Positions 1 through 64,000 of a stretch of 64,000 nt of DNA are shown here, one piece after another. Both the position numbers and the translations under genes were made by a program. How positions within the stretch are numbered: the stretch's first letter is position 1; each line of letters begins with the position of its first letter. The notes below the pieces were generated by a model that saw nothing but the letters and a program-made list of their open reading frames with translations, did not search any database and was not told the DNA's origin. Location: NCBI GenBank assembly GCA_929200535.1, contig CAKMZV010000001.1, positions 45,470 through 109,469 of the forward strand, given 5' to 3'. The stretch is from an uncultured Gammaproteobacteria bacterium. GTDB lineage: Bacteria > Pseudomonadota > Gammaproteobacteria > CAKMZV01.

Positions 1-305
1 TTTCCTGGGAGGTATGAGGCTTTAACTTGCAAAAAGCGGAGGGCTTGTATTAAATCTTCAATATCAGCAGTACCTCGCCAACTAATGTAAATATCATCGC
101 CTTTAGAAACGATAAAGCCTAATGGTGCCTTTTTTATCCCAAACATTGCTTCAAAGACAATATGTTTTTCATAGCCTTTGGGAGTAGCCCAGATTTTTCC
201 GTCCGTATAAGCATAATATTGCTTATACGCTTGTTTACTCAATTCAACTAACTCTATAGCCAAATCAATGTTAAACCCAATCGGTAGATTAATCTTATTT
301 TTCAT
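1..305 (-). CDS. Lipase class 3 family protein, partial (N-terminal part only; gene continues past window start)
   Basis: Reverse-strand ORF from ATG (plus 'cat' 303-305) reads MKNKINLPIGFNIDLAIELVELSKQAYKQYYAYTDGKIWATPKGYEKHIVFEAMFGIKKAPLGFIVSKGDDIYISWRGTADIEDLIQ; the ISWRGT / lid region is typical of Lipase_3 (fungal-lipase-like) proteins. No stop before window edge. Confidence 0.45.
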   Translation of the reverse strand, partial: MKNKINLPIGFNIDLAIELVELSKQAYKQYYAYTDGKIWATPKGYEKHIVFEAMFGIKKAPLGFIVSKGDDIYISWRGTADIEDLIQALRFLQVKASYLPG

Positions 306-344
306 AGTATTTGGTGTTTTATGTAGAGGTAGCCATAAATCAAC

Positions 345-3300
345 TCATCCGGCAAGTAGTTCGGCGTTGCCACCTGAGGCGGTGGTATCAACGCAGATGT
401 GGCGTTCGACCCAGAGGTATGGGGCAAAATCTTTGGTGCTTATGAAGGGGAGGATTTCGCCTTCTCGCATTGATAGTGCTTGGCGATAGGCTTTTGCTTT
501 TTCATCTTCTTTGCCCCAGTAAACTATTCCTGCAAAATCTTGTTTTGTGAGTAGGTCGATGGCTGTTAGTTCGAGCATAATTTCAGCGGTACAGCCTTCT
601 TTTTCGGCAATTTTTGCTTGGGCTTCGGCGTCTTCTATGCTCGGACCAAGGCAGAGAATTTTTCCTCTTGGTTGTATTGACCAGCTGTTGCTTTCTCCCG
701 TTGGACCCGGCATATTTTGTTGTTTTTGTATTGCGGACATATCGGCATCTTTATAAAATCGATGTAGGTAAAGTGGACCACCTGCTTTGGGTCCTGTGCC
801 TGATAAGCCTCTGCCACCGAATGGTTGAGAGCCGACTATCGCACCTATTTGATTGCGGTTAATGTAGATATTTCCAGCTTTGACATTTTCACAAACGTAT
901 TCTACTTTGTCATCAATACGACTGTGAAGCCCAAAGGTTAGTCCGTATCCTGTGTTGTTTATGGAGTCCACTACTTGATTGAGTTGGTCTGATTTATAAG
1001 GGATTAGATGGAGTACGGGACCAAAAATTTCTTTTTCCAATTCACTGATATTTTCAAGTTCAATCACCGTTGGCGGTACGTACCAGCCTTTGCTTGGGCT
1101 TTTGGTTTGTTTTAAAACCTTTCCTTTTTTGCGGCATTGTTCAATCCAGTTTTCTATGCCTTTTTTGGCTGTTTCATCAATGACTGGTCCAATATCGTTG
1201 GCGATGTCCCAAGGGTCGCCTATCAGTAGTGAGTCCATCGCACCAAATAGCATTTTTACAACTTTATCCCATATTTCTTGTTGAATAAAGAGAACTCGGC
1301 ACGCAGAACAGCGTTGCCCAGCCGATTGAAAGGAGGATATAACAATATCTCGCACGGCTTGTTCGGGCAGTGCGGTGCTGTCAATAATCATCGCATTTAA
1401 TCCTCCGGTCTCGGCAATAAGCACCGCATCGGTTGGTAATGAGGTGGCTATGTTGCGATTGATTGATTGGGCGGTTTGAGTTGAGCCAGTAAAGCAAATG
1501 CCTGCTACTTTATTATTGCTGGTAAGAGCATTTCCGACTTCATTGCCAGCTCCTAATATCAGTTGCAACGAAGGTAGAGGAACGCCTGCTTGATGAAGCC
1601 AATTTATCGCTCGTGATGCCATAATCGAGGTCGCTTCCGCAGGCTTTGCTAATACGCCATTGCCTGCCGATAATGCGGCGGCTATCTGCCCTGTAAAAAT
1701 CGCAAGTGGGAAATTCCACGGCGAAATACACACAAAAATCCCACGAGCTTGTGCTGTTTGCTTTTGTGCCTCATCCGCGTAATAACGTAGAAAATCAACG
1801 GCTTCTCGTAATTCTGCTATCGCATCTTGCAAGGTTTTACCTGCCTCACGTGTTAGAATGCTGATAATCTCACCAAAATTATCCTCATATATATCTGCTG
1901 CCTTGCACAAAATTTTGGCACGTTCTTTAACATCCGCTTCCCATAGAGAGGCAGATAAAACCGCATTTTCGCAATCCTCTTTATTTGCCCATCTAACTTG
2001 ACCCACTTTTTCATTGGTGGCTGGGTTGATGGTGTCTTTAAGTTCTGTGCTTTTTATTTGGTTGACTGTAATTGGTTCGATTTGCCAGTTGGTTTCTTTA
2101 AATAAATCTCGCGCTTCTTTAAGTTCGTTAAGATCAGTGACGTCGAATAAGTCCCAACCCTGTGAGTTTTTACGTGGAAAAAATAGGGCTTTGGGCATCT
2201 GAATTCTGGAGCCAAGTTCTTTATTCCATATTTCATAGGGGTCTGCTGCGACTTCAATGGCTGGTGTGTCTTTATCTAAAATTTGATTGACAAAGCTTGA
2301 GTTTGCTCCGTTCTCTAAGAGACGACGAACCAGATAGGCAAGTAAATCTTCATGTACACCAACAGGGGCATAGATTCGACAATTTAAATCTGCTTCTTCT
2401 CGCACGACATCATAGAGCGTTTCTCCCATACCATGTAAGCGTTGAAATTCATAACCCGTAAATTCACCAGCAATGGCTTTAACCATCGCAATGGTATGCG
2501 CATTATGCGTTGCGAATTGCGGATAAATCACATCGCTACAAGCGAATAGATGGGCAGCATTTTCGATATAAGAAATATCTGTTGCTGGTTTGGATGAGAA
2601 TACCGGAAATCCTTCAAGCCCCTCAACTTGAGCGAGTTTAATTTCAGTGTCCCAATACGCCCCTTTCACAAGACGAACCGTTACCCGACGATTGAGTGAT
2701 TTTGCTAAGTTGTAAAACCAATCAATCACATATTTCGCTCGTTTGCCATACGCTTGCACGACAATCCCAAAACCATCCCAATTTTCAAGTGAACTATCTG
2801 AGAGCACTTTTTCAATGATGTCCATTGAAAGTTCTAAACGAGCAGCTTCTTCTGCATCAATGTTCAAGCCAATGTTTGCTTTCTTTGCCATTTGTGAGAG
2901 TAGCAACACGCGCGAAACTAAGCTATTCATCACTCTATCTTTTTGAGTAAGTTCATAACGCTCAAAGAGTGCGGAAAGTTTGATTGAGATACCTGGGTTT
3001 TCAACTAATTTTGAACTTTTGGCTTGTTTTTCTATGGCTTGGATTGCATCTGCATAGGCATTGAAAAACTCAAGGGCATCATCAGAGGTTTGGGCAGCTT
3101 CACCAAGCATATCATAGGAATAGGTGTAGCCATTTTTACGCTGACCCGCACCATTTTTAATGGCTTCTTTAATGCTTTGCCCCAATACAAATTGTGCCCC
3201 TAATTCACGCATAGCACGTTTAACTGCCCCACGAATCATCGGCTCACCCAAGCGTTTTATCATACCGTGAAGAATGGTTGAAAGCTGGGATTTCTCATCA

Positions 3301-3686
3301 AGCACTTTACCGGTCAATAACAATGCCCAAGTTGAAGCGTTCACTAATGGCGAACTCGAACGCCCCAAATGAGACGCCCAATTTGAAGGGGCAATTTTAT
3401 CCTCAATAAGCGCATCCATCGTCCCAGCATCCGGCACACGAAGCAACGCCTCCGCAAGACACATCAAAGAAACCCCCTCAGCATTAGAAAGCCCATACTC
3501 TGCCATAAAAATATCCATCAGCCCGGTCGCCTTACGCCCCCGAATATTCTCAACCCAAGCCACAGCATCCCTCTGTGCTTTATCTCGCAAATCTAAACTA
3601 ACTCTACCATCCGCCTGCAACATTGCAATCACAGAACTATCATCTGCCAAAGCATCTTCTCTCATCTTTGCTCGTATATCTTTCAT
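345..3686 (-). CDS. putA: Bifunctional proline dehydrogenase / delta-1-pyrroline-5-carboxylate dehydrogenase PutA (short form lacking N-terminal DNA-binding domain)
   Basis: 1113-aa ORF with proline dehydrogenase TIM-barrel region followed by aldehyde dehydrogenase domain (FTGST, catalytic Cys context ...GQRCSA...), C-terminal PutA-type tail. Confidence 0.9.
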   Translation of the reverse strand: MKDIRAKMREDALADDSSVIAMLQADGRVSLDLRDKAQRDAVAWVENIRGRKATGLMDIFMAEYGLSNAEGVSLMCLAEALLRVPDAGTMDALIEDKIAPSNWASHLGRSSSPLVNASTWALLLTGKVLDEKSQLSTILHGMIKRLGEPMIRGAVKRAMRELGAQFVLGQSIKEAIKNGAGQRKNGYTYSYDMLGEAAQTSDDALEFFNAYADAIQAIEKQAKSSKLVENPGISIKLSALFERYELTQKDRVMNSLVSRVLLLSQMAKKANIGLNIDAEEAARLELSMDIIEKVLSDSSLENWDGFGIVVQAYGKRAKYVIDWFYNLAKSLNRRVTVRLVKGAYWDTEIKLAQVEGLEGFPVFSSKPATDISYIENAAHLFACSDVIYPQFATHNAHTIAMVKAIAGEFTGYEFQRLHGMGETLYDVVREEADLNCRIYAPVGVHEDLLAYLVRRLLENGANSSFVNQILDKDTPAIEVAADPYEIWNKELGSRIQMPKALFFPRKNSQGWDLFDVTDLNELKEARDLFKETNWQIEPITVNQIKSTELKDTINPATNEKVGQVRWANKEDCENAVLSASLWEADVKERAKILCKAADIYEDNFGEIISILTREAGKTLQDAIAELREAVDFLRYYADEAQKQTAQARGIFVCISPWNFPLAIFTGQIAAALSAGNGVLAKPAEATSIMASRAINWLHQAGVPLPSLQLILGAGNEVGNALTSNNKVAGICFTGSTQTAQSINRNIATSLPTDAVLIAETGGLNAMIIDSTALPEQAVRDIVISSFQSAGQRCSACRVLFIQQEIWDKVVKMLFGAMDSLLIGDPWDIANDIGPVIDETAKKGIENWIEQCRKKGKVLKQTKSPSKGWYVPPTVIELENISELEKEIFGPVLHLIPYKSDQLNQVVDSINNTGYGLTFGLHSRIDDKVEYVCENVKAGNIYINRNQIGAIVGSQPFGGRGLSGTGPKAGGPLYLHRFYKDADMSAIQKQQNMPGPTGESNSWSIQPRGKILCLGPSIEDAEAQAKIAEKEGCTAEIMLELTAIDLLTKQDFAGIVYWGKEDEKAKAYRQALSMREGEILPFISTKDFAPYLWVERHICVDTTASGGNAELLAG

Positions 3687-4038
3687 TACTTTTATATTGT
3701 TTTAGGCAGTTTTATGCTCTGTAGATTAACTGAAATATATATTATATTCCCTTTGAAAATAAAGACCTTTTGCAAATAAGGGATTTAACGACTTATCCAG
3801 CTTTAAGATTGCAAACAAAATGAGAGCCAATCATCAATGAAAACATAGCAAAACAGACCACGAGCCTCAGTCCCGAAGCTATTATGAGGTTACAGGTATT
3901 GAATAATAAGACGGTGAGGTACTTTGGGGAAATTTGGAGGGAGTAAAAATCTAAATCTGTCTATAAAAGCTAATTTCAAAATACTTACTACTTATATCAG
4001 TAAAATGGTAGTCTAACCACCACCACCCAAAAAATTCC

Positions 4039-5754
4039 TTATTTTTTCCACTCTTTTACAATATTGTCAAAATCTACATTTTTCCACTGCTCTTTCCAAA
4101 TTTTTAGATACTCAATATCGTTAGAAGAAGGCTTGGGGCTGCATTCATCAATTTTGATAATTGAAGGCATGATGATTGATTCTCCAATAAGCAAGGCCTC
4201 TCCTGACTGCATAGAAGGCATTGAATCTGTCAAATTCCCTAGAGTATCAGGCAAGAGCCTTTTTACATAGTTTTGGTCATCTGGATTTGTAAGTCTCATG
4301 GCAATAAAATTGTTACATTGAGAAAAAATTGTTTCTGAAATTTCGGAAGGTCTTTGACTTACAATACCCAAAGTGACTCCATATTTTCTTCCTTCTTTAG
4401 CAATTCTTTCAATTGCCATTTTGGATGCCCTATATCTTACTAAATCGCTTTTTGGTACATATTTATGGGCTTCTTCATAAATCAAAACAAGGGGAGTTTC
4501 GCAATCCTTTGACTTTTCATCTAAAAGTTTTTTATAAAAATATCCATATTCAAAAAGAATTCTAGAAATCAACGAAACGGTGATACTTAAAACTTCAAAA
4601 GGGATTCCAGATAAATCCACTACTGTGATATTTGATTTGGAGTCTTGGTATCCTAAAAACTGCTTCAAAACATCTTCAACAGTCATATTTTCAACATTCT
4701 CAAACAAGAATTTGAGCCTTGGGTTGTGCCTTGTGTTCTCTAATCTTAAAACAAATCTTTCGAAATCTCCCGTGTATGGACCATTTACATAATTTGAATC
4801 AACTTTATCAAATTCAAGCTCTTCTTCAAAGTATTTCGTCAATCTATCATGAATAATCTCCCCTGTTTTTGTTGTTGGAGTTCTATTATTCTTTTTATTT
4901 ACAAATTCATTATTAATATTCTTTATATATTTAATCACTCCATCAATACTAAATTTTAAGGGTGAGTCAAAATAGATTTTATTTTGATCCTGTTCCGAAT
5001 TTAATTTTTTCTTATTTTCAGTGACTGCATATCTAAATTGTGAAATTTGATTATGAGAGTTGCTTTCATTGCTCTCAATAAATAAGTCTCCCAATTCATC
5101 ACTATCAAATAACCAGTATGGGATTTTAATATCTGCACTTATATGATTGGCTGTAGGAAAAGCCTCTTTATACTCACCATGAATATCAAATAGAACAATA
5201 TGAGAATTATTTAATCCATCGTATTCTCCATTTTTTGAGCTTATAGCTTCCTGTAAAATTTTTGCTACAGTGTGAGATTTTCCTGACCCTGTTGACCCAA
5301 CAATTGCAAAATGTTTGTTAAAAAATTTATCCCCGTTTACAGGCACATTAATTCTTTCATCTTGTGCTAATTTAGAAAAACAAAATTTTTCCTTATCTTT
5401 TATACTAGTTTGATAAATTTTATCAATATCATCATGTTTTGCAGGTTGGACACTCGTTGGAGGAATCGTTAAAGAATCCCCACCCCTTGTAAATTTTTCT
5501 CCAATAATTGTTCCCAAAGGATTTGCTTCAATAATGTATTTTCTTTTCCCATCCTCGTTTACTTCTATCAAGTAGCTTTCAATTATTGCAATGAGTTTAC
5601 AGTTTTTATCATCAGAAATTTCAAGGTATGAGCCAACTTTTAATTCCTCTAATTGTTCATCACAAGATTTAAATGCATCAAGATTGTCCACAGATATTTT
5701 TACTTTGTTAGGATAAACTGCAATAACTTCAGCTAATTTTGTTTCTTTTGTCAT
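4039..5754 (-). CDS. HerA/FtsK-superfamily ATPase (DUF87/COG0433-type), candidate anti-phage defence ATPase
   Basis: 571 aa. Walker A HFAIVGSTGSGKSHTVAKIL, Walker B-like PLVLIYEEAHKYVP, C-terminal GVTLGIVSQRPSEISETIFSQCNNFIAMRLTNPDDQ block typical of HerA/DUF87. Low-GC gene, second gene of a 2-gene operon (11-nt gap to upstream ORF), adjacent to tRNA-Leu. Confidence 0.8.
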   Translation of the reverse strand: MTKETKLAEVIAVYPNKVKISVDNLDAFKSCDEQLEELKVGSYLEISDDKNCKLIAIIESYLIEVNEDGKRKYIIEANPLGTIIGEKFTRGGDSLTIPPTSVQPAKHDDIDKIYQTSIKDKEKFCFSKLAQDERINVPVNGDKFFNKHFAIVGSTGSGKSHTVAKILQEAISSKNGEYDGLNNSHIVLFDIHGEYKEAFPTANHISADIKIPYWLFDSDELGDLFIESNESNSHNQISQFRYAVTENKKKLNSEQDQNKIYFDSPLKFSIDGVIKYIKNINNEFVNKKNNRTPTTKTGEIIHDRLTKYFEEELEFDKVDSNYVNGPYTGDFERFVLRLENTRHNPRLKFLFENVENMTVEDVLKQFLGYQDSKSNITVVDLSGIPFEVLSITVSLISRILFEYGYFYKKLLDEKSKDCETPLVLIYEEAHKYVPKSDLVRYRASKMAIERIAKEGRKYGVTLGIVSQRPSEISETIFSQCNNFIAMRLTNPDDQNYVKRLLPDTLGNLTDSMPSMQSGEALLIGESIIMPSIIKIDECSPKPSSNDIEYLKIWKEQWKNVDFDNIVKEWKK

Positions 5755-5765
5755 AATTTTTTAGG

Positions 5766-6938
5766 TTAAAGAATAGATAAAATATCAGATAAATTTTGAA
5801 TCTGAATTTTTATATTTTTATTATCAGACTCTATTTTAAGAGAAGTGTTTATGAAAAATTGATAAATTTCCTTTGTTTTTCCAAAATTTTCTGCAATCAT
5901 TTCTAAAAAATTATCCTCTGTATTAAGAAATTTTAAACATATACCGTTGTCTTTTGTTGAGGGCTCTTTTAGAGACTTAGAAGAAAAAACGGCATTTAAA
6001 AAATCATGCCCATCCTTTAATAAATGTCCTTCTTCATTTAAAGCTTGTTTTGTTGCTTGCAAATTTTCGGGTGTAATATTTGAAAGATAAATAAAAGGAG
6101 CTCCAGATTTTATTGCTCTATTTGCAGAGCAATAAAATTTATTTTTTATGCCTAAAATAGTCGTTTTTATTTGCTCTAATGCTTCGTTTTCTTGCAATTC
6201 AACCCAAATGAACCTCTCGAAATCATCTATATTTCTCCATGTAAAGTATTTTTTTTTGATAAGGGAAAAATATTCTTCATCCTTTAAAAACTCTCTATAA
6301 GCAGAGTAAAAAATACAACTTTTATGGTTACTAATAATATTTGTTAATTCTGATTTTGAACTTTTTCTTTCTTGGATATTTGTGGTTTGATTATTCGTAA
6401 TTTTTCTAAAAAGATGATCTAAGATTATTCCGTGAGCAAATACTGCATCTTCATCAGAAGAATAAGAAAACTCTGTTTTTATTTTTTCAATTACACTTTC
6501 AAAATGCTCATCAAAATTCTTTGAAAAATTAAAAGTAAAAGCTGAAAGAAAGCTGTTTTTTAGAGATTCATCAAAGTCATTGTTTCCTAAAATTGTATTT
6601 AATTCATCTAAACTTAAATTTTTAACACCTTCTTCTTGATCGCCAAAATAAGCATAAAGATGGTATTTTTTTGCTTGGTCTTTTTGGAAAAGTTCAATTA
6701 ATTGAATTATAGGCTTTTTTACAGATGAAGGGTAGTATGTTGCTTGTTCTTTATACTTAACCTGAATAACCTCATCGTCAAAATTGATATCTTGCTTTTG
6801 TTCAAAAGAAATTTCTGATTCAGGATTTTCGAGTATCTCTAAAATAGTTTTGTCCATCTGATAAACAAAACCTTTTATCGCATAATACCCACCATTCTCT
6901 GTTTTTATTTCTTTAACCATAAGCTTAAAATTTTGCAA
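5766..6938 (-). CDS. HerA-associated partner protein; possible DUF4297/Cap4-like (PD-(D/E)xK) nuclease effector, family uncertain
   Basis: 390-aa ORF immediately upstream of the HerA-like gene on the same strand. N-terminal GGYYAIKGFVYQ motif and acidic patch INFDDEVIQVKYK; no Sir2 GAGxS Rossmann motif seen. Very AT-rich. Confidence 0.55.
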   Translation of the reverse strand: MQNFKLMVKEIKTENGGYYAIKGFVYQMDKTILEILENPESEISFEQKQDINFDDEVIQVKYKEQATYYPSSVKKPIIQLIELFQKDQAKKYHLYAYFGDQEEGVKNLSLDELNTILGNNDFDESLKNSFLSAFTFNFSKNFDEHFESVIEKIKTEFSYSSDEDAVFAHGIILDHLFRKITNNQTTNIQERKSSKSELTNIISNHKSCIFYSAYREFLKDEEYFSLIKKKYFTWRNIDDFERFIWVELQENEALEQIKTTILGIKNKFYCSANRAIKSGAPFIYLSNITPENLQATKQALNEEGHLLKDGHDFLNAVFSSKSLKEPSTKDNGICLKFLNTEDNFLEMIAENFGKTKEIYQFFINTSLKIESDNKNIKIQIQNLSDILSIL

Positions 6939-7352
6939 ATACTCTACTCATAAGTTTTATAAAATCAACATAATATCATCCTGAATTAATGAACCTTTCA
7001 TTCATTCTACAACAAATAGTTTTCACAGGTTTTAATTAACTATTTTCAGAAGGTAGAAATAAGGACATTATCGAAGCTTAAATAAAACTCGAATATACAG
7101 TAGCAAGGTTGCAAGTTTGTAATGAATAGTTAAAAACTGTTCGTCGTCTTCACTTGCTATCTTTCCAAGGGTCAACCCTTAGAAACCTATGAGGGGGATT
7201 TTCATAAAATCACCCTTCAAACCCTCGTAATGAGAGTAAACAAAAGCTATCGTTTTTGACTCTGCCCAGAGGAGTTAGAAGATTTTGAGCTTTCGCCACG
7301 TACATCCTACATCTCACCCTGACGCTTTATAAAAGGTTTTTCATTATAGCTA

Positions 7353-7439
7353 TGGTACCAGAGGTCGGACTCGAACCGACACGCTTTTAAGGGCGGGGGA
7401 TTTTGAATCCCCTGTGTCTACCAATTCCACCACTCTGGC
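7353..7439 (-). tRNA. leuX: tRNA-Leu (anticodon CAA), leuX-like
   Basis: Reverse complement GCCAGAGTGGTGGAATTGGTAGACACAGGGGATTCAAAATCCCCCGCCCTTAAAAGCGTGTCGGTTCGAGTCCGACCTCTGGTACCA; cloverleaf with anticodon loop TTCAAAA, long variable arm, GGTTCGAGTCC T-arm, CCA end. Near-identical architecture to E. coli leuX. Confidence 0.85.
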
Positions 7440-7746
7440 AAATGCGTGATTTTTTATAAATAGATATTCATAAATAGATAGGTAGGTAATTAACTCTATC
7501 CAATAGGAAATTTTACCACAATAAAATTTACGTGTTCGTAATCGCTTCTACACATCTTCTATACATTAGCAACCTTTACATCAATAAGCGCGAGCCTTTA
7601 TAATATTTAATCCACAGTGCTTTGTGATGGTACAATTAAAAGGCGGATCAAAATTAAATGGCTGAAGAATGTTTTCTTATGTAAGGCATCTTTGGAATGC
7701 AGTTTTTGTTTTCGTCTCAAAAATAATTGAAAAAGTCTTCGCTATT

Positions 7747-7823
7747 CGGGGCGTGGCGCAGCCTGGTAGCGCACCACAATGGGGTTGTGGGGGTCGTAGG
7801 TTCAAATCCTGCCGTCCCGACCA
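7747..7823 (+). tRNA. tRNA-Pro (anticodon GGG)
   Basis: CGGGGCGTGGCGCAGCCTGGTAGCGCACCACAATGGGGTTGTGGGGGTCGTAGGTTCAAATCCTGCCGTCCCGACCA; anticodon stem CCACA/TGTGG with loop ATGGGGT; closely resembles E. coli proL; followed by T-run. Confidence 0.85.
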
Positions 7824-7881
7824 GTTTTTTTTAATAAAATCAGTAGCAGTAGTTTTCCGCTTTTTCTAATGAAATAAGCTA

Positions 7882-7909
7882 TTGACTTTCATTTATTTGA
7901 TAGTATATA
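7882..7909 (+). promoter_or_regulatory. Candidate sigma70 promoter for hflK (TTGACT -16 nt- TATATA)
   Basis: TTGACT at 7882-7887, 16-nt spacer, TATATA at 7904-7909, about 45 nt upstream of hflK ATG. Confidence 0.35.
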
Positions 7910-7953
7910 AATAACTTGTATAAGACTTTCGCAACAAAAAAATAATATAAAAT

Positions 7954-9117
7954 ATGATGAATTGGAATGAGCCAGGGAATAAGGGAGAAAATCCTTGGGG
8001 AAATCGTGGGAATGATCCTTTTGAGGAGTTGAAAAAGCTCCTTAACTCTCTGTTTAATAAAAAATCTGGTAATGGAGAAGGTGGTGAAGGTGGCGATAAT
8101 GGAGCCTCTAATCTACCTATAAAATCGCTTGTTACAGGGATTATTATCATCTTAGGATTAGGGTGGTTAGCATCTGGTTTGTATAAGGTTGAAGATGCTG
8201 AGCGTGGGGTGGTTATACGCTTTGGACAATATCTCAAGGAAACGGGTGCAGGTTTGAATTGGCATGTCCCTTACCCCATTGAAACCGTTGAGTTGGTTAA
8301 TGTTAGTTTGGTGCGTACCATTCAAATTGGCTTTAGAGCAAATCGTGGGAAGGTGTTGAGTGAGTCTTTAATGCTTACGCAGGATGAGAATATTATTGAT
8401 GTCCAGTTGGAGGTTCAGTATCAAATTTCGAGTGCTCGTGATTTTCTCTTTAATGTGAGTCAGCCGATTGCGACATTACAGCAGGTTGTGGAGAGTGTGT
8501 TAAGAGAGGTCGTCGGGCAGAGTTTGATGGATTTTGTATTAACTGATGGGCGTTCAGAGGTGGCAGAGAGGGTGAAGTCTTTGGCACAGGAGGCGCTTGA
8601 TCAATTTGCGATTGGGCTAACAATTACTAATGTCAATATGCAGAACGCACAGGCTCCTGAACAGGTACAAGCGGCTTTTGATGATGCGGTAAAAGCAAGA
8701 GAGGATAAGGAGCGTATTATCAATGAGGCTCAAGCTTATTCTAATAAAATCCTCCCTCAAGCACGTGGTGAGGCTGCCCGTATGACAGAGGAGGCGACAG
8801 CGTATAAGGAAAGAGTGATTGCAGAGGCTAAGGGTCAAACTGAGCGTTTTGATAAACTTTATAAGGAGTATATTAAGGCTCCTAAAGTAACACGTGACAG
8901 GATGTATCTTGACACAATGGAGTCGGTAATGCAGAAGTCGAACAAAATTATTCTCGATACTAAGGGAAATAATAGCTTGATGTATTTACCGATTGATAAA
9001 CTAATTCCACAAGGTTTTTCACAACCAAGAGAAAACAATAGTAATGTGAATTCTGCTGGACAAAACCTTGATAATAATTACCGTCAAAGAAATACCTTAG
9101 GAGCGAGAACACGATGA
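7954..9117 (+). CDS. hflK: FtsH protease modulator HflK (SPFH/band-7)
   Basis: 387-aa ORF with N-terminal Gly/Asn-rich tail, TM segment and SPFH domain; followed by overlapping hflC (ATGA overlap). Confidence 0.85.
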   Translation: MMNWNEPGNKGENPWGNRGNDPFEELKKLLNSLFNKKSGNGEGGEGGDNGASNLPIKSLVTGIIIILGLGWLASGLYKVEDAERGVVIRFGQYLKETGAGLNWHVPYPIETVELVNVSLVRTIQIGFRANRGKVLSESLMLTQDENIIDVQLEVQYQISSARDFLFNVSQPIATLQQVVESVLREVVGQSLMDFVLTDGRSEVAERVKSLAQEALDQFAIGLTITNVNMQNAQAPEQVQAAFDDAVKAREDKERIINEAQAYSNKILPQARGEAARMTEEATAYKERVIAEAKGQTERFDKLYKEYIKAPKVTRDRMYLDTMESVMQKSNKIILDTKGNNSLMYLPIDKLIPQGFSQPRENNSNVNSAGQNLDNNYRQRNTLGARTR

Positions 9118-9986
9118 AAGCATTATCTTCAATTAGCCTGTTTATTGCAGGTATAGTAATTTTACTCGTTTCATCTTCATTATTTATTGTTGATGAAAGA
9201 GAGAAAGCCATTCTATTGCGATTTGGTGAAATTGTCAAAGCAGATTATACGTCTGGGTTACATTTCAAAATCCCTTTTGTGAATAATGTACAACTTTTTG
9301 ATGCCCGAGTACAGACCTTGGATTCGCCACCAGAAAGTTACTTGACCAAGGAAAAGAAGAATGTGAAAGTGGATTCTTTCTTTAAATGGCGTATTCAAGA
9401 TGTGCGTACTTTTTTCATCTCTACTGGTGGTAATATGTCTCGTGCGAGTAACCGTCTATCACAAATTATTAAGGATGGCTTGCGTGCAGAGTTTGGTAAA
9501 AGACAAGTGCAGGAAGTGGTTAGTGGTGAAAGAAAAGATGTGATGAATATTATTGGTGGGTTTGCTAATACAGAGGCAAAACGCTTTGGTATTGAAATTC
9601 TTGCGGTGCGTATTAAGCGTGTCGATCTTCCAAGTAATGTGAGTAATTCAGTTTACCGTAGAATGGAAGCAGAACGCCAAAGAGTTGCCACAGAATTACG
9701 CTCACAGGGGCAAGAGCAATCTGAAAAAATTAAGGCAGAAGCGGATAGAAAGCGTGTGGTTACTTTAGCTGAGGCTTTTGAAAAAGCGGAAAAAACACGT
9801 GGTGAAGGTGATGCTATCGCAACAAATTTATATGCTAAATCTTATACTAAAGATGGTGAATTTTATCGCTTTTATCGCAGTCTAAGTGCCTATACTAATT
9901 CATTTAAAGATAAAGGAGATATTTTGTTGTTAGATACAAAATCACAATTCTTTGAACACTTTGGTGGTTCGTCAGCGAAAAAATAA
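9114..9986 (+). CDS. hflC: FtsH protease modulator HflC (SPFH/band-7)
   Basis: 290-aa ORF, N-terminal TM, SPFH domain, translationally coupled to hflK. Confidence 0.85.
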   Translation: MKALSSISLFIAGIVILLVSSSLFIVDEREKAILLRFGEIVKADYTSGLHFKIPFVNNVQLFDARVQTLDSPPESYLTKEKKNVKVDSFFKWRIQDVRTFFISTGGNMSRASNRLSQIIKDGLRAEFGKRQVQEVVSGERKDVMNIIGGFANTEAKRFGIEILAVRIKRVDLPSNVSNSVYRRMEAERQRVATELRSQGQEQSEKIKAEADRKRVVTLAEAFEKAEKTRGEGDAIATNLYAKSYTKDGEFYRFYRSLSAYTNSFKDKGDILLLDTKSQFFEHFGGSSAKK

Positions 9987-10023
9987 TCAGTTTCGATTGG
10001 CTACTTCTATTAAATATGGGACG

Positions 10024-10203
10024 ATGGGAACTCTGGTCGAAGTCGTAGCATTAGTGATGATTTTAGAAGGAATTTTACCGATGATTGCACCAAATCAATG
10101 GGCAAAAATGATGCAGTCCATCAGTTTATTATCAAGCAATAACATTCGTTTATTTGGAGTGATTCTGGTGGTGATTGGTATCTTAATTTTGCAATTTATC
10201 TAA
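10024..10203 (+). CDS. yjeT: DUF2065 small membrane protein (YjeT-like)
   Basis: ORF-track frame 9952-10203 overlaps hflC; internal start MGTLVEVVALVMILEGILPMIAPNQWAKMMQSISLLSSNNIRLFGVILVVIGILILQFI matches YjeT (LEGxxPMxxPxxWxxM...), conserved position after hflC. Confidence 0.6.
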   Translation: MGTLVEVVALVMILEGILPMIAPNQWAKMMQSISLLSSNNIRLFGVILVVIGILILQFI

Positions 10204-10221
10204 TGAGTGTAAGATAGCTGA

Positions 10222-11193
10222 ATGAACTCTTACTCTCTCCCCCAACAAATTTATGAATGGACTGGGGAATATGGCAAAAAATTAGAGAATCTTCGACGCT
10301 CTCTCTTGGATTTATTGTTTTCTCATCATTTCCAATACGTTCACCCCCCTATTTTAGAATACCAAGAAACCTTAGCCTTAGGGTCTGGAGAAGTTAGCCG
10401 TAATCAGGCATTTCGCTTTATTGATCCGATTAGTGGCAAAATGCTTGCAATCCGAACTGATATTAGCCCCCAAATTTCTAGATTAGATTATGCACTTAAT
10501 GCACAATCGCAAACTATCGCAAAATATTGTTATGCTGGAGAAATCGCCTTAGCACGTGTTGATTCTCTGGCAATTCGTAATCCCTATCAAGTCGGTGCAG
10601 AAATTTTTGGTGATAGCTCGGTGCAAGCGGATATTGAAATATTAACCGTTGCCTTGGAGTGTTGTCAAAAAGCTAAAGAGTCAGATTTTCTGGTTGATCT
10701 TGGGCATACAGGTATTCTTAAACACGCTGTTAATAGTCTTGATTTATCAGCCTCTCAACAGGAACAATTTTTAGATATTCTGCAACGTAAGGCTATTGCT
10801 GATGCTACCTTGTTCATTGAAAATAATCAACTCAATCAACAACAAATTAATATCATAAAGTTTTTATTAGAATGCAATGAAACCCAAGATGATATAGAAA
10901 TTATTAAAAATAATTTACTATCTTTATTTCCAGAATGTGAAAAAAAATGGCAACATTTATGGGAGATTTTTGAGACAATAAGTAAACGTTACCCAAATAT
11001 AAAATGGCACATTGATATTGCTGAATTACAAGGTTTTAGTTACCATACTGGAATTGTTTTTGGCATTTATGCACAACAAAAACTGATTTGTCGTGGTGGT
11101 AGATACAACCATTCTTCTTCCTCAAATTTTCGTACTGCAACTGGCTTTACTTTAGATGTGAATAGTCTAAAAGCCGCCTCCGTCAACTTGTAA
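10222..11193 (+). CDS. hisZ: ATP phosphoribosyltransferase regulatory subunit HisZ (class II aaRS-like)
   Basis: 323 aa; LLDLLFSHHFQYVHPPILEYQETLALGSG...FRFIDPISGKMLAIRTDISPQISRL matches HisZ; hflKC-hisZ-purA order as in Pseudomonas. Confidence 0.75.
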   Translation: MNSYSLPQQIYEWTGEYGKKLENLRRSLLDLLFSHHFQYVHPPILEYQETLALGSGEVSRNQAFRFIDPISGKMLAIRTDISPQISRLDYALNAQSQTIAKYCYAGEIALARVDSLAIRNPYQVGAEIFGDSSVQADIEILTVALECCQKAKESDFLVDLGHTGILKHAVNSLDLSASQQEQFLDILQRKAIADATLFIENNQLNQQQINIIKFLLECNETQDDIEIIKNNLLSLFPECEKKWQHLWEIFETISKRYPNIKWHIDIAELQGFSYHTGIVFGIYAQQKLICRGGRYNHSSSSNFRTATGFTLDVNSLKAASVNL

Positions 11194-11237
11194 AACGTAT
11201 CAAAATAGATTTACTCAACAATAAAAAAATTCTGTAG

Positions 11238-12572
<1,335 letters not shown>

Positions 12573-12616
12573 AAGCATGGTAACATTTTGTGGTAGCGTG
12601 CCTCTAACATAATATT

Positions 12617-14149
12617 ATGAAACGCATATTTGCAAACGATTATAGTTGGCAAACTCTCCAAAATAGTACCCTATTTCTAATTCTCCTCACTTTTGCTATT
12701 ATTGGACATACCAATAATAAAGAATCTCAAACAAAATCTAATCTGCTTACCCTGCCTAAAAAAGCAGAAACCAGCATCTCTCCCCAATTTTCTTTACCTG
12801 ATTTTAAAAATGCAAAGAATACCATTAGTGAAAAAGAGAAACAAGCAGGACGACGCTTTTTTATCTCAGTGCAGCGTTTTTCAACATTAATAGATGATTT
12901 AATTATTCAACAATATATCCATAATCTTGGCAATTTACTTGTTAATCATGCCAATATTATCAATCCACATTATATTTTCTTTGTTCTAAATGAAGCTTCA
13001 ATCAATGCCTTTGCTGGACCTGCTGGCTATACAGGTATCCACGCTGGACTCATTCTAAGTGCTTCATCAGAAGGGATGCTTGCCAGTGTGCTTGCTCACG
13101 AAATTGCCCATACCAAACAGCGTCACTTACACCGTTTTATTGCTAACCAAAAGAGTTCAGCTTATGCAAACCCGCTGGTAATTTTTGGATTGATATTAGC
13201 TGGAATTGTAACGGATACTCCAGAAGTTTTTCCAGGAATTATTGCCTTACAAGGAAAACATATAGAAGAAAGCCTAAAATTTTTACGCCATTTTGAAAAT
13301 GAAGCCGATCAGGCGGGATTAACTATCTTAACAAGTGCTGGTTTTTCAGGACAATACGCTGCCCTTTTTATGGATAAATTATTGAATAATGATTTTAGCC
13401 TCGATTCAAGTGAATATCTACGCACACACCCGTTAACCAAAAAACGCCTTGCCAACCTACAAAATCAAATTACCGATAAAACACTCTATGCCCCAAAATC
13501 AGAATTTGATTTAATTCAAGCGAGAATCTCCTATGTTACCCAAATTCCTACTGAAAAAAAACTCACCTCTCATCAACAAGACTACATCACCCTACTTTCT
13601 CTAATTGCCAATAATGAACATTTAAAAGCTCTCAATTATTGGCAAAAATTACCGACTCAAACAAAGGAAAACTCCTTGCTCTTTAATCTCCTTTATATGC
13701 ATTTGCTACTCAATACTAATCAACTTACGAAAGCGGAAAAACACCTTATTAAACTGCGTCAATTTCATCCCTTTCATCTCGAGGTGCTTAATTTACAAAG
13801 CCAATTATATCTTAAACAAAATAACCCCAAACAAGCTGAAAAAATTCTCCTTAAAAGGACTAATGATAATGTTAATCTTTACCAGAAACACCTATGGAAA
13901 CTATTGGGAAATTTATATTTTAACCGTAAAGAAAACGCAAAACTTTTTTATGCTAAAGCCAGAGAATACTATACGTTAGGATTGCTTAGAAAAGCATTAG
14001 AAAATCTTGAGAATGCTATAAAATCTGCCCAACAAGAAGGGCAAAAATCAAATGAAATCCGCAAACTCAAAGAAACATACAACCATTGGCACAAACAATT
14101 CTACACGGGTTCACACCAAAATATTGAATCTCCTCATAAATACCAATGA
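12617..14149 (+). CDS. M48-family zinc metallopeptidase with C-terminal TPR repeats (BepA/YfgC-like periplasmic protease)
   Basis: 510 aa; signal/TM at N-terminus, HEIAHTKQRH (HExxH) zinc site, TPR-like C-terminal half. Confidence 0.7.
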   Translation: MKRIFANDYSWQTLQNSTLFLILLTFAIIGHTNNKESQTKSNLLTLPKKAETSISPQFSLPDFKNAKNTISEKEKQAGRRFFISVQRFSTLIDDLIIQQYIHNLGNLLVNHANIINPHYIFFVLNEASINAFAGPAGYTGIHAGLILSASSEGMLASVLAHEIAHTKQRHLHRFIANQKSSAYANPLVIFGLILAGIVTDTPEVFPGIIALQGKHIEESLKFLRHFENEADQAGLTILTSAGFSGQYAALFMDKLLNNDFSLDSSEYLRTHPLTKKRLANLQNQITDKTLYAPKSEFDLIQARISYVTQIPTEKKLTSHQQDYITLLSLIANNEHLKALNYWQKLPTQTKENSLLFNLLYMHLLLNTNQLTKAEKHLIKLRQFHPFHLEVLNLQSQLYLKQNNPKQAEKILLKRTNDNVNLYQKHLWKLLGNLYFNRKENAKLFYAKAREYYTLGLLRKALENLENAIKSAQQEGQKSNEIRKLKETYNHWHKQFYTGSHQNIESPHKYQ

Positions 14150-14245
14150 GCTATTTATAACAAAGAAGCACTACATTAAAAATAGATAAGTACTCTTTTG
14201 ATTTTTTTAGCTTAAGGAGCCGAAATTTACCCAGTCTTAATAAGT

Positions 14246-14406
14246 TGAGACCTTTGCACAAAAGATATGACAAGTAAAAAAGTAAAAAATCGCCCTGATT
14301 TTCGTTGTGAAACTTGCGAAGACGGACGTATTAGCTGCGTTCCACGCCTCAATCAGAACGATTTTTTATCTTTTTTCTTTTACCATACTTTTATGCAAAG
14401 GTCTCA
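14246..14406 (+). mobile_element. MITE-like palindromic repeat, copy 1 (orientation B)
   Basis: tgagacctttgcacaaaagatatgacaagtaaaaaa...ttttatgcaaaggtctca; about 161 bp, terminal inverted repeats, internal arms mutually complementary (aaaaaatcg(c/t)cctgatt...gtgaaa); 3' terminus overlaps the stop codon of the downstream minus-strand gene. Confidence 0.85.
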
Positions 14407-15723
14407 AGTTGTTTTACCAGGAATCCAAGTAGTTCCAGCGAGAGGAATTTGTGCCATAGCTGCCGCTTCAACAGTTAGGGCTGCCATATCTTCGGGTTCA
14501 AGATTATGTACATCACTCTTACCACAAGCACGTGCAAGTGTTTGCACTTCTAAGGTGAGACAACGCAGATAGTTCGCCACACGACGACCACCAAGCACAG
14601 GATCCAAACGTTTTGCCAAGTCTGGATTTTGAGTTGAGATACCTGCAGGACAATTACCTGCTTGGTATTCAAAATAATAACCTGATTTTGAGCCGATTTT
14701 TTCATATTCGCTATCAAGTTCTGGACTATTATCTCCCAAGGCAATAAGGGCAGCTGTACCTACAGAGACAGCGTCGGCACCCATCGCTAACGCTTTAGCA
14801 ACATCGGCTCCATTGCGAATACCACCAGAAACAATTAATTGCACTTTGCGGTGCATATCCATATCTTTTAAAGCCTGTACTGCTTGGCGCACTGCTGGTA
14901 AAGTCGGAATGCCAACATGCTCAATAAACACATCTTGAGTAGCGGCGGTTCCGCCTTGCATACCATCAACCACAACCACATCCGCACCAGCTTTCACTGC
15001 CAAGCTGGTATCAAAATAAGTACGTGCAGCACCTACTTTAATATAAATGGGTTTTTCCCAATTAGTGATTTCACGCAGTTCAGTAATTTTAATCTCTAAA
15101 TCATCTGGACCAGTCCAATCTGGATGACGACAAGCACTACGCTGATCAATATTTTGTGGCAAATCTCTCATACGAGCAACCCGCTCATTGATTTTTTGTC
15201 CCAGTAGCATTCCGCCACCACCCGGTTTGGCTCCTTGACCAACCACGACTTCTATTGCATCTGCTTTACGTAAATCATCTGGATTCATTCCATATCGTGA
15301 TGGCAGGTATTGATAGACCAATAAATTGGAATGTCCACGCTCTTCTTGAGTCATTCCACCATCACCAGTTGTGGTACTCGTACCTACTTCACTGGCACCA
15401 CGCCCTAAAGATTCCTTGGCTTGTGCTGAAAGTGAGCCAAAACTCATACCAGCAACAGTAATTGGGATTTTAAGCTCAATTGGTTTTTTGGCAAAACGTG
15501 TTCCTAACGTTACCGCTGTATTGCAAGCCTCACGATATCCTTCTAAAGGATAACGAGACATACTCGCCCCAAGAAATACTAAATCATCAAATGATGGCAC
15601 AAATCGTTTGGCACCACCACCTCGGATACTATAAATGCCTTCTTTAGCAGCACGTTGAATTTCTCGGATAGCATCCTTGCTAAAAGTTTTAGATTCTAAT
15701 AACCATGACTCATTAACACTCAT
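14404..15723 (-). CDS. Glutamate synthase-family FMN-binding domain protein (GltB domain-2 homologue; MgsC-like subunit of split glutamate/N-methylglutamate synthase)
   Basis: 439 aa; FMN/Fe-S glutamate-synthase central domain motifs (GAKPGGGG, VDGMQGGTAATQ, SGGIRNGADVAKALAMGAD). Stop codon TGA lies in terminus of MITE copy 1. Confidence 0.8.
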   Translation of the reverse strand: MSVNESWLLESKTFSKDAIREIQRAAKEGIYSIRGGGAKRFVPSFDDLVFLGASMSRYPLEGYREACNTAVTLGTRFAKKPIELKIPITVAGMSFGSLSAQAKESLGRGASEVGTSTTTGDGGMTQEERGHSNLLVYQYLPSRYGMNPDDLRKADAIEVVVGQGAKPGGGGMLLGQKINERVARMRDLPQNIDQRSACRHPDWTGPDDLEIKITELREITNWEKPIYIKVGAARTYFDTSLAVKAGADVVVVDGMQGGTAATQDVFIEHVGIPTLPAVRQAVQALKDMDMHRKVQLIVSGGIRNGADVAKALAMGADAVSVGTAALIALGDNSPELDSEYEKIGSKSGYYFEYQAGNCPAGISTQNPDLAKRLDPVLGGRRVANYLRCLTLEVQTLARACGKSDVHNLEPEDMAALTVEAAAMAQIPLAGTTWIPGKTT

Positions 15724-15742
15724 TCCAAATCCTCTTTATTAG

Positions 15743-16414
15743 TTAATATGCGTTATCAACGCTAAAATTATATAACTTTCTTGCTGAACCATAACGTTTA
15801 AATTCATCCACTGATATATCAGTAATGTCCGCTTTTTTTAATAACTCTGCCAATTCTTTACGATGCTCATCTTGCATTTCTTTTTCAATACAATCAGCCC
15901 CTAAGCTTTGTGCTTTGCCGCGTAAGTAAATACGTGCCTCATAAATAGAATCACCTAAGGCATTACCCGCATCTCCACAGATAACAAAGCGACCTTTTTG
16001 TGCCATAAAAGCCGACATATGCCCAACACTACCTCTAACAACAATATCTACTCCTTTCATAGAAATACCACAACGTGCCGACGCATCCCCATCAATAATA
16101 ATGGTTCCGCCATGCGCTGTTGCTCCGCAATATTGGGAAACACCGCCCTTAACGTGTACTTTGCCAGACATCATATTCTCAGCAAGCCCAGAGCCGGCAT
16201 TACCTTCAACTGTAATATCCGCTTTTTGATTCATCCCAGCACAGTAATAACCAACGTGTCCATTGATAGTCACACTCTGCTCTTTATTAAGACCAACAGC
16301 AATATTATGTTTGCCATTAGAATTTTCGACAACATACTGTGCGCCATTCTGAGCATTTTGAAGTTCTTGATTGAGTTCTCTTAAACTCACATTATTTAAA
16401 TCCAAATTCTTCAT
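15743..16414 (-). CDS. GXGXG-domain protein (glutamate synthase alpha-subunit C-terminal domain homologue; MgsB-like)
   Basis: 223 aa with repeated G-x-G-x-G beta-helix motifs (GNAGSG, GGVSQYCGATAHGG, GDAGNALG). Confidence 0.8.
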   Translation of the reverse strand: MKNLDLNNVSLRELNQELQNAQNGAQYVVENSNGKHNIAVGLNKEQSVTINGHVGYYCAGMNQKADITVEGNAGSGLAENMMSGKVHVKGGVSQYCGATAHGGTIIIDGDASARCGISMKGVDIVVRGSVGHMSAFMAQKGRFVICGDAGNALGDSIYEARIYLRGKAQSLGADCIEKEMQDEHRKELAELLKKADITDISVDEFKRYGSARKLYNFSVDNAY

Positions 16415-16465
16415 ATAGTAATTTCCTTAATTATTTCTATAAGTTACTTCTGGAAATAGCTATTA

Positions 16466-17380
16466 TTAAGCCGCTTTATGCCAAGAATATATTTTCCCCG
16501 GCTCTGGCTCCCAAATGGAAGCATTTTCAACACCCGGTAACATCGCTATCGCACGAAACTCTGAAGCCATAGCCACCCACTGATCTGTCTCAGCAATCAC
16601 CGCTGGCTTGCAGCCGATATTATCACGCATTACCGCAAAACCATCCTTAGTACCAATAGCAAAGGTATAAAAACCATCAAGATCATCTAATGCTTTAGTT
16701 AAGGCGGTATTTAAATCATCGCCTTGTTTTAAACGCCAGTTAAAATAGGCGGCAGCCACTTCACTGTCATTATCGGTGCTAATTACAATCCCTTCTTTGC
16801 GTAATTTTTCACGCCATCTATTGTGATTAGAAAGCGAACCATTGTGCACTAAACAAATATCATCCCCCGTTGAAAAAGGATGTGAGTGACCAGTCGTCAC
16901 GGCACTTTCTGTCGCCATACGAGTGTGCCCTAAAGCATGGCTACCAGTAAAACTTTGCAAATTAAAGGAAGCGATAACATCTTTAGGTAAGCCTTTTTCT
17001 TTGTATATCTCAATGACCCTTCCGCTACCATTCACATTAATATGAGGGAAATTTTCATTTAGCCACTCATTAAGTGTATTTGTATCTGTTTCCACACTAA
17101 TCAATGCATGAGAGCCTTTTTCCTCAAACTTCGTATCATTACCAAACTGCTTCTTTAGTGCTTGCCTCACTTCATCCCAATTTAACTCTTCACCGCTATC
17201 TACTAACGTGTTTAATAGCGTACATTTAATCTGCTTTCCGATTGTAGGTTGATCATAAATGGCAAATCCCACACTATCAGGTCCTCTTTCAGTCATTTCG
17301 ATAAGCATATCCGACAAATAACTACCTAAGTGCCCTTCTAATTTTTTTTCTTTTAAAAATAATCCGACAATTCCACACAT
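16466..17380 (-). CDS. Class II (Ntn) glutamine amidotransferase domain protein (GltB domain-1 homologue; MgsA-like)
   Basis: 304 aa starting MCGIVGLF (catalytic Cys2 after Met), typical GATase-2. Confidence 0.8.
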   Translation of the reverse strand: MCGIVGLFLKEKKLEGHLGSYLSDMLIEMTERGPDSVGFAIYDQPTIGKQIKCTLLNTLVDSGEELNWDEVRQALKKQFGNDTKFEEKGSHALISVETDTNTLNEWLNENFPHINVNGSGRVIEIYKEKGLPKDVIASFNLQSFTGSHALGHTRMATESAVTTGHSHPFSTGDDICLVHNGSLSNHNRWREKLRKEGIVISTDNDSEVAAAYFNWRLKQGDDLNTALTKALDDLDGFYTFAIGTKDGFAVMRDNIGCKPAVIAETDQWVAMASEFRAIAMLPGVENASIWEPEPGKIYSWHKAA

Positions 17381-17462
17381 AATATTTTTATATTGTTGTT
17401 AGTAATTTACGCAACATCCAACCTATTCCAAAAAAAATACTCACGCTTACTACCATACAGAT

Positions 17463-17623
17463 TGAGACCTTTGCATAAAAGTATGGTAAAAGAAAAAAGA
17501 TAAAAAATCGTTCTGATTGAGGCGTGAAATGAAGCTAATACGTCCGTCTTCGCAAATTTCACAACGATAATCAGGGCGATTTTTTACTTTTTTACTTGTC
17601 ATATCTTTTGTGCAAAGGTCTCA
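17463..17623 (-). mobile_element. MITE-like palindromic repeat, copy 2 (orientation A)
   Basis: tgagacctttgcataaaagtatggtaaaagaaaaaagataaaaaatcgttctgattgaggcgtgaaatgaagctaatacgtccgtcttcgcaaatttcacaacgataatcagggcgattttttacttttttacttgtcatatcttttgtgcaaaggtctca. Confidence 0.85.
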
Positions 17624-17664
17624 GATTGCACACTCCCTCAAAATGACGAAAGTAGGCAGCGTCT

Positions 17665-18423
17665 CTACTGATTTCCTAAGGCTGTTCTTGCTAATTCTTT
17701 AGCTGGGAGATAGCCACCGACTAATGTGCCATTTGGCATTATGATGGCAGGAGTTCCTCTAATGCCGAGGCTCGTTCCAGTCTGATATTGTTTGTCAATC
17801 TCTGGCGAACAGTTAGCCACTTTTTTAAATCCACGAATGCTCTCGTTCTTTTTAGACGCAGTCATTGCTGCACGTTGATCCTTTGAACACCAAACATCAA
17901 TCGCTTTAGCCCAGTCTCTCTCTGTTGGACTACCGCTTCGAGGGAATGACAAATAGTTAACCGTAACCCCTAAGTCATTTAATTCAGTGATTTCTGCATG
18001 TAATTTCCGACAATAGAAACAATCAATATCAGTAAAAACCCATACAGAGGTCTTTTCATTTTTAGCGTTAAAAGTTATTAGATTTTCTGCATCAAGGTTT
18101 TTTAATGTAGATAAGTTGAACTCTTTCCGTAAACCTGCCGTTAAGTTTTCACGTTTATCCAGATTCCAAGCCTCACCAGCAAGATAATATTTTCCATCTT
18201 TACTTACTAAGCCAAAGTCTCCTTTAAACCGCATAATATAAAAATCTTTGACTTCACTATCAATCAAAAGGATATCCTTAGGATTAACATCTCCAAAAAT
18301 AGCAGCTAATTTTTGTGCTACCTGCTGTTTCGTCATTTGTTTCGCTTGAGCAACAGGAGCAGCTATCAGTAAACAAAAAAGAATAAAAAAAATGCTCTGC
18401 TGAATTCGATATAAAAAAAACAT
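17665..18423 (-). CDS. dsbC: Periplasmic thiol:disulfide interchange protein (DsbC/DsbG family)
   Basis: 252 aa, signal peptide, thioredoxin fold with CFYC active site (DIDCFYCRKLH). Confidence 0.7.
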   Translation of the reverse strand: MFFLYRIQQSIFFILFCLLIAAPVAQAKQMTKQQVAQKLAAIFGDVNPKDILLIDSEVKDFYIMRFKGDFGLVSKDGKYYLAGEAWNLDKRENLTAGLRKEFNLSTLKNLDAENLITFNAKNEKTSVWVFTDIDCFYCRKLHAEITELNDLGVTVNYLSFPRSGSPTERDWAKAIDVWCSKDQRAAMTASKKNESIRGFKKVANCSPEIDKQYQTGTSLGIRGTPAIIMPNGTLVGGYLPAKELARTALGNQ

Positions 18424-18447
18424 ACAACACCCTCAGTTTAAATTATG

Positions 18448-18490
18448 AAAAAAAAAAGCCTCCAATACTATCGGCAGTATCGGAAGGCTT
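18448..18490 (-). terminator. Rho-independent terminator downstream of rplS
   Basis: On minus strand: GCCTTCC-(loop)-GGAGGC stem followed by T10 (plus-strand A-run 18448-18457). Confidence 0.45.
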
Positions 18491-18509
18491 TTGTATAAAG
18501 AAAAAACAA

Positions 18510-18872
18510 CTACTTTTTGTTTTTACTTGTATCTAACTTCTCACGAATTCTTGTTGCCTTGCCAAACCGATCTCTTAAATAATAAATTTTTGCACGACGG
18601 ACAACTCCACGACGCTCAACTTTAATGCTTGAAATCAAAGGACTATGGGTTTGGAAGACACGTTCCACACCAACCCCGTAAGAAATCTTCCTTACTGTAA
18701 AAGACGAATGGAGCCCACGATTTTTTTTCGCAATGACAACTCCCTGAAAATTCTGCAAACGTTCTCTCTCTCCTTCTTTCACACGCACAAATACAGAAAC
18801 AGTATCTCCTGGTGAAAAATCGGCTCTTTCTTTCAAGTGTTCTTTTTCTAAAGCTTGAATAATTTGACTCAT
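18510..18872 (-). CDS. rplS: 50S ribosomal protein L19
   Basis: 120 aa [14 protein letters not shown]...; canonical L19. Confidence 0.9.
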
Positions 18873-18995
18873 AATAAAGTTTGTTTGAATAAAAAATTAG
18901 GTTATGCCTAAAATTAAATAGACTAATCTATTAATTGTAGTGGATAACAGTGATTATTTCCATTTTTCAGTCTAAAATCACCCACTGATTTGGTT

Positions 18996-20831
18996 TTATT
19001 TTGCTTGCCTACTGTATTTTTTACGCTCTGTTTCCAATAGAACTTTTTTGCGAATACGTAAATGATTCGGAGTTACTTCCACCAACTCATCATTTTTAAT
19101 TAACTCAATAGCTTGCTCCAAATCAAATTTTAATGGCGGAGTAAGCACTAAATTTTCATCTGTGCCAGCTGCTCGAACATTAGTGAGCTGTTTCCCTTTG
19201 GTTACGTTAATTACCAAATCATTATCACGAGAATGAATGCCAAGCACCATCCCTTCATAAACCTCTTCCCCATGCCCAATAAAGAATTTACCACTTTTTT
19301 GCAAATTAAAAATAGAATACGCCGTCGCTTTACCTGCACCGTTTGAAATAAGCGAACCATTATTACGTTGGGCAATCTTCTCATTCTTTTTACCCTTAAA
19401 TGGGGCATACTCATCAAAAATACTGTACCATAATCCAGTACCCGTAGTCAGCGTAAGAAACTCCGTTCTAAAGCCCAACAATCCACGTGAGGGGATGATG
19501 TAATCTAAACGAATCCGTCCTTTACCATCTGGTTGCATATTCACACACTCCCCTTTTCGCAACCCCAAATTTTCCATCACTGCCCCTTGATGCTGTTCTT
19601 CAACATCAACCGTAAGCTGTTCAAAAGGCTCACACAAAACACCATCAATTTCTTTAAAAATAACCTGTGGTCTGCCAACACATAACTCAAATCCTTCACG
19701 GCGCATATTCTCAATCAAAATCGATAAATGTAATTCCCCACGCCCTGAAACATTAAATACACTCGCATCATCCGTATCTTCAACCCGTAATGCAACGTTA
19801 TAAATCAATTCTTTTTGTAATCGCTCACCAATCAAACGAGAAGTCACAAATTTACCATCACGCCCAGCCGTTGGAGAATTATTAACACGAAAAGTCATAC
19901 TCACCGTAGGCTCATCCACCTTAAGTGGTGGCAACGCTTGTGGGCTCTTAATATCACATAATGTATCCGAAATATGAATAGGCTCAATACCCACAACACA
20001 GACAATATCTCCTGCCGAAGCATCGGAAATTTCAGTTTTTTCTAAACCGTGAAAACCTAAAATTTGCCCAATTTTTACGTTACGCTTTTCACCTTTAGGG
20101 TTAATTAATGACACTGTCATATTCTTACTCAAACTACCCTGCTTAATCCTGCCAATACCGATAGCCCCAAGAAAAGATGAATAATCCAAAGCGGTAATCT
20201 GCATTTGAAAAGGCTTATCTGCCTCCACTTCAGGCTGAGGTACTTTATCTATAACTGTCTCAAAAAGGGCAGTCATATCCGTATCTTTAGGATTAGGTGG
20301 ATAATCTAAACTCGCAAAGCCCTTAATCGCAGAAGCATAAATAACTGAAAAATCTAATTGTTCCTCACTTGCTCCCAGCCGATCAAATAAATCAAACACT
20401 TGATCAATCACCCAATCAGGACGAGCCGAAGGGCGATCAATTTTATTCACCACCACAATCGGGTTTAACCCTTGCTCAAATGCTTTTTGGGTGACAAAAC
20501 GAGTTTGTGGCATCGGACCATCAACCGCATCAACCAACAATAACACACTATCCACCATTGATAATACTCGCTCAACCTCACCTCCAAAATCTGAATGTCC
20601 TGGTGTATCTACAATATTGATATGGTAATCTTGCCAAGTGATGGCAGTATTCTTAGAACTAATCGTAATTCCTCGCTCACGTTCTAAATCATTAGAATCC
20701 ATCATCCTCTCTTCGGCTTTAAAGCGTTCATCAAAGGTGTTAGACTGCGTTAATAATTTATCAACAAGCGTGGTTTTACCATGATCAACATGAGCGATAA
20801 TGGCAATATTTCTGAGTTTTCTATCTGTCAT
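18996..20831 (-). CDS. typA: Translational GTPase TypA/BipA
   Basis: 611 aa; [11 protein letters not shown]1, DTPGH, NKID G-motifs plus EF-G-like domains; TypA length and order. Confidence 0.9.
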
Positions 20832-20874
20832 TTATAAGGATTTGTCATTTATAAGGCGGGCAATGGTCTTAATT

Positions 20875-21035
20875 TGAGCCCTTTGCACAAAAGTATGGCA
20901 AAAGAAAAAAGATAAAAAATCGTTCTGATTAAGGCGTGAAATGAAGCCAATACGTCCGTCTTCGCAAATTTCACAACGAAAATCAGAGCGATTTTTTGCT
21001 TTTTTACTTGTCATATCTTTTGTGCAAAGGGCTCT
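20875..21035 (-). mobile_element. MITE-like palindromic repeat, copy 3 (orientation A, variant termini tgagccc...gggctc)
   Basis: Same about 160-bp element with G-to-C change in both termini (compensatory, preserves terminal hairpin). Confidence 0.8.
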
Positions 21036-21330
21036 TTGTAAAAAAAAATCCAAAGGAGCTGCAAAAGTCCCATAATCGACCTTGCTTACTACTTTGGATT
21101 ACGTATTACTTAATTATACAATCAGTTATTTATTTGATGATGATGGCAGTGTTGTATTTAATCCATCAATATGTTCGTGTAAATCAGGTTTGATAGGAGC
21201 CCACATAGAATCTAAAACAAATAAATTTATACCCATTAGAGAATTTGGATAAAAAAAATCCAGAGGGTTGGCTAAATTCTTATCGTCGAATCAGCGTTTA
21301 TGCTCTGGATTGTGAATAGTATATAATCTT

Positions 21331-21383
21331 AACAAAAAATCAATAAAAAATCAATAAAAAATCAATTAAAAATCAATTAAAAA
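21331..21383. repeat. Short tandem repeat (aaaaatcaat[a/t]a) x about 4-5
   Basis: aaaatcaataaaaaatcaataaaaaatcaattaaaaatcaattaaaaag seen directly. Confidence 0.6.
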
Positions 21384-21401
21384 GTGTGGTTAGTAATAAT
21401 T

Positions 21402-21561
21402 TGAGACCTTTGCATAAAAGTATGGTAAAAGAAAAAAGATAAAAAATTGTTCTGATTGAGGCGTGAAATGAAGCGAATACGTCCGTCTTCGCAAGTTTCA
21501 CAACGACAATCAGAGCAATTTTTTACTTTTTTACTTGTCATATCTTTTGTGCAAAGGTCTC
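21402..21561 (-). mobile_element. MITE-like palindromic repeat, copy 4 (orientation A)
   Basis: tgagacctttgcataaaag...tgtgcaaaggtctc; ends 3 nt before the sufS/csdA-like stop codon. Confidence 0.85.
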
Positions 21562-21564
21562 CAT

Positions 21565-22800
21565 TTATCCGTATTTTTGCTGAATACGCTGAAGGGATTG
21601 AATAAATGTTTCAACCTCATCAAAGGTATTAAAAAAGCAAAGTGAGGCACGCACTGTTGCTGGTAACCCCATTTTTTTGAGAATAGGCATTGTGCAATGA
21701 TGACCTGAGCGTACCGCAATACCATCAAGGTTTAACAAGGTTGCTACATCACTCGGGTGCAAAAAATTACTGGCAAAAACAAAAGAAAGAACGGATGATT
21801 TATGCTCTGCTTGTCCTACAATTTTTATATCAGGAATTTTTACTATCTCCTCGGTCGCAAACTGCAAAAGCTGATGTTCATAATCGCTACTTGCCTCAAG
21901 GTCTAACTTATTCACCCAATCAATGGCACTGCCTAATCCAATTGCTTGAGCTATTGCTGGTGTTCCTGCCTCTAAGCGATTAGGTAATTCATTCGGTGCA
22001 AAACCATCGAAGCCGACCTCAAGAATCATATCACCACCGCCCTGCCATAAGCTAAATTTTTCTAACAATGCTTTCCTTGCCCATAAAATCCCAATCCCTG
22101 TAGGGGCAAACATTTTATGCCCGGAAAAAACCAAGAAATCGCAATCTATTGCCTGCACATCAATGCGTTGATGTGCCGGAACTTGACACGCATCAATTAA
22201 TGTTAATACTTCTTTTTTACGGCACTGACTAATAATTTCTGCAACGGGGTTGCACGTACCCAGTGAATTAGAAATCCAATTTATTGCCAATAATTTAACT
22301 TTACCATCTGCCAATAAAGACGGCAGTTTAGTTATCTCAACCTCGCCCTTCTCATTCACTGGCAACCAGCGAATTTCTAAGCCCATACGCTGTGATAATA
22401 TCTGCCAAGGAACGATATTCGCATGATGTTCCAATTCACTAATAATCACTGCATCACCCGCCTTAAAATACTGTGCAACATAACATTGTGCAACCATATT
22501 AATTGCCTCAGTTGCCCCACGAGTATAAATCACCTCTGTCACAGCAGGTGCATTAATGAATGTAGCTACTTTGTGGCGAGCCGCCTCATATTTGCCTGTA
22601 GCTCGCTCGGATAATTCATGAATCCCACGATGCACATTAGCATTATCTTGGCAATAATAATCACTAATCGCATCAATCACTTGTTGAGGCTTTTGTGAAG
22701 TTGCCGCATTATCAAAATAAATAAGAGGCTTATTATGGACCTCTTGCTGCAAAATAGGAAATTGCTGACGTAACTCTTTTTGGTTAAATAATTTTCTCAT
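21565..22800 (-). CDS. Cysteine desulfurase (SufS/CsdA-type class V aminotransferase)
   Basis: 411 aa; PLP-lysine context FSGHKMFAPTGIGIL, C-terminal catalytic Cys loop (HHCTMP). Confidence 0.8.
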   Translation of the reverse strand: MRKLFNQKELRQQFPILQQEVHNKPLIYFDNAATSQKPQQVIDAISDYYCQDNANVHRGIHELSERATGKYEAARHKVATFINAPAVTEVIYTRGATEAINMVAQCYVAQYFKAGDAVIISELEHHANIVPWQILSQRMGLEIRWLPVNEKGEVEITKLPSLLADGKVKLLAINWISNSLGTCNPVAEIISQCRKKEVLTLIDACQVPAHQRIDVQAIDCDFLVFSGHKMFAPTGIGILWARKALLEKFSLWQGGGDMILEVGFDGFAPNELPNRLEAGTPAIAQAIGLGSAIDWVNKLDLEASSDYEHQLLQFATEEIVKIPDIKIVGQAEHKSSVLSFVFASNFLHPSDVATLLNLDGIAVRSGHHCTMPILKKMGLPATVRASLCFFNTFDEVETFIQSLQRIQQKYG

Positions 22801-22904
22801 AACCTTTTAAATTATAGGAGACCTTTGTTAATGGTTAATTGTTAATGATGGTTCCCTGTTATTCTGAGGCTTGCCCTCAGAATCTCTTGCACGGAGCATT
22901 ACTC

Positions 22905-22945
22905 ATTCCCACGCAGGAGCGTGGGAATGAGTAAGTATTTATTGG
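22905..22945. repeat. REP-like hairpin (ctcattcccacgcaggagcgtgggaatgagtaag)
   Basis: Perfect inverted repeat cattcccacgc/gcgtgggaatg around aggag; related copy at 47288-47325. Confidence 0.5.
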
Positions 22946-23125
22946 TTAGAGTTACTAAGAGTTACTAAGAGAAACGGATTATTTAAATCAATCGGAATTT
23001 AAAAGTCTTAATACCGATGCTATTGAAATCATCAAGCTGATAACAAGTATCATAAAATCTGCAAAAGCCAACATTAACCACTAACCATTGTTGTTTAGGT
23101 TGTTGGTATAAGGGTGATAAGAGGG

Positions 23126-24247
23126 TTACTCTTTAACCCTAGACCATACGTCGTTGTGGTAACCATTTTCCAGCCCAGTATTTATTGTCTGTCCACCAAT
23201 CACCCATACTTTTTCATCAAATACCACCGATGTATGCTCATGTCGAGCCACGAATTTTTCCGTATTTATCTCATAAGTCCAAGTGATACCATCGTAAGAG
23301 CTCCATACTTCGTTTTTGTAGTCACCATCGGTGGTGCCACCAATGACCCACATTTTCTCACCACTACCATCATCAAAAACCACCGATGTATGAGCGCTTC
23401 GAACACTGAATACTGCTGAATCCGTAGCGGTAGTCCAAGTAACACCATTGGTAGATTTCCATACGTCGTTCAAACGTGAAGAACCATTATTGCCACCAAT
23501 CACCCACATTTTATCATCAAAAACCACCGATGTATGACTGTGTCGAGCCGAGAATTTTGCCGAACTATCTTTCGTCTCCTCAATCCAAGTGGCACCATTA
23601 GTAGAGCTCCATACTTCGTTACCACCACGGGTGCCACCAATGACCCACATTTTCTCACCCTCATTATCATCAGCAACATCAAAAGCCACCGCTGTATGAT
23701 AACTGCGAGCCGAGAATGCTGCTGCATCCGTAGCGGTAGTCCAAGTGACACCATCGGTAGAGCTCCATACATCGTTAAATCTACTACTACCGAAGTCACC
23801 ACCAATGACCCACATTCTATTATCAAAAACCACCGATGCATGTCTAGCTCGAGGCGAGAATCCCTTTGTATCAGGAGCAGCCAAATCATTAGACTTAACC
23901 TCAGTCCAAGTGGCACCATTGGTAGAGCTCCATACATCGTTTGCAATAATAATTTTTGAGCCTCCTGAGCCACCAATGATCCACATTTTCTTACCATCCT
24001 TATCACCAGCAACCTCAAAAGCCACCGATGCATGAGCAAATCGACCCGGGAATCCATCTGAAGTATGAGACTTAACCTCAGTCCAAGTATAGGTGGCAGG
24101 ATCAGGCTTATCAACAGGGCAAAAATTTGCTGCAAGAATAATCGGTGCGTATAGGGTAAGGACAAAAATTTTGAGAGATAAGAATTGTTTGATAATTTTA
24201 GAGTAGTTCATATTGATAGGATAGGTTTTTTTTATTACAATTAGCAT
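23126..24247 (-). CDS. Secreted Kelch-type beta-propeller repeat protein
   Basis: 373 aa with N-terminal signal/TM and about 6 tandem about 50-aa blades (DVWSSTDGVTWT...ARxxHTSVVFDxKMWVIGG); nucleotide-level internal repeats generate spurious antisense ORFs. Confidence 0.7.
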   Translation of the reverse strand: MLIVIKKTYPINMNYSKIIKQFLSLKIFVLTLYAPIILAANFCPVDKPDPATYTWTEVKSHTSDGFPGRFAHASVAFEVAGDKDGKKMWIIGGSGGSKIIIANDVWSSTNGATWTEVKSNDLAAPDTKGFSPRARHASVVFDNRMWVIGGDFGSSRFNDVWSSTDGVTWTTATDAAAFSARSYHTAVAFDVADDNEGEKMWVIGGTRGGNEVWSSTNGATWIEETKDSSAKFSARHSHTSVVFDDKMWVIGGNNGSSRLNDVWKSTNGVTWTTATDSAVFSVRSAHTSVVFDDGSGEKMWVIGGTTDGDYKNEVWSSYDGITWTYEINTEKFVARHEHTSVVFDEKVWVIGGQTINTGLENGYHNDVWSRVKE

Positions 24248-24504
24248 TTTTTAATAGAGATAATAATTGTAAAACAAAGTGTAAAAAAATACAATAATTT
24301 AGTGGTTAAAATTATACTGATTTGCTTTGAAACTGTGTTTGTATTAAGGTTTGATGCAGCAGTTAGGAGGTTTAATTTGTGCTTATTCCGATGCAGGAGG
24401 GTGGAAAAGAGTAAGTGTTTTGCTATGGGATGTTGGGGTGCTGAGTCCATATTTGTCATCCTTGTAGAAGTTCAGGATTCCAGCATCTATTGTATGGGGC
24501 TAAA

Positions 24505-25437
24505 CTAACTGCCTACTTTTTTTAATTGGGAAATTACCCTAATATGCTCAGGGCCAATCTCACAACAACCCCCAAGAATTGTGGCTCCATTGTGCATAAA
24601 TTTTTCTACGTATTGATAAAAAATCTCTGTTTTTTTTAATTCTTCGTTAATACCTAAAATCAAACTGGGATTACCACCCTCTCCCCATTTTTTTGCCGAT
24701 GAAACCACATAATTTTCAGGAATTTTATCAAAGGCATTTAGCTTGAAGCCATAAGGAATATTCAGATTATTAAACTCGTTTTGAGCCATTTCATACGCAT
24801 TGGGGGATGCGCAGGCAACAATTAAACCTAACCAATTATTCTGTTGATCTCTTGCGGCAATATCAGTGATACTTTCTTCTGAGGGGAGTTTTCCATTTTC
24901 TTTTAGGTGCACACCAATCAAAGCCGGTAAATTAAAGGGCGCGATAGATTCAAGAGCAATATCACATTCTAAGCCACTTCCCATCACATCAAGAAAAAAG
25001 AAGTCAATACCATTTTTTATATATTTTGCTTGGCTTGAGAAACGTTCTTTGATTTCATCAAGGTCTTCCCCAAGATCTGCACTATAGGTTTGTTTTTGAT
25101 TAGGAAGACTGCCCGCAATAAGCACGTCTTTTTTCGCAATATCTCGTGCTCTTTGAGCTAACTCTACGGCAGTCTTATTAATTTTCTCAAATACTTCAAG
25201 ACAATTATTTTGCTCTAACCTGCCTTTTCTTGCTGTAAAAGTAGAGGTCGTAATTACTTCCGCACCTGCATTGATAAAGTCGATATGAGTATCAATTACC
25301 ATTTGATGATATTCCTCATACATCAAGGCATAAGCAGACCACAAAGTGCCGGTCGGTTTTAATCCCTTGCTAAGAAGTTCTTGCCCCATACCACCATCAA
25401 GAATTCTTAATGTTTGAAAAAAGGTTTTGTCTATCAT
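24505..25437 (-). CDS. Homocysteine S-methyltransferase (MmuM/Hcy-binding domain family)
   Basis: 310 aa; N-terminal ILDGGMGQEL and C-terminal GGCCEIGPEHI zinc-binding motif. Confidence 0.75.
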   Translation of the reverse strand: MIDKTFFQTLRILDGGMGQELLSKGLKPTGTLWSAYALMYEEYHQMVIDTHIDFINAGAEVITTSTFTARKGRLEQNNCLEVFEKINKTAVELAQRARDIAKKDVLIAGSLPNQKQTYSADLGEDLDEIKERFSSQAKYIKNGIDFFFLDVMGSGLECDIALESIAPFNLPALIGVHLKENGKLPSEESITDIAARDQQNNWLGLIVACASPNAYEMAQNEFNNLNIPYGFKLNAFDKIPENYVVSSAKKWGEGGNPSLILGINEELKKTEIFYQYVEKFMHNGATILGGCCEIGPEHIRVISQLKKVGS

Positions 25438-25485
25438 TGTGTTAAAAAAATTTTGAAATTATCTAAAAAGAAGGCAGAGTGATGA

Positions 25486-25926
25486 CTATTCTTCTATTTT
25501 TACTAATGGTTTAAAAATGCAGATGGAAATAAGTTGCTTTTGACGTTGAGAAAAGGAGCAGGATTGGACGTTCAGAGTGAGGTTGTTTTGGGTAGCAATT
25601 TTATTTATTTGCTCTAAGGAGGATAGCCAAGAAAATTCAAATTGATGTGTGCTACGAATCTCTAAGTTTTTATTGTTTAGAGCAAATGTTGCTTGTGGAA
25701 TGAGTAGTGAAACTTGGTCAATAAAGGCGACTGTTTTTTGTATGGAGAATTTCCACGTAGGAGTAGGAGTTTGAGGTCGAGCCTGTTTGAGGGTTGTATG
25801 TGTTTTTGTGAAGGTTGGGGGGGCGTATTTGGGGGGTGATAAAGTGAAGTATATGTTGTAAATAATGATGGAGAAAATCATTGCATTAAGCAAGCGAAGT
25901 ATGTTTTGTAAGGATAGTAGTCGCAT
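25486..25926 (-). CDS. Hypothetical bitopic membrane protein, possible pilus/T2SS assembly component (GspM/PilO-like?)
   Basis: 146 aa, single N-terminal TM, last gene of GspE-GspF operon; no recognisable motif. Confidence 0.35.
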   Translation of the reverse strand: MRLLSLQNILRLLNAMIFSIIIYNIYFTLSPPKYAPPTFTKTHTTLKQARPQTPTPTWKFSIQKTVAFIDQVSLLIPQATFALNNKNLEIRSTHQFEFSWLSSLEQINKIATQNNLTLNVQSCSFSQRQKQLISICIFKPLVKIEE

Positions 25927-25933
25927 AAAAAAA

Positions 25934-26935
25934 TTAAGGGTTTATTTGTAGTTTGATTGTGAATTTACGCTGTTTTGCCAAGTTGCCTTGCAGGGGGTTT
26001 TGCTGGGTTTTAAGGTCTTGGATAATGGGATTTCGATGTAGAATATCAAGCATTTCTTCCCATTCTTGTTGGAGGGCTAAGGTGGATTTTTTTTGTTTCC
26101 AATAGCCAGAAATTGTGATGGTTGGCGGAGTGAAAAGAATATCTTGAATAATGATGTTTTTGATAGAGTCAAGGGAGTTTGATAGGGCTTTTAAGTGCAT
26201 ATCTAAGCGGTTTGAAGTCCATTTTGGTGCCGTTTTTACTTTTGTAGGTTTGTTAGGAGTTTGAGGTATAAAAATAGGTTTGGAGCTTTCTATTGAGTTG
26301 TGCCGAGTGAAAAATGAAACGGGCATTGTAAACAAAAGAATCGCTAAGATAATTACTTCTAATGTGAGTAGTTGTTGAACGCTTTGTCGCCAGCGTCCTA
26401 TGGTAAAAAGTTTGTGCTTTTGTTTGCTTATTTTTTCTTCTAAAAGTGATATGGTTTTTTCTAATGATAGCTCTTTTTGATGAGTTTTTTGAGTAGTGAG
26501 GTGGGTCAATGAATCAAGTGCTGTGTGTGATTTTGTAATGCTTTTGAAGCGATTAACAGTTATATGGCGAGTAAGCGTTGTGGTGAGTTTAATTAGTGTG
26601 TTGTTACGTAAATTAAGTAGTTGTTCTACTGCAAAAATATTTTTTCTAAAAGAGGCATCGGGGGATAAGGATGATATTTTTTGCAGGCTATCATCACTTA
26701 TATCTAAGGTGCTCCCAAGACGATATTTTTGTGGCAGAATTTGATAGCCGTCGTTGATTAAAATCCAATAAAAATTTTTATGATTTTTTTGTATATATTC
26801 TTTAAGCTGAGATAGCGATAATTTTTTACTACGGTTTAGATTGTCGAGGGAAATTATCCACGCATTTTCACAACCCATTAAAATAGCTTGATGCTCGTTT
26901 GTTGCTGGTGAAAATTTTTTAAACAATCGATCCAT
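25934..26935 (-). CDS. Hypothetical protein with central TM segment, possible PilM/PilN- or GspL-like assembly protein
   Basis: ORF-track 25934-26986; likely start at internal MDRLFKK (26935) to limit overlap with upstream gspF-like gene; cytoplasmic N-half, TM (VIILAILLFTMPV), periplasmic C-half. Confidence 0.35.
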   Translation of the reverse strand: MDRLFKKFSPATNEHQAILMGCENAWIISLDNLNRSKKLSLSQLKEYIQKNHKNFYWILINDGYQILPQKYRLGSTLDISDDSLQKISSLSPDASFRKNIFAVEQLLNLRNNTLIKLTTTLTRHITVNRFKSITKSHTALDSLTHLTTQKTHQKELSLEKTISLLEEKISKQKHKLFTIGRWRQSVQQLLTLEVIILAILLFTMPVSFFTRHNSIESSKPIFIPQTPNKPTKVKTAPKWTSNRLDMHLKALSNSLDSIKNIIIQDILFTPPTITISGYWKQKKSTLALQQEWEEMLDILHRNPIIQDLKTQQNPLQGNLAKQRKFTIKLQINP

Positions 26936-27959
26936 CGTAGAGCGGGAGGATAATAGCGTGAATAAACAGGGCAATAATAATGCCAATCAATAAAGTTAGC
27001 AGTGGTTCAATAAAAGGTTGGATTTTTTGCAGGTGTTTTTTTCCAAGTTCTTCAAAGTGCGTGGCAAGAGTTTCAAAGACTTCGCCAAGCTGTTTTTGAC
27101 CACGAATTCCTTCTACGGTCTGCCCGAGTGTTTGTGGCAAATGAGGGTGTTGAGTGAGAGCATAAGATAGAGTTTTGCCTTGAAGAATAGCAGTAACTGT
27201 TTTTTGTGAGTAGTATTTTAGAATGCTAAGTTTAAAAAGGTTTGAGGATTGGGTGAGCGATACTGGAATGTTTAAGTGAATTTTCATACACGCAGACATA
27301 TGATGACAAAAATGTGCGATATCTTGGTAGAGCAAAATTTTTCCAAGTACACCAAATTTAAGTATGCATTTACTGAAAAAATAAGATTTTCTAAAATAAA
27401 AAATGAGTGAAGTAAAGAATAATATTGTGAGTAGTAGCAAGGTCCATTGACCAATAGATAAGGAGATAAGAAAAAGAAAAAACTGCGTAGTAATCGCTAA
27501 GTCTTGATTGGTGGTGGAAATTATTTTAAGTTGGGGAATCAGTAAATAAGAAGCAAAAATAACACTTGATAAACAAATAAGTAGCAAAAAAATAGGATAG
27601 GAAATTGCTTGGCGAAAGAGTTGAGATTTTTTTTCTATACGCTCAAGAAGTTTGTCGCTAAGAATGATGGCATTGAGTAAGTCGTGCGATTTTTCGCCAG
27701 CATCAATAAGGTTTATGATTTCATCAAATAGGAGCTTTTCAGAGTATAGAGCTTGGGAGAAACTGTTGCCGTTTTTTACTTTGAGTAAAATTGGCTGGAG
27801 GCGGATTTTTATGACAGATTTTTCTTGGTCGATTAAATCTTGCAGGGCGGTGATTAAGGTGCTGCCACCTTGTAACCTTAGGCGAATTTCATAGAGCAGC
27901 AGTTGTTGATGTTTGTTTGCAAGCGGTTTGCGCTTTTGAGTGAGTTTTATGGCTTGCAT
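26919..27959 (-). CDS. Type II secretion / type IV pilus platform protein (GspF/PilC family)
   Basis: 346 aa, two T2SS-F repeats with 3 TM segments. Confidence 0.7.
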   Translation of the reverse strand: MQAIKLTQKRKPLANKHQQLLLYEIRLRLQGGSTLITALQDLIDQEKSVIKIRLQPILLKVKNGNSFSQALYSEKLLFDEIINLIDAGEKSHDLLNAIILSDKLLERIEKKSQLFRQAISYPIFLLLICLSSVIFASYLLIPQLKIISTTNQDLAITTQFFLFLISLSIGQWTLLLLTILFFTSLIFYFRKSYFFSKCILKFGVLGKILLYQDIAHFCHHMSACMKIHLNIPVSLTQSSNLFKLSILKYYSQKTVTAILQGKTLSYALTQHPHLPQTLGQTVEGIRGQKQLGEVFETLATHFEELGKKHLQKIQPFIEPLLTLLIGIIIALFIHAIILPLYDGSIV

Positions 27960-27968
27960 ATTGCTTAC

Positions 27969-29579
27969 TTAGTTTAGACTCGCTCCCATTACTCGTTCAA
28001 CTTCTTTGTGATCGGTGAGTTTGTTATTGACCGCATCGTTAGCGATTTTTTGCAGGCTTTTGTATTTGTGACTGCTAAAAACTTTGGATAGTTTTTGTTG
28101 GTCAAAAATAAGATGTTCCATAATCGCAAAACGACCATAATATCCACTTTGATTACATTTCTGACAACCTGTTCCGTAACAATCTGTACAAAGTTTTCTC
28201 AATAACCTTTGTGCCATTATGGCGAGAGTTTGGGAGTAAAAAGCAGCACTCGATTCTAAAAGATTTTTCATTCGGTTTGGAATATCTTTGATATAAGCCG
28301 CATGGATGGTCGCAAGAACAAGGTGTCCCGTTAAGGCTGCCTTAATTGCCAATTCAGCACTTTCACTATCACGAATTTCACCAATGAGGAGAATATCTGG
28401 ATCTTGTCGTAGTAGTGAGCGAATGCCTTGTGCAAAATCTAAGCCTAATTCTGGACGCACGTTGGTTTGTCGAATATCGGGCACAATATGTTCAACTGGG
28501 TCTTCTAATGTAGCAACATTTAATTTATTTAGTTGAAGCGTTTTTAATAGAGCATAGAGCGTGGTTGTTTTACCACTACCAGTGGGACCGCTAATTAAAA
28601 TAAGCCCGGAAGGTTGTTTGATAAGTGCTTTGAGTTTGGTGTTTAAATTTTGATCAAATCCTAAATTAGGTAGGGCAACTATGGATTTATGGCTATTGAG
28701 ACGCAATACAATAGATTCACCATGAATGGAGGGTAAAGAAGATAAACGAAAATCATAGTCGTTTCCTCTGAGACGAATAAAAAATGAGCCATCTTGGGGG
28801 AGGTGATTTTCTGTAATGTCAATATTGGAAAGAACTTTTAAGCGAATTTTAACGGAATTCCAAATATCTAAGTTTAGTTTTCTTTTTTCAATCAAAACAC
28901 CATCCACACGTAAACGCTGTTGGGTGAAGTAGGGGTTGCTATCAAAATGAATGTCCGATGCTCGTTGTTGCAGTGCTTCTAATAAAAATCCTTCGACCAA
29001 TTTGATAATAATATGGTCCGGAGAGACAATTTGATTTGTTTGAGTGAGTGGTGAGGAGCAAAGTTGTGCAATAAGTGGTTCAACTTCATCGGCGTGTGTT
29101 AATTGATAGTCAATTGCTTCACTAACTCGCATATTTTTGCAAAAATAGGGGTGAATAACCCAAACTCCCTTAAATAGTTCCTCCGCAATTTTTACTTTAT
29201 CAATTAGATAAGGTTGTTCCATTGCAACACAAAGCATATTGCCATCTATTTTGAAGGGTAGCATTGCATTTTCTATCATTTGCTCAACAGAGCTTAGTTT
29301 GAGTATGCTGGAATCGATGTTAATGTTTATTAAATCGATTGAGGGAATGCCAAAATGAGTTAGCAGGAAATTTTCAACTTTATCTAAGTCAATTAGTTGG
29401 GCTTGATGTAAAAAACGAATGGGGTCAGTATTATTTTGTTGTATTTCACGCATTGCTAAATTTTTAGCATCATCATTTAAAATATTATTTTCATACATTT
29501 TGTCAAGTAAACTAATAGGCACTTGCTGTGCCGAATTTGTTTCTTTAGAAGAAGAAAAAAATTTTATCATTAGAGTCAA
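27969..29579 (-). CDS. Type II secretion / type IV pilus assembly ATPase (GspE/PilB family) with N-terminal T2SSE_N domain
   Basis: 536 aa; Walker A ISGPTGSGKTTTLYA, Asp box, His box, C-terminal tetracysteine (CTDCYGTGCQKCNQSG). Confidence 0.85.
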   Translation of the reverse strand: MTLMIKFFSSSKETNSAQQVPISLLDKMYENNILNDDAKNLAMREIQQNNTDPIRFLHQAQLIDLDKVENFLLTHFGIPSIDLININIDSSILKLSSVEQMIENAMLPFKIDGNMLCVAMEQPYLIDKVKIAEELFKGVWVIHPYFCKNMRVSEAIDYQLTHADEVEPLIAQLCSSPLTQTNQIVSPDHIIIKLVEGFLLEALQQRASDIHFDSNPYFTQQRLRVDGVLIEKRKLNLDIWNSVKIRLKVLSNIDITENHLPQDGSFFIRLRGNDYDFRLSSLPSIHGESIVLRLNSHKSIVALPNLGFDQNLNTKLKALIKQPSGLILISGPTGSGKTTTLYALLKTLQLNKLNVATLEDPVEHIVPDIRQTNVRPELGLDFAQGIRSLLRQDPDILLIGEIRDSESAELAIKAALTGHLVLATIHAAYIKDIPNRMKNLLESSAAFYSQTLAIMAQRLLRKLCTDCYGTGCQKCNQSGYYGRFAIMEHLIFDQQKLSKVFSSHKYKSLQKIANDAVNNKLTDHKEVERVMGASLN

Positions 29580-29857
29580 AAAAGGTGCATAAAAAATAGG
29601 GTTTAAAAGCCTTGAAATGTTATAATTATAAAAGTCTGATTATATATCAGAAAGGAAGCCATTAGGGTATGGACAAATAACAAAAGACATAAAAAAATCA
29701 TTGTCTTTTTTAAGTTGACGCCAGATTTTCCATAAACAAGCGTCTTTATATTTGTCTGTCTTAGAAGTAAGAATAAAAAAACGTTTACTACCAAAGCCAC
29801 TTAAAAGGCGTTTTTGGTAGTCAATACATCATTAAAAAAATACTAACAACTTTAAAT

Positions 29858-30541
29858 ATGGATTTAGTAACAATGATATTGCAAGCAAGTATAGCTGTTC
29901 AGCTGGTCATGCTATTGCTGGTAATTATGTCTGTGTATGTTTGGATTTTAGTGTTTGCAAAGTTATGGCAAATACGAGGCTTGTATAAAAAATCTAAAGC
30001 ATTTAAACATAGGTTTAATACGAGTACAGATTTATCTGAACTATACCATGCACTTACGGCACAAATGCAAGATTCAAAGTTGCAAAAAAAAGTGTCTTCT
30101 TTGGAGCAAATTTTTATTGTTGGGTTTAAGGAGTATGTTCGACAAAATAAAACACAACATAACGATGTTAACGCTTCTATAAAGCTAATTCAAAATGAAA
30201 TGCGACAAGTTTATGATCAGCAGATGGATCTCATAGAGGAGCGCGGCTCAAATTTAGCAACTATAGGGTCTGCTGCACCTTATATCGGATTATTTGGTAC
30301 CGTCTTAGGCGTTATTAACGCATTTCAAGGGCTTGGCAAGGTGCAACATGCAACGCTTGCTTTGGTCGCACCAGGTATTTCTGAGGCACTCGTTGCGACA
30401 GCAATGGGGTTGTTTGTCGCTATTCCTGCCGTGATGAGTTATAACCGTTTGCAGTCCACAACTCAGAGACTATCACATTATTTTGAAGATTTTATGGGGA
30501 GTTTTTCACGCTTAATAGAAAGGCAATTGAGAGAAAGATAA
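29858..30541 (+). CDS. tolQ: Tol-Pal system protein TolQ
   Basis: 227 aa MotA/TolQ/ExbB family, 3 TM; first gene of tolQRAB-pal-cpoB. Confidence 0.85.
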
Positions 30542-30547
30542 ATTTTT

Positions 30548-30976
30548 ATGCGACTGCGCCATTCACGTCATTATCAGAATAAAATAATCAACGAAATTAA
30601 TGTTGTCCCATACGTTGATATATCGTTAGTATTGCTATTAATTTTTATGATTTCTGCTCCTCTAATCCAGCAGGGAGTGGATATTGATTTGCCTAAAGCA
30701 AAGGCAAAAAAAATTGAATCTATTGAGGAGGAGCCTATGATTATTTCTGTTAATCAAAAAGCTGAGTTATTTTTTAATTACAGTGATTCTCCAAAAAAAC
30801 CAATAGCCCCTTCTTTGTTATTAGCTCGTGTACTTGCTTTAAAAAAAGTGTCTCCTTCTTTGCCTGTCTTAGTTCGAGGCGACCGCAGTGCAAGCTATGG
30901 TAATATCGTACGAGTAATGGCGTTACTACAGCAGTCAGGCGTAGGTAAAATCGGACTAATGACAGAGAACGAGTAA
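30548..30976 (+). CDS. tolR: Tol-Pal system protein TolR
   Basis: 142 aa ExbD/TolR family, single TM. Confidence 0.85.
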   Translation: MRLRHSRHYQNKIINEINVVPYVDISLVLLLIFMISAPLIQQGVDIDLPKAKAKKIESIEEEPMIISVNQKAELFFNYSDSPKKPIAPSLLLARVLALKKVSPSLPVLVRGDRSASYGNIVRVMALLQQSGVGKIGLMTENE

Positions 30977-30984
30977 TTATTGCA

Positions 30985-32109
30985 ATGCCGCTAAATTTAT
31001 CTTTCCTTCGCTTTTTATATAAACATCCATTGGCGTTAGTCGGGTCAATTATTATACATCTTACTATTTTAGGCGGACTTGCCATTCCTTCATTGTTCTC
31101 AGCAGATAAAAATACTTTAGATTTAAGCCAAGTTAATAAGGTCATAAAAGAGCAAAAATCAGCCAAAGATACGCCTAAAACAATTCAAGCAGAAACCGTT
31201 AATGTTCAAGAAATTGAAAAACAAATTGCATTATTACAAAAGAAACGAGAAGCAAAAAAAGAGGCTGAAGAAAAACGCCTAAAAAATATAGAGGATAAAC
31301 AAAAAAAACTGACGCAAGACGCAAAAAAAATAGTTGATGAAAAGAAAAAATTACAACAAATACGTCAACAAGAAGAGCAAAAAATTATTGAGTTGAAAAA
31401 ACAAAAAGATGCCCTCGATAAAAAACAACAAGAGCTTGTGAAAAAAACCCAAGCAGAAAAGGCATTCTTAGAAAAACAAAAGGAAAAATCACAGCAGCTT
31501 AAGAGTAATCTGAAAAAAATACAACAACAGGAAACTACTGTTGCTAAACGTTTAGAGGAGTTACAAAAGAAAAAGCAAAGCGCTCAACAGGCAAATAAAA
31601 AAGCTATTAAGGATGCTCTGAAAAAACAAAGAGCCTTAGAGGCAAAACGTTTGCAAGAGGAGTTGAAAATACAAAAAGCAAAACGCCAGCAAGAAGAATT
31701 AGAGAAAAAACAATTAAATGCAAAACAACACTTAGAGAAACTTGCCTCGCAACAACAGCAAACTTCTAAAAAATTAGCTGATAGTGCCCAAAAACAAGCC
31801 GATTTAGAAAAATCTAACAAGCAGCAATTGCTACAACTTAAGCAACAATATGTTAACTCGATTAGAATTAAAGTAAAAGAAAAATGGCGTCGCCCAGTAC
31901 AAGTAGATGCCTCTTGGAAATGCGAAGTTTTTGTGCAGCAAACAATCAAAGGAGAGATTAAGAAAGTCAGTATTAAAGACTGCTCAGATACTGCCTCTCA
32001 ACGATTTAAAGAATCCGTTGAAAGAGCAGTTTATCGTGCAGATCCTTTACCCGTATCACCAGATGTAAGGGTTTTTGATGAGAATATAAATTTTACTTTC
32101 AAACCATAA
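30985..32109 (+). CDS. tolA: Tol-Pal system protein TolA
   Basis: 374 aa, N-terminal TM, long K/E/Q-rich helical domain II, C-terminal TolA domain III. Confidence 0.7.
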   Translation: MPLNLSFLRFLYKHPLALVGSIIIHLTILGGLAIPSLFSADKNTLDLSQVNKVIKEQKSAKDTPKTIQAETVNVQEIEKQIALLQKKREAKKEAEEKRLKNIEDKQKKLTQDAKKIVDEKKKLQQIRQQEEQKIIELKKQKDALDKKQQELVKKTQAEKAFLEKQKEKSQQLKSNLKKIQQQETTVAKRLEELQKKKQSAQQANKKAIKDALKKQRALEAKRLQEELKIQKAKRQQEELEKKQLNAKQHLEKLASQQQQTSKKLADSAQKQADLEKSNKQQLLQLKQQYVNSIRIKVKEKWRRPVQVDASWKCEVFVQQTIKGEIKKVSIKDCSDTASQRFKESVERAVYRADPLPVSPDVRVFDENINFTFKP

Positions 32110-32178
32110 CAATAATAAAACAGCTTGACATTTCGCACGTTAGTGCATAAATTTATCACGAATATTTTTTTAATTAAA

Positions 32179-33525
32179 ATGAATCACCAATCGAAGGCAA
32201 AAGCTTATATAGTTGTATTCGCCGTTATCTTACTTTCTTTTACAATGGGAGTTGTTAAGGCAGATATTTATGTGGATATTTTAGGCGGCGATGAACAACG
32301 TATCCCTATTGTTGTGCTACCTTTTGATGTGCAAACTAAGAAAGAATTAAAACATAAGATGGATAAAATAGTTCTTAATGATTTATCACGAAGTGGGCTC
32401 TTTTCATTAATTGAGGCACCTGTTACAAGTCATTCTTTCTCCTCTAATAACGATGTCGGCTATAAATTTTTTAGAAAATTGGGTGCTGAAAATATCATCG
32501 CAGCTCAAATTAAAGATAATGGTCCAAATAGCTATTTACTGCGGGTTTCTCTATACGATGTCTTACTTAAGAAAAAAAAGTGGACTTACTCTTGGGGTTT
32601 TTCTTCAAAGCAGTTGCGTCAATCAGCCCATCAAATTAGCGATCTTATATTTAAAGAAATCACAGGAAAGGAAAGTGCTTTCTCTAGTAATTTAGCCTTT
32701 ATTACCGTACAAAAAAATAAGAAGAATCGCCGCATTTATAGGTTGCAAATTGCAGACTCTGATGGTTTTGATGCAAAAACAGTACTGAAATCAACAGATC
32801 CTATCTTATCGCCGGCGTGGTCACCAAATGGACAAAGATTAGCTTATACTTCTTTTGAAAATGGACGTTCAGAGATTTATATACATCACCTTCAGACAGG
32901 TAAAAGGGAGTTAGTGGCTTCCTATAAAGGTATCAACGGCTCACCAGCGTGGTCGCCAGATGGCGAGTCTTTGGCTATGACCCTCTCAATGCAGGGAAAT
33001 TCAGAAATTTATATTATGAATTTGCTCACCAAAAAACTTCGGCGACTAACAAAAAATCCTTCAATTGATACCGAAGCAAATTTTTCACACAACGGTAAGT
33101 ATGTTTATTTCACTTCTAATCGCAAAGGTAAACCACAAATTTATCGTTTAAATATGTACACAGGGAGAACCGAGCAAGTAACAAAAATAGGTGAGTATAA
33201 TGCAGGCTCTTCAATATCAAAAGATGGGAAATATTTAGCACTAATACATTCTTCTGAAAAAAAATTAAGAGTCGCTTTATATGATATAGAAAACGAGGAA
33301 TTTCATCCAATCACAGACACTTTTTTGGATGATTCTCCATCGATATCCCCCGGAGCAAATATGTTAGTTTACTCTTCTATTGATCGTATCAATAATAATG
33401 GTCAATTAGTTATTATGGATTTAAGGGCTCGCTCAAAAACCAGTTTAAAAATATCAAATGGCACAGTCAAAGAGCCAGCGTGGGGTCCTGCACGCCAAAT
33501 TACTTTTAAAAAAACCTTAAATTAA
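32179..33525 (+). CDS. tolB: Tol-Pal system beta-propeller protein TolB
   Basis: ORF-track 32125-33525; probable start at MNHQSK with signal peptide; TolB N-domain plus WD-like propeller (SPAWSPDG repeats). Confidence 0.85.
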   Translation: MNHQSKAKAYIVVFAVILLSFTMGVVKADIYVDILGGDEQRIPIVVLPFDVQTKKELKHKMDKIVLNDLSRSGLFSLIEAPVTSHSFSSNNDVGYKFFRKLGAENIIAAQIKDNGPNSYLLRVSLYDVLLKKKKWTYSWGFSSKQLRQSAHQISDLIFKEITGKESAFSSNLAFITVQKNKKNRRIYRLQIADSDGFDAKTVLKSTDPILSPAWSPNGQRLAYTSFENGRSEIYIHHLQTGKRELVASYKGINGSPAWSPDGESLAMTLSMQGNSEIYIMNLLTKKLRRLTKNPSIDTEANFSHNGKYVYFTSNRKGKPQIYRLNMYTGRTEQVTKIGEYNAGSSISKDGKYLALIHSSEKKLRVALYDIENEEFHPITDTFLDDSPSISPGANMLVYSSIDRINNNGQLVIMDLRARSKTSLKISNGTVKEPAWGPARQITFKKTLN

Positions 33526-33544
33526 AAACATTTAGAATAGAACA

Positions 33545-34279
33545 ATGAAAAAGTTAAGCATTTTTTCTTTTTTGATAAGTGGGTTATTTCTTAATGCTTG
33601 TGTTTTACCTCCTGAAAAAGGGGATATAGATGCTGACGCTCAATCAGTCACGCAGCAAGAAAATGATTTAGACAATCCTTTATTTATTTCACCCAAAGAC
33701 AGAAAGGGGAGCATTGAAGTAACCGCATTGGAAGATGATTCAAACCTTGTAGAGGTAAGCGAAGAACTTCAAGACCAAAATAATCAAACAACACCAACAC
33801 TGCCCCGAGGGTTACAAGAGTTAGCTGATAGCTCGACTAAGCAATATTATATTGCGACACAAGAGGAGTTAAAGATAGGAAGAAAAGAAGAGGAAAGCTT
33901 AGCTGCTCTTCTTGAGCTTGGGCTACAGCCGACAATTTATTTTGGTTTTGACCACTCTCAATTAAGTGAGGAAAGTAAGCAAATTTTATTAGCGTATAAA
34001 AAAGAATTTTTTATAAATGAAGCAACCTCAACAGTTGCAATTACGCTAACCCTTGAAGGGCATACGGATCAAGTGGGGACGACCCAATATAATCTTTCTT
34101 TGGGTTTTAAACGAGCACTTTCAATCAAAGAGTTTCTGTTAGAGCAAGGCATACCAGAAAATGCACTCAAAATTGAAAGTTTTGGGGAAGAGCGCCCAGT
34201 ATTTGAAATACCAACAGAAGAGTACCAACGTTACAACCGTCGAGTTGAAATTTATTTTGCATCACAGAGAAAAGAATAA
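33545..34279 (+). CDS. pal: Peptidoglycan-associated lipoprotein Pal (OmpA-like C-domain), extended form
   Basis: 244 aa; lipobox LFLNAC, C-terminal OmpA-like domain (NLSLGFKRA...YNRRVEIYF). Confidence 0.75.
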   Translation: MKKLSIFSFLISGLFLNACVLPPEKGDIDADAQSVTQQENDLDNPLFISPKDRKGSIEVTALEDDSNLVEVSEELQDQNNQTTPTLPRGLQELADSSTKQYYIATQEELKIGRKEEESLAALLELGLQPTIYFGFDHSQLSEESKQILLAYKKEFFINEATSTVAITLTLEGHTDQVGTTQYNLSLGFKRALSIKEFLLEQGIPENALKIESFGEERPVFEIPTEEYQRYNRRVEIYFASQRKE

Positions 34280-35058
34280 TGCTTATAGAAAAAAAAACCT
34301 CAATTTTTATATTTTTCAGACTGCAACCTTATATCTATATCGCCTTAATTTTAATTCTGTTGCCGCTTAGTTCATACGCTGACAATACGGAACTACAAAA
34401 AGAAATACAACACCTTAGGCAACGAGTGAGCCAACTTCGTATTGATATGCAACGCAGTGAGTTGCGTATGCAAGATGCCATCAAAAAATTAGAGCAAAAA
34501 ATAAACGCTACGCATTCTTCTACCCCATCACTGGAAGAAAAATTAGGACAAAAAGAGCAAGAAAATATAAGTGAAAAAACAACAACGCCAAACGATAACA
34601 CAATCACCAGTACAATATCAAACACATCTTCAATCATAACAACAACTTCGCAACAACAAGTTATCTCGCCTAAAAAGAGTAATGAGCTGTACGATCGGGG
34701 GATTGACTTTCTTGTCGAAGCTGATTATGAAAATTCGCAAAAATCACTGACTGCATTTATTGCAGAAAATCCTCAAAACCCCCTTGTTCCAGAAGCAATT
34801 TATCTATTGGGTGAAATTTTTTATTTTCAAAGCAATTTTTCTCTCGCATTAACACAGTATAATAAAATACTAAGTCATTATCCCAACAGCGATAAAGCCG
34901 CTCATTCTCTTCTCAAATCAGGCTATACCAGACTCGAGTTGGAGGATTACGCTGGGGCAAAAAACGTTTTTAATAAAGTGATACAAAAATACCCTAACTC
35001 CAAACTATCTAAAGACGCTGACCAACAGCGTGAACTACTCAAGGAATTAGAAGAGTAA
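34279..35058 (+). CDS. cpoB: Cell division coordinator CpoB (YbgF), TPR/coiled-coil
   Basis: 259 aa; signal peptide, coiled-coil then TPR repeats; conserved position after pal. Confidence 0.75.
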   Translation: MLIEKKTSIFIFFRLQPYIYIALILILLPLSSYADNTELQKEIQHLRQRVSQLRIDMQRSELRMQDAIKKLEQKINATHSSTPSLEEKLGQKEQENISEKTTTPNDNTITSTISNTSSIITTTSQQQVISPKKSNELYDRGIDFLVEADYENSQKSLTAFIAENPQNPLVPEAIYLLGEIFYFQSNFSLALTQYNKILSHYPNSDKAAHSLLKSGYTRLELEDYAGAKNVFNKVIQKYPNSKLSKDADQQRELLKELEE

Positions 35059-35123
35059 AAAATGTTACCATTTTTGACTCTAATACGTTCTATATAAAAA
35101 TTTAAGAGAAAGAGACCTTTACA

Positions 35124-35924
35124 TTGTCAGAAATAATCGTTGAACTGAAAGATGTTGTTTTTAAGCGAGGTGCGCGTACAGTCATCGATGGGATGACTTT
35201 CTCTATAAAGAAGCATAAACTCACTTCCTTAATGGGACCCAGCGGTGTTGGGAAAACAACAATCCTAAAACTTATCACTGGACAAGAAAAGCCTGCTTCT
35301 GGTGAAATTCGTGTATTTGGCGAAAATATTCAAAAACTCAATCGTAATAAGTTATATCATCTTCGCCGTCGCATAGGTGTCTTATTCCAAAGTGGTGCGT
35401 TATTAACCGATTTAAACGTTTTTGACAATGTCGCCCTGCCCTTACGCCATAATACTAAACTCAATGAAAGAGCAGTCCGTGATTTAGTGGAAATGAAATT
35501 GGAAGCGGTTGGCTTACTTGGTGCAACAAGCTTATATCCAAGAGAATTATCTGGTGGTATGGCTCGGCGAGTTTCTTTGGCAAGAACTTTAATTTTAGAT
35601 CCAGAACTCATAATGTATGATGAGCCTTTTGTCGGTCAAGATCCTATTACTATGGCAGTTTTAGTTAAGCTGATGGATACCGTATCTAAGTCTTTGCCCA
35701 TTACTTCTATTGCTATTTCCCACGATGTTGAAGAAATTTTATCCATCGCCGATTACGGCTATTTATTATCACAAGGCAAGGCTGTTGATTCGGGTACTCC
35801 AGAAAAATTGACTCAGCAAGGTTCGGAGTATGCTAAGCAATTTTTAAAAGGAATAGAGGATGGTCCTGTGCCATTTCATTTCCCTAATGAAACCCCTCTT
35901 AAACAACGATTGTTATCAGGGTAA
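35124..35924 (+). CDS. mlaF: Phospholipid ABC transporter ATP-binding protein MlaF
   Basis: 266 aa ABC ATPase (GPSGVGKTT, LSGGMARRVSLAR, ILDEP); TTG start in ORF track. Confidence 0.85.
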   Translation: MSEIIVELKDVVFKRGARTVIDGMTFSIKKHKLTSLMGPSGVGKTTILKLITGQEKPASGEIRVFGENIQKLNRNKLYHLRRRIGVLFQSGALLTDLNVFDNVALPLRHNTKLNERAVRDLVEMKLEAVGLLGATSLYPRELSGGMARRVSLARTLILDPELIMYDEPFVGQDPITMAVLVKLMDTVSKSLPITSIAISHDVEEILSIADYGYLLSQGKAVDSGTPEKLTQQGSEYAKQFLKGIEDGPVPFHFPNETPLKQRLLSG

Positions 35925-35941
35925 TTTATTTCCAACGTACA

Positions 35942-36703
35942 ATGGCAAGGTTATCAAAATTAGGTTCTAACGTTATTTCTCTCTTTAGTAGTCTTGGGCG
36001 AGCACAAGTGTTTTTATGGCATATATGGTCCGCTGGCATTTCTTTTTCGGGTGTTGTCAAACAAATTTATTTTGTTGGTGTGCTATCACTTCCGATTATC
36101 TTAGTCTCTGGTTTTTTTGTTGGGATGGTGCTTGGCTTACAAGGCTATTACACTTTAGTAGATTTTGGTGCTGCTGATTCTCTTGGAGTATTGGTTGCCC
36201 TCACGCTCACTCGTGAATTAGGTCCTGTAGTAGGTGCTATTTTGTTTGCTGGTCGTAGTGGCTCAGCCCTGACCACAGAGGTTGGCTTAATGAAAGCCAC
36301 TGAACAGCTTGCCGCTTTAGAACTAATGGGTATTGATCCAATGCGTTTTGTAATGCGTCCTCGCTTTATCGCTGGAATTATTTCTTTGCCGTTTTTAGTA
36401 ATGATGTTTGTTGCTGTAGGTGTTCTTGGAGCTTGGTTTGTTAGTGTTGGTTTGCTGGGTATAGACGATGGTGCTTTTTGGTCACAAATGCAAGCCAAAG
36501 TTAGTTGGAGTAATGACGTTTTAAATGGCTTGGTCAAAGCGCTGATTTTCTCTGTAGTTGTTACTTGGTTGGCTCTATTTCTGGGTAATGATGCGATACC
36601 AACGGCAGAAGGCGTGAGTGGAGCAACAACAGCAACGGTAGTTTATAGTTCTCTTTGGGTATTGGGTCTTGATTTTATCTTGACGGCAATGATGTTTGAT
36701 TAA
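35942..36703 (+). CDS. mlaE: Phospholipid ABC transporter permease MlaE
   Basis: 253 aa, MlaE permease family TM profile. Confidence 0.85.
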   Translation: MARLSKLGSNVISLFSSLGRAQVFLWHIWSAGISFSGVVKQIYFVGVLSLPIILVSGFFVGMVLGLQGYYTLVDFGAADSLGVLVALTLTRELGPVVGAILFAGRSGSALTTEVGLMKATEQLAALELMGIDPMRFVMRPRFIAGIISLPFLVMMFVAVGVLGAWFVSVGLLGIDDGAFWSQMQAKVSWSNDVLNGLVKALIFSVVVTWLALFLGNDAIPTAEGVSGATTATVVYSSLWVLGLDFILTAMMFD

Positions 36704-37187
36704 TCATATAAGAAATACGGTTACGATAATGAGTAATAAATTTGAATGGTGGGTGGGCTTATTTACCGCCTTAGCAATTGCATCAATTCTTTTCATCTCA
36801 CTGAGAGTGAGTAATTTTCAGGTAAGCTCTGGGGGTGACCAATATAAGGTTTATGCCTATTTTGATGAAATCGGTGGGCTTAAACCAAGAGCCCCTATCA
36901 CGATGGCAGGTGTTGTTGTTGGTCGAGTTGGTGAAATCTCATTGGATGTAGAGTCTTTTCAAGCCAAGGTTGTTTTTAATATGAACTCAAAATATAAGAA
37001 AATCCCTGATGATACTTCGGCAAGTATTTTAACGGCAGGTATTCTTGGTGAAAAATATATTGGACTCACTCCAGGTGGAGCTGAAGAGTTTTTGGAAAAC
37101 GAAGGTATTGTTTCCCAAACTCAATCAGCTATCGTATTAGAAAACCTAATATCTAAGTTCTTGCTTAATTCGGACGAAGAAAAATAA
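36696..37187 (+). CDS. mlaD: MCE-domain protein MlaD
   Basis: 163 aa, N-terminal TM plus MCE domain. Confidence 0.8.
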   Translation: MINHIRNTVTIMSNKFEWWVGLFTALAIASILFISLRVSNFQVSSGGDQYKVYAYFDEIGGLKPRAPITMAGVVVGRVGEISLDVESFQAKVVFNMNSKYKKIPDDTSASILTAGILGEKYIGLTPGGAEEFLENEGIVSQTQSAIVLENLISKFLLNSDEEK

Positions 37188-37214
37188 AAAAACTGACAAA
37201 ATAAGGGATATACG

Positions 37215-37817
37215 ATGAAGAAAATATCAAAATTGATTTTATTTTTATTGAGTACGATATTTATATCGGGAGTTTCTGTTGCCGGTGAATTGCGTGATTT
37301 AATTGATGAGAATAGTAAACAACTATTAACTCAAATACAGGAAAATCGTGAAGAATACCGTGCTAATCCAGAAAAGTTAAGTTCTTTTGTCAAAGAAAGT
37401 ATTGCGGATTATTTTCATTTTTCTTATATGTCAAGGTTTGCTGCTGGTCGCTATTGGAGGAAGATGAGCAAAGAACAACAAAAAGAATATAACGCTCTTT
37501 TCATTGATTTACTCATTAAAACCTACGCCTCTGCAATGCTTGATTTCAACTATGCAGATATTTCTTTTGAGGATGAAAAGAAAGGACGTAAGAAAAATCG
37601 CTTCCACCTAATAATGCGTGCTAAAAGTAAAGGTAATAAATTCCGTGTTGATTATGAAATTGCTAAAACGAAAAAAGGACCAAAGGTAATTAATGTTAAA
37701 TTAGAAGGCGTAAGCCTCCTAATTAATTATCGTAAATCTTTTGGTTCTATCCTCTCTAAAGATGGTCCAGATGCCTTAATTGAGTTTATTAAAAAATCCT
37801 TAAAAGGAAAAAAATAG
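37215..37817 (+). CDS. mlaC: Periplasmic phospholipid-binding protein MlaC (Tgt2/MlaC family)
   Basis: 200 aa with signal peptide; position in mla operon. Confidence 0.75.
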   Translation: MKKISKLILFLLSTIFISGVSVAGELRDLIDENSKQLLTQIQENREEYRANPEKLSSFVKESIADYFHFSYMSRFAAGRYWRKMSKEQQKEYNALFIDLLIKTYASAMLDFNYADISFEDEKKGRKKNRFHLIMRAKSKGNKFRVDYEIAKTKKGPKVINVKLEGVSLLINYRKSFGSILSKDGPDALIEFIKKSLKGKK

Positions 37818-38104
37818 TGATAGAAATAAAGCATTCTGATTCACAACTGCAAATTGTAGGCAGCTTTTCTCGAGAAGAGTTAGAGAGCGAAAGCTACTCC
37901 AAAGTACAAGTTAACGGTAGTGATCGTTATACTGTTGTTTGTGATGACGTTAAAAATATCGACAGTTTTTTTGTCGCTTGGTTAATTGGCTTGCAAAGAA
38001 CTCTGCATATTCAAGGAATGCGCTTTGAGCTCAAAGCACCTCCACAGGCCTTAAGTAATTTAATCTCTCTATATCGCCTCGAAGAAACTCTTCCTCAATC
38101 TTGA
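37817..38104 (+). CDS. mlaB: STAS-domain protein MlaB
   Basis: 95 aa, GTG start overlapping mlaC stop; small STAS-like protein at expected operon position. Confidence 0.6.
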   Translation: MIEIKHSDSQLQIVGSFSREELESESYSKVQVNGSDRYTVVCDDVKNIDSFFVAWLIGLQRTLHIQGMRFELKAPPQALSNLISLYRLEETLPQS

Positions 38105-38120
38105 GTAAAATGACCTTAAA

Positions 38121-38861
38121 ATGAGTTCTGAATTTGCGGTTGATATTCAAAAAATCACTAAAAAATACGGCAAAGAAGAGGTCTTAAAAGACGTTACTTT
38201 GCAAATTTCTAAAGGGCAATTTTTTGGGTTACTTGGTCCTAATGGTGCAGGAAAATCCACTCTTATCAATACCATTGCCGGATTAGTTCGCCCAACTAGT
38301 GGTTCAATCTCTATTATGGGTCAAGATGTTATCAAAAACTATAGAGAAGCCAGAAGAGCACTTGGATTAGTTCCTCAAGAATTGCTTGATGAGCCCTTTT
38401 TCGATATTGAAAATCTACTCAAACTTCAATCAGGTTATTTTTCCATCAAAAATAATGATGAGTGGATAAATGAGTTATTAGAAGTAATGGAGCTTAAAAA
38501 GCAAGCCAAAAAGAAAATGTCAATGCTTTCTGGAGGAATGAAGCGCCGTGTTTTGATTGCGATGGCTCTGGTACATAAACCCTCAGTGATTATCCTCGAT
38601 GAGCCTACGGCTGGAGTAGATATTAATTTACGTCGAAATCTTTGGAAATTCATTAAACAATTACATAAATTAGGACATACCATTATCCTAACTACCCATT
38701 ATCTGGAAGAAGCTGAAACTCTATGCGATTATATCGCTATTATAGATTGCGGTAAAATCATTACTCAACAATCCAAAACGGAGTTACTAAAAAATCATAA
38801 CAATAAGCAATTAGAGCATATTTTTATGGAGTTAATTGATAGAGAAACAGACGAGGAATAA
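38121..38861 (+). CDS. ABC transporter ATP-binding protein (ABC-2/YadG-like)
   Basis: 246 aa; GPNGAGKST, LSGGMKRRVLIAMAL, ILDEPTAGVD. Confidence 0.8.
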   Translation: MSSEFAVDIQKITKKYGKEEVLKDVTLQISKGQFFGLLGPNGAGKSTLINTIAGLVRPTSGSISIMGQDVIKNYREARRALGLVPQELLDEPFFDIENLLKLQSGYFSIKNNDEWINELLEVMELKKQAKKKMSMLSGGMKRRVLIAMALVHKPSVIILDEPTAGVDINLRRNLWKFIKQLHKLGHTIILTTHYLEEAETLCDYIAIIDCGKIITQQSKTELLKNHNNKQLEHIFMELIDRETDEE

Positions 38862-38867
38862 AGACAG

Positions 38868-39632
38868 ATGAATTTCTATGGCACATTAATGCTATTTTAT
38901 AAAGAAGTGATGCGCTTTTTGTCGGTGTTTATGCAGACCATTCTCGCACCTGTTATTAATGCCGTTTTATTTCTTATCGTCTTCTACCCTTTTGGCGAGC
39001 AAATGACAGGCTTTGGTTTTTCTAATGTTGATTATGGATTATTTTTAATACCAGGGTTATTAATGATGTCAGTGTTACAAAATGCCTTTGCTAATAGTTC
39101 ATCGAGTATGATACAAGCAAAAAACTATGGCAACGTCATTTTTATGTTGGTTGCCCCGTTGTCTTCTTTTGAAATTATGCTCGCTTTTGTTGCTGGAGCA
39201 ATTGTGAGAGGAATTTTAGTCGCTTTAGCCGTTTATCTTGTCGGTGGACTCTTCTATGAAATTAATATTGTGCACCCACTCGCAACTTTTGCCTTAGTTT
39301 TTCTCTCATCCTTAGTGATGGGCGCAATGGGATTAATTGCTGGTATTTGGGCAGATAGATATGATCACCTTGCTGGATTTCAAAATTTTGTCATTCTACC
39401 ACTAACTTTCTTAAGTGGTGTTTTTTACTCTACCCAAAATCTTCCTGAAATATGGTACCAAATCTCTTTATGGAATCCATTCTTCTATATGATAGATGCT
39501 TTAAGATTTAGTATTCTTGGACAATCGGATATCGATATTTTCATTAGTATATGGGCAATTATTTGCTTTGCTATTTCTACTTGCCTATGTGCTTGGTGGA
39601 TGTTACATACAGGCTATCGTTTACGCCATTAA
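38868..39632 (+). CDS. ABC-2 type transporter permease (YadH-like)
   Basis: 254 aa, 6 TM ABC-2 permease topology. Confidence 0.75.
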   Translation: MNFYGTLMLFYKEVMRFLSVFMQTILAPVINAVLFLIVFYPFGEQMTGFGFSNVDYGLFLIPGLLMMSVLQNAFANSSSSMIQAKNYGNVIFMLVAPLSSFEIMLAFVAGAIVRGILVALAVYLVGGLFYEINIVHPLATFALVFLSSLVMGAMGLIAGIWADRYDHLAGFQNFVILPLTFLSGVFYSTQNLPEIWYQISLWNPFFYMIDALRFSILGQSDIDIFISIWAIICFAISTCLCAWWMLHTGYRLRH

Positions 39633-39670
39633 AATAATTATTTATAAATTCTAATTTAATAAAGAAAACG

Positions 39671-39991
39671 ATGGGTAAAGGCTTTCAATCACTCCCTTCC
39701 GTAATTGAAAAATCCAGTCTAAGCAAATTATTAGAAAAAGCAGAATCTCACTCTGGTGCTTTAGATATTATCCGCAAGGCCTTGGCTGAACTACCTCATC
39801 CCATTGAAGCAGAAGATATTACCTCTTGCGAAGTAAAACAAAAATACATTGAATTAAGCAGCCCCTCTGCCAGCAAAGCAACAATAATCCAATACGCTAC
39901 CCAAGGCTTATTAGAGCAACTAAAAACTCAACACCCTGATATTTTTACGCCCAACATCAAAACCGTCAAAATAAAAATCAGCCTCGAATAA
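39671..39991 (+). CDS. Hypothetical protein (106 aa)
   Basis: Clean ORF with plausible spacing; no recognisable motif (not BolA-like despite position after mla). Confidence 0.4.
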   Translation: MGKGFQSLPSVIEKSSLSKLLEKAESHSGALDIIRKALAELPHPIEAEDITSCEVKQKYIELSSPSASKATIIQYATQGLLEQLKTQHPDIFTPNIKTVKIKISLE

Positions 39992-40035
39992 CAGCTTAAA
40001 TTTAAGTTAATTTAATTCGACCCTGACCCTAATTA

Positions 40036-40263
40036 TGAGACCTTTGCATAAAAGTATGGCACACAAAACGTTTTTACTCTTGGCGAGTTTACGAGCCTTA
40101 GAGTAACAGTGTTTGAACTGCTTGCAGGTAAAAGAAAAAAGATAAAAAATCGTTCTGATTGAGACGTGAAATGAAGCTAATACGTCCGTCTTCGCAAATT
40201 TCACAACGATAATCAGAGCGGTTTTTTGCTTTTTTACTTGTCATATCTTTTGTGCAAAGGTCT
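40036..40263 (-). mobile_element. MITE-like palindromic repeat, copy 5 (orientation A) carrying a 68-bp internal insertion
   Basis: tgagacctttgcataaaagtatggcacacaaaacgtttttactcttggcgagtttacgagccttagagtaacagtgtttgaactgcttgcaggtaaaagaaaaaagataaaaaatcg...tgtgcaaaggtctta; insert identical to that in truncated copy at 56641. Confidence 0.8.
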
Positions 40264-40393
40264 TATTATACCAATTATTTTCTACGTGGACTGATGACAA
40301 GGGTAGAACTAAAGAGTACAATATCAAGGAAGTTGTTCAAATGAACATAAGTTCAGCGTATTATTTTAAAATTGATGATTAAAAAGAAAAAAT

Positions 40394-40416
40394 CAGACCT
40401 TTACAAAAGGTCTCAA
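40394..40416. repeat. Minimal terminal-repeat-only palindrome (cagacctttacaaaaggtctca), MITE terminus pair without internal sequence
   Basis: Seen directly 5 nt upstream of the retropepsin-like gene ATG. Confidence 0.5.
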
Positions 40417-40421
40417 AATAT

Positions 40422-40838
40422 ATGGGAAGAATAGTAACCACAGTAAATGTTCAAAATCTGACTTCAGGAGGAAAGTCAAAGAAAATTGATGTTCTCGTTG
40501 ATACCGGAGCAAGTTATCTTACTCTTCCTTTGGCTTGGAAAGAAGATTTTGGAACATTCAATACAGAAGAAACGGTTGATTTGCAGACCGCTACTCAAGA
40601 GGTTGTGCAAGGCGTTGTGTGCGGTCCTGTCCAAATAAGGATAGAAGGTTTTAGGGCGGTTTACAATGAAGTGCTTTTTTTAGATATGAATCCTAATGGG
40701 GGTGAATATGAACCTCTACTTGGATATATTGTTTTAGAGCAGTGTGGGGTTGCCGTAGATATGATTGGACACAGATTAATTCCAGTTAAGTATATGGACC
40801 TTAAAACAGCTCTAACAAAGCACTCCAGCGGAAGCTAA
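40422..40838 (+). CDS. Retropepsin-like (clan AA) aspartic protease domain protein
   Basis: 138 aa; VLVDTGASYLTLP catalytic D-T-G-A motif, size of single-domain bacterial retropepsin-like proteins. Confidence 0.6.
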   Translation: MGRIVTTVNVQNLTSGGKSKKIDVLVDTGASYLTLPLAWKEDFGTFNTEETVDLQTATQEVVQGVVCGPVQIRIEGFRAVYNEVLFLDMNPNGGEYEPLLGYIVLEQCGVAVDMIGHRLIPVKYMDLKTALTKHSSGS

Positions 40839-40911
40839 CGCACCGCTGAGTTTGGGCGTTATACATAAATGAAAACTGAAAAATAATCTGCGAAAATCTG
40901 TGAATTAAAAA

Positions 40912-42408
40912 TCAGTTCATCGTTGGCATAGAAAACTCAATGCCCTCACGGACTCCAGCAGAAGGCCAACGTTGGGTGATTGTTTTGCGTTTGGTATAAA
41001 AACGTACTGAGTCTGGACCATAAGCGTGTAAATCACCAAAAAGCGAGCGTTTCCAACCGCCAAAACTGTGATAGGCAACGGGTACTGGTAAAGGAACATT
41101 AATGCCGACCATACCAACTTGTATATGATCAGAAAAATAGCGTGCTGCCTCTCCATCACGAGTAAAAATACAGGTGCCATTGCCATATTCGTGGGCATCA
41201 ATTAAATCCATTGCCTCTTGCATTGTTTTGACTCTGATAACTTGTAGGACTGGTCCAAAAATTTCTTCTTTATAACTGCTCATATCCGCAGTCACATTAT
41301 CAAGCAGTGTGCCGCCAACATAAAAACCATCTTCATAGCCTTTAACTTTAGGATTTCTACCATCAACGACCACCGTTGCCCCTTGTTTTTCGGCACTCTC
41401 AATATAGCCCTCAACTTTTTCTTGATGTTGTTTTGTAATCACTGGACCAAAGTCATTGCTACTGTCACTAAAGGCTCCAACTTTGAGATCGCTCATTCCT
41501 GTAGCCAGTTTTTCAACTAATAAATTAGCAACCGCATCGCCTACTGCAACCACAACCGATAAAGCCATACAACGTTCGCCCGAGGAGCCAAAGGCAGCAC
41601 CAAGCAATTGATTGACCGCATTATCAACATCCGCATCCGGCATTACTATCGCATGATTTTTTGCCCCACCCAGAGCTTGCACGCGCTTACCATTGGCATT
41701 TGCTTGAGTATAAATATATTCGGCAATAGGGGTTGAGCCCACAAAACTGACCGCCTTAATTCGAGCATCCGATAATAAAGTATCGACTGCCACTTTATCA
41801 CCATTGACGACATTCATCACTCCATCAGGTAAGCCTGCTTGTTTTAATAAATCGGCAATAAACAAGGCTGCACTTGGATCTCTCTCAGAAGGTTTTAGAA
41901 TAAAACAATTGCCACAAACAATTGCCATTGGGAACATCCATAGGGGAACCATCGCTGGAAAGTTAAAGGGCGTAATTCCGGCAACAACACCCAGAGGTTG
42001 AAATTCACTCCATGAGTCAATATTTGGACCAACATTTTTGCTATGCTCTCCCTTTAATAGCTCGGGTGCTCCACAGGCATATTCAACATTTTCAATACCG
42101 CGCTGTAATTCCCCCATTGCATCGTGGGCAATTTTGCCATGCTCTTCACCAATTAATTGACAAATTTTTTCAGCATTTTTTTCCAATAGTTCTTTGTAGC
42201 GAAACATCACTCTCGCTCTTTTAATAGCAGGCGTATTACGCCAAGCAGGATAGGCTGCTTGGGCATAAGTAATCGCTTGTTCAACAAGCTCTTTAGAGGC
42301 TAATAAAACCTCTTTTTCTGCTTGCCCAGTTGTTGGGTTATATACCGCTTGTGTACGATCATTATTCGTACATATCTCACCATTAATAAAATGCCCGATA
42401 GTTTTCAT
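40912..42408 (-). CDS. mmsA: Methylmalonate-semialdehyde / malonate-semialdehyde dehydrogenase (CoA-acylating)
   Basis: 498 aa aldehyde dehydrogenase; MmsA-type catalytic segment GERCMALS; clustered with pyrimidine reductive catabolism genes. Confidence 0.8.
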   Translation of the reverse strand: MKTIGHFINGEICTNNDRTQAVYNPTTGQAEKEVLLASKELVEQAITYAQAAYPAWRNTPAIKRARVMFRYKELLEKNAEKICQLIGEEHGKIAHDAMGELQRGIENVEYACGAPELLKGEHSKNVGPNIDSWSEFQPLGVVAGITPFNFPAMVPLWMFPMAIVCGNCFILKPSERDPSAALFIADLLKQAGLPDGVMNVVNGDKVAVDTLLSDARIKAVSFVGSTPIAEYIYTQANANGKRVQALGGAKNHAIVMPDADVDNAVNQLLGAAFGSSGERCMALSVVVAVGDAVANLLVEKLATGMSDLKVGAFSDSSNDFGPVITKQHQEKVEGYIESAEKQGATVVVDGRNPKVKGYEDGFYVGGTLLDNVTADMSSYKEEIFGPVLQVIRVKTMQEAMDLIDAHEYGNGTCIFTRDGEAARYFSDHIQVGMVGINVPLPVPVAYHSFGGWKRSLFGDLHAYGPDSVRFYTKRKTITQRWPSAGVREGIEFSMPTMN

Positions 42409-42449
42409 AAATCCTCTTTATCGTTTTACAATATAAAATTTTCAATCTT

Positions 42450-43736
42450 TCACTCAATATTTTTGCTTTTGAAATCGACCTCGAAAGTGTTGCCATTTAA
42501 GTTCAAATGGCTCACTAATGGCTTGGCTTTTGCCACTATTTCACCAAATCGAAAAACATACAGCCTAATTGCCTTAAGGCGAATAGCTTCGATTGAGTCT
42601 GATGCCTGTAGAATAATTATATTTGCATCGTTGCCTTTTTGTATGCCATAGCCATCAAGTTGCATTACTTTTGCCGAATGGGTTGTGATTGTTTCATACA
42701 TATAACGCATTTCTTCAAGAGCGGTCATCTGTTGGCTATGAATTGCCATATTTGCTACCGCAAGCATATCATGAGAGCCTAAACTATACCAAGGGTCCAT
42801 CACGCAATCATGCCCAAGAGAAACATTAATATCAAAATCACGCATCTCACGGATTCTCGTCATACCTCTTCTTTTAGGGTAGTTGTCATGGCGACCTTGC
42901 AAAGAAATATTGATCAAAGGATTGGCAACAACATTAACATCTGCCTCAGCCATAAGCGGTAATAATTTACTCACATAGTAGTTATCCATAGAGTGCATTG
43001 AAGTCAAATGCGAGCCAGTAACTCGACCTTGTAATCCCAGACGATGTGTTTCATAGGTTAGGGCTTCAATATGTCGTGAAAGCGGGTCATCGGATTCATC
43101 ACAATGCATATCAACCAACAACCCTCTATCAGCAGCCAATTCACATAATGTGGTAATGGAGCGAGTTCCTTCACTCATCGTGCGTTCAAAATGTGGAATC
43201 CCACCTACCACTTCAACCCCCATATCTATCGCCTTAAGCAAATTTTTCTCTGCACCTTCTGAGCGATACAATCCATCTTGAGGAAAGGCAACTAATTGTA
43301 AAGTGAGCCAAGGAGCTATTTCTTTTTTAACTTCTAACAATGCCTCAACGGTAATTAATCTTGAGTCGGTAATATCGACGTGGCTACGAATCGCTTGAAT
43401 GCCTTGAGCTATTGACCATCGGCACATAGCCAACGCTCTTTTTTTTACCTCTTCGGCTGTTAACAAAGGGCGTAATTCACCCCAAAGTTGAATGCCTTCT
43501 AATAGAGTACCACTCTCATTCATCCGTGGATTGCCCAGACTTAAGGCGGCATCTAAATGAAAATGAGTATCAATAAATGGGGGAGAAATTAAACAGCCTT
43601 TGGCATCTATCGTTTGTCTTGAATTAATTTTTAATTCCTTACCAATTTCGACTATTTTTCCTTTATCAATCGCTATATCGATTTGTTGTTGCCCATCAAT
43701 TAAATTGCCCTGGCGAATAATTGTGTCTATCGTCAT
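42450..43736 (-). CDS. Cytosine deaminase-like amidohydrolase (CodA family)
   Basis: 428 aa; metal-binding PFIDTHFHLD motif, amidohydrolase fold, CodA-like length. Confidence 0.65.
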   Translation of the reverse strand: MTIDTIIRQGNLIDGQQQIDIAIDKGKIVEIGKELKINSRQTIDAKGCLISPPFIDTHFHLDAALSLGNPRMNESGTLLEGIQLWGELRPLLTAEEVKKRALAMCRWSIAQGIQAIRSHVDITDSRLITVEALLEVKKEIAPWLTLQLVAFPQDGLYRSEGAEKNLLKAIDMGVEVVGGIPHFERTMSEGTRSITTLCELAADRGLLVDMHCDESDDPLSRHIEALTYETHRLGLQGRVTGSHLTSMHSMDNYYVSKLLPLMAEADVNVVANPLINISLQGRHDNYPKRRGMTRIREMRDFDINVSLGHDCVMDPWYSLGSHDMLAVANMAIHSQQMTALEEMRYMYETITTHSAKVMQLDGYGIQKGNDANIIILQASDSIEAIRLKAIRLYVFRFGEIVAKAKPLVSHLNLNGNTFEVDFKSKNIE

Positions 43737-44716
43737 ATTCTTTCTCCTTTTCTAAAGGGTACCAATAATGCTCTCGGATAACGAGCCTTTCGAGCAACAA
43801 TAATCATTGCCACAATGGACATAATATAGGGTAGCATTAGGAAAAATTGATAAGGGATAACATCGCCACTAAATTGTTGCACGCGCACCTGTAACGCTTC
43901 GAGACCGGCAAAAATAAAAGCTCCAAATAATGCTTTACCTGGTTTCCAAGAGGCAAAAATAACGAGTGCTACGGCAATCCATCCGCGACCATTAATCATC
44001 CCAAAATAAAAGGCATCAAAAGCAGACATCGTTAAAAACGCACCACCAACTGCCATAAATCCACTACCAATCATTACCGCAAATGTACGCACTCGCAAAA
44101 CATTAATTCCTTGAGCCTCCACTGCCACCGGACATTCCCCTGCCATCCTAACCGCAAGCCCAGCTGGAGTACGATAAAGAACGTACCACACAATCGGTAC
44201 CAGCAATAAGGCGAAATAGGTAAGCGGTGTTTGATTGAATAATGCCTCACCAAACACCGGGATTTCCGCAAGAAAGGGAATAGCGTAATTCTCAAATGGA
44301 ACAATTTTTGGTGGCGTAGTAGCCGAGGGCAATAACAAGCGATAAGCATAGTAGCTCAAGGAGGCTGCAAATAGTGTAATGCCTATTCCTGTTACGTGCT
44401 GTGATAATCCAGCATAGACTGTAAAACAACTATGAATAAAGCCAAAAACAGCACCGATGAAAAAGGCAAAAAGAACGCCTGTCCATAAATCACCACCTTG
44501 GTAAACCCACATCCAACCGCACATAGCCCCCATTGTCATAATCCCCTCAATACCAAGGTTTAATACGCCGGCACGCTCGCAAATTAACTCACCCAAAGTA
44601 GCTAAAATTAATGGACTCACAATCCGAATAGTGGCAGCCCAAAATCCAGTCGTTAATAAAAGTTCTAATATTTCCATCTTATTTAAAACGAAGACGATAT
44701 TGGGTAAACATAACAC
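43733..44716 (-). CDS. ABC transporter permease (BMP/nucleoside-type, NupQ-like)
   Basis: 327 aa polytopic permease, overlapping start/stop with neighbouring permease. Confidence 0.8.
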   Translation of the reverse strand: MLCLPNIVFVLNKMEILELLLTTGFWAATIRIVSPLILATLGELICERAGVLNLGIEGIMTMGAMCGWMWVYQGGDLWTGVLFAFFIGAVFGFIHSCFTVYAGLSQHVTGIGITLFAASLSYYAYRLLLPSATTPPKIVPFENYAIPFLAEIPVFGEALFNQTPLTYFALLLVPIVWYVLYRTPAGLAVRMAGECPVAVEAQGINVLRVRTFAVMIGSGFMAVGGAFLTMSAFDAFYFGMINGRGWIAVALVIFASWKPGKALFGAFIFAGLEALQVRVQQFSGDVIPYQFFLMLPYIMSIVAMIIVARKARYPRALLVPFRKGERI

Positions 44717-45728
44717 TCACTAACACACATAATACCGAAACACCAACAATAACATCTGCCAAATAGGCAGGAATATTTAATACTCGACTCATTGAATCTG
44801 CCCCCACATACACTACCGATATAAAAAATGCCGAAATAACAACACCTATTGGATTGAGCTGAGCTAACATCGCAACCACTATTCCCGTATAGCCAAACCC
44901 TGGCGATAAATCTAAGGTAAGATAGCCCTTTAAACCGGCAACTTCACTCACCCCTGCAAGCCCTGCCAATCCACCACTAATAAGCGAAACTTTGATGATT
45001 GTCATATTCACAGGAATACCAAAAAAATTAGAGGCTTGTAGGTTTAAACCGACGGCACGACTGGCATAACCAAAGGTAGTAAAACGCATTACTATCCACG
45101 TAATAACGGCGGCAATCAATGCAAATATGAGCCCCAAATGTACTCTGCTTTTTTCAAACAGGGGTGGAAATACTCCCTCGTCAATAATTGAGGCTGTTTG
45201 TGGCCAGCCCAACGAAGCAGGGTCTTTCATTGGTCCTTCAATAAGATAGCTGACCATCAATAAAACAATAAAGTTTAATAGTAAGGTGGTAACCACCTCA
45301 TCAACTTTTAAATGTGTCTTAAGTAGGACCGGAACAATAAGAAGCAACCCACCTGCTATTACCCCACAAAGCATCAGTAATGGAATCATCGCTATGGGTG
45401 GCAAGGTAATCATCCCACTACCAATATAAACGGCTGCCAAGGCCCCACAATACAATTGCCCTTCACACCCTATATTATAAAATTTTGACCTAAAGGCTAC
45501 TGCCACTGCTAAGCCAGTAAAAATAAGCGGAATGGAGCGACTCAATGTTTCCATAATGGCAAAGCGTGAACCTAAGCCACCATTAAGTAATGCCCCGTAA
45601 GCCGTGAATACTGGGGCGTCTGCCCAAATGATTAATACTGAACAGAGCGATAATGCAACAATCATTGCAAATAATGGTGCAAACAACACTAACCAAAACG
45701 GGGTATTTGTTCTAACTTCTAATTGCAT
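44679..45728 (-). CDS. ABC transporter permease (BMP/nucleoside-type, NupP-like)
   Basis: 349 aa polytopic permease. Confidence 0.8.
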   Translation of the reverse strand: MQLEVRTNTPFWLVLFAPLFAMIVALSLCSVLIIWADAPVFTAYGALLNGGLGSRFAIMETLSRSIPLIFTGLAVAVAFRSKFYNIGCEGQLYCGALAAVYIGSGMITLPPIAMIPLLMLCGVIAGGLLLIVPVLLKTHLKVDEVVTTLLLNFIVLLMVSYLIEGPMKDPASLGWPQTASIIDEGVFPPLFEKSRVHLGLIFALIAAVITWIVMRFTTFGYASRAVGLNLQASNFFGIPVNMTIIKVSLISGGLAGLAGVSEVAGLKGYLTLDLSPGFGYTGIVVAMLAQLNPIGVVISAFFISVVYVGADSMSRVLNIPAYLADVIVGVSVLCVLVSVMFTQYRLRFK

Positions 45729-45740
45729 ATTTTAAACTTT

Positions 45741-47270
45741 TTAATTTATGGAGGTATTATCGGTACCTAATTGCCCTGCCATCATCAAACCAATCTCCGA
45801 AATGCTTTTTGACTCGGCTTTAAATACCTTGCTAATGTAGCCATCACACATCACCATTAAATCATCACACATCGTTAATAACTCATCTATGTCGGTAGAA
45901 ATTAACAATATACCAGCACCTCTATTGCGTGCGTCCATTAATTGGGTTTGTACATAAGCTATTGAACCCTCATCCAATCCTCGAACCGGTTGATTGGCAA
46001 CAATAAACCCAGGATTTTGAGTAAGAGTTCGTGCTAAAATCAATTTTTGAATGTTTCCACCCGATAATAAATTAGCCTGTGCATTGGTGCCTGAACAACG
46101 TATATCAAAATCATCAATCAATTGCTCACTGTGTTGGATTGCAGATTTTTTATCGATGCAACAACCAAAATGTGTCATCTGATTTAGACTTAACCTTTCA
46201 CCAATGAGATTTTCCCATAGTTTCATTTCCCCAACAATGCCTTCAGTATGGCGATCTTCAGGAATACGGGCAACCCCTTGGCGTATCATAGATAGTGGAC
46301 TGTTTTTTTCTATTGTATTACCAAACAAATTCATCGTCCCAGAGTTATGTTGTATCATACCCGATAACAAACGGGCTAATTGTAACTGACCATTTCCTGA
46401 AACGCCGACAATACCAAGAATTTGGTGCGAACGAACTTGTAAGGTTATATTATGTAATTGCACCGAGCTTTCACCTTTTTCCCCAACGGTTGAAATATTG
46501 TCAAGCTCGACAACAATATCGCCGTATTGCTGATTTTTTTTGCTCGGATAACTCACCTTGTGCCCAACCATCATCTCACTGAGGATATTTTTATCCGCTT
46601 CTTTTGTCAGCACCTCTCCCACTAATTTACCTCTTCTTAACACTGCCACACGATCGGTAACAGAAAGAATTTCGTGGAGTTTATGAGTAATAAAAATAAT
46701 GGTAAGCCCCTTTTTTGATAAATCTTTAAGGGATGAAAAAAGCTTTTCTGTTTCTTGAGGAGTTAAGACTGCCGTGGGTTCATCGAGGATTAAGATTTTC
46801 ACATCTCGATAAATTGCCTTAAGAATTTCGACTCGTTGACGCTCACCAACCGTCAATTCACTCACTTGTTTTTGAGCATCAATTTCTAAACCAAACTCAT
46901 GAGATAGGTTCTCAAGGCGTTTGCTTGCTTTTGCTCTATCTTGTCGCCATGCGAATAGACTTTCTGTGCCAAGCACAATATTTTCCATAACGCTAAGATT
47001 ATCTGCCAGCGTAAAATGTTGGTGAACCATACCAATTCCAGCGTTGATTGCTGCCTCAGTATGGTTCGGTAAAATTTCACCATTGACCTTTATCCAACCT
47101 TCATCAGCCGAGTAATGACCAAATAAGATATTCATTAATGTGGTTTTGCCAGCTCCGTTTTCACCTAACAAAGCAACTATCTCACCCGCATCAAGAGCGA
47201 GTGAGATATTCTCATTAGCTAACAAGTTGCCAAAACGCTTGCTAATATTATTAAGTTCAAGTACTGGCAC
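45741..47270 (-). CDS. ABC transporter ATP-binding protein, duplicated ATPase (sugar/nucleoside type)
   Basis: 509 aa with two ABC cassettes (GENGAGKTT ... and second domain GVSGNGQ). Confidence 0.85.
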   Translation of the reverse strand: MPVLELNNISKRFGNLLANENISLALDAGEIVALLGENGAGKTTLMNILFGHYSADEGWIKVNGEILPNHTEAAINAGIGMVHQHFTLADNLSVMENIVLGTESLFAWRQDRAKASKRLENLSHEFGLEIDAQKQVSELTVGERQRVEILKAIYRDVKILILDEPTAVLTPQETEKLFSSLKDLSKKGLTIIFITHKLHEILSVTDRVAVLRRGKLVGEVLTKEADKNILSEMMVGHKVSYPSKKNQQYGDIVVELDNISTVGEKGESSVQLHNITLQVRSHQILGIVGVSGNGQLQLARLLSGMIQHNSGTMNLFGNTIEKNSPLSMIRQGVARIPEDRHTEGIVGEMKLWENLIGERLSLNQMTHFGCCIDKKSAIQHSEQLIDDFDIRCSGTNAQANLLSGGNIQKLILARTLTQNPGFIVANQPVRGLDEGSIAYVQTQLMDARNRGAGILLISTDIDELLTMCDDLMVMCDGYISKVFKAESKSISEIGLMMAGQLGTDNTSIN

Positions 47271-47287
47271 AAGACGATAAATTTATA

Positions 47288-47325
47288 TAAAGACTATCTC
47301 CCACGTAGGAGCGTGGGAGCAAGAA
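47288..47325. repeat. REP-like hairpin (tctcccacgtaggagcgtgggagcaagaag)
   Basis: Inverted repeat ctcccacg/cgtgggag around taggag; same family as 22905-22945; sits between SBP gene and ABC ATPase gene. Confidence 0.5.
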
Positions 47326-47345
47326 GGTAAAAAAAACATCCATTA

Positions 47346-48347
47346 TTAGTAAGTTGATTTAGGTTGCTCGTCATTAATATTGACCACAAACTTGCCACTT
47401 AAAATTTCTTTTTCAAGTTGCTTTACTTTCTTCTTAACCGCTGGTGCAATTTTATTTTCAAACTCATAATAAGGAGCCAAAGACGCACCTCCTTTTTGCA
47501 TCATTGTCCATTCCTTATAATTCTCAGCCTTGTAAGTTCCTGCTTTAACTTGCTCAATAGCATAGTCAATAGCATTATACATATGCCATAATGCAGAGGT
47601 TACAACAACATCCTTGCCATTTTCTTCTTTGTTCATATCATTCACATTACCAAAAGCAAGAACCCCTTTAGTTCTGGCAGCATCAACTACGCCAGCACGC
47701 TCGGCATAAAGGACATCAACCCCTGCCTCAATTTGTGCAAAAGCGGCTTCTTTCGCTTTAGGTGGGTCAAACCAAGAACCAATAAAAGTAACTTTAAATT
47801 CCGTCTTAGGGTTAGAAGCGCGCGCACCCTCTATAAAAGAATGAAATAAACGATTTACCTCACCAATGGGATAGCCACCGACCATTCCTATTTTATTGCT
47901 TTTAGTCATAGAGCCTGCAATATACCCCATCAAGTAAGTAGCCTCATGAATATAGTTATCAAAAACCGAAAAGTTCTTGCCATGAGGTTTGAATGGATCG
48001 CCCATAAGAAAAGCAACTTTAGGATAATCATCCGCTACCTTACGAGCTTCTTTACTTATACCAAAGGCCTCTCCAACAACAAGCTGTACTCCGCTCTCAG
48101 CATATTCACGGAGAACACGAACATAGTCAGTATTAGGCACTTTTTCCGAAAAAACATACTCAATTTTCCCGTCTTTTTCAGCCTTTACTAACGCCTCATG
48201 CAAACGAGCATCCCATTTTTGTTGAATAGGTTGCGTATAAATACCGGCAACCTTAATTTTTCCCGCAAAAACAGACGGCACCAATCCCATAAACGCAACA
48301 AATGAGACTAACAACATTACTACTTTTTTTACTATTGATATTTTCAT
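47346..48347 (-). CDS. BMP-family ABC transporter substrate-binding lipoprotein (nucleoside-binding, PnrA/Med-like)
   Basis: 333 aa, signal peptide, BMP family fold motifs (GxxDxxF, VGEAFG). Confidence 0.8.
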   Translation of the reverse strand: MKISIVKKVVMLLVSFVAFMGLVPSVFAGKIKVAGIYTQPIQQKWDARLHEALVKAEKDGKIEYVFSEKVPNTDYVRVLREYAESGVQLVVGEAFGISKEARKVADDYPKVAFLMGDPFKPHGKNFSVFDNYIHEATYLMGYIAGSMTKSNKIGMVGGYPIGEVNRLFHSFIEGARASNPKTEFKVTFIGSWFDPPKAKEAAFAQIEAGVDVLYAERAGVVDAARTKGVLAFGNVNDMNKEENGKDVVVTSALWHMYNAIDYAIEQVKAGTYKAENYKEWTMMQKGGASLAPYYEFENKIAPAVKKKVKQLEKEILSGKFVVNINDEQPKSTY

Positions 48348-48387
48348 ACTACTCTCCTATAAATTAAAAGCAAAACAATAAAAAGGT

Positions 48388-49830
48388 TTACTTATTGACC
48401 CTATTTAAAATAACATAAATAACTGCCCCTATAAGAAAACCAGTAAACCAACCATAATCATATAAGCCTCTTAACAAATTACCTTGGTCTTGAAAAGTAC
48501 CAAGTATTGCCAAAATGACTGGCACTCCCCAAGCAATAATCCCATTAAGATTGTATCCACTATGAACTCCTTGAGATTTATAAAGAGATGTAACTTCAAG
48601 TTCTTGCTTTTTGACAATGAAAAAATCAGCTATCATAATTCCAGCAACTGGACCAAGTAGGCTGGAGTAGCCCAATAACCAATTAGCATATCTTCCTTCA
48701 AGACCATCGCCACTCACAATACCAGCAACACGCATTAAGTCCCATGCCATCAATAAAATACCAACGAGACCCGTCATTAATACACCTCTGCGTCTGTCAA
48801 TCAATTTTGCTGATATATTTTGAAAATCATTGGTTGGTGAAACAATGTTGGCAGCGGTATTGGTAGAAATAGTCGCAAGGATAATCATTATCATTAAGAT
48901 AACAACCACAAATCCACTTTCGAGTTTTCCAATCAACGTCACTGGATCTGCAATCGCTTCACCAAATATACTCACGCTCGCACCAGTCATAATAACACCA
49001 AGAGCAGAGAATAAAAACATAGTCACCGGTAGCCCAATAATTTGCCCGTGTATTTGTGCTTTTTGGCTTTCAGCGAAGCGACTAAAATCAGGTATATTGA
49101 GTGCTAATGTTGCCCAAAATCCGACCATCGCCGTTAGAGCAGCAAAGAAATACCCAAAAAAACCAGCATCTTCAGGACGATTAGCTGGAGCTCCAAAAAC
49201 CTGCCCTAAATCAGCAACACTACTCCCCCAGTAAAGTAAAACCGCACTAACAATTAGTAACAGTGGAGCAGACACTGTCTCTAATATCTTGATTGACTCA
49301 GAACCTTTTAAAACCACATAAATATTTAATGTCCAAAATATAAAAAAACCAATCACCTGACCATAACCGCCAAGGTTTTCCCAACCAGGGATGAGGTTAT
49401 CAAAAAGAATATCTATCGCAAGACCACCAAACATTGTTTGAATTCCAAACCAACCACAGGCGACAACTGCCCGTACTAAAGCAGGAATATTAGAGCCTTT
49501 TATGCCAAATGATGATCTCAGCAAGACTGGAAACGGTATTCCATACTTTGTTCCTGGAATAGCATTTAGGCAAAGTGGTATCAACACAACGACATTTGCT
49601 ATAAATATCGTAAATAATGCCTCCATAACACTTAACCCAAAATAGGCTGTTAATATGCCACCCAATGTGTAGGTAGGAATACAAATAGACATACCAACCC
49701 ACAAAGAGGCGATATGCCATTTATTCCAAGTTCGTTGCTTTAATGTCGTTGGAGCAAGGTCTTCATTAAATCCCGGTTCATTTTTAATCTCCTCAATAGA
49801 GTTCAACTCATGTATATCTTCTTGCATCAT
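48388..49830 (-). CDS. NCS1-family nucleobase:cation symporter (cytosine/uracil/hydantoin/allantoin permease type)
   Basis: 480 aa, 12 TM, NCS1 signature region near TM1 (NKWHIASLWVGM). Confidence 0.8.
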   Translation of the reverse strand: MMQEDIHELNSIEEIKNEPGFNEDLAPTTLKQRTWNKWHIASLWVGMSICIPTYTLGGILTAYFGLSVMEALFTIFIANVVVLIPLCLNAIPGTKYGIPFPVLLRSSFGIKGSNIPALVRAVVACGWFGIQTMFGGLAIDILFDNLIPGWENLGGYGQVIGFFIFWTLNIYVVLKGSESIKILETVSAPLLLIVSAVLLYWGSSVADLGQVFGAPANRPEDAGFFGYFFAALTAMVGFWATLALNIPDFSRFAESQKAQIHGQIIGLPVTMFLFSALGVIMTGASVSIFGEAIADPVTLIGKLESGFVVVILMIMIILATISTNTAANIVSPTNDFQNISAKLIDRRRGVLMTGLVGILLMAWDLMRVAGIVSGDGLEGRYANWLLGYSSLLGPVAGIMIADFFIVKKQELEVTSLYKSQGVHSGYNLNGIIAWGVPVILAILGTFQDQGNLLRGLYDYGWFTGFLIGAVIYVILNRVNK

Positions 49831-49926
49831 TGCTTCTCCTTAACTTTATGTTAATAATAAAATCACTCTCAAATACTAAAAAATACTACCTCTTAAAATA
49901 TGGTCCGTCTAAAAAAGCCTAAAAAT

Positions 49927-51225
49927 TTAACTAACTTTAGCCGGATTATTAGGATGAGTCGTCCAATCAGAATGTGTATTTACTATCGGTTTACCTGTTC
50001 TCAAATCAACTCCCTCAGTTTGAGCAACCATAGTAATACAATTTTCAACAGGACAAACGCTCACACATAAATTACAACCCACACACTCCTCCTCAATGAC
50101 TTCAAAAAATCGAACACCATCTTTTTCTTTAGTAATTGCTTGGTGAGAAGTGTCTTCGCAAGCAATATGACAACGGCCACACTTTATGCAGGCATCTTGA
50201 TCAATTACCGCTTTATCAATATGATTTAAATTAAGATTTTTCCAATCAGTTACCGAAGGAACCGCACGACCCACCAAATCATTTACTGAGGCAATCCCTT
50301 TTTCATCAAGAAAGCCACTTAATCCACTTTTAAGCTCATCAACAATACGAAATCCATATACCATTGCAGCGGTGCAGACCTGAACCGTCGTTGAACCAAG
50401 TGTTATAAACTCAACAGCATCCTTCCAAGAACTAATCCCACCAATGCCTGAAATGGGCAATCCACTTGTTTTCTTATTGCGAGCAATTTCGGCAACCATA
50501 TTAAGTGCAATCGGTTTTACCGCTTCGCCACAATAACCACCATGACTACCCATACCACCTGTATTAGGATACATATTAAAGGTATCGAGATCAACTCCCA
50601 TAATGGAATTTATCGTGTTGATTAGCGAAACCGCATCGGCTTTCCCCTCTAAGGCGGCTTCCGCTATCGGTACCACATTGGTCACGTTCGGAGTTAGTTT
50701 AACGATGACTGGAAGAGAGGTTGCTTTTTTGCAAAACTCGGTACATAGTCGGACATATTCTGGCACTTGACCAACTGCAGAGCCCATTCCTCTTTCAGAC
50801 ATTCCATGCGGACAACCAAAATTTAATTCAAAACCATCTACGCCTGCTTTTTCCATTTCTGGAATCAATTCAAGCCAATATTTTTCTTCCATAGGAAACA
50901 TTGCTGAACCTATGATTACTCTATCTGGCCAATTTTTTTTAACTTGCTCAATTTCCCTAATGTTCGTCTCAAAAGAACGATCTGAGATTAATTCAATATT
51001 ATTAAAGCCAATAACCCGTCTTTCATTGCTAAGTTTAGAAGAATAACGAGGTCCATTAACATTAACAACAGGTGGGTTAACACCCAAAGTTTTCCAAACA
51101 ACTCCACCCCATCCCGCCTCAAAGGCTCTTTCGACATTGTATGCCTTATCCGTTGGTGGAGCCGATGCTAACCAAAATGGATTGGGCGACTGAATACCTA
51201 AAAAATTTGTTGTTAAATCTGCCAT
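49927..51225 (-). CDS. preA: NAD-dependent dihydropyrimidine dehydrogenase subunit PreA (DHOD-like TIM barrel plus 2x[4Fe-4S])
   Basis: 432 aa; dihydroorotate-dehydrogenase-like domain then CIKCGRCHIACED and CVGCNLCVSVCP ferredoxin motifs. Confidence 0.85.
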   Translation of the reverse strand: MADLTTNFLGIQSPNPFWLASAPPTDKAYNVERAFEAGWGGVVWKTLGVNPPVVNVNGPRYSSKLSNERRVIGFNNIELISDRSFETNIREIEQVKKNWPDRVIIGSAMFPMEEKYWLELIPEMEKAGVDGFELNFGCPHGMSERGMGSAVGQVPEYVRLCTEFCKKATSLPVIVKLTPNVTNVVPIAEAALEGKADAVSLINTINSIMGVDLDTFNMYPNTGGMGSHGGYCGEAVKPIALNMVAEIARNKKTSGLPISGIGGISSWKDAVEFITLGSTTVQVCTAAMVYGFRIVDELKSGLSGFLDEKGIASVNDLVGRAVPSVTDWKNLNLNHIDKAVIDQDACIKCGRCHIACEDTSHQAITKEKDGVRFFEVIEEECVGCNLCVSVCPVENCITMVAQTEGVDLRTGKPIVNTHSDWTTHPNNPAKVS

Positions 51226-51242
51226 TTTATTCCTCTCTTCTT

Positions 51243-52595
51243 TTACCCGTTAATTGATTGGTGAATGTCTCTTGCCGCTATCTTACCATCTTCTACTGCT
51301 GCCACTACTAAATCGTAGCCATTATCAATGCAATCACCTCCTGCCCATACACCCTCACTCGAAGTACGCCGATTAATATCAACAACGATCTTGGCTCGAT
51401 CACACTGTAATTGGTTAATTCCATCAACCTCATTATCAAGTAGCTGACCTACCGCTTTAAATAGACTATCAGTTTGCATTGTGTGCATTTTCCCAGTTCC
51501 TTTTAACTCTCCTTCTGCAAGTTTAGTTTCCTCAATCACTATTTCAGATACGGCATTATTATTAGTCACAATTTGCGAAATTTTTGACCAAAAATGAATA
51601 TCAACACCATTGGTTTGTGCAAACTTGCGTTCGACATCGCTTGCTCCCATTTCATCAGGACCACGACGGTAAATAATAGCAACTCGTTTGGCTCCTAAGC
51701 GTTTGCTTTGTACGGCAATATCTATGGCAGTCATCCCACCGCCAATAACAACTACATTGTCTCCAACAGAAAGATTTTTAAGATCGTCGCTTTGTCTTAG
51801 CACCGAAATATAATCTACTGCATCTTGAATACCATCGGCACATTCATTTTCAAGATCAAGAGCACGCACGCCTGCCAACCCTACGGCAAGAAAAACGGCA
51901 TCAAAATCCTTTTGTAAATTGCCCAAGGTTAGGTCACGACCTAATGCCATACCCGTTTTTATCTCTATGCCACCCAAATCCATAATATATTGAATTTCTT
52001 TTTGGGCAAAGTCATCAACTGTTTTATAAGCAGCAATACCATACTCATTTAAGCCTCCTGCTTTATTTTTATCCTCAAAAACAGTCACACTATTGCCAAG
52101 CATCGAGAGTTGGTGGGCACAAGCCATTCCAGCAGGTCCTGCACCAACTACGGCAATTTTCTTGCCCGTGTCGGCTTGTCGTTCAAATAATTGTTTTCCT
52201 GTGGACTGCACCGAATCAGTCGCATATCGTTGCAATAAGCCAATTGCTACTGGTTTATCTTCGTGAGTATTTCTAACGCAATCTCCTTCACAGAGGTTTT
52301 CTGTGGGGCAAACTCGTGCACACATTCCACCCATAATATTGGAATCAAGAATTGTCTTAGCTGCTCCGGAGGTATCTTTTGTATAAATTTGACGAATAAA
52401 TAATGGAATATCAATACTCGTCGGGCATGCTGCTGTACATGGAGCATCGTAACAGTAGTAGCATCTATCAGCTTCAATGCCAACCGTTGTATCCGTTAAA
52501 GGTGGATGTATATCCGCAAAATTATCCTCTAACTGTTTGGCTGAAAGCGTGCTATCCGATTGAGGATGAATTACAACATTATCATTTGTTCTCAT
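51243..52595 (-). CDS. preT: Dihydropyrimidine dehydrogenase subunit PreT (GltD-like NAD(P)H oxidoreductase)
   Basis: 450 aa; N-terminal Cys cluster, two Rossmann motifs (VVGAGPAGMACA; VVVIGGGMTAID). Confidence 0.85.
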   Translation of the reverse strand: MRTNDNVVIHPQSDSTLSAKQLEDNFADIHPPLTDTTVGIEADRCYYCYDAPCTAACPTSIDIPLFIRQIYTKDTSGAAKTILDSNIMGGMCARVCPTENLCEGDCVRNTHEDKPVAIGLLQRYATDSVQSTGKQLFERQADTGKKIAVVGAGPAGMACAHQLSMLGNSVTVFEDKNKAGGLNEYGIAAYKTVDDFAQKEIQYIMDLGGIEIKTGMALGRDLTLGNLQKDFDAVFLAVGLAGVRALDLENECADGIQDAVDYISVLRQSDDLKNLSVGDNVVVIGGGMTAIDIAVQSKRLGAKRVAIIYRRGPDEMGASDVERKFAQTNGVDIHFWSKISQIVTNNNAVSEIVIEETKLAEGELKGTGKMHTMQTDSLFKAVGQLLDNEVDGINQLQCDRAKIVVDINRRTSSEGVWAGGDCIDNGYDLVVAAVEDGKIAARDIHQSING

Positions 52596-52626
52596 TAGCT
52601 TCTTGCTCCTAATTTAATTATTCAAA

Positions 52627-54223
<1,597 letters not shown>

Positions 54224-54259
54224 TTAAATATGACTCTTTTATACCTTAGGCTACCTCTA

Positions 54260-55135
54260 TTAGAATTCGACTAAGTCATCATATAACTCAGGTCTGCGAT
54301 CCCGAAAGAATTGCCAAGTATCACGAACTTCCCTAATCATATCAAGATCAATCTCGTGTACTAATAACTCATCATCACCATAGCTCGCCTGTGCCTCAAT
54401 TTGCCCACGTGGGTTCACAATGTACGTAGAGCCATAGAACTCGCCCATTTTATCAGACCAAGGAGCCTCTTTACCCACTCTGTTAATTGCACCAATAAAA
54501 ACACCGTTGGCTGCAGCCGAGGCAGGTTGCTCCAATTCCCATAAATACTTGCTCAAGCCTGCAACCGTTGCAGAAGGGTTAACAATATAATCTGCTCCAT
54601 TGAGTGCCAAAGCTCTCCAACCTTCTGGGAAATGTCGGTCATAGCATATATACACACCAAGATTTAAATAGGCTGTTTGGAAAACAGGATAACCCAAATT
54701 ACCCGGCTTAAAGAAAAATTTCTCAAAAAATCCAGGTTGCACATCTGGGATATGAGTCTTACGATATTTTCCTAAAAAAGTACCATCCGCATCAATCACA
54801 GCTGCCGTATTGTAATAAACTCCCTTTATCGTTTCCTCGTAAATAGGAACAATAATAACCATATTGTGCTTCTTCGCATATTCTTGCATTAGCCGAACCG
54901 TGTAACCATCCGGAATTTGTTCAGCAGCAGCATACCATTTAGGATCTTTGCTTGGGCAAAAATAGGGTTGTGTAAATACCTCTTGAAAACATAAAACTTG
55001 AACTCCTTTTTTCGCAGCTTCATCAATATAGGGTAAATGTGCCTCAAGCATTAAATCCCGAATTTTTTCAGGACTCATTGAGCAATCGCCTTTTAACCCC
55101 ATTTGAATAAGACCACAAGTTACTTTTTTCGTCAT
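54260..55135 (-). CDS. Beta-ureidopropionase-like carbon-nitrogen hydrolase (nitrilase superfamily)
   Basis: 291 aa; CN-hydrolase E-K-C triad context (CFQE..., ...YRKTHIP, ICYDRHFPE). Confidence 0.75.
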   Translation of the reverse strand: MTKKVTCGLIQMGLKGDCSMSPEKIRDLMLEAHLPYIDEAAKKGVQVLCFQEVFTQPYFCPSKDPKWYAAAEQIPDGYTVRLMQEYAKKHNMVIIVPIYEETIKGVYYNTAAVIDADGTFLGKYRKTHIPDVQPGFFEKFFFKPGNLGYPVFQTAYLNLGVYICYDRHFPEGWRALALNGADYIVNPSATVAGLSKYLWELEQPASAAANGVFIGAINRVGKEAPWSDKMGEFYGSTYIVNPRGQIEAQASYGDDELLVHEIDLDMIREVRDTWQFFRDRRPELYDDLVEF

Positions 55136-55186
55136 TACATTTCTCCTTTTTAGTAAATTTTTTAGTTTTCTGTTATTCGATGCTTC

Positions 55187-56494
55187 CTATTTAAGTCTCA
55201 ATAATACTTCTCGCAAAATCGTACCAAGCTCATCTATATTTTCTTTTTCAAAGGGCAAAGGTGGTGATAAAGCAATAATGTCGCCCGTTGTGCGAATGAG
55301 CAAACCACTCTCAAAAGCATCAATAAACGCACTAAAGGCTCTTTTAGTTGGCATTCCCTCTATTGGCTCCAATTCAATCGCACCAATAAAACCCAGATTA
55401 CGAATATCAATCACATAAGGCAAGCCCTTGAAGCTATGTAACATCTCTTGCCAATAATGAGTAAACGATGGATCTTTAGAAAATAATTGCTCTGATTCAT
55501 ACACATCAAGACACGCCATTGCAGCTGCACATGCTACTGGGTTACCCGAATATGTATAGCCATGGAAAAACTCAATTAAATGCTCTGCTCCAGACATAAA
55601 AGCATCATAAATAAAATCCTTACAAATAACTGCTCCCATCGGCACAGTAGCATTAGTCAAGCCTTTTGCGGTTGTTACTATATCTGGAATAACTCCAAAA
55701 TAATCAACTGCAAACGGAACCCCAAGACGTCCAAAACCAGTAATCACCTCATCAAAGATAAGTAAAATACCATTTTCATCACAAATCTCACGAATACGCT
55801 CTAAATATCCTTTTGGTGGAATAAGCACTCCTGTAGAACCCGCTACAGGCTCGATAATAAGTGCGGCAATCGTTTCAGCTCCATACAAATTAATGACACG
55901 TAGTAAATCTTCCGCATATTCAGCACCATATTCAGGCATACCACGTGAAAAAGCATTACGAGAAATGTCATGGGTGTGTTTAATATGATCAACGCTTGGT
56001 AGCAAGTCACCAAAACTGTCTCTATTAGGCGGAATACCGCCAACAGAAATTCCACCAAAATTTACGCCGTGATAACCTCTTTCACGACCAATAAGGTGAA
56101 CTCTTTTTTCTTGACCTATTGCTTTTTGATATGAGACTGCTATTTTCAAAGCGGTCTCTACAGATTCTGAACCTGAATTGGTAAAAAATACCTTATTCAT
56201 ATCAGTAGGGAAATAGTTGCTCAATCGACTTGCAAGAGCAAATGCAGCTGGATGTCCCATTTGGAAAGAAGGTGCGTAATCTAAAACAGAAAGTTGTTTG
56301 CTAACTACCTCTTGAATATGAGGATGACAATGACCTGCATTTGAACACCACAACCCCGAAGTACCATCAAGGATAGTTCGACCATCCTCGCTTGTATAAT
56401 ACAAGCCGTTAGCACTAACCAACATCCTAGGCGTTTGCTTAAATTGCCTATTTGCCGTAAATGGCATCCAAAGATTTTCGAGCGTTGACTTCAT
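55187..56494 (-). CDS. Class III aminotransferase (beta-alanine/3-aminoisobutyrate:pyruvate aminotransferase-like)
   Basis: 435 aa; PLP-lysine region IPDIVTTAKGL, class III fold; in beta-alanine-producing cluster. Confidence 0.8.
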   Translation of the reverse strand: MKSTLENLWMPFTANRQFKQTPRMLVSANGLYYTSEDGRTILDGTSGLWCSNAGHCHPHIQEVVSKQLSVLDYAPSFQMGHPAAFALASRLSNYFPTDMNKVFFTNSGSESVETALKIAVSYQKAIGQEKRVHLIGRERGYHGVNFGGISVGGIPPNRDSFGDLLPSVDHIKHTHDISRNAFSRGMPEYGAEYAEDLLRVINLYGAETIAALIIEPVAGSTGVLIPPKGYLERIREICDENGILLIFDEVITGFGRLGVPFAVDYFGVIPDIVTTAKGLTNATVPMGAVICKDFIYDAFMSGAEHLIEFFHGYTYSGNPVACAAAMACLDVYESEQLFSKDPSFTHYWQEMLHSFKGLPYVIDIRNLGFIGAIELEPIEGMPTKRAFSAFIDAFESGLLIRTTGDIIALSPPLPFEKENIDELGTILREVLLRLK

Positions 56495-56566
56495 CGTAAA
56501 TTAAATCTCCTTAAAGAGTTTTTTACTTAAAAATGAGTACAGCATACTAACTTTACATTAAACCAT

Positions 56567-56625
56567 AAAGCTGACCATTTAGTCAATCAAATTGGTCAAA
56601 TAAATTTGACTAATTAGTCAGCTTT
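56567..56625. promoter_or_regulatory. Tandem RutR-box-like TetR operator palindromes upstream of pyrimidine-catabolism operon
   Basis: aaagctgaccatttagtcaatcaaattggtcaaataaatttgactaattagtcagcttt: contains CTGACCATTTAGTCAA (56571-56586) and TTGACTAATTAGTCAG (56606-56621), both close to RutR consensus TTGACCAnnTGGTCAA, embedded in a larger perfect palindrome. Confidence 0.55.
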
Positions 56626-56640
56626 ATAAAAAAAACATTC

Positions 56641-56754
56641 TGAAACCTTTGCATAAAAGTATGGCACAAAAAACGTTTTTACTCTTGGCGAGTTTACGAG
56701 CCTTAGAGTAACAGTGTTTGAACTGCTTGCAGGTAAAAGAAAAACGAAAAGCGA
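56641..56754 (-). mobile_element. MITE-like repeat, truncated copy 7 (5' half only, with the same 68-bp insertion as copy 5)
   Basis: tgaaacctttgcataaaagtatggcacaaaaaacgtttttactcttggcgagtttacgagccttagagtaacagtgtttgaactgcttgcaggtaaaagaaaaa then diverges. Confidence 0.7.
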
Positions 56755-56896
56755 AAAAGGATTAACTCTCTAAGACTGTTGCAGAATGGAAAAGGGCAAA
56801 AGAAATCACCCTATCCTTTGGGCACCTCCTCCGAGGGAGGGGAATGAGTAGAAACGTTTTGCCAAAACGTCTCTATGCTATATCTGACTACCTCTA

Positions 56897-57559
56897 CTAA
56901 TCTTCTCTTAATTCGTGAAAGACCGCACCAAGTATCAGTTTGACAACTTCGTTACGTTTATTTTTATATTCTTGTTTAGATAAACGCTTATTTTTATTAA
57001 GAACAGTGATTTGATATTCAAAATCCGCATAATGCTGGGTTGTTGCCCAAATCATATAAAGCAAAGCATTGGCATCAATATCTTTGATAATACCCTCTTG
57101 CTTCCATTTATTGATCACTCCAACACGTAAGTCAACCCATTCATTAAAGCTACTGGGGATTTTTATAAAGGTTTTTTTAGATACTCTGCCACTCACAAGA
57201 ATAAAATGTGCCCAGATTTTTGACGCATGAGGATATTCACGAGAAAAATCCATTTTTTCTTCTATGTAGCTCTTGAGTATCATATAAGGGTCTCCAACAA
57301 GGTTAAACATTTTTCCTTCCTGTAGCCAATCATCAAGAATGGTTTCAATAACTATTTGATATAACTCTGCCTTCGTTTGCACATAGTAAAGAACCGTTGA
57401 TTTAGGTAATTTTGCTTCTTCGGCAATCATACTCATCGTCGCCCCTTTATATCCATTTAAAGCAAAAATTTTCTCAGCAGCTTTATATATTTTTTTGCTT
57501 CGTATTTTACGTTTTTTAAATCGTTCAATCGTCATTTTTACGCTAAGAAATTCAGTCAA
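56897..57559 (-). CDS. TetR-family transcriptional regulator (RutR-like)
   Basis: 220 aa; N-terminal TetR HTH (AAEKIFALNGYKGATMSMIAEEAKLPKSTVLYY), flanks pyrimidine catabolic genes. Confidence 0.75.
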   Translation of the reverse strand: MTEFLSVKMTIERFKKRKIRSKKIYKAAEKIFALNGYKGATMSMIAEEAKLPKSTVLYYVQTKAELYQIVIETILDDWLQEGKMFNLVGDPYMILKSYIEEKMDFSREYPHASKIWAHFILVSGRVSKKTFIKIPSSFNEWVDLRVGVINKWKQEGIIKDIDANALLYMIWATTQHYADFEYQITVLNKNKRLSKQEYKNKRNEVVKLILGAVFHELRED

Positions 57560-57606
57560 TAGTAATTGCAGTCAAAGGAGTGCTGATTTTGTAACAAACT
57601 ACACTT

Positions 57607-57776
57607 TGAGACCTTTGCATAAAAGTATGGCAAAAGAAAAAAGATAAAAAATCGTTCTGATTGAGGCGTGAAATGAAGCTAATACATCCGTCTTCGCAAG
57701 TTTTATAACGAAAATTAGGGCAATTTTTTGCTTTTTTATTTGTCATATCTTTTGTGCAAAGGTCTCTTACAGCGAA
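57607..57776 (-). mobile_element. MITE-like palindromic repeat, copy 8 (orientation A)
   Basis: tgagacctttgcataaaagtatggcaaaagaaaaaagataaaaaatcgttctgattgaggcgtgaaatgaagctaatacatccgtcttcgcaagttttataacgaaaattagggcaattttttgcttttttatttgtcatatcttttgtgcaaaggtctc. Confidence 0.85.
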
Positions 57777-58032
57777 TCAATCCCTTTTTAGATAATGTAT
57801 TGGTGAAATAACAAATCAAAAATTTAGAAAAAGTTCTTTCGGCAACCATTCGTGTATGAATTAGAACCTAAATCACATCAAAAGGCATTCCTACAAAGAG
57901 AAAAACTAACGTAAGTATTTCCCATCAATAAACCTTAACTGTTAATTTAAATCTAAAGCACTAACATAGTTTAAAGTCAAGATATGATTTATTGCAAAAT
58001 AAATGACTCTCTGACCCCAACTATTTTAGCGG

Positions 58033-58176
58033 TTACTTTTTTGGAGGAGGGGGAGGGGGTGGTGGTGATGGACGTTGAGAGGTGGTTGGCGGATTTACCC
58101 CATCTGCAACAGTTCTCCCAAAATTATTACTACCATTTGAGCTTGGTGGTGGTGGATTTGATGCTTTCTTTGACAT
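58033..58176 (-). CDS. Unannotated 47-aa proline-rich microprotein (MSKKASNPPPPSSNGSNNFGRTVADGVNPPTTSQRPSPPPPPPPPKK)
   Basis: Own translation of minus strand; ATG preceded by AGGAAGG RBS 7 nt upstream, immediately after stop of 58188-58757 gene (coupled). Below 60-aa ORF-track cutoff. Confidence 0.35.
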   Translation of the reverse strand: MSKKASNPPPPSSNGSNNFGRTVADGVNPPTTSQRPSPPPPPPPPKK

Positions 58177-58187
58177 ATATAACCTTC

Positions 58188-58757
58188 CTATTTTTTTAGT
58201 TTTAAGAACTCTACTAATTTTACATCAGAACTATCAATCAAGATATTCTCAACATTTTTTAATGCAATTTCTTTATTATCATCATCAATCCAAGAAGAAT
58301 CCGAGAGTAAAAAATGCCCATTATTGGGTTCTGTAGGCCACTCCATTGGCCAACCTAAAATTCTACGACCATCTTTTAAATGAATTACTATATAAGTAAC
58401 GCGTTCAGAAAAAGCACTAAACCATTCAGAGGCATATGATGTTTCTTTTGTAATTTTTAATTTCCTTAGAATTTTATGGAATTTATCATTATTTGTAAAA
58501 TACGCTAAAAACAACCCTAATATAATGGCAATAATTAAAGAAAAAATTAATTCAAATTTTTCGATATTGATTGCCGAAAAATAAAAAAGAAGAAATAAAA
58601 CACTTTGAATAATGACAGTAAAAATTAATGCTTGAATTACCCTTTCAAATTGAGATTGTTTAGGGTACGAGGTTAAGGCATGAAATATCCATGCAGAAAT
58701 AAAACCTGGTAACAAAAAATGCAGAGTTGCGATTAACTCTGTTGACAAATTTTCCAT
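58188..58757 (-). CDS. Hypothetical membrane protein (3 N-terminal TM helices plus about 90-aa soluble C-terminal domain)
   Basis: 189-aa ORF, AT-rich, no recognisable motif. Confidence 0.5.
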   Translation of the reverse strand: MENLSTELIATLHFLLPGFISAWIFHALTSYPKQSQFERVIQALIFTVIIQSVLFLLFYFSAINIEKFELIFSLIIAIILGLFLAYFTNNDKFHKILRKLKITKETSYASEWFSAFSERVTYIVIHLKDGRRILGWPMEWPTEPNNGHFLLSDSSWIDDDNKEIALKNVENILIDSSDVKLVEFLKLKK

Positions 58758-58867
58758 GATGAATCTATTTTAGTAACTAATAACAACTAAACTCAGCAAA
58801 TAATTGAGGTCAAAATGTAATTTATTTTGTAACAAACTGCTCTCTAATTCTGATTAATTATATGGCA

Positions 58868-60070
58868 TTAAACACCATAAAAACGCTTTAGCCTTAGGGC
58901 ATTGAGCTTGATAAACCCTTCGGCATCTTTTTGATTATAGGCTCCGCCATCGTCTTCAAATGAGGCAATGTTACTGTCAAATAGGCTGTTTTCTGATTTT
59001 CTACCGAGAATACTAACCCCTCCTTTGAAGAGTTCTAAGCTGACTTCCCCAGATACATTTTGTTGTGTGTGATCGATTAGTGCTTGTAAGGCTTCTCTTT
59101 CTGGGCTCCACCAATATCCGTTATAAATTATTTCTGCGTATTTTGGCATTAGGCTATCTTTTAGATGAGCAACTTCGCGGTCTAAGGTGATCGATTCTAT
59201 TGCCCGATGAGCTTTTAACAATACGCTCCCTGCTGGCGTTTCATAACAGCCACGGGATTTCATACCTACATAGCGGTTTTCCACGATATCCGAACGCCCT
59301 ATGCCATGCTTGCCGGCGATTTGGTTGAGGGTTAGCATTAGTTTTTCACCATTCATTTTTTCGCCGTTGAGAGCAATAGGGTCGCCTTGGGAAAAACTGA
59401 TTTTTATCGTTTCAGGTGCTGAGGGGGCATCTTGAGGCGAGACGGTCCAACGCCACATATCTTTTTCAGCCACTGTGTCGGTATCTTCAAGAACTCCGCC
59501 TTCATAGGAGATATGCAATAAATTTGCATCCATCGAATACGGTGATTTTTTGCCTTTATCATAATCAACTGGGATATTGTGTTGCTTGGCGTAGGACATT
59601 AATTTTTCACGAGAGTTTAATTCCCATTCACGCCATGGAGCAATCACTTGAATTTGTGGCATTAGGGCATACGCCCCTAATTCAAAGCGTACTTGGTCAT
59701 TACCTTTGCCAGTGGCTCCGTGGACAATCGCATCGGCTCCAGTTTGTTGGGCAATTTCAACCAATCGCTTGGCAATAAGTGGGCGGGCAATGGAGGTGCC
59801 AAGTAAGTATTCGCCCTCATAAACCGCATTGCAACGAAACATTGGAAAAACATAGTTTTCAGCAAATTCATTTTTTAAATCTTCTATGTAAATTTGTTCA
59901 ACGCCCATTTGCTCAGCTTTACGACGAGCTGGCTCTAATTCTTCACCTTGCCCTATATCGGCAGTAAAGGTGATCACCTCGCATTGGTATTCTTGTTGTA
60001 GCCAGCGGAGGATGATTGAGGTGTCTAAACCTCCAGAATACGCCAACACGGCTTTTTTTATTTTTTGCAT
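58868..60070 (-). CDS. argG: Argininosuccinate synthase
   Basis: 400 aa; [11 protein letters not shown]-loop, type I ArgG. Confidence 0.9.
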
Positions 60071-60303
60071 TATTCTATGTTTTTTTCATTATTAGATTGA
60101 TTATCTTGGAACCGTTTTTCTAAAGCATTTTCTACCAGTTGCAGACGTTTTTTGCATTGATTATAAGCCTCTGTTGCTTTATCCACCAAAGGCAATAATT
60201 CATCAACGCTAATGCCCTCACTATCTTGCAGGCGATCAACCGCTTGTTGCAGAATATTGAAATTTGTGCTAAAAGAATCTTGTGATTTGGGTTTAGTTGG
60301 CAT
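60070..60303 (-). CDS. xseB: Exodeoxyribonuclease VII small subunit
   Basis: 77 aa; [45 protein letters not shown] matches XseB helical hairpin. Confidence 0.7.
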
Positions 60304-60404
60304 AAATATATGATTTGAGTATTCAATAGAGGTTTCTATAAATTATAATATCAATAAGGCTTGAGCCCTTTATATAAAAAACAATTCTCGAATTAATCTA
60401 CCTT

Positions 60405-61868
60405 TTGATGCCTCTTTTAACCAATAAAAAAATTCATCTCAAACCATTGTATCGCTCCTTATTAGCCGATACAGAAACCCCCTTGTCAATTTATCTTAAA
60501 TTAGCCAGTGGGAATTTTGGCAGTTATTTATTTGAATCGGTTGTTGGTGGGGAGAAGTGGGCACGATATTCAATGGTTGGTATCGGTGGTGGTGAATGCT
60601 TAAAAGTGATTGATGGGAAAGTTGAATTATGGGAAAATAATCAACTTATTGAAGCGCATAATCCTAACAATCCTTTGGACTTCATCCAAAATATCCAACA
60701 AAAATTCACTGTCGATAAACACCCCAAATTGCCTCAATTTAGTGGTGGCTTAGTCGGCTATTTTGGCTATGAGACTATTCGATATATTGAGTCTAAATTA
60801 GCCAAAACGCCCATAAAAAAAGATGCTTTGGGGGTGCCTGATTGTATTCTCCACCTTTCAATTGATTTGGTTGTCTTTGATAATCATAGCCATAAATTAT
60901 TTCTTATTACGCACAGTGAGGTTGATAATCCCGAAAGTGAACAGGAAGCCTTAAAGAAATTAGATGTATGGGAGGATAAGCTTAAAAATTCAATTGATAA
61001 AACAAACATTCAACCAACTGGTACTTCTACGCACTACCACCAAGAATATCCACAAAAAGATTTCCAAGCTGGCGTTAATAAAATTAAAGACTATATTATT
61101 GCTGGGGATGTAATGCAAACGGTTCTCTCACAGCGAATGAGTAAAGCCTACGCTCACCCACCAATTGACCTATATCGTGCTATCCGTCATATCAATCCAT
61201 CACCTTATATGTATTTTATGGAATATGGGGATTTTCAGATTGTTGGTGCTTCACCCGAAATTTTAGTTCGTATGGAAGAGCAGAAGGTTACCGTTCGCCC
61301 AATTGCCGGCACTCGCAAACGAGGAACAACCGAGCAACACGATCAACAATTAGAACAAGAATTGCTTAATGATGCTAAAGAGGTTGCTGAACATCTGATG
61401 CTGATTGATTTAGGGCGTAATGATATTGGTCGTATTTGTCAAAACAGTACCGTTACTGTCACCGAGCAAATGATGGTTGAGCGATATTCTCACGTGATGC
61501 ATATTGTTTCCAATGTTGAAGGTAAAGTGAAAGAAGGTACCCACCCTATTGATGCACTTAAGGCAACTTTCCCCGCAGGGACACTCAGCGGTGCCCCTAA
61601 AATCCGCGCCTTAGAAATTATTAATGAATTAGAACCCACCAAACGAGGAATTTATTCAGGTGCTATTGGCTATATTGGCTGGCATAATAATATCGATACA
61701 GCCATTGCCATTCGTACAGCCGTTATAAAAGATAATACGCTTTATGTCCAAGCAGGAGCTGGTATCGTAGCGGACTCAATCGAAGAAAAAGAATGGGAGG
61801 AGGCTATTAACAAAGCCACTGCCATCTTCAAAGCCGCCGAGCTAAGTGAAAACGATTTAAAATTGTAA
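60405..61868 (+). CDS. trpE: Anthranilate synthase component I (TrpE; PabB not fully excluded)
   Basis: 487 aa chorismate-binding enzyme; N-terminal SYLFESVVGGEKWARYS resembles TrpE LLES...RYS tryptophan-feedback motif; C-terminal GTLSGAPK, catalytic A/GAGIVADS. Confidence 0.7.
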   Translation: MMPLLTNKKIHLKPLYRSLLADTETPLSIYLKLASGNFGSYLFESVVGGEKWARYSMVGIGGGECLKVIDGKVELWENNQLIEAHNPNNPLDFIQNIQQKFTVDKHPKLPQFSGGLVGYFGYETIRYIESKLAKTPIKKDALGVPDCILHLSIDLVVFDNHSHKLFLITHSEVDNPESEQEALKKLDVWEDKLKNSIDKTNIQPTGTSTHYHQEYPQKDFQAGVNKIKDYIIAGDVMQTVLSQRMSKAYAHPPIDLYRAIRHINPSPYMYFMEYGDFQIVGASPEILVRMEEQKVTVRPIAGTRKRGTTEQHDQQLEQELLNDAKEVAEHLMLIDLGRNDIGRICQNSTVTVTEQMMVERYSHVMHIVSNVEGKVKEGTHPIDALKATFPAGTLSGAPKIRALEIINELEPTKRGIYSGAIGYIGWHNNIDTAIAIRTAVIKDNTLYVQAGAGIVADSIEEKEWEEAINKATAIFKAAELSENDLKL

Positions 61869-62023
61869 ATTTTCACTTAGCAATCATCGAGCCTCTTACT
61901 TCGTGCAGAGTATAATTTATCTATTCAGATTGGAGTTATCAGTGCGTGACATATTGCACTTGGCTACCTTCGTTAAAATGTGAATATTATTTTTTATTTA
62001 ATTATTATAAATTTGGAGAAATT

Positions 62024-62794
62024 ATGAAAAAAATTCTATCTATTTTTGCAATGCTCATCTTATTTTCAAGTGTGGCATCTGCTGAAAAAGTCTTACGTAT
62101 TGGTGTTGAGGGAGCTTACCCTCCTTTTAGCCAAACGAATTCAGATGGAAGCTTAAGTGGCTTTGATATTGATATTGCTAACGCTTTATGTGATTCCTTA
62201 AACGTGAAATGTAAGCTTGTCAAACAGGATTGGGACGGTATAATTCCAGCATTACTTGCTCGTAAATACGATGCTATTATTGCTTCAATGACTATTAACG
62301 AAGAGCGTAAAAAGAAAGTTGATTTTACCAATAAATATTACGCTTCACCTGCTCGTTTTGTGGTTCGTAAAGATGCGAATATGGAAATTGTTAATGCCGA
62401 TCTTAAAGGCAAAACTGTTGGCGTACAAGTGGCTACGGTGATGGAAAAATTTGTCATCGATAACTACAAAGATCTTGGTATTTTAAAAGTACGTAGCTAC
62501 AATACTCAAGATGAAGCAAATCTTGATCTAACTGCTGGACGTATTGATCTTGGCTTTATGGAATTTGGTGTCGCTGAAGAGTTTTTAAAATCAAAAACTG
62601 GGGCTAAATTTAAAATGGCAGGTCCAAGCTTTGCACAAGAAAAATGGTTCGGTGAAGGCATTGGTATTGCCGTACGTAAAACAAGCAAATCATTAAAAAA
62701 TGACTTGAATAAAGCGATTCAAGCAATTCGTAAAAACGGCACCTATGATAAAATTCGTGCCAAATATTTTGCCTACGATATTTACGGCGAATAA
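62024..62794 (+). CDS. Polar amino-acid (Lys/Arg/Orn/His-type) ABC transporter substrate-binding protein
   Basis: ORF-track start 61946 is upstream extension; probable start MKKILSIFAMLILFSSVASA (signal peptide); SBP_bac_3 family. Confidence 0.8.
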   Translation: MKKILSIFAMLILFSSVASAEKVLRIGVEGAYPPFSQTNSDGSLSGFDIDIANALCDSLNVKCKLVKQDWDGIIPALLARKYDAIIASMTINEERKKKVDFTNKYYASPARFVVRKDANMEIVNADLKGKTVGVQVATVMEKFVIDNYKDLGILKVRSYNTQDEANLDLTAGRIDLGFMEFGVAEEFLKSKTGAKFKMAGPSFAQEKWFGEGIGIAVRKTSKSLKNDLNKAIQAIRKNGTYDKIRAKYFAYDIYGE

Positions 62795-62802
62795 AAACCT
62801 CG

Positions 62803-63507
62803 GTGCTTAGTTCTGAAATACTTGGCTATTCTCTAAGCATCCTCAAAGGAGCAGTGCTTACCGTGGAGGTAGCACTGCTCTCGTTAGTAATTTCCACCGT
62901 CATCGGCATCAGCGGAGCACTGGCAAAAAAATCTAATAATCGCCTTCTTCGCTACGTCCTTTTTTTATACACAACCATTATTCGTGGCATCCCAGAATTA
63001 GTGTTGATGTTGCTCATCTTCTTTGGTGGACAAATCGCCCTAAATAATCTTATTTTTGCCTTAGGCTACGATACCTACATTGATGTAAACCCATTTTTCA
63101 CTGGCGTACTCACCATTGGATTTATCTATGGTGCCTATATGATTGAAACCTTTCGAGGAGCCATCCAAGCTATCGAACACGAGCAAATTGAAACCGCCTA
63201 TGCGTTTGGTATGAACAAATGGCAAGTTACTCGAAAAATCATCTTCCCACAAATGGCTCTGCACGCCCTACCAAGCTACACCAACAATTGGTTAGTATTG
63301 CTAAAATCAACCGCTTTAGTTTCTGTTATCGGGCTTAATGATATGGTAAGAATTGCCAATCTTGCCAGTGGTTCCATCAAAGAACCCTTTATTTTCTACT
63401 TGTTTGTTTGTCTAATTTTTCTTGGCTTTACTGCCATTTCCCTGTGGGGGCTTAAAAGAATATGCCTGCACTATAATATCGATACTGAAAAAGTCCTTAA
63501 ATCATAA
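62803..63507 (+). CDS. Polar amino-acid ABC transporter permease (HisQ/ArtQ-like)
   Basis: 234 aa, 5 TM with EAA-type loop (AYAFGMNKWQVTRKIIFPQ). Confidence 0.8.
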   Translation: MLSSEILGYSLSILKGAVLTVEVALLSLVISTVIGISGALAKKSNNRLLRYVLFLYTTIIRGIPELVLMLLIFFGGQIALNNLIFALGYDTYIDVNPFFTGVLTIGFIYGAYMIETFRGAIQAIEHEQIETAYAFGMNKWQVTRKIIFPQMALHALPSYTNNWLVLLKSTALVSVIGLNDMVRIANLASGSIKEPFIFYLFVCLIFLGFTAISLWGLKRICLHYNIDTEKVLKS

Positions 63508-63526
63508 AATTTACAAATCTAAAATA

Positions 63527-64000
63527 TGGACTTTAGCATCATTTTTGAAAACCTCCACCGCTACCAAGAAGGCTTATGGATAACCCTTCAATTGACCAGC
63601 CTATCGGTGACTATCGGGCTATTTTTAGCACTTATTCTTGCCTTGATGAAAAACACCACCAACCCTATTCTATCGGGGTTCGCACGTTGCTATATTTATG
63701 TTATTCGTGGCACACCGCTGCTGGTGCAACTGTATCTTGTTTATTATGGCTTATCGCAATTAGAGATTGTGCGAGAAAGTTTTTTATGGATCTTTTTCCG
63801 TGAACCTTATCTATGTGCCCTGTTCGCCTTAACACTTAATACCAGCGCTTATGGTGCTGAAATTATTCGTGGTGCTATTAAGCAAACCTCACTCTATGAG
63901 ATAGAAGCAAGCTATGCTTTTGGAATGTCAAAAGTGCAATGTTATAGACGCGTCATTTTCCCCTCAGTAGTACGCCAAGCAATGCCCGCTTACTTCAATG
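63527..64000 (+). CDS. Polar amino-acid ABC transporter permease (HisM/ArtM-like), partial, runs off window end
   Basis: Own translation from ATG 63527: MDFSIIFENLHRYQEGLWITLQLTSLSVTIGLFLALILALMKNTTNPILSGFARCYIYVIRGTPLLVQLYLVYYGL...EASYAFGMSKVQCYRRVIFP; ORF-track entry 63576-63803 is a different, wrong frame. Confidence 0.7.

Follow-up and report, generated by a model that had tools for sequence, protein, structure and literature searches.

The RutR protein of Escherichia coli recognizes the consensus TTGACCAnnTGGTCAA, in which positions 4 and 13 are decisive for binding, and the sites that it binds with high affinity in vitro match 9-13 of the 14 positions (PMC2475637). The uracil-pocket residues of RutR were defined by mutagenesis and crystallography, and Leu78 excludes thymine; the DNA-binding domain of the protein was modelled on QacR (PMC4325133). 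RutR activates (carAB) as well as represses, most of its 20 ChIP-chip targets show little effect at the transcript level, and many of its sites lie inside genes (PMC2475637, PMC4325133). An activating site is located at -184.5 (PMC4325133). In Pseudomonas putida, as far as PMC4325133 describes the system, the RutR-like TetR regulator PydR represses the genes of the reductive pathway (Hidese et al. 2012, J Biochem 152:341, cited therein) and possesses Lys at the position of Leu78. RutR regulons have been reconstructed in 68 proteobacterial genomes from 13 taxonomic groups in RegPrecise, where taxon-specific substitutions in the motif were noted (Leyn et al. 2016, PMC5343134).

We analyzed a stretch of 64,000 nucleotides (the window) from an uncultured marine-type gammaproteobacterium. 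An imperfect palindrome is present in front of a pyrimidine-catabolism operon. This palindrome is very probably a double operator for the RutR/PydR-like TetR repressor that is encoded just upstream on the same strand. The features of the locus are listed in Table 1.

Table 1. Positions of the features at the operator, the regulator gene and the predicted target operon in the window.
Feature	Position	Strand	Remark
Promoter-proximal RutR-type box	56571-56586		CTGACCATTTAGTCAA on the plus strand; TTGACTAAATGGTCAG in operon direction
Promoter-distal RutR-type box	56606-56621		TTGACTAATTAGTCAG on the plus strand; CTGACTAATTAGTCAA in operon direction
Lone extra half-site TGGTCAA	56593-56599		TTGACCA on the minus strand; between the boxes; read from sequence
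Putative sigma-70 operon promoter	56557-56586	minus	candidate, read by eye
Ribosome-binding site AAGGAG	56512-56507	minus	good; read from sequence
Three hairpins 3' of the regulator stop codon	56793-56875	minus	
RutR/PydR-like TetR-family regulator	56897-57535	minus	212 aa
Predicted target operon	40912-56494	minus	12 genes; starts at 56494
Omega-aminotransferase, AptA-like	55187-56494	minus	
Carbon-nitrogen hydrolase, predicted beta-ureidopropionase	54260-55135	minus	
Dihydropyrimidinase	52766-54205	minus	584 bits
PreT-like subunit	51243-52595	minus	
PreA	49927-51225	minus	673 bits
NCS1 permease	48388-49830	minus	
BMP-family substrate-binding protein	47346-48347	minus	
ABC ATPase	45741-47270	minus	
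Two ABC permeases	44679-45728 and 43733-44716	minus	
Cytosine deaminase	42450-43736	minus	
CoA-acylating methylmalonate/malonate-semialdehyde dehydrogenase	40912-42408	minus	
Dispersed repeat, copy starts	14402, 17467, 20879, 21406, 40040, 52641, 56645, 57611		copy at 14402 on the minus strand

The open frame of the regulator reaches a TTG codon at 57559 (220-aa ORF, 56897-57559). Homologues begin at MTIERF, and the start codon adopted in Table 1 is supported by database protein P0001 as well as by the locus of a sister organism (L087). Two domains were detected in the protein. The TetR helix-turn-helix (PF00440) is found at the N-terminus (5.6e-09; 36.1 bits against a cut-off of 24), and the YcdC/RutR-type C-terminal ligand-binding domain (PF08362, TetR_C_3) aligns with its profile from position 2 to position 140 of 143 (1.7e-37; 129 bits, cut-off 25). 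The best match among the NCBIfam models was RutR (TIGR03613), with 121.4 bits against an equivalog cut-off of 368, and NF011584 gave 110.6 bits, below its cut-off of 230. By these sequence comparisons, the regulator is RutR-like and is not a RutR equivalog. Its best solved relative in the phmmer search was E. coli RutR (PDB 3LOC, E = 5.8e-27). The uracil-pocket residues L74, W77, L78 and W167 of E. coli RutR are all identical in the window regulator, where they are L75, W78, L79 and W171 of the 220-aa ORF; K52 of the recognition helix is likewise shared. The identity of the regulator to its subfamily relatives is at most 49%, with a single exception.

The regulator gene and the operon are both encoded on the minus strand, and the regulator gene is located upstream. 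Thus, the boxes lie downstream of the regulator gene, and the region that holds them is not a divergent promoter region. Apart from this stretch, no sizeable non-coding sequence precedes the operon. Judging from the shared strand and the short gaps, the 12 genes probably constitute one operon. They encode the complete reductive pyrimidine pathway together with uptake systems, including a BMP-type ABC transporter specified by four of the genes, and no rut genes are present among them. The operon represents a self-contained predicted route from external cytosine or uracil to acetyl-CoA.

With a T-rich run after it, the last of the three hairpins behind the regulator gene (56812-56793) is probably a terminator that would divide the regulator transcript from the operon promoter. 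After the hairpins, a dispersed-repeat fragment, the operator, the ribosome-binding site and the first operon gene follow in this order. Directly after the regulator stop codon, there is a near-perfect palindrome with 13-nt arms (56849-56875; TAGAAACGTTTTG/CAAAACGTCTCTA), and a related 15-mer, AAAACGTTTTTACTC (56670-56684), is its inverted partner at a distance of 161 nt. This palindrome may be repeat material rather than a regulatory element. A G-rich tract, GGAGGAGGGGGAGGGGGTGGTGGTGATGG (plus strand, 58037-58075), was observed 3' of the DUF6338 gene (58188-58757, minus strand); it lies inside a 71-aa ORF that is called on contigs of the same species.

The palindrome in front of the operon extends from 56565 to 56627 and encloses the whole putative operator. 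Its arms (56565-56586 and 56606-56627) are 22 nt each, are complementary at 20 of the 22 positions and are separated by 19 nt. A palindrome between the TetR gene and the first catabolic gene had been reported from the first reading of the sequence, and its presence was confirmed; its size is, however, 63 bp and not 59 bp. The two boxes inside it had been quoted exactly. Both 16-bp boxes are self-palindromic, and their starts (and centres) are 35 bp apart. From the end of the proximal box to the start codon of the aptA-like gene, the distance is 77 nt. The proximal box matches the E. coli consensus at 12 of the 14 positions (2 mismatches, as noted before) and the distal box at 11 (likewise as noted, 3 mismatches), with A4 and T13 present in both. 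These values are within the range of the E. coli sites with high-affinity binding in vitro.

The boxes and the palindrome are unique in the window. The motif YTGACN6GTCAR occurs twice in the 64 kb, against an expected number of 0.16, and both occurrences are at the palindrome. When inverted repeats were collected that match at 20 or more of 22 positions around a loop of at most 40 nt, the palindrome was the sole example in the window, and no comparable palindrome was obtained in 20 first-order Markov randomisations.

We scanned one genome per species and obtained 80 loci with homologues of the regulator (37-46% identity). Nearly all of these loci are beside aptA-like, CN-hydrolase, dihydropyrimidinase or preT/preA genes. 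With TTGACN6GTCAA and at most one mismatch as the criterion for a box, 97 boxes were found in the 440 nt around the starts of the homologues, compared with 45 in the remaining 601 kb. The density was 2.79 per kb near the starts and 0.075 per kb elsewhere, which is a 37-fold enrichment. A weight matrix was then built solely from the 97 sites in the loci of the 80 other genomes and applied to the 64-kb window. The proximal box ranked first (20.9 bits) and the distal box second (15.6 bits). The next best score was 8.4 bits, within a gene, and the other weak matches (at 41612, 28027, 4055 and elsewhere) also gave at most 8.4 bits and were inside coding regions. As a check on the regulon, the first-pass annotation had suggested a search for further boxes upstream of the NCS1 or BMP transporter genes. 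The weight matrix detected none there, nor elsewhere inside the operon, in the 64 kb. Thus, one operator would serve the whole operon. The region 5' of the regulator gene (57536-58187) also contains no box by the weight matrix, and direct autoregulation is therefore unlikely.

At positions 10-12, both window boxes read TAG in place of TGG, a rare form found in 5 of the 97 sites of the family matrix, and their half-sites are mostly GACTA rather than GACCA. In the recognition helix, the window lineage has PKSTV(L/H)YYV, compared with PKAN(L/V/I)HYYF across the family. The changed helix alongside the GACTA half-sites is a hint, from one lineage, that the two might have changed together.

The central sequence GGTCAAATAAATTTGAC, which had also been quoted, is present at 56594-56610. 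However, it consists of the TGGTCAA half-site and the first half of the box at 56606, placed back-to-back. The 25 highest weight-matrix scores of the window include no 16-mer from between the two boxes. The central element was therefore rejected as a third, independent box; it is a single half-site only. In 35 box pairs from other genomes, no half-site is conserved between the boxes. From a comparison of the sequences, the lone half-site may be a remnant of the degenerate second box that is seen in the sister locus L087.

At least two boxes near the start of the homologue were found in 37 of the 80 loci. The spacing was 32-34 bp in 34 of 38 box pairs (in 34 of the 80 loci), close to the 35 bp in the window; many of these pairs come from two alphaproteobacterial clades and are hence not independent. 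The paired-box loci further include some from Kiloniella, Granulosicoccaceae, Rhodospirillales and Cohaesibacteraceae. Since paired boxes occur in 34 of the 80 homologous loci, the double box is a family trait. A description of this spacing was not found in the literature that could be searched. The paired-box loci comprise 35 distinct pair sequences. Across these 35 pairs, conservation follows the RutR logo; the spacers are unrelated, and at their centres the two boxes of a pair differ without compensatory changes. The two window boxes, the lack of further copies in the window and the regulator's homology are direct observations, and so is the association, throughout the family, of the regulator with box pairs and pyd genes.

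Other arrangements were also seen among the loci. In many alphaproteobacterial pyd loci (L014, L015, L017, L019, L022, L024, L025, L027, L030, L032, L039, L040 and many loci from Rhodobacterales), the RutR-like TetR gene is present as two paralogues, whose products are 30-39% identical to the window protein. The paralogues are often adjacent, with the paired boxes 5' of the first gene; the window has one such gene. In four loci from Kangiellaceae (L009, L021, L023 and L050), strong RutR boxes are located about 2.5 kb 5' of the regulator homologue and do not adjoin it, and some of them are paired at 58-73 bp. The part of these four loci that was fetched yielded no pyd homologues.

The homologues from Pseudomonas are 40-43% identical to the window regulator. 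Four PydR-like homologues from Pseudomonas/Ectopseudomonas (L053, L054, L076 and L077) lie beside genes for PreA, PreT and dihydropyrimidinase. In the fetched 8.6 kb of these loci, a canonical box (TTGACN6GTCAA, one mismatch allowed) is absent, and the operator of these homologues may be a different one. The only one of them that was translated, L053, has Lys at the position of Leu78, in the motif LLEVWKQD, and PRSN in the recognition helix.

Sister locus L087: The regulator is 75% identical to that of the window, and the order argG-regulator-aptA is also shared. The intergenic region contains TTGACCAAATAGTCAA, 7 nt and a weaker TTGACTACTCAGTCGG, and these boxes are 23 bp apart. The distal box of the window aligns with box 1 of L087, whereas outside this box the pairwise alignment of the two intergenic regions was largely uninformative, the remainder having diverged. 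The boxes are kept in the sister organism, and the long palindrome is not. Since the spacing is 35 bp in the window and 23 bp in the sister, the exact geometry is not conserved within the lineage. In a second close relative, found via ArgG (L089), the whole locus is absent.

The first-pass annotation had put forward the palindrome as an operator for the adjacent RutR-like repressor. The domains of the regulator, A4 and T13 in both boxes, the enrichment of boxes near the homologues, the rank of the two boxes by the weight matrix and the boxes of the sister organism all support this assignment as the probable one.

The candidate promoter of the operon has a -35 element TTGACT (56586-56581) within the proximal box, followed by an 18-nt spacer and an extended -10-like element TGgTTTAAT (56565-56557). 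In L087, a promoter-like layout is found at a similar distance from the start codon: TTGACT, 17 nt and TCTAAT, with TG one base 5' of the hexamer. A consensus promoter scan reported no sigma-70 promoter at the operator, because the scanner demands A at position 2 of the -10 hexamer, which is absent here. From these elements, we predict a sigma-70 promoter in which the proximal box would cover both the -35 element and the spacer, with the distal box at about -55 to -70. This geometry points to repression by occlusion.

We propose the following mechanism, in which the position of the promoter, repression rather than activation, uracil as the effector and cooperativity between dimers are the elements that we infer. 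Without pyrimidines, one repressor dimer would occupy each 16-bp box. Occupancy of the proximal box would block the -35 element and the spacer, so that RNA polymerase is excluded and the 12-gene catabolism and uptake operon is off. Uracil, either imported or formed from cytosine by the deaminase of the operon, would enter the conserved pocket (Leu75, Trp78, Leu79 and Trp171 of the 220-aa ORF). The uracil-bound repressor would leave the DNA, and the operon would be transcribed. By means of the cytosine deaminase, cytosine would induce the operon indirectly. As for the inducer, uracil or thymine had been considered. Since the equivalent of Leu78, which excludes thymine in E. coli RutR, is conserved, uracil is predicted as the inducer; by this analogy it is more likely than thymine.

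An alternative is that the RutR-like protein binds the boxes but activates the operon, as at carAB, or has little effect on it. Both modes of action and many weak targets are on record for E. coli RutR (PMC2475637, PMC4325133), and the promoter considered here is itself a prediction. However, the boxes overlap the best -35 candidate and are close to the start codon, a position that is typical of repression, whereas the activating site in E. coli is far off. Furthermore, in the case of this pathway, the characterised regulator PydR acts as a repressor according to the source cited above. A binding with little effect is difficult to reconcile with the conservation across families of the double box beside pyd genes, which argues for a function. 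We therefore consider this alternative improbable.

The palindrome might also act as RNA: a hairpin in the operon leader, or in read-through from the regulator gene, might stabilise, terminate or attenuate the transcript. The minus-strand RNA of 56555-56640 indeed folds with -27.1 kcal/mol (z = -6.5 against shuffles). When the intergenic region was searched against Rfam under permissive settings, chance-level microRNA models were obtained, and these weak matches mirror the shape of the hairpin; in the whole window, the real matches at the gathering threshold were two tRNAs. However, such a fold arises automatically from any two palindromic boxes, and there is neither a U-tract after the hairpin nor a match to an Rfam family. 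The 35 box pairs show conservation at the RutR-logo positions, no compensatory changes and unrelated spacers, and in the sister organism it is the boxes that are kept and not the long palindrome. Moreover, the predicted -35 element is inside the palindrome, and most of the palindrome would therefore be untranscribed from that promoter. A function as RNA is very improbable.

That the palindrome is part of a dispersed MITE-like repeat, or a chance AT-rich palindrome, and unrelated to regulation is hardly credible: a repeat fragment does begin at 56645, 24 nt from the distal box, and the genome is AT-rich, but the other seven copies are without boxes and have unrelated flanks, the boxes are nowhere else in the 64 kb, the sister organism has the boxes and no repeat copy in the same intergenic region, and the randomisations contained no comparable palindrome.

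The MITE-like dispersed repeat was observed in at least eight copies in the 64 kb, all intergenic and of about 160 nt each. Its terminal inverted repeats are GAGACCTTTGCATAAAAGTATGG ... CATATCTTTTGTGCAAAGGTCTC, and the palindrome does not recur with them. The whole repeat folds as one long hairpin (-64.9 kcal/mol, z = -8.6), and no Rfam match was found for it. One copy is located just 5' of the regulator gene and another in the operon, between the dihydropyrimidinase and preT-like genes; the variant that starts 24 nt from the operator is truncated. The copies at 56645-56744 and 40040-40139 show 99% identity over 100 nt. Beyond the left terminal repeat, these two share about 65-80 nt (starting with CACAAAACGTTTTTACTCTTGGCGAG...) that the others lack, which points to a nested insertion or to a second type of element. 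Because of the repeat material and this shared stretch, the region between the regulator gene and the operon is 402 nt in the window and about 216 nt in L087.

The double operator for the RutR/PydR-like repressor thus remains our reading of the palindrome. With it, the 12 genes that form a complete route from cytosine and uracil to acetyl-CoA in this uncultured bacterium receive, as predictions, a regulator, an operator and a probable inducer, and the assignment is useful for annotation and for the interpretation of metatranscriptomes. RutR boxes, the repression of the reductive pathway by a RutR-like protein and comparative RutR regulons are already published, and the understanding of RutR-family regulation is unchanged by the present finding. 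One generalisation alone is mildly new: paired RutR boxes about 33 bp apart are widespread in the control regions of the Pyd pathway. A broader proposal would be that the Pyd branch of the RutR family uses a distinct operator of two boxes 32-35 bp apart, bound by cooperative dimers, and that regulator and operator have co-evolved in the present lineage (GACCA to GACTA, with the changed helix). We regard this as a tentative idea that is rather doubtful at present.

In comparison with the known systems, the window regulator resembles E. coli RutR in its TetR_N and YcdC-type C-terminal domains, its pocket residues and K52. The boxes also resemble that of E. coli: a 16-bp palindrome with A4 and T13, and a pyrimidine-degradation operon beside the regulator gene. 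The arrangement differs in several respects. In E. coli, a single box (PMC4325133) is located in the rutR-rutABCDEFG intergenic region and belongs to the Rut pathway, whereas the window has two boxes in front of the reductive Pyd route (PreT/PreA, dihydropyrimidinase, CN-hydrolase and aminotransferase). Unlike the E. coli gene, the window regulator gene points in the same direction as the operon and is not preceded by a box. The rut promoter of E. coli is sigma-54/NtrC-dependent (PMC4325133), whereas a sigma-70-type promoter is predicted in the window. The half-sites also differ, being mostly GACTA in the window and GACCA in E. coli.

The RegPrecise regulons rest on the same type of inference as ours, namely a RutR-family regulator combined with palindromic boxes before pyrimidine-catabolism genes. 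The arrangement proposed here, with putative cooperativity, is similar to that of QacR in that two TetR-family dimers would occupy one control region. However, the two QacR dimers share one 28-bp inverted repeat, whereas the window contains two separate, complete 16-bp palindromes.

PydR of P. putida and the window regulator would have the same physiological role, as far as the former is described in the source cited above. At the position of Leu78, however, the window protein has Leu and PydR, according to that source, has Lys; thus, the window protein is PydR-like in its presumed role and, by this criterion, not an orthologue. Since the pathway that it is predicted to control is the reductive Pyd pathway and not the Rut pathway, its closest counterpart in function is PydR and not E. 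coli RutR.
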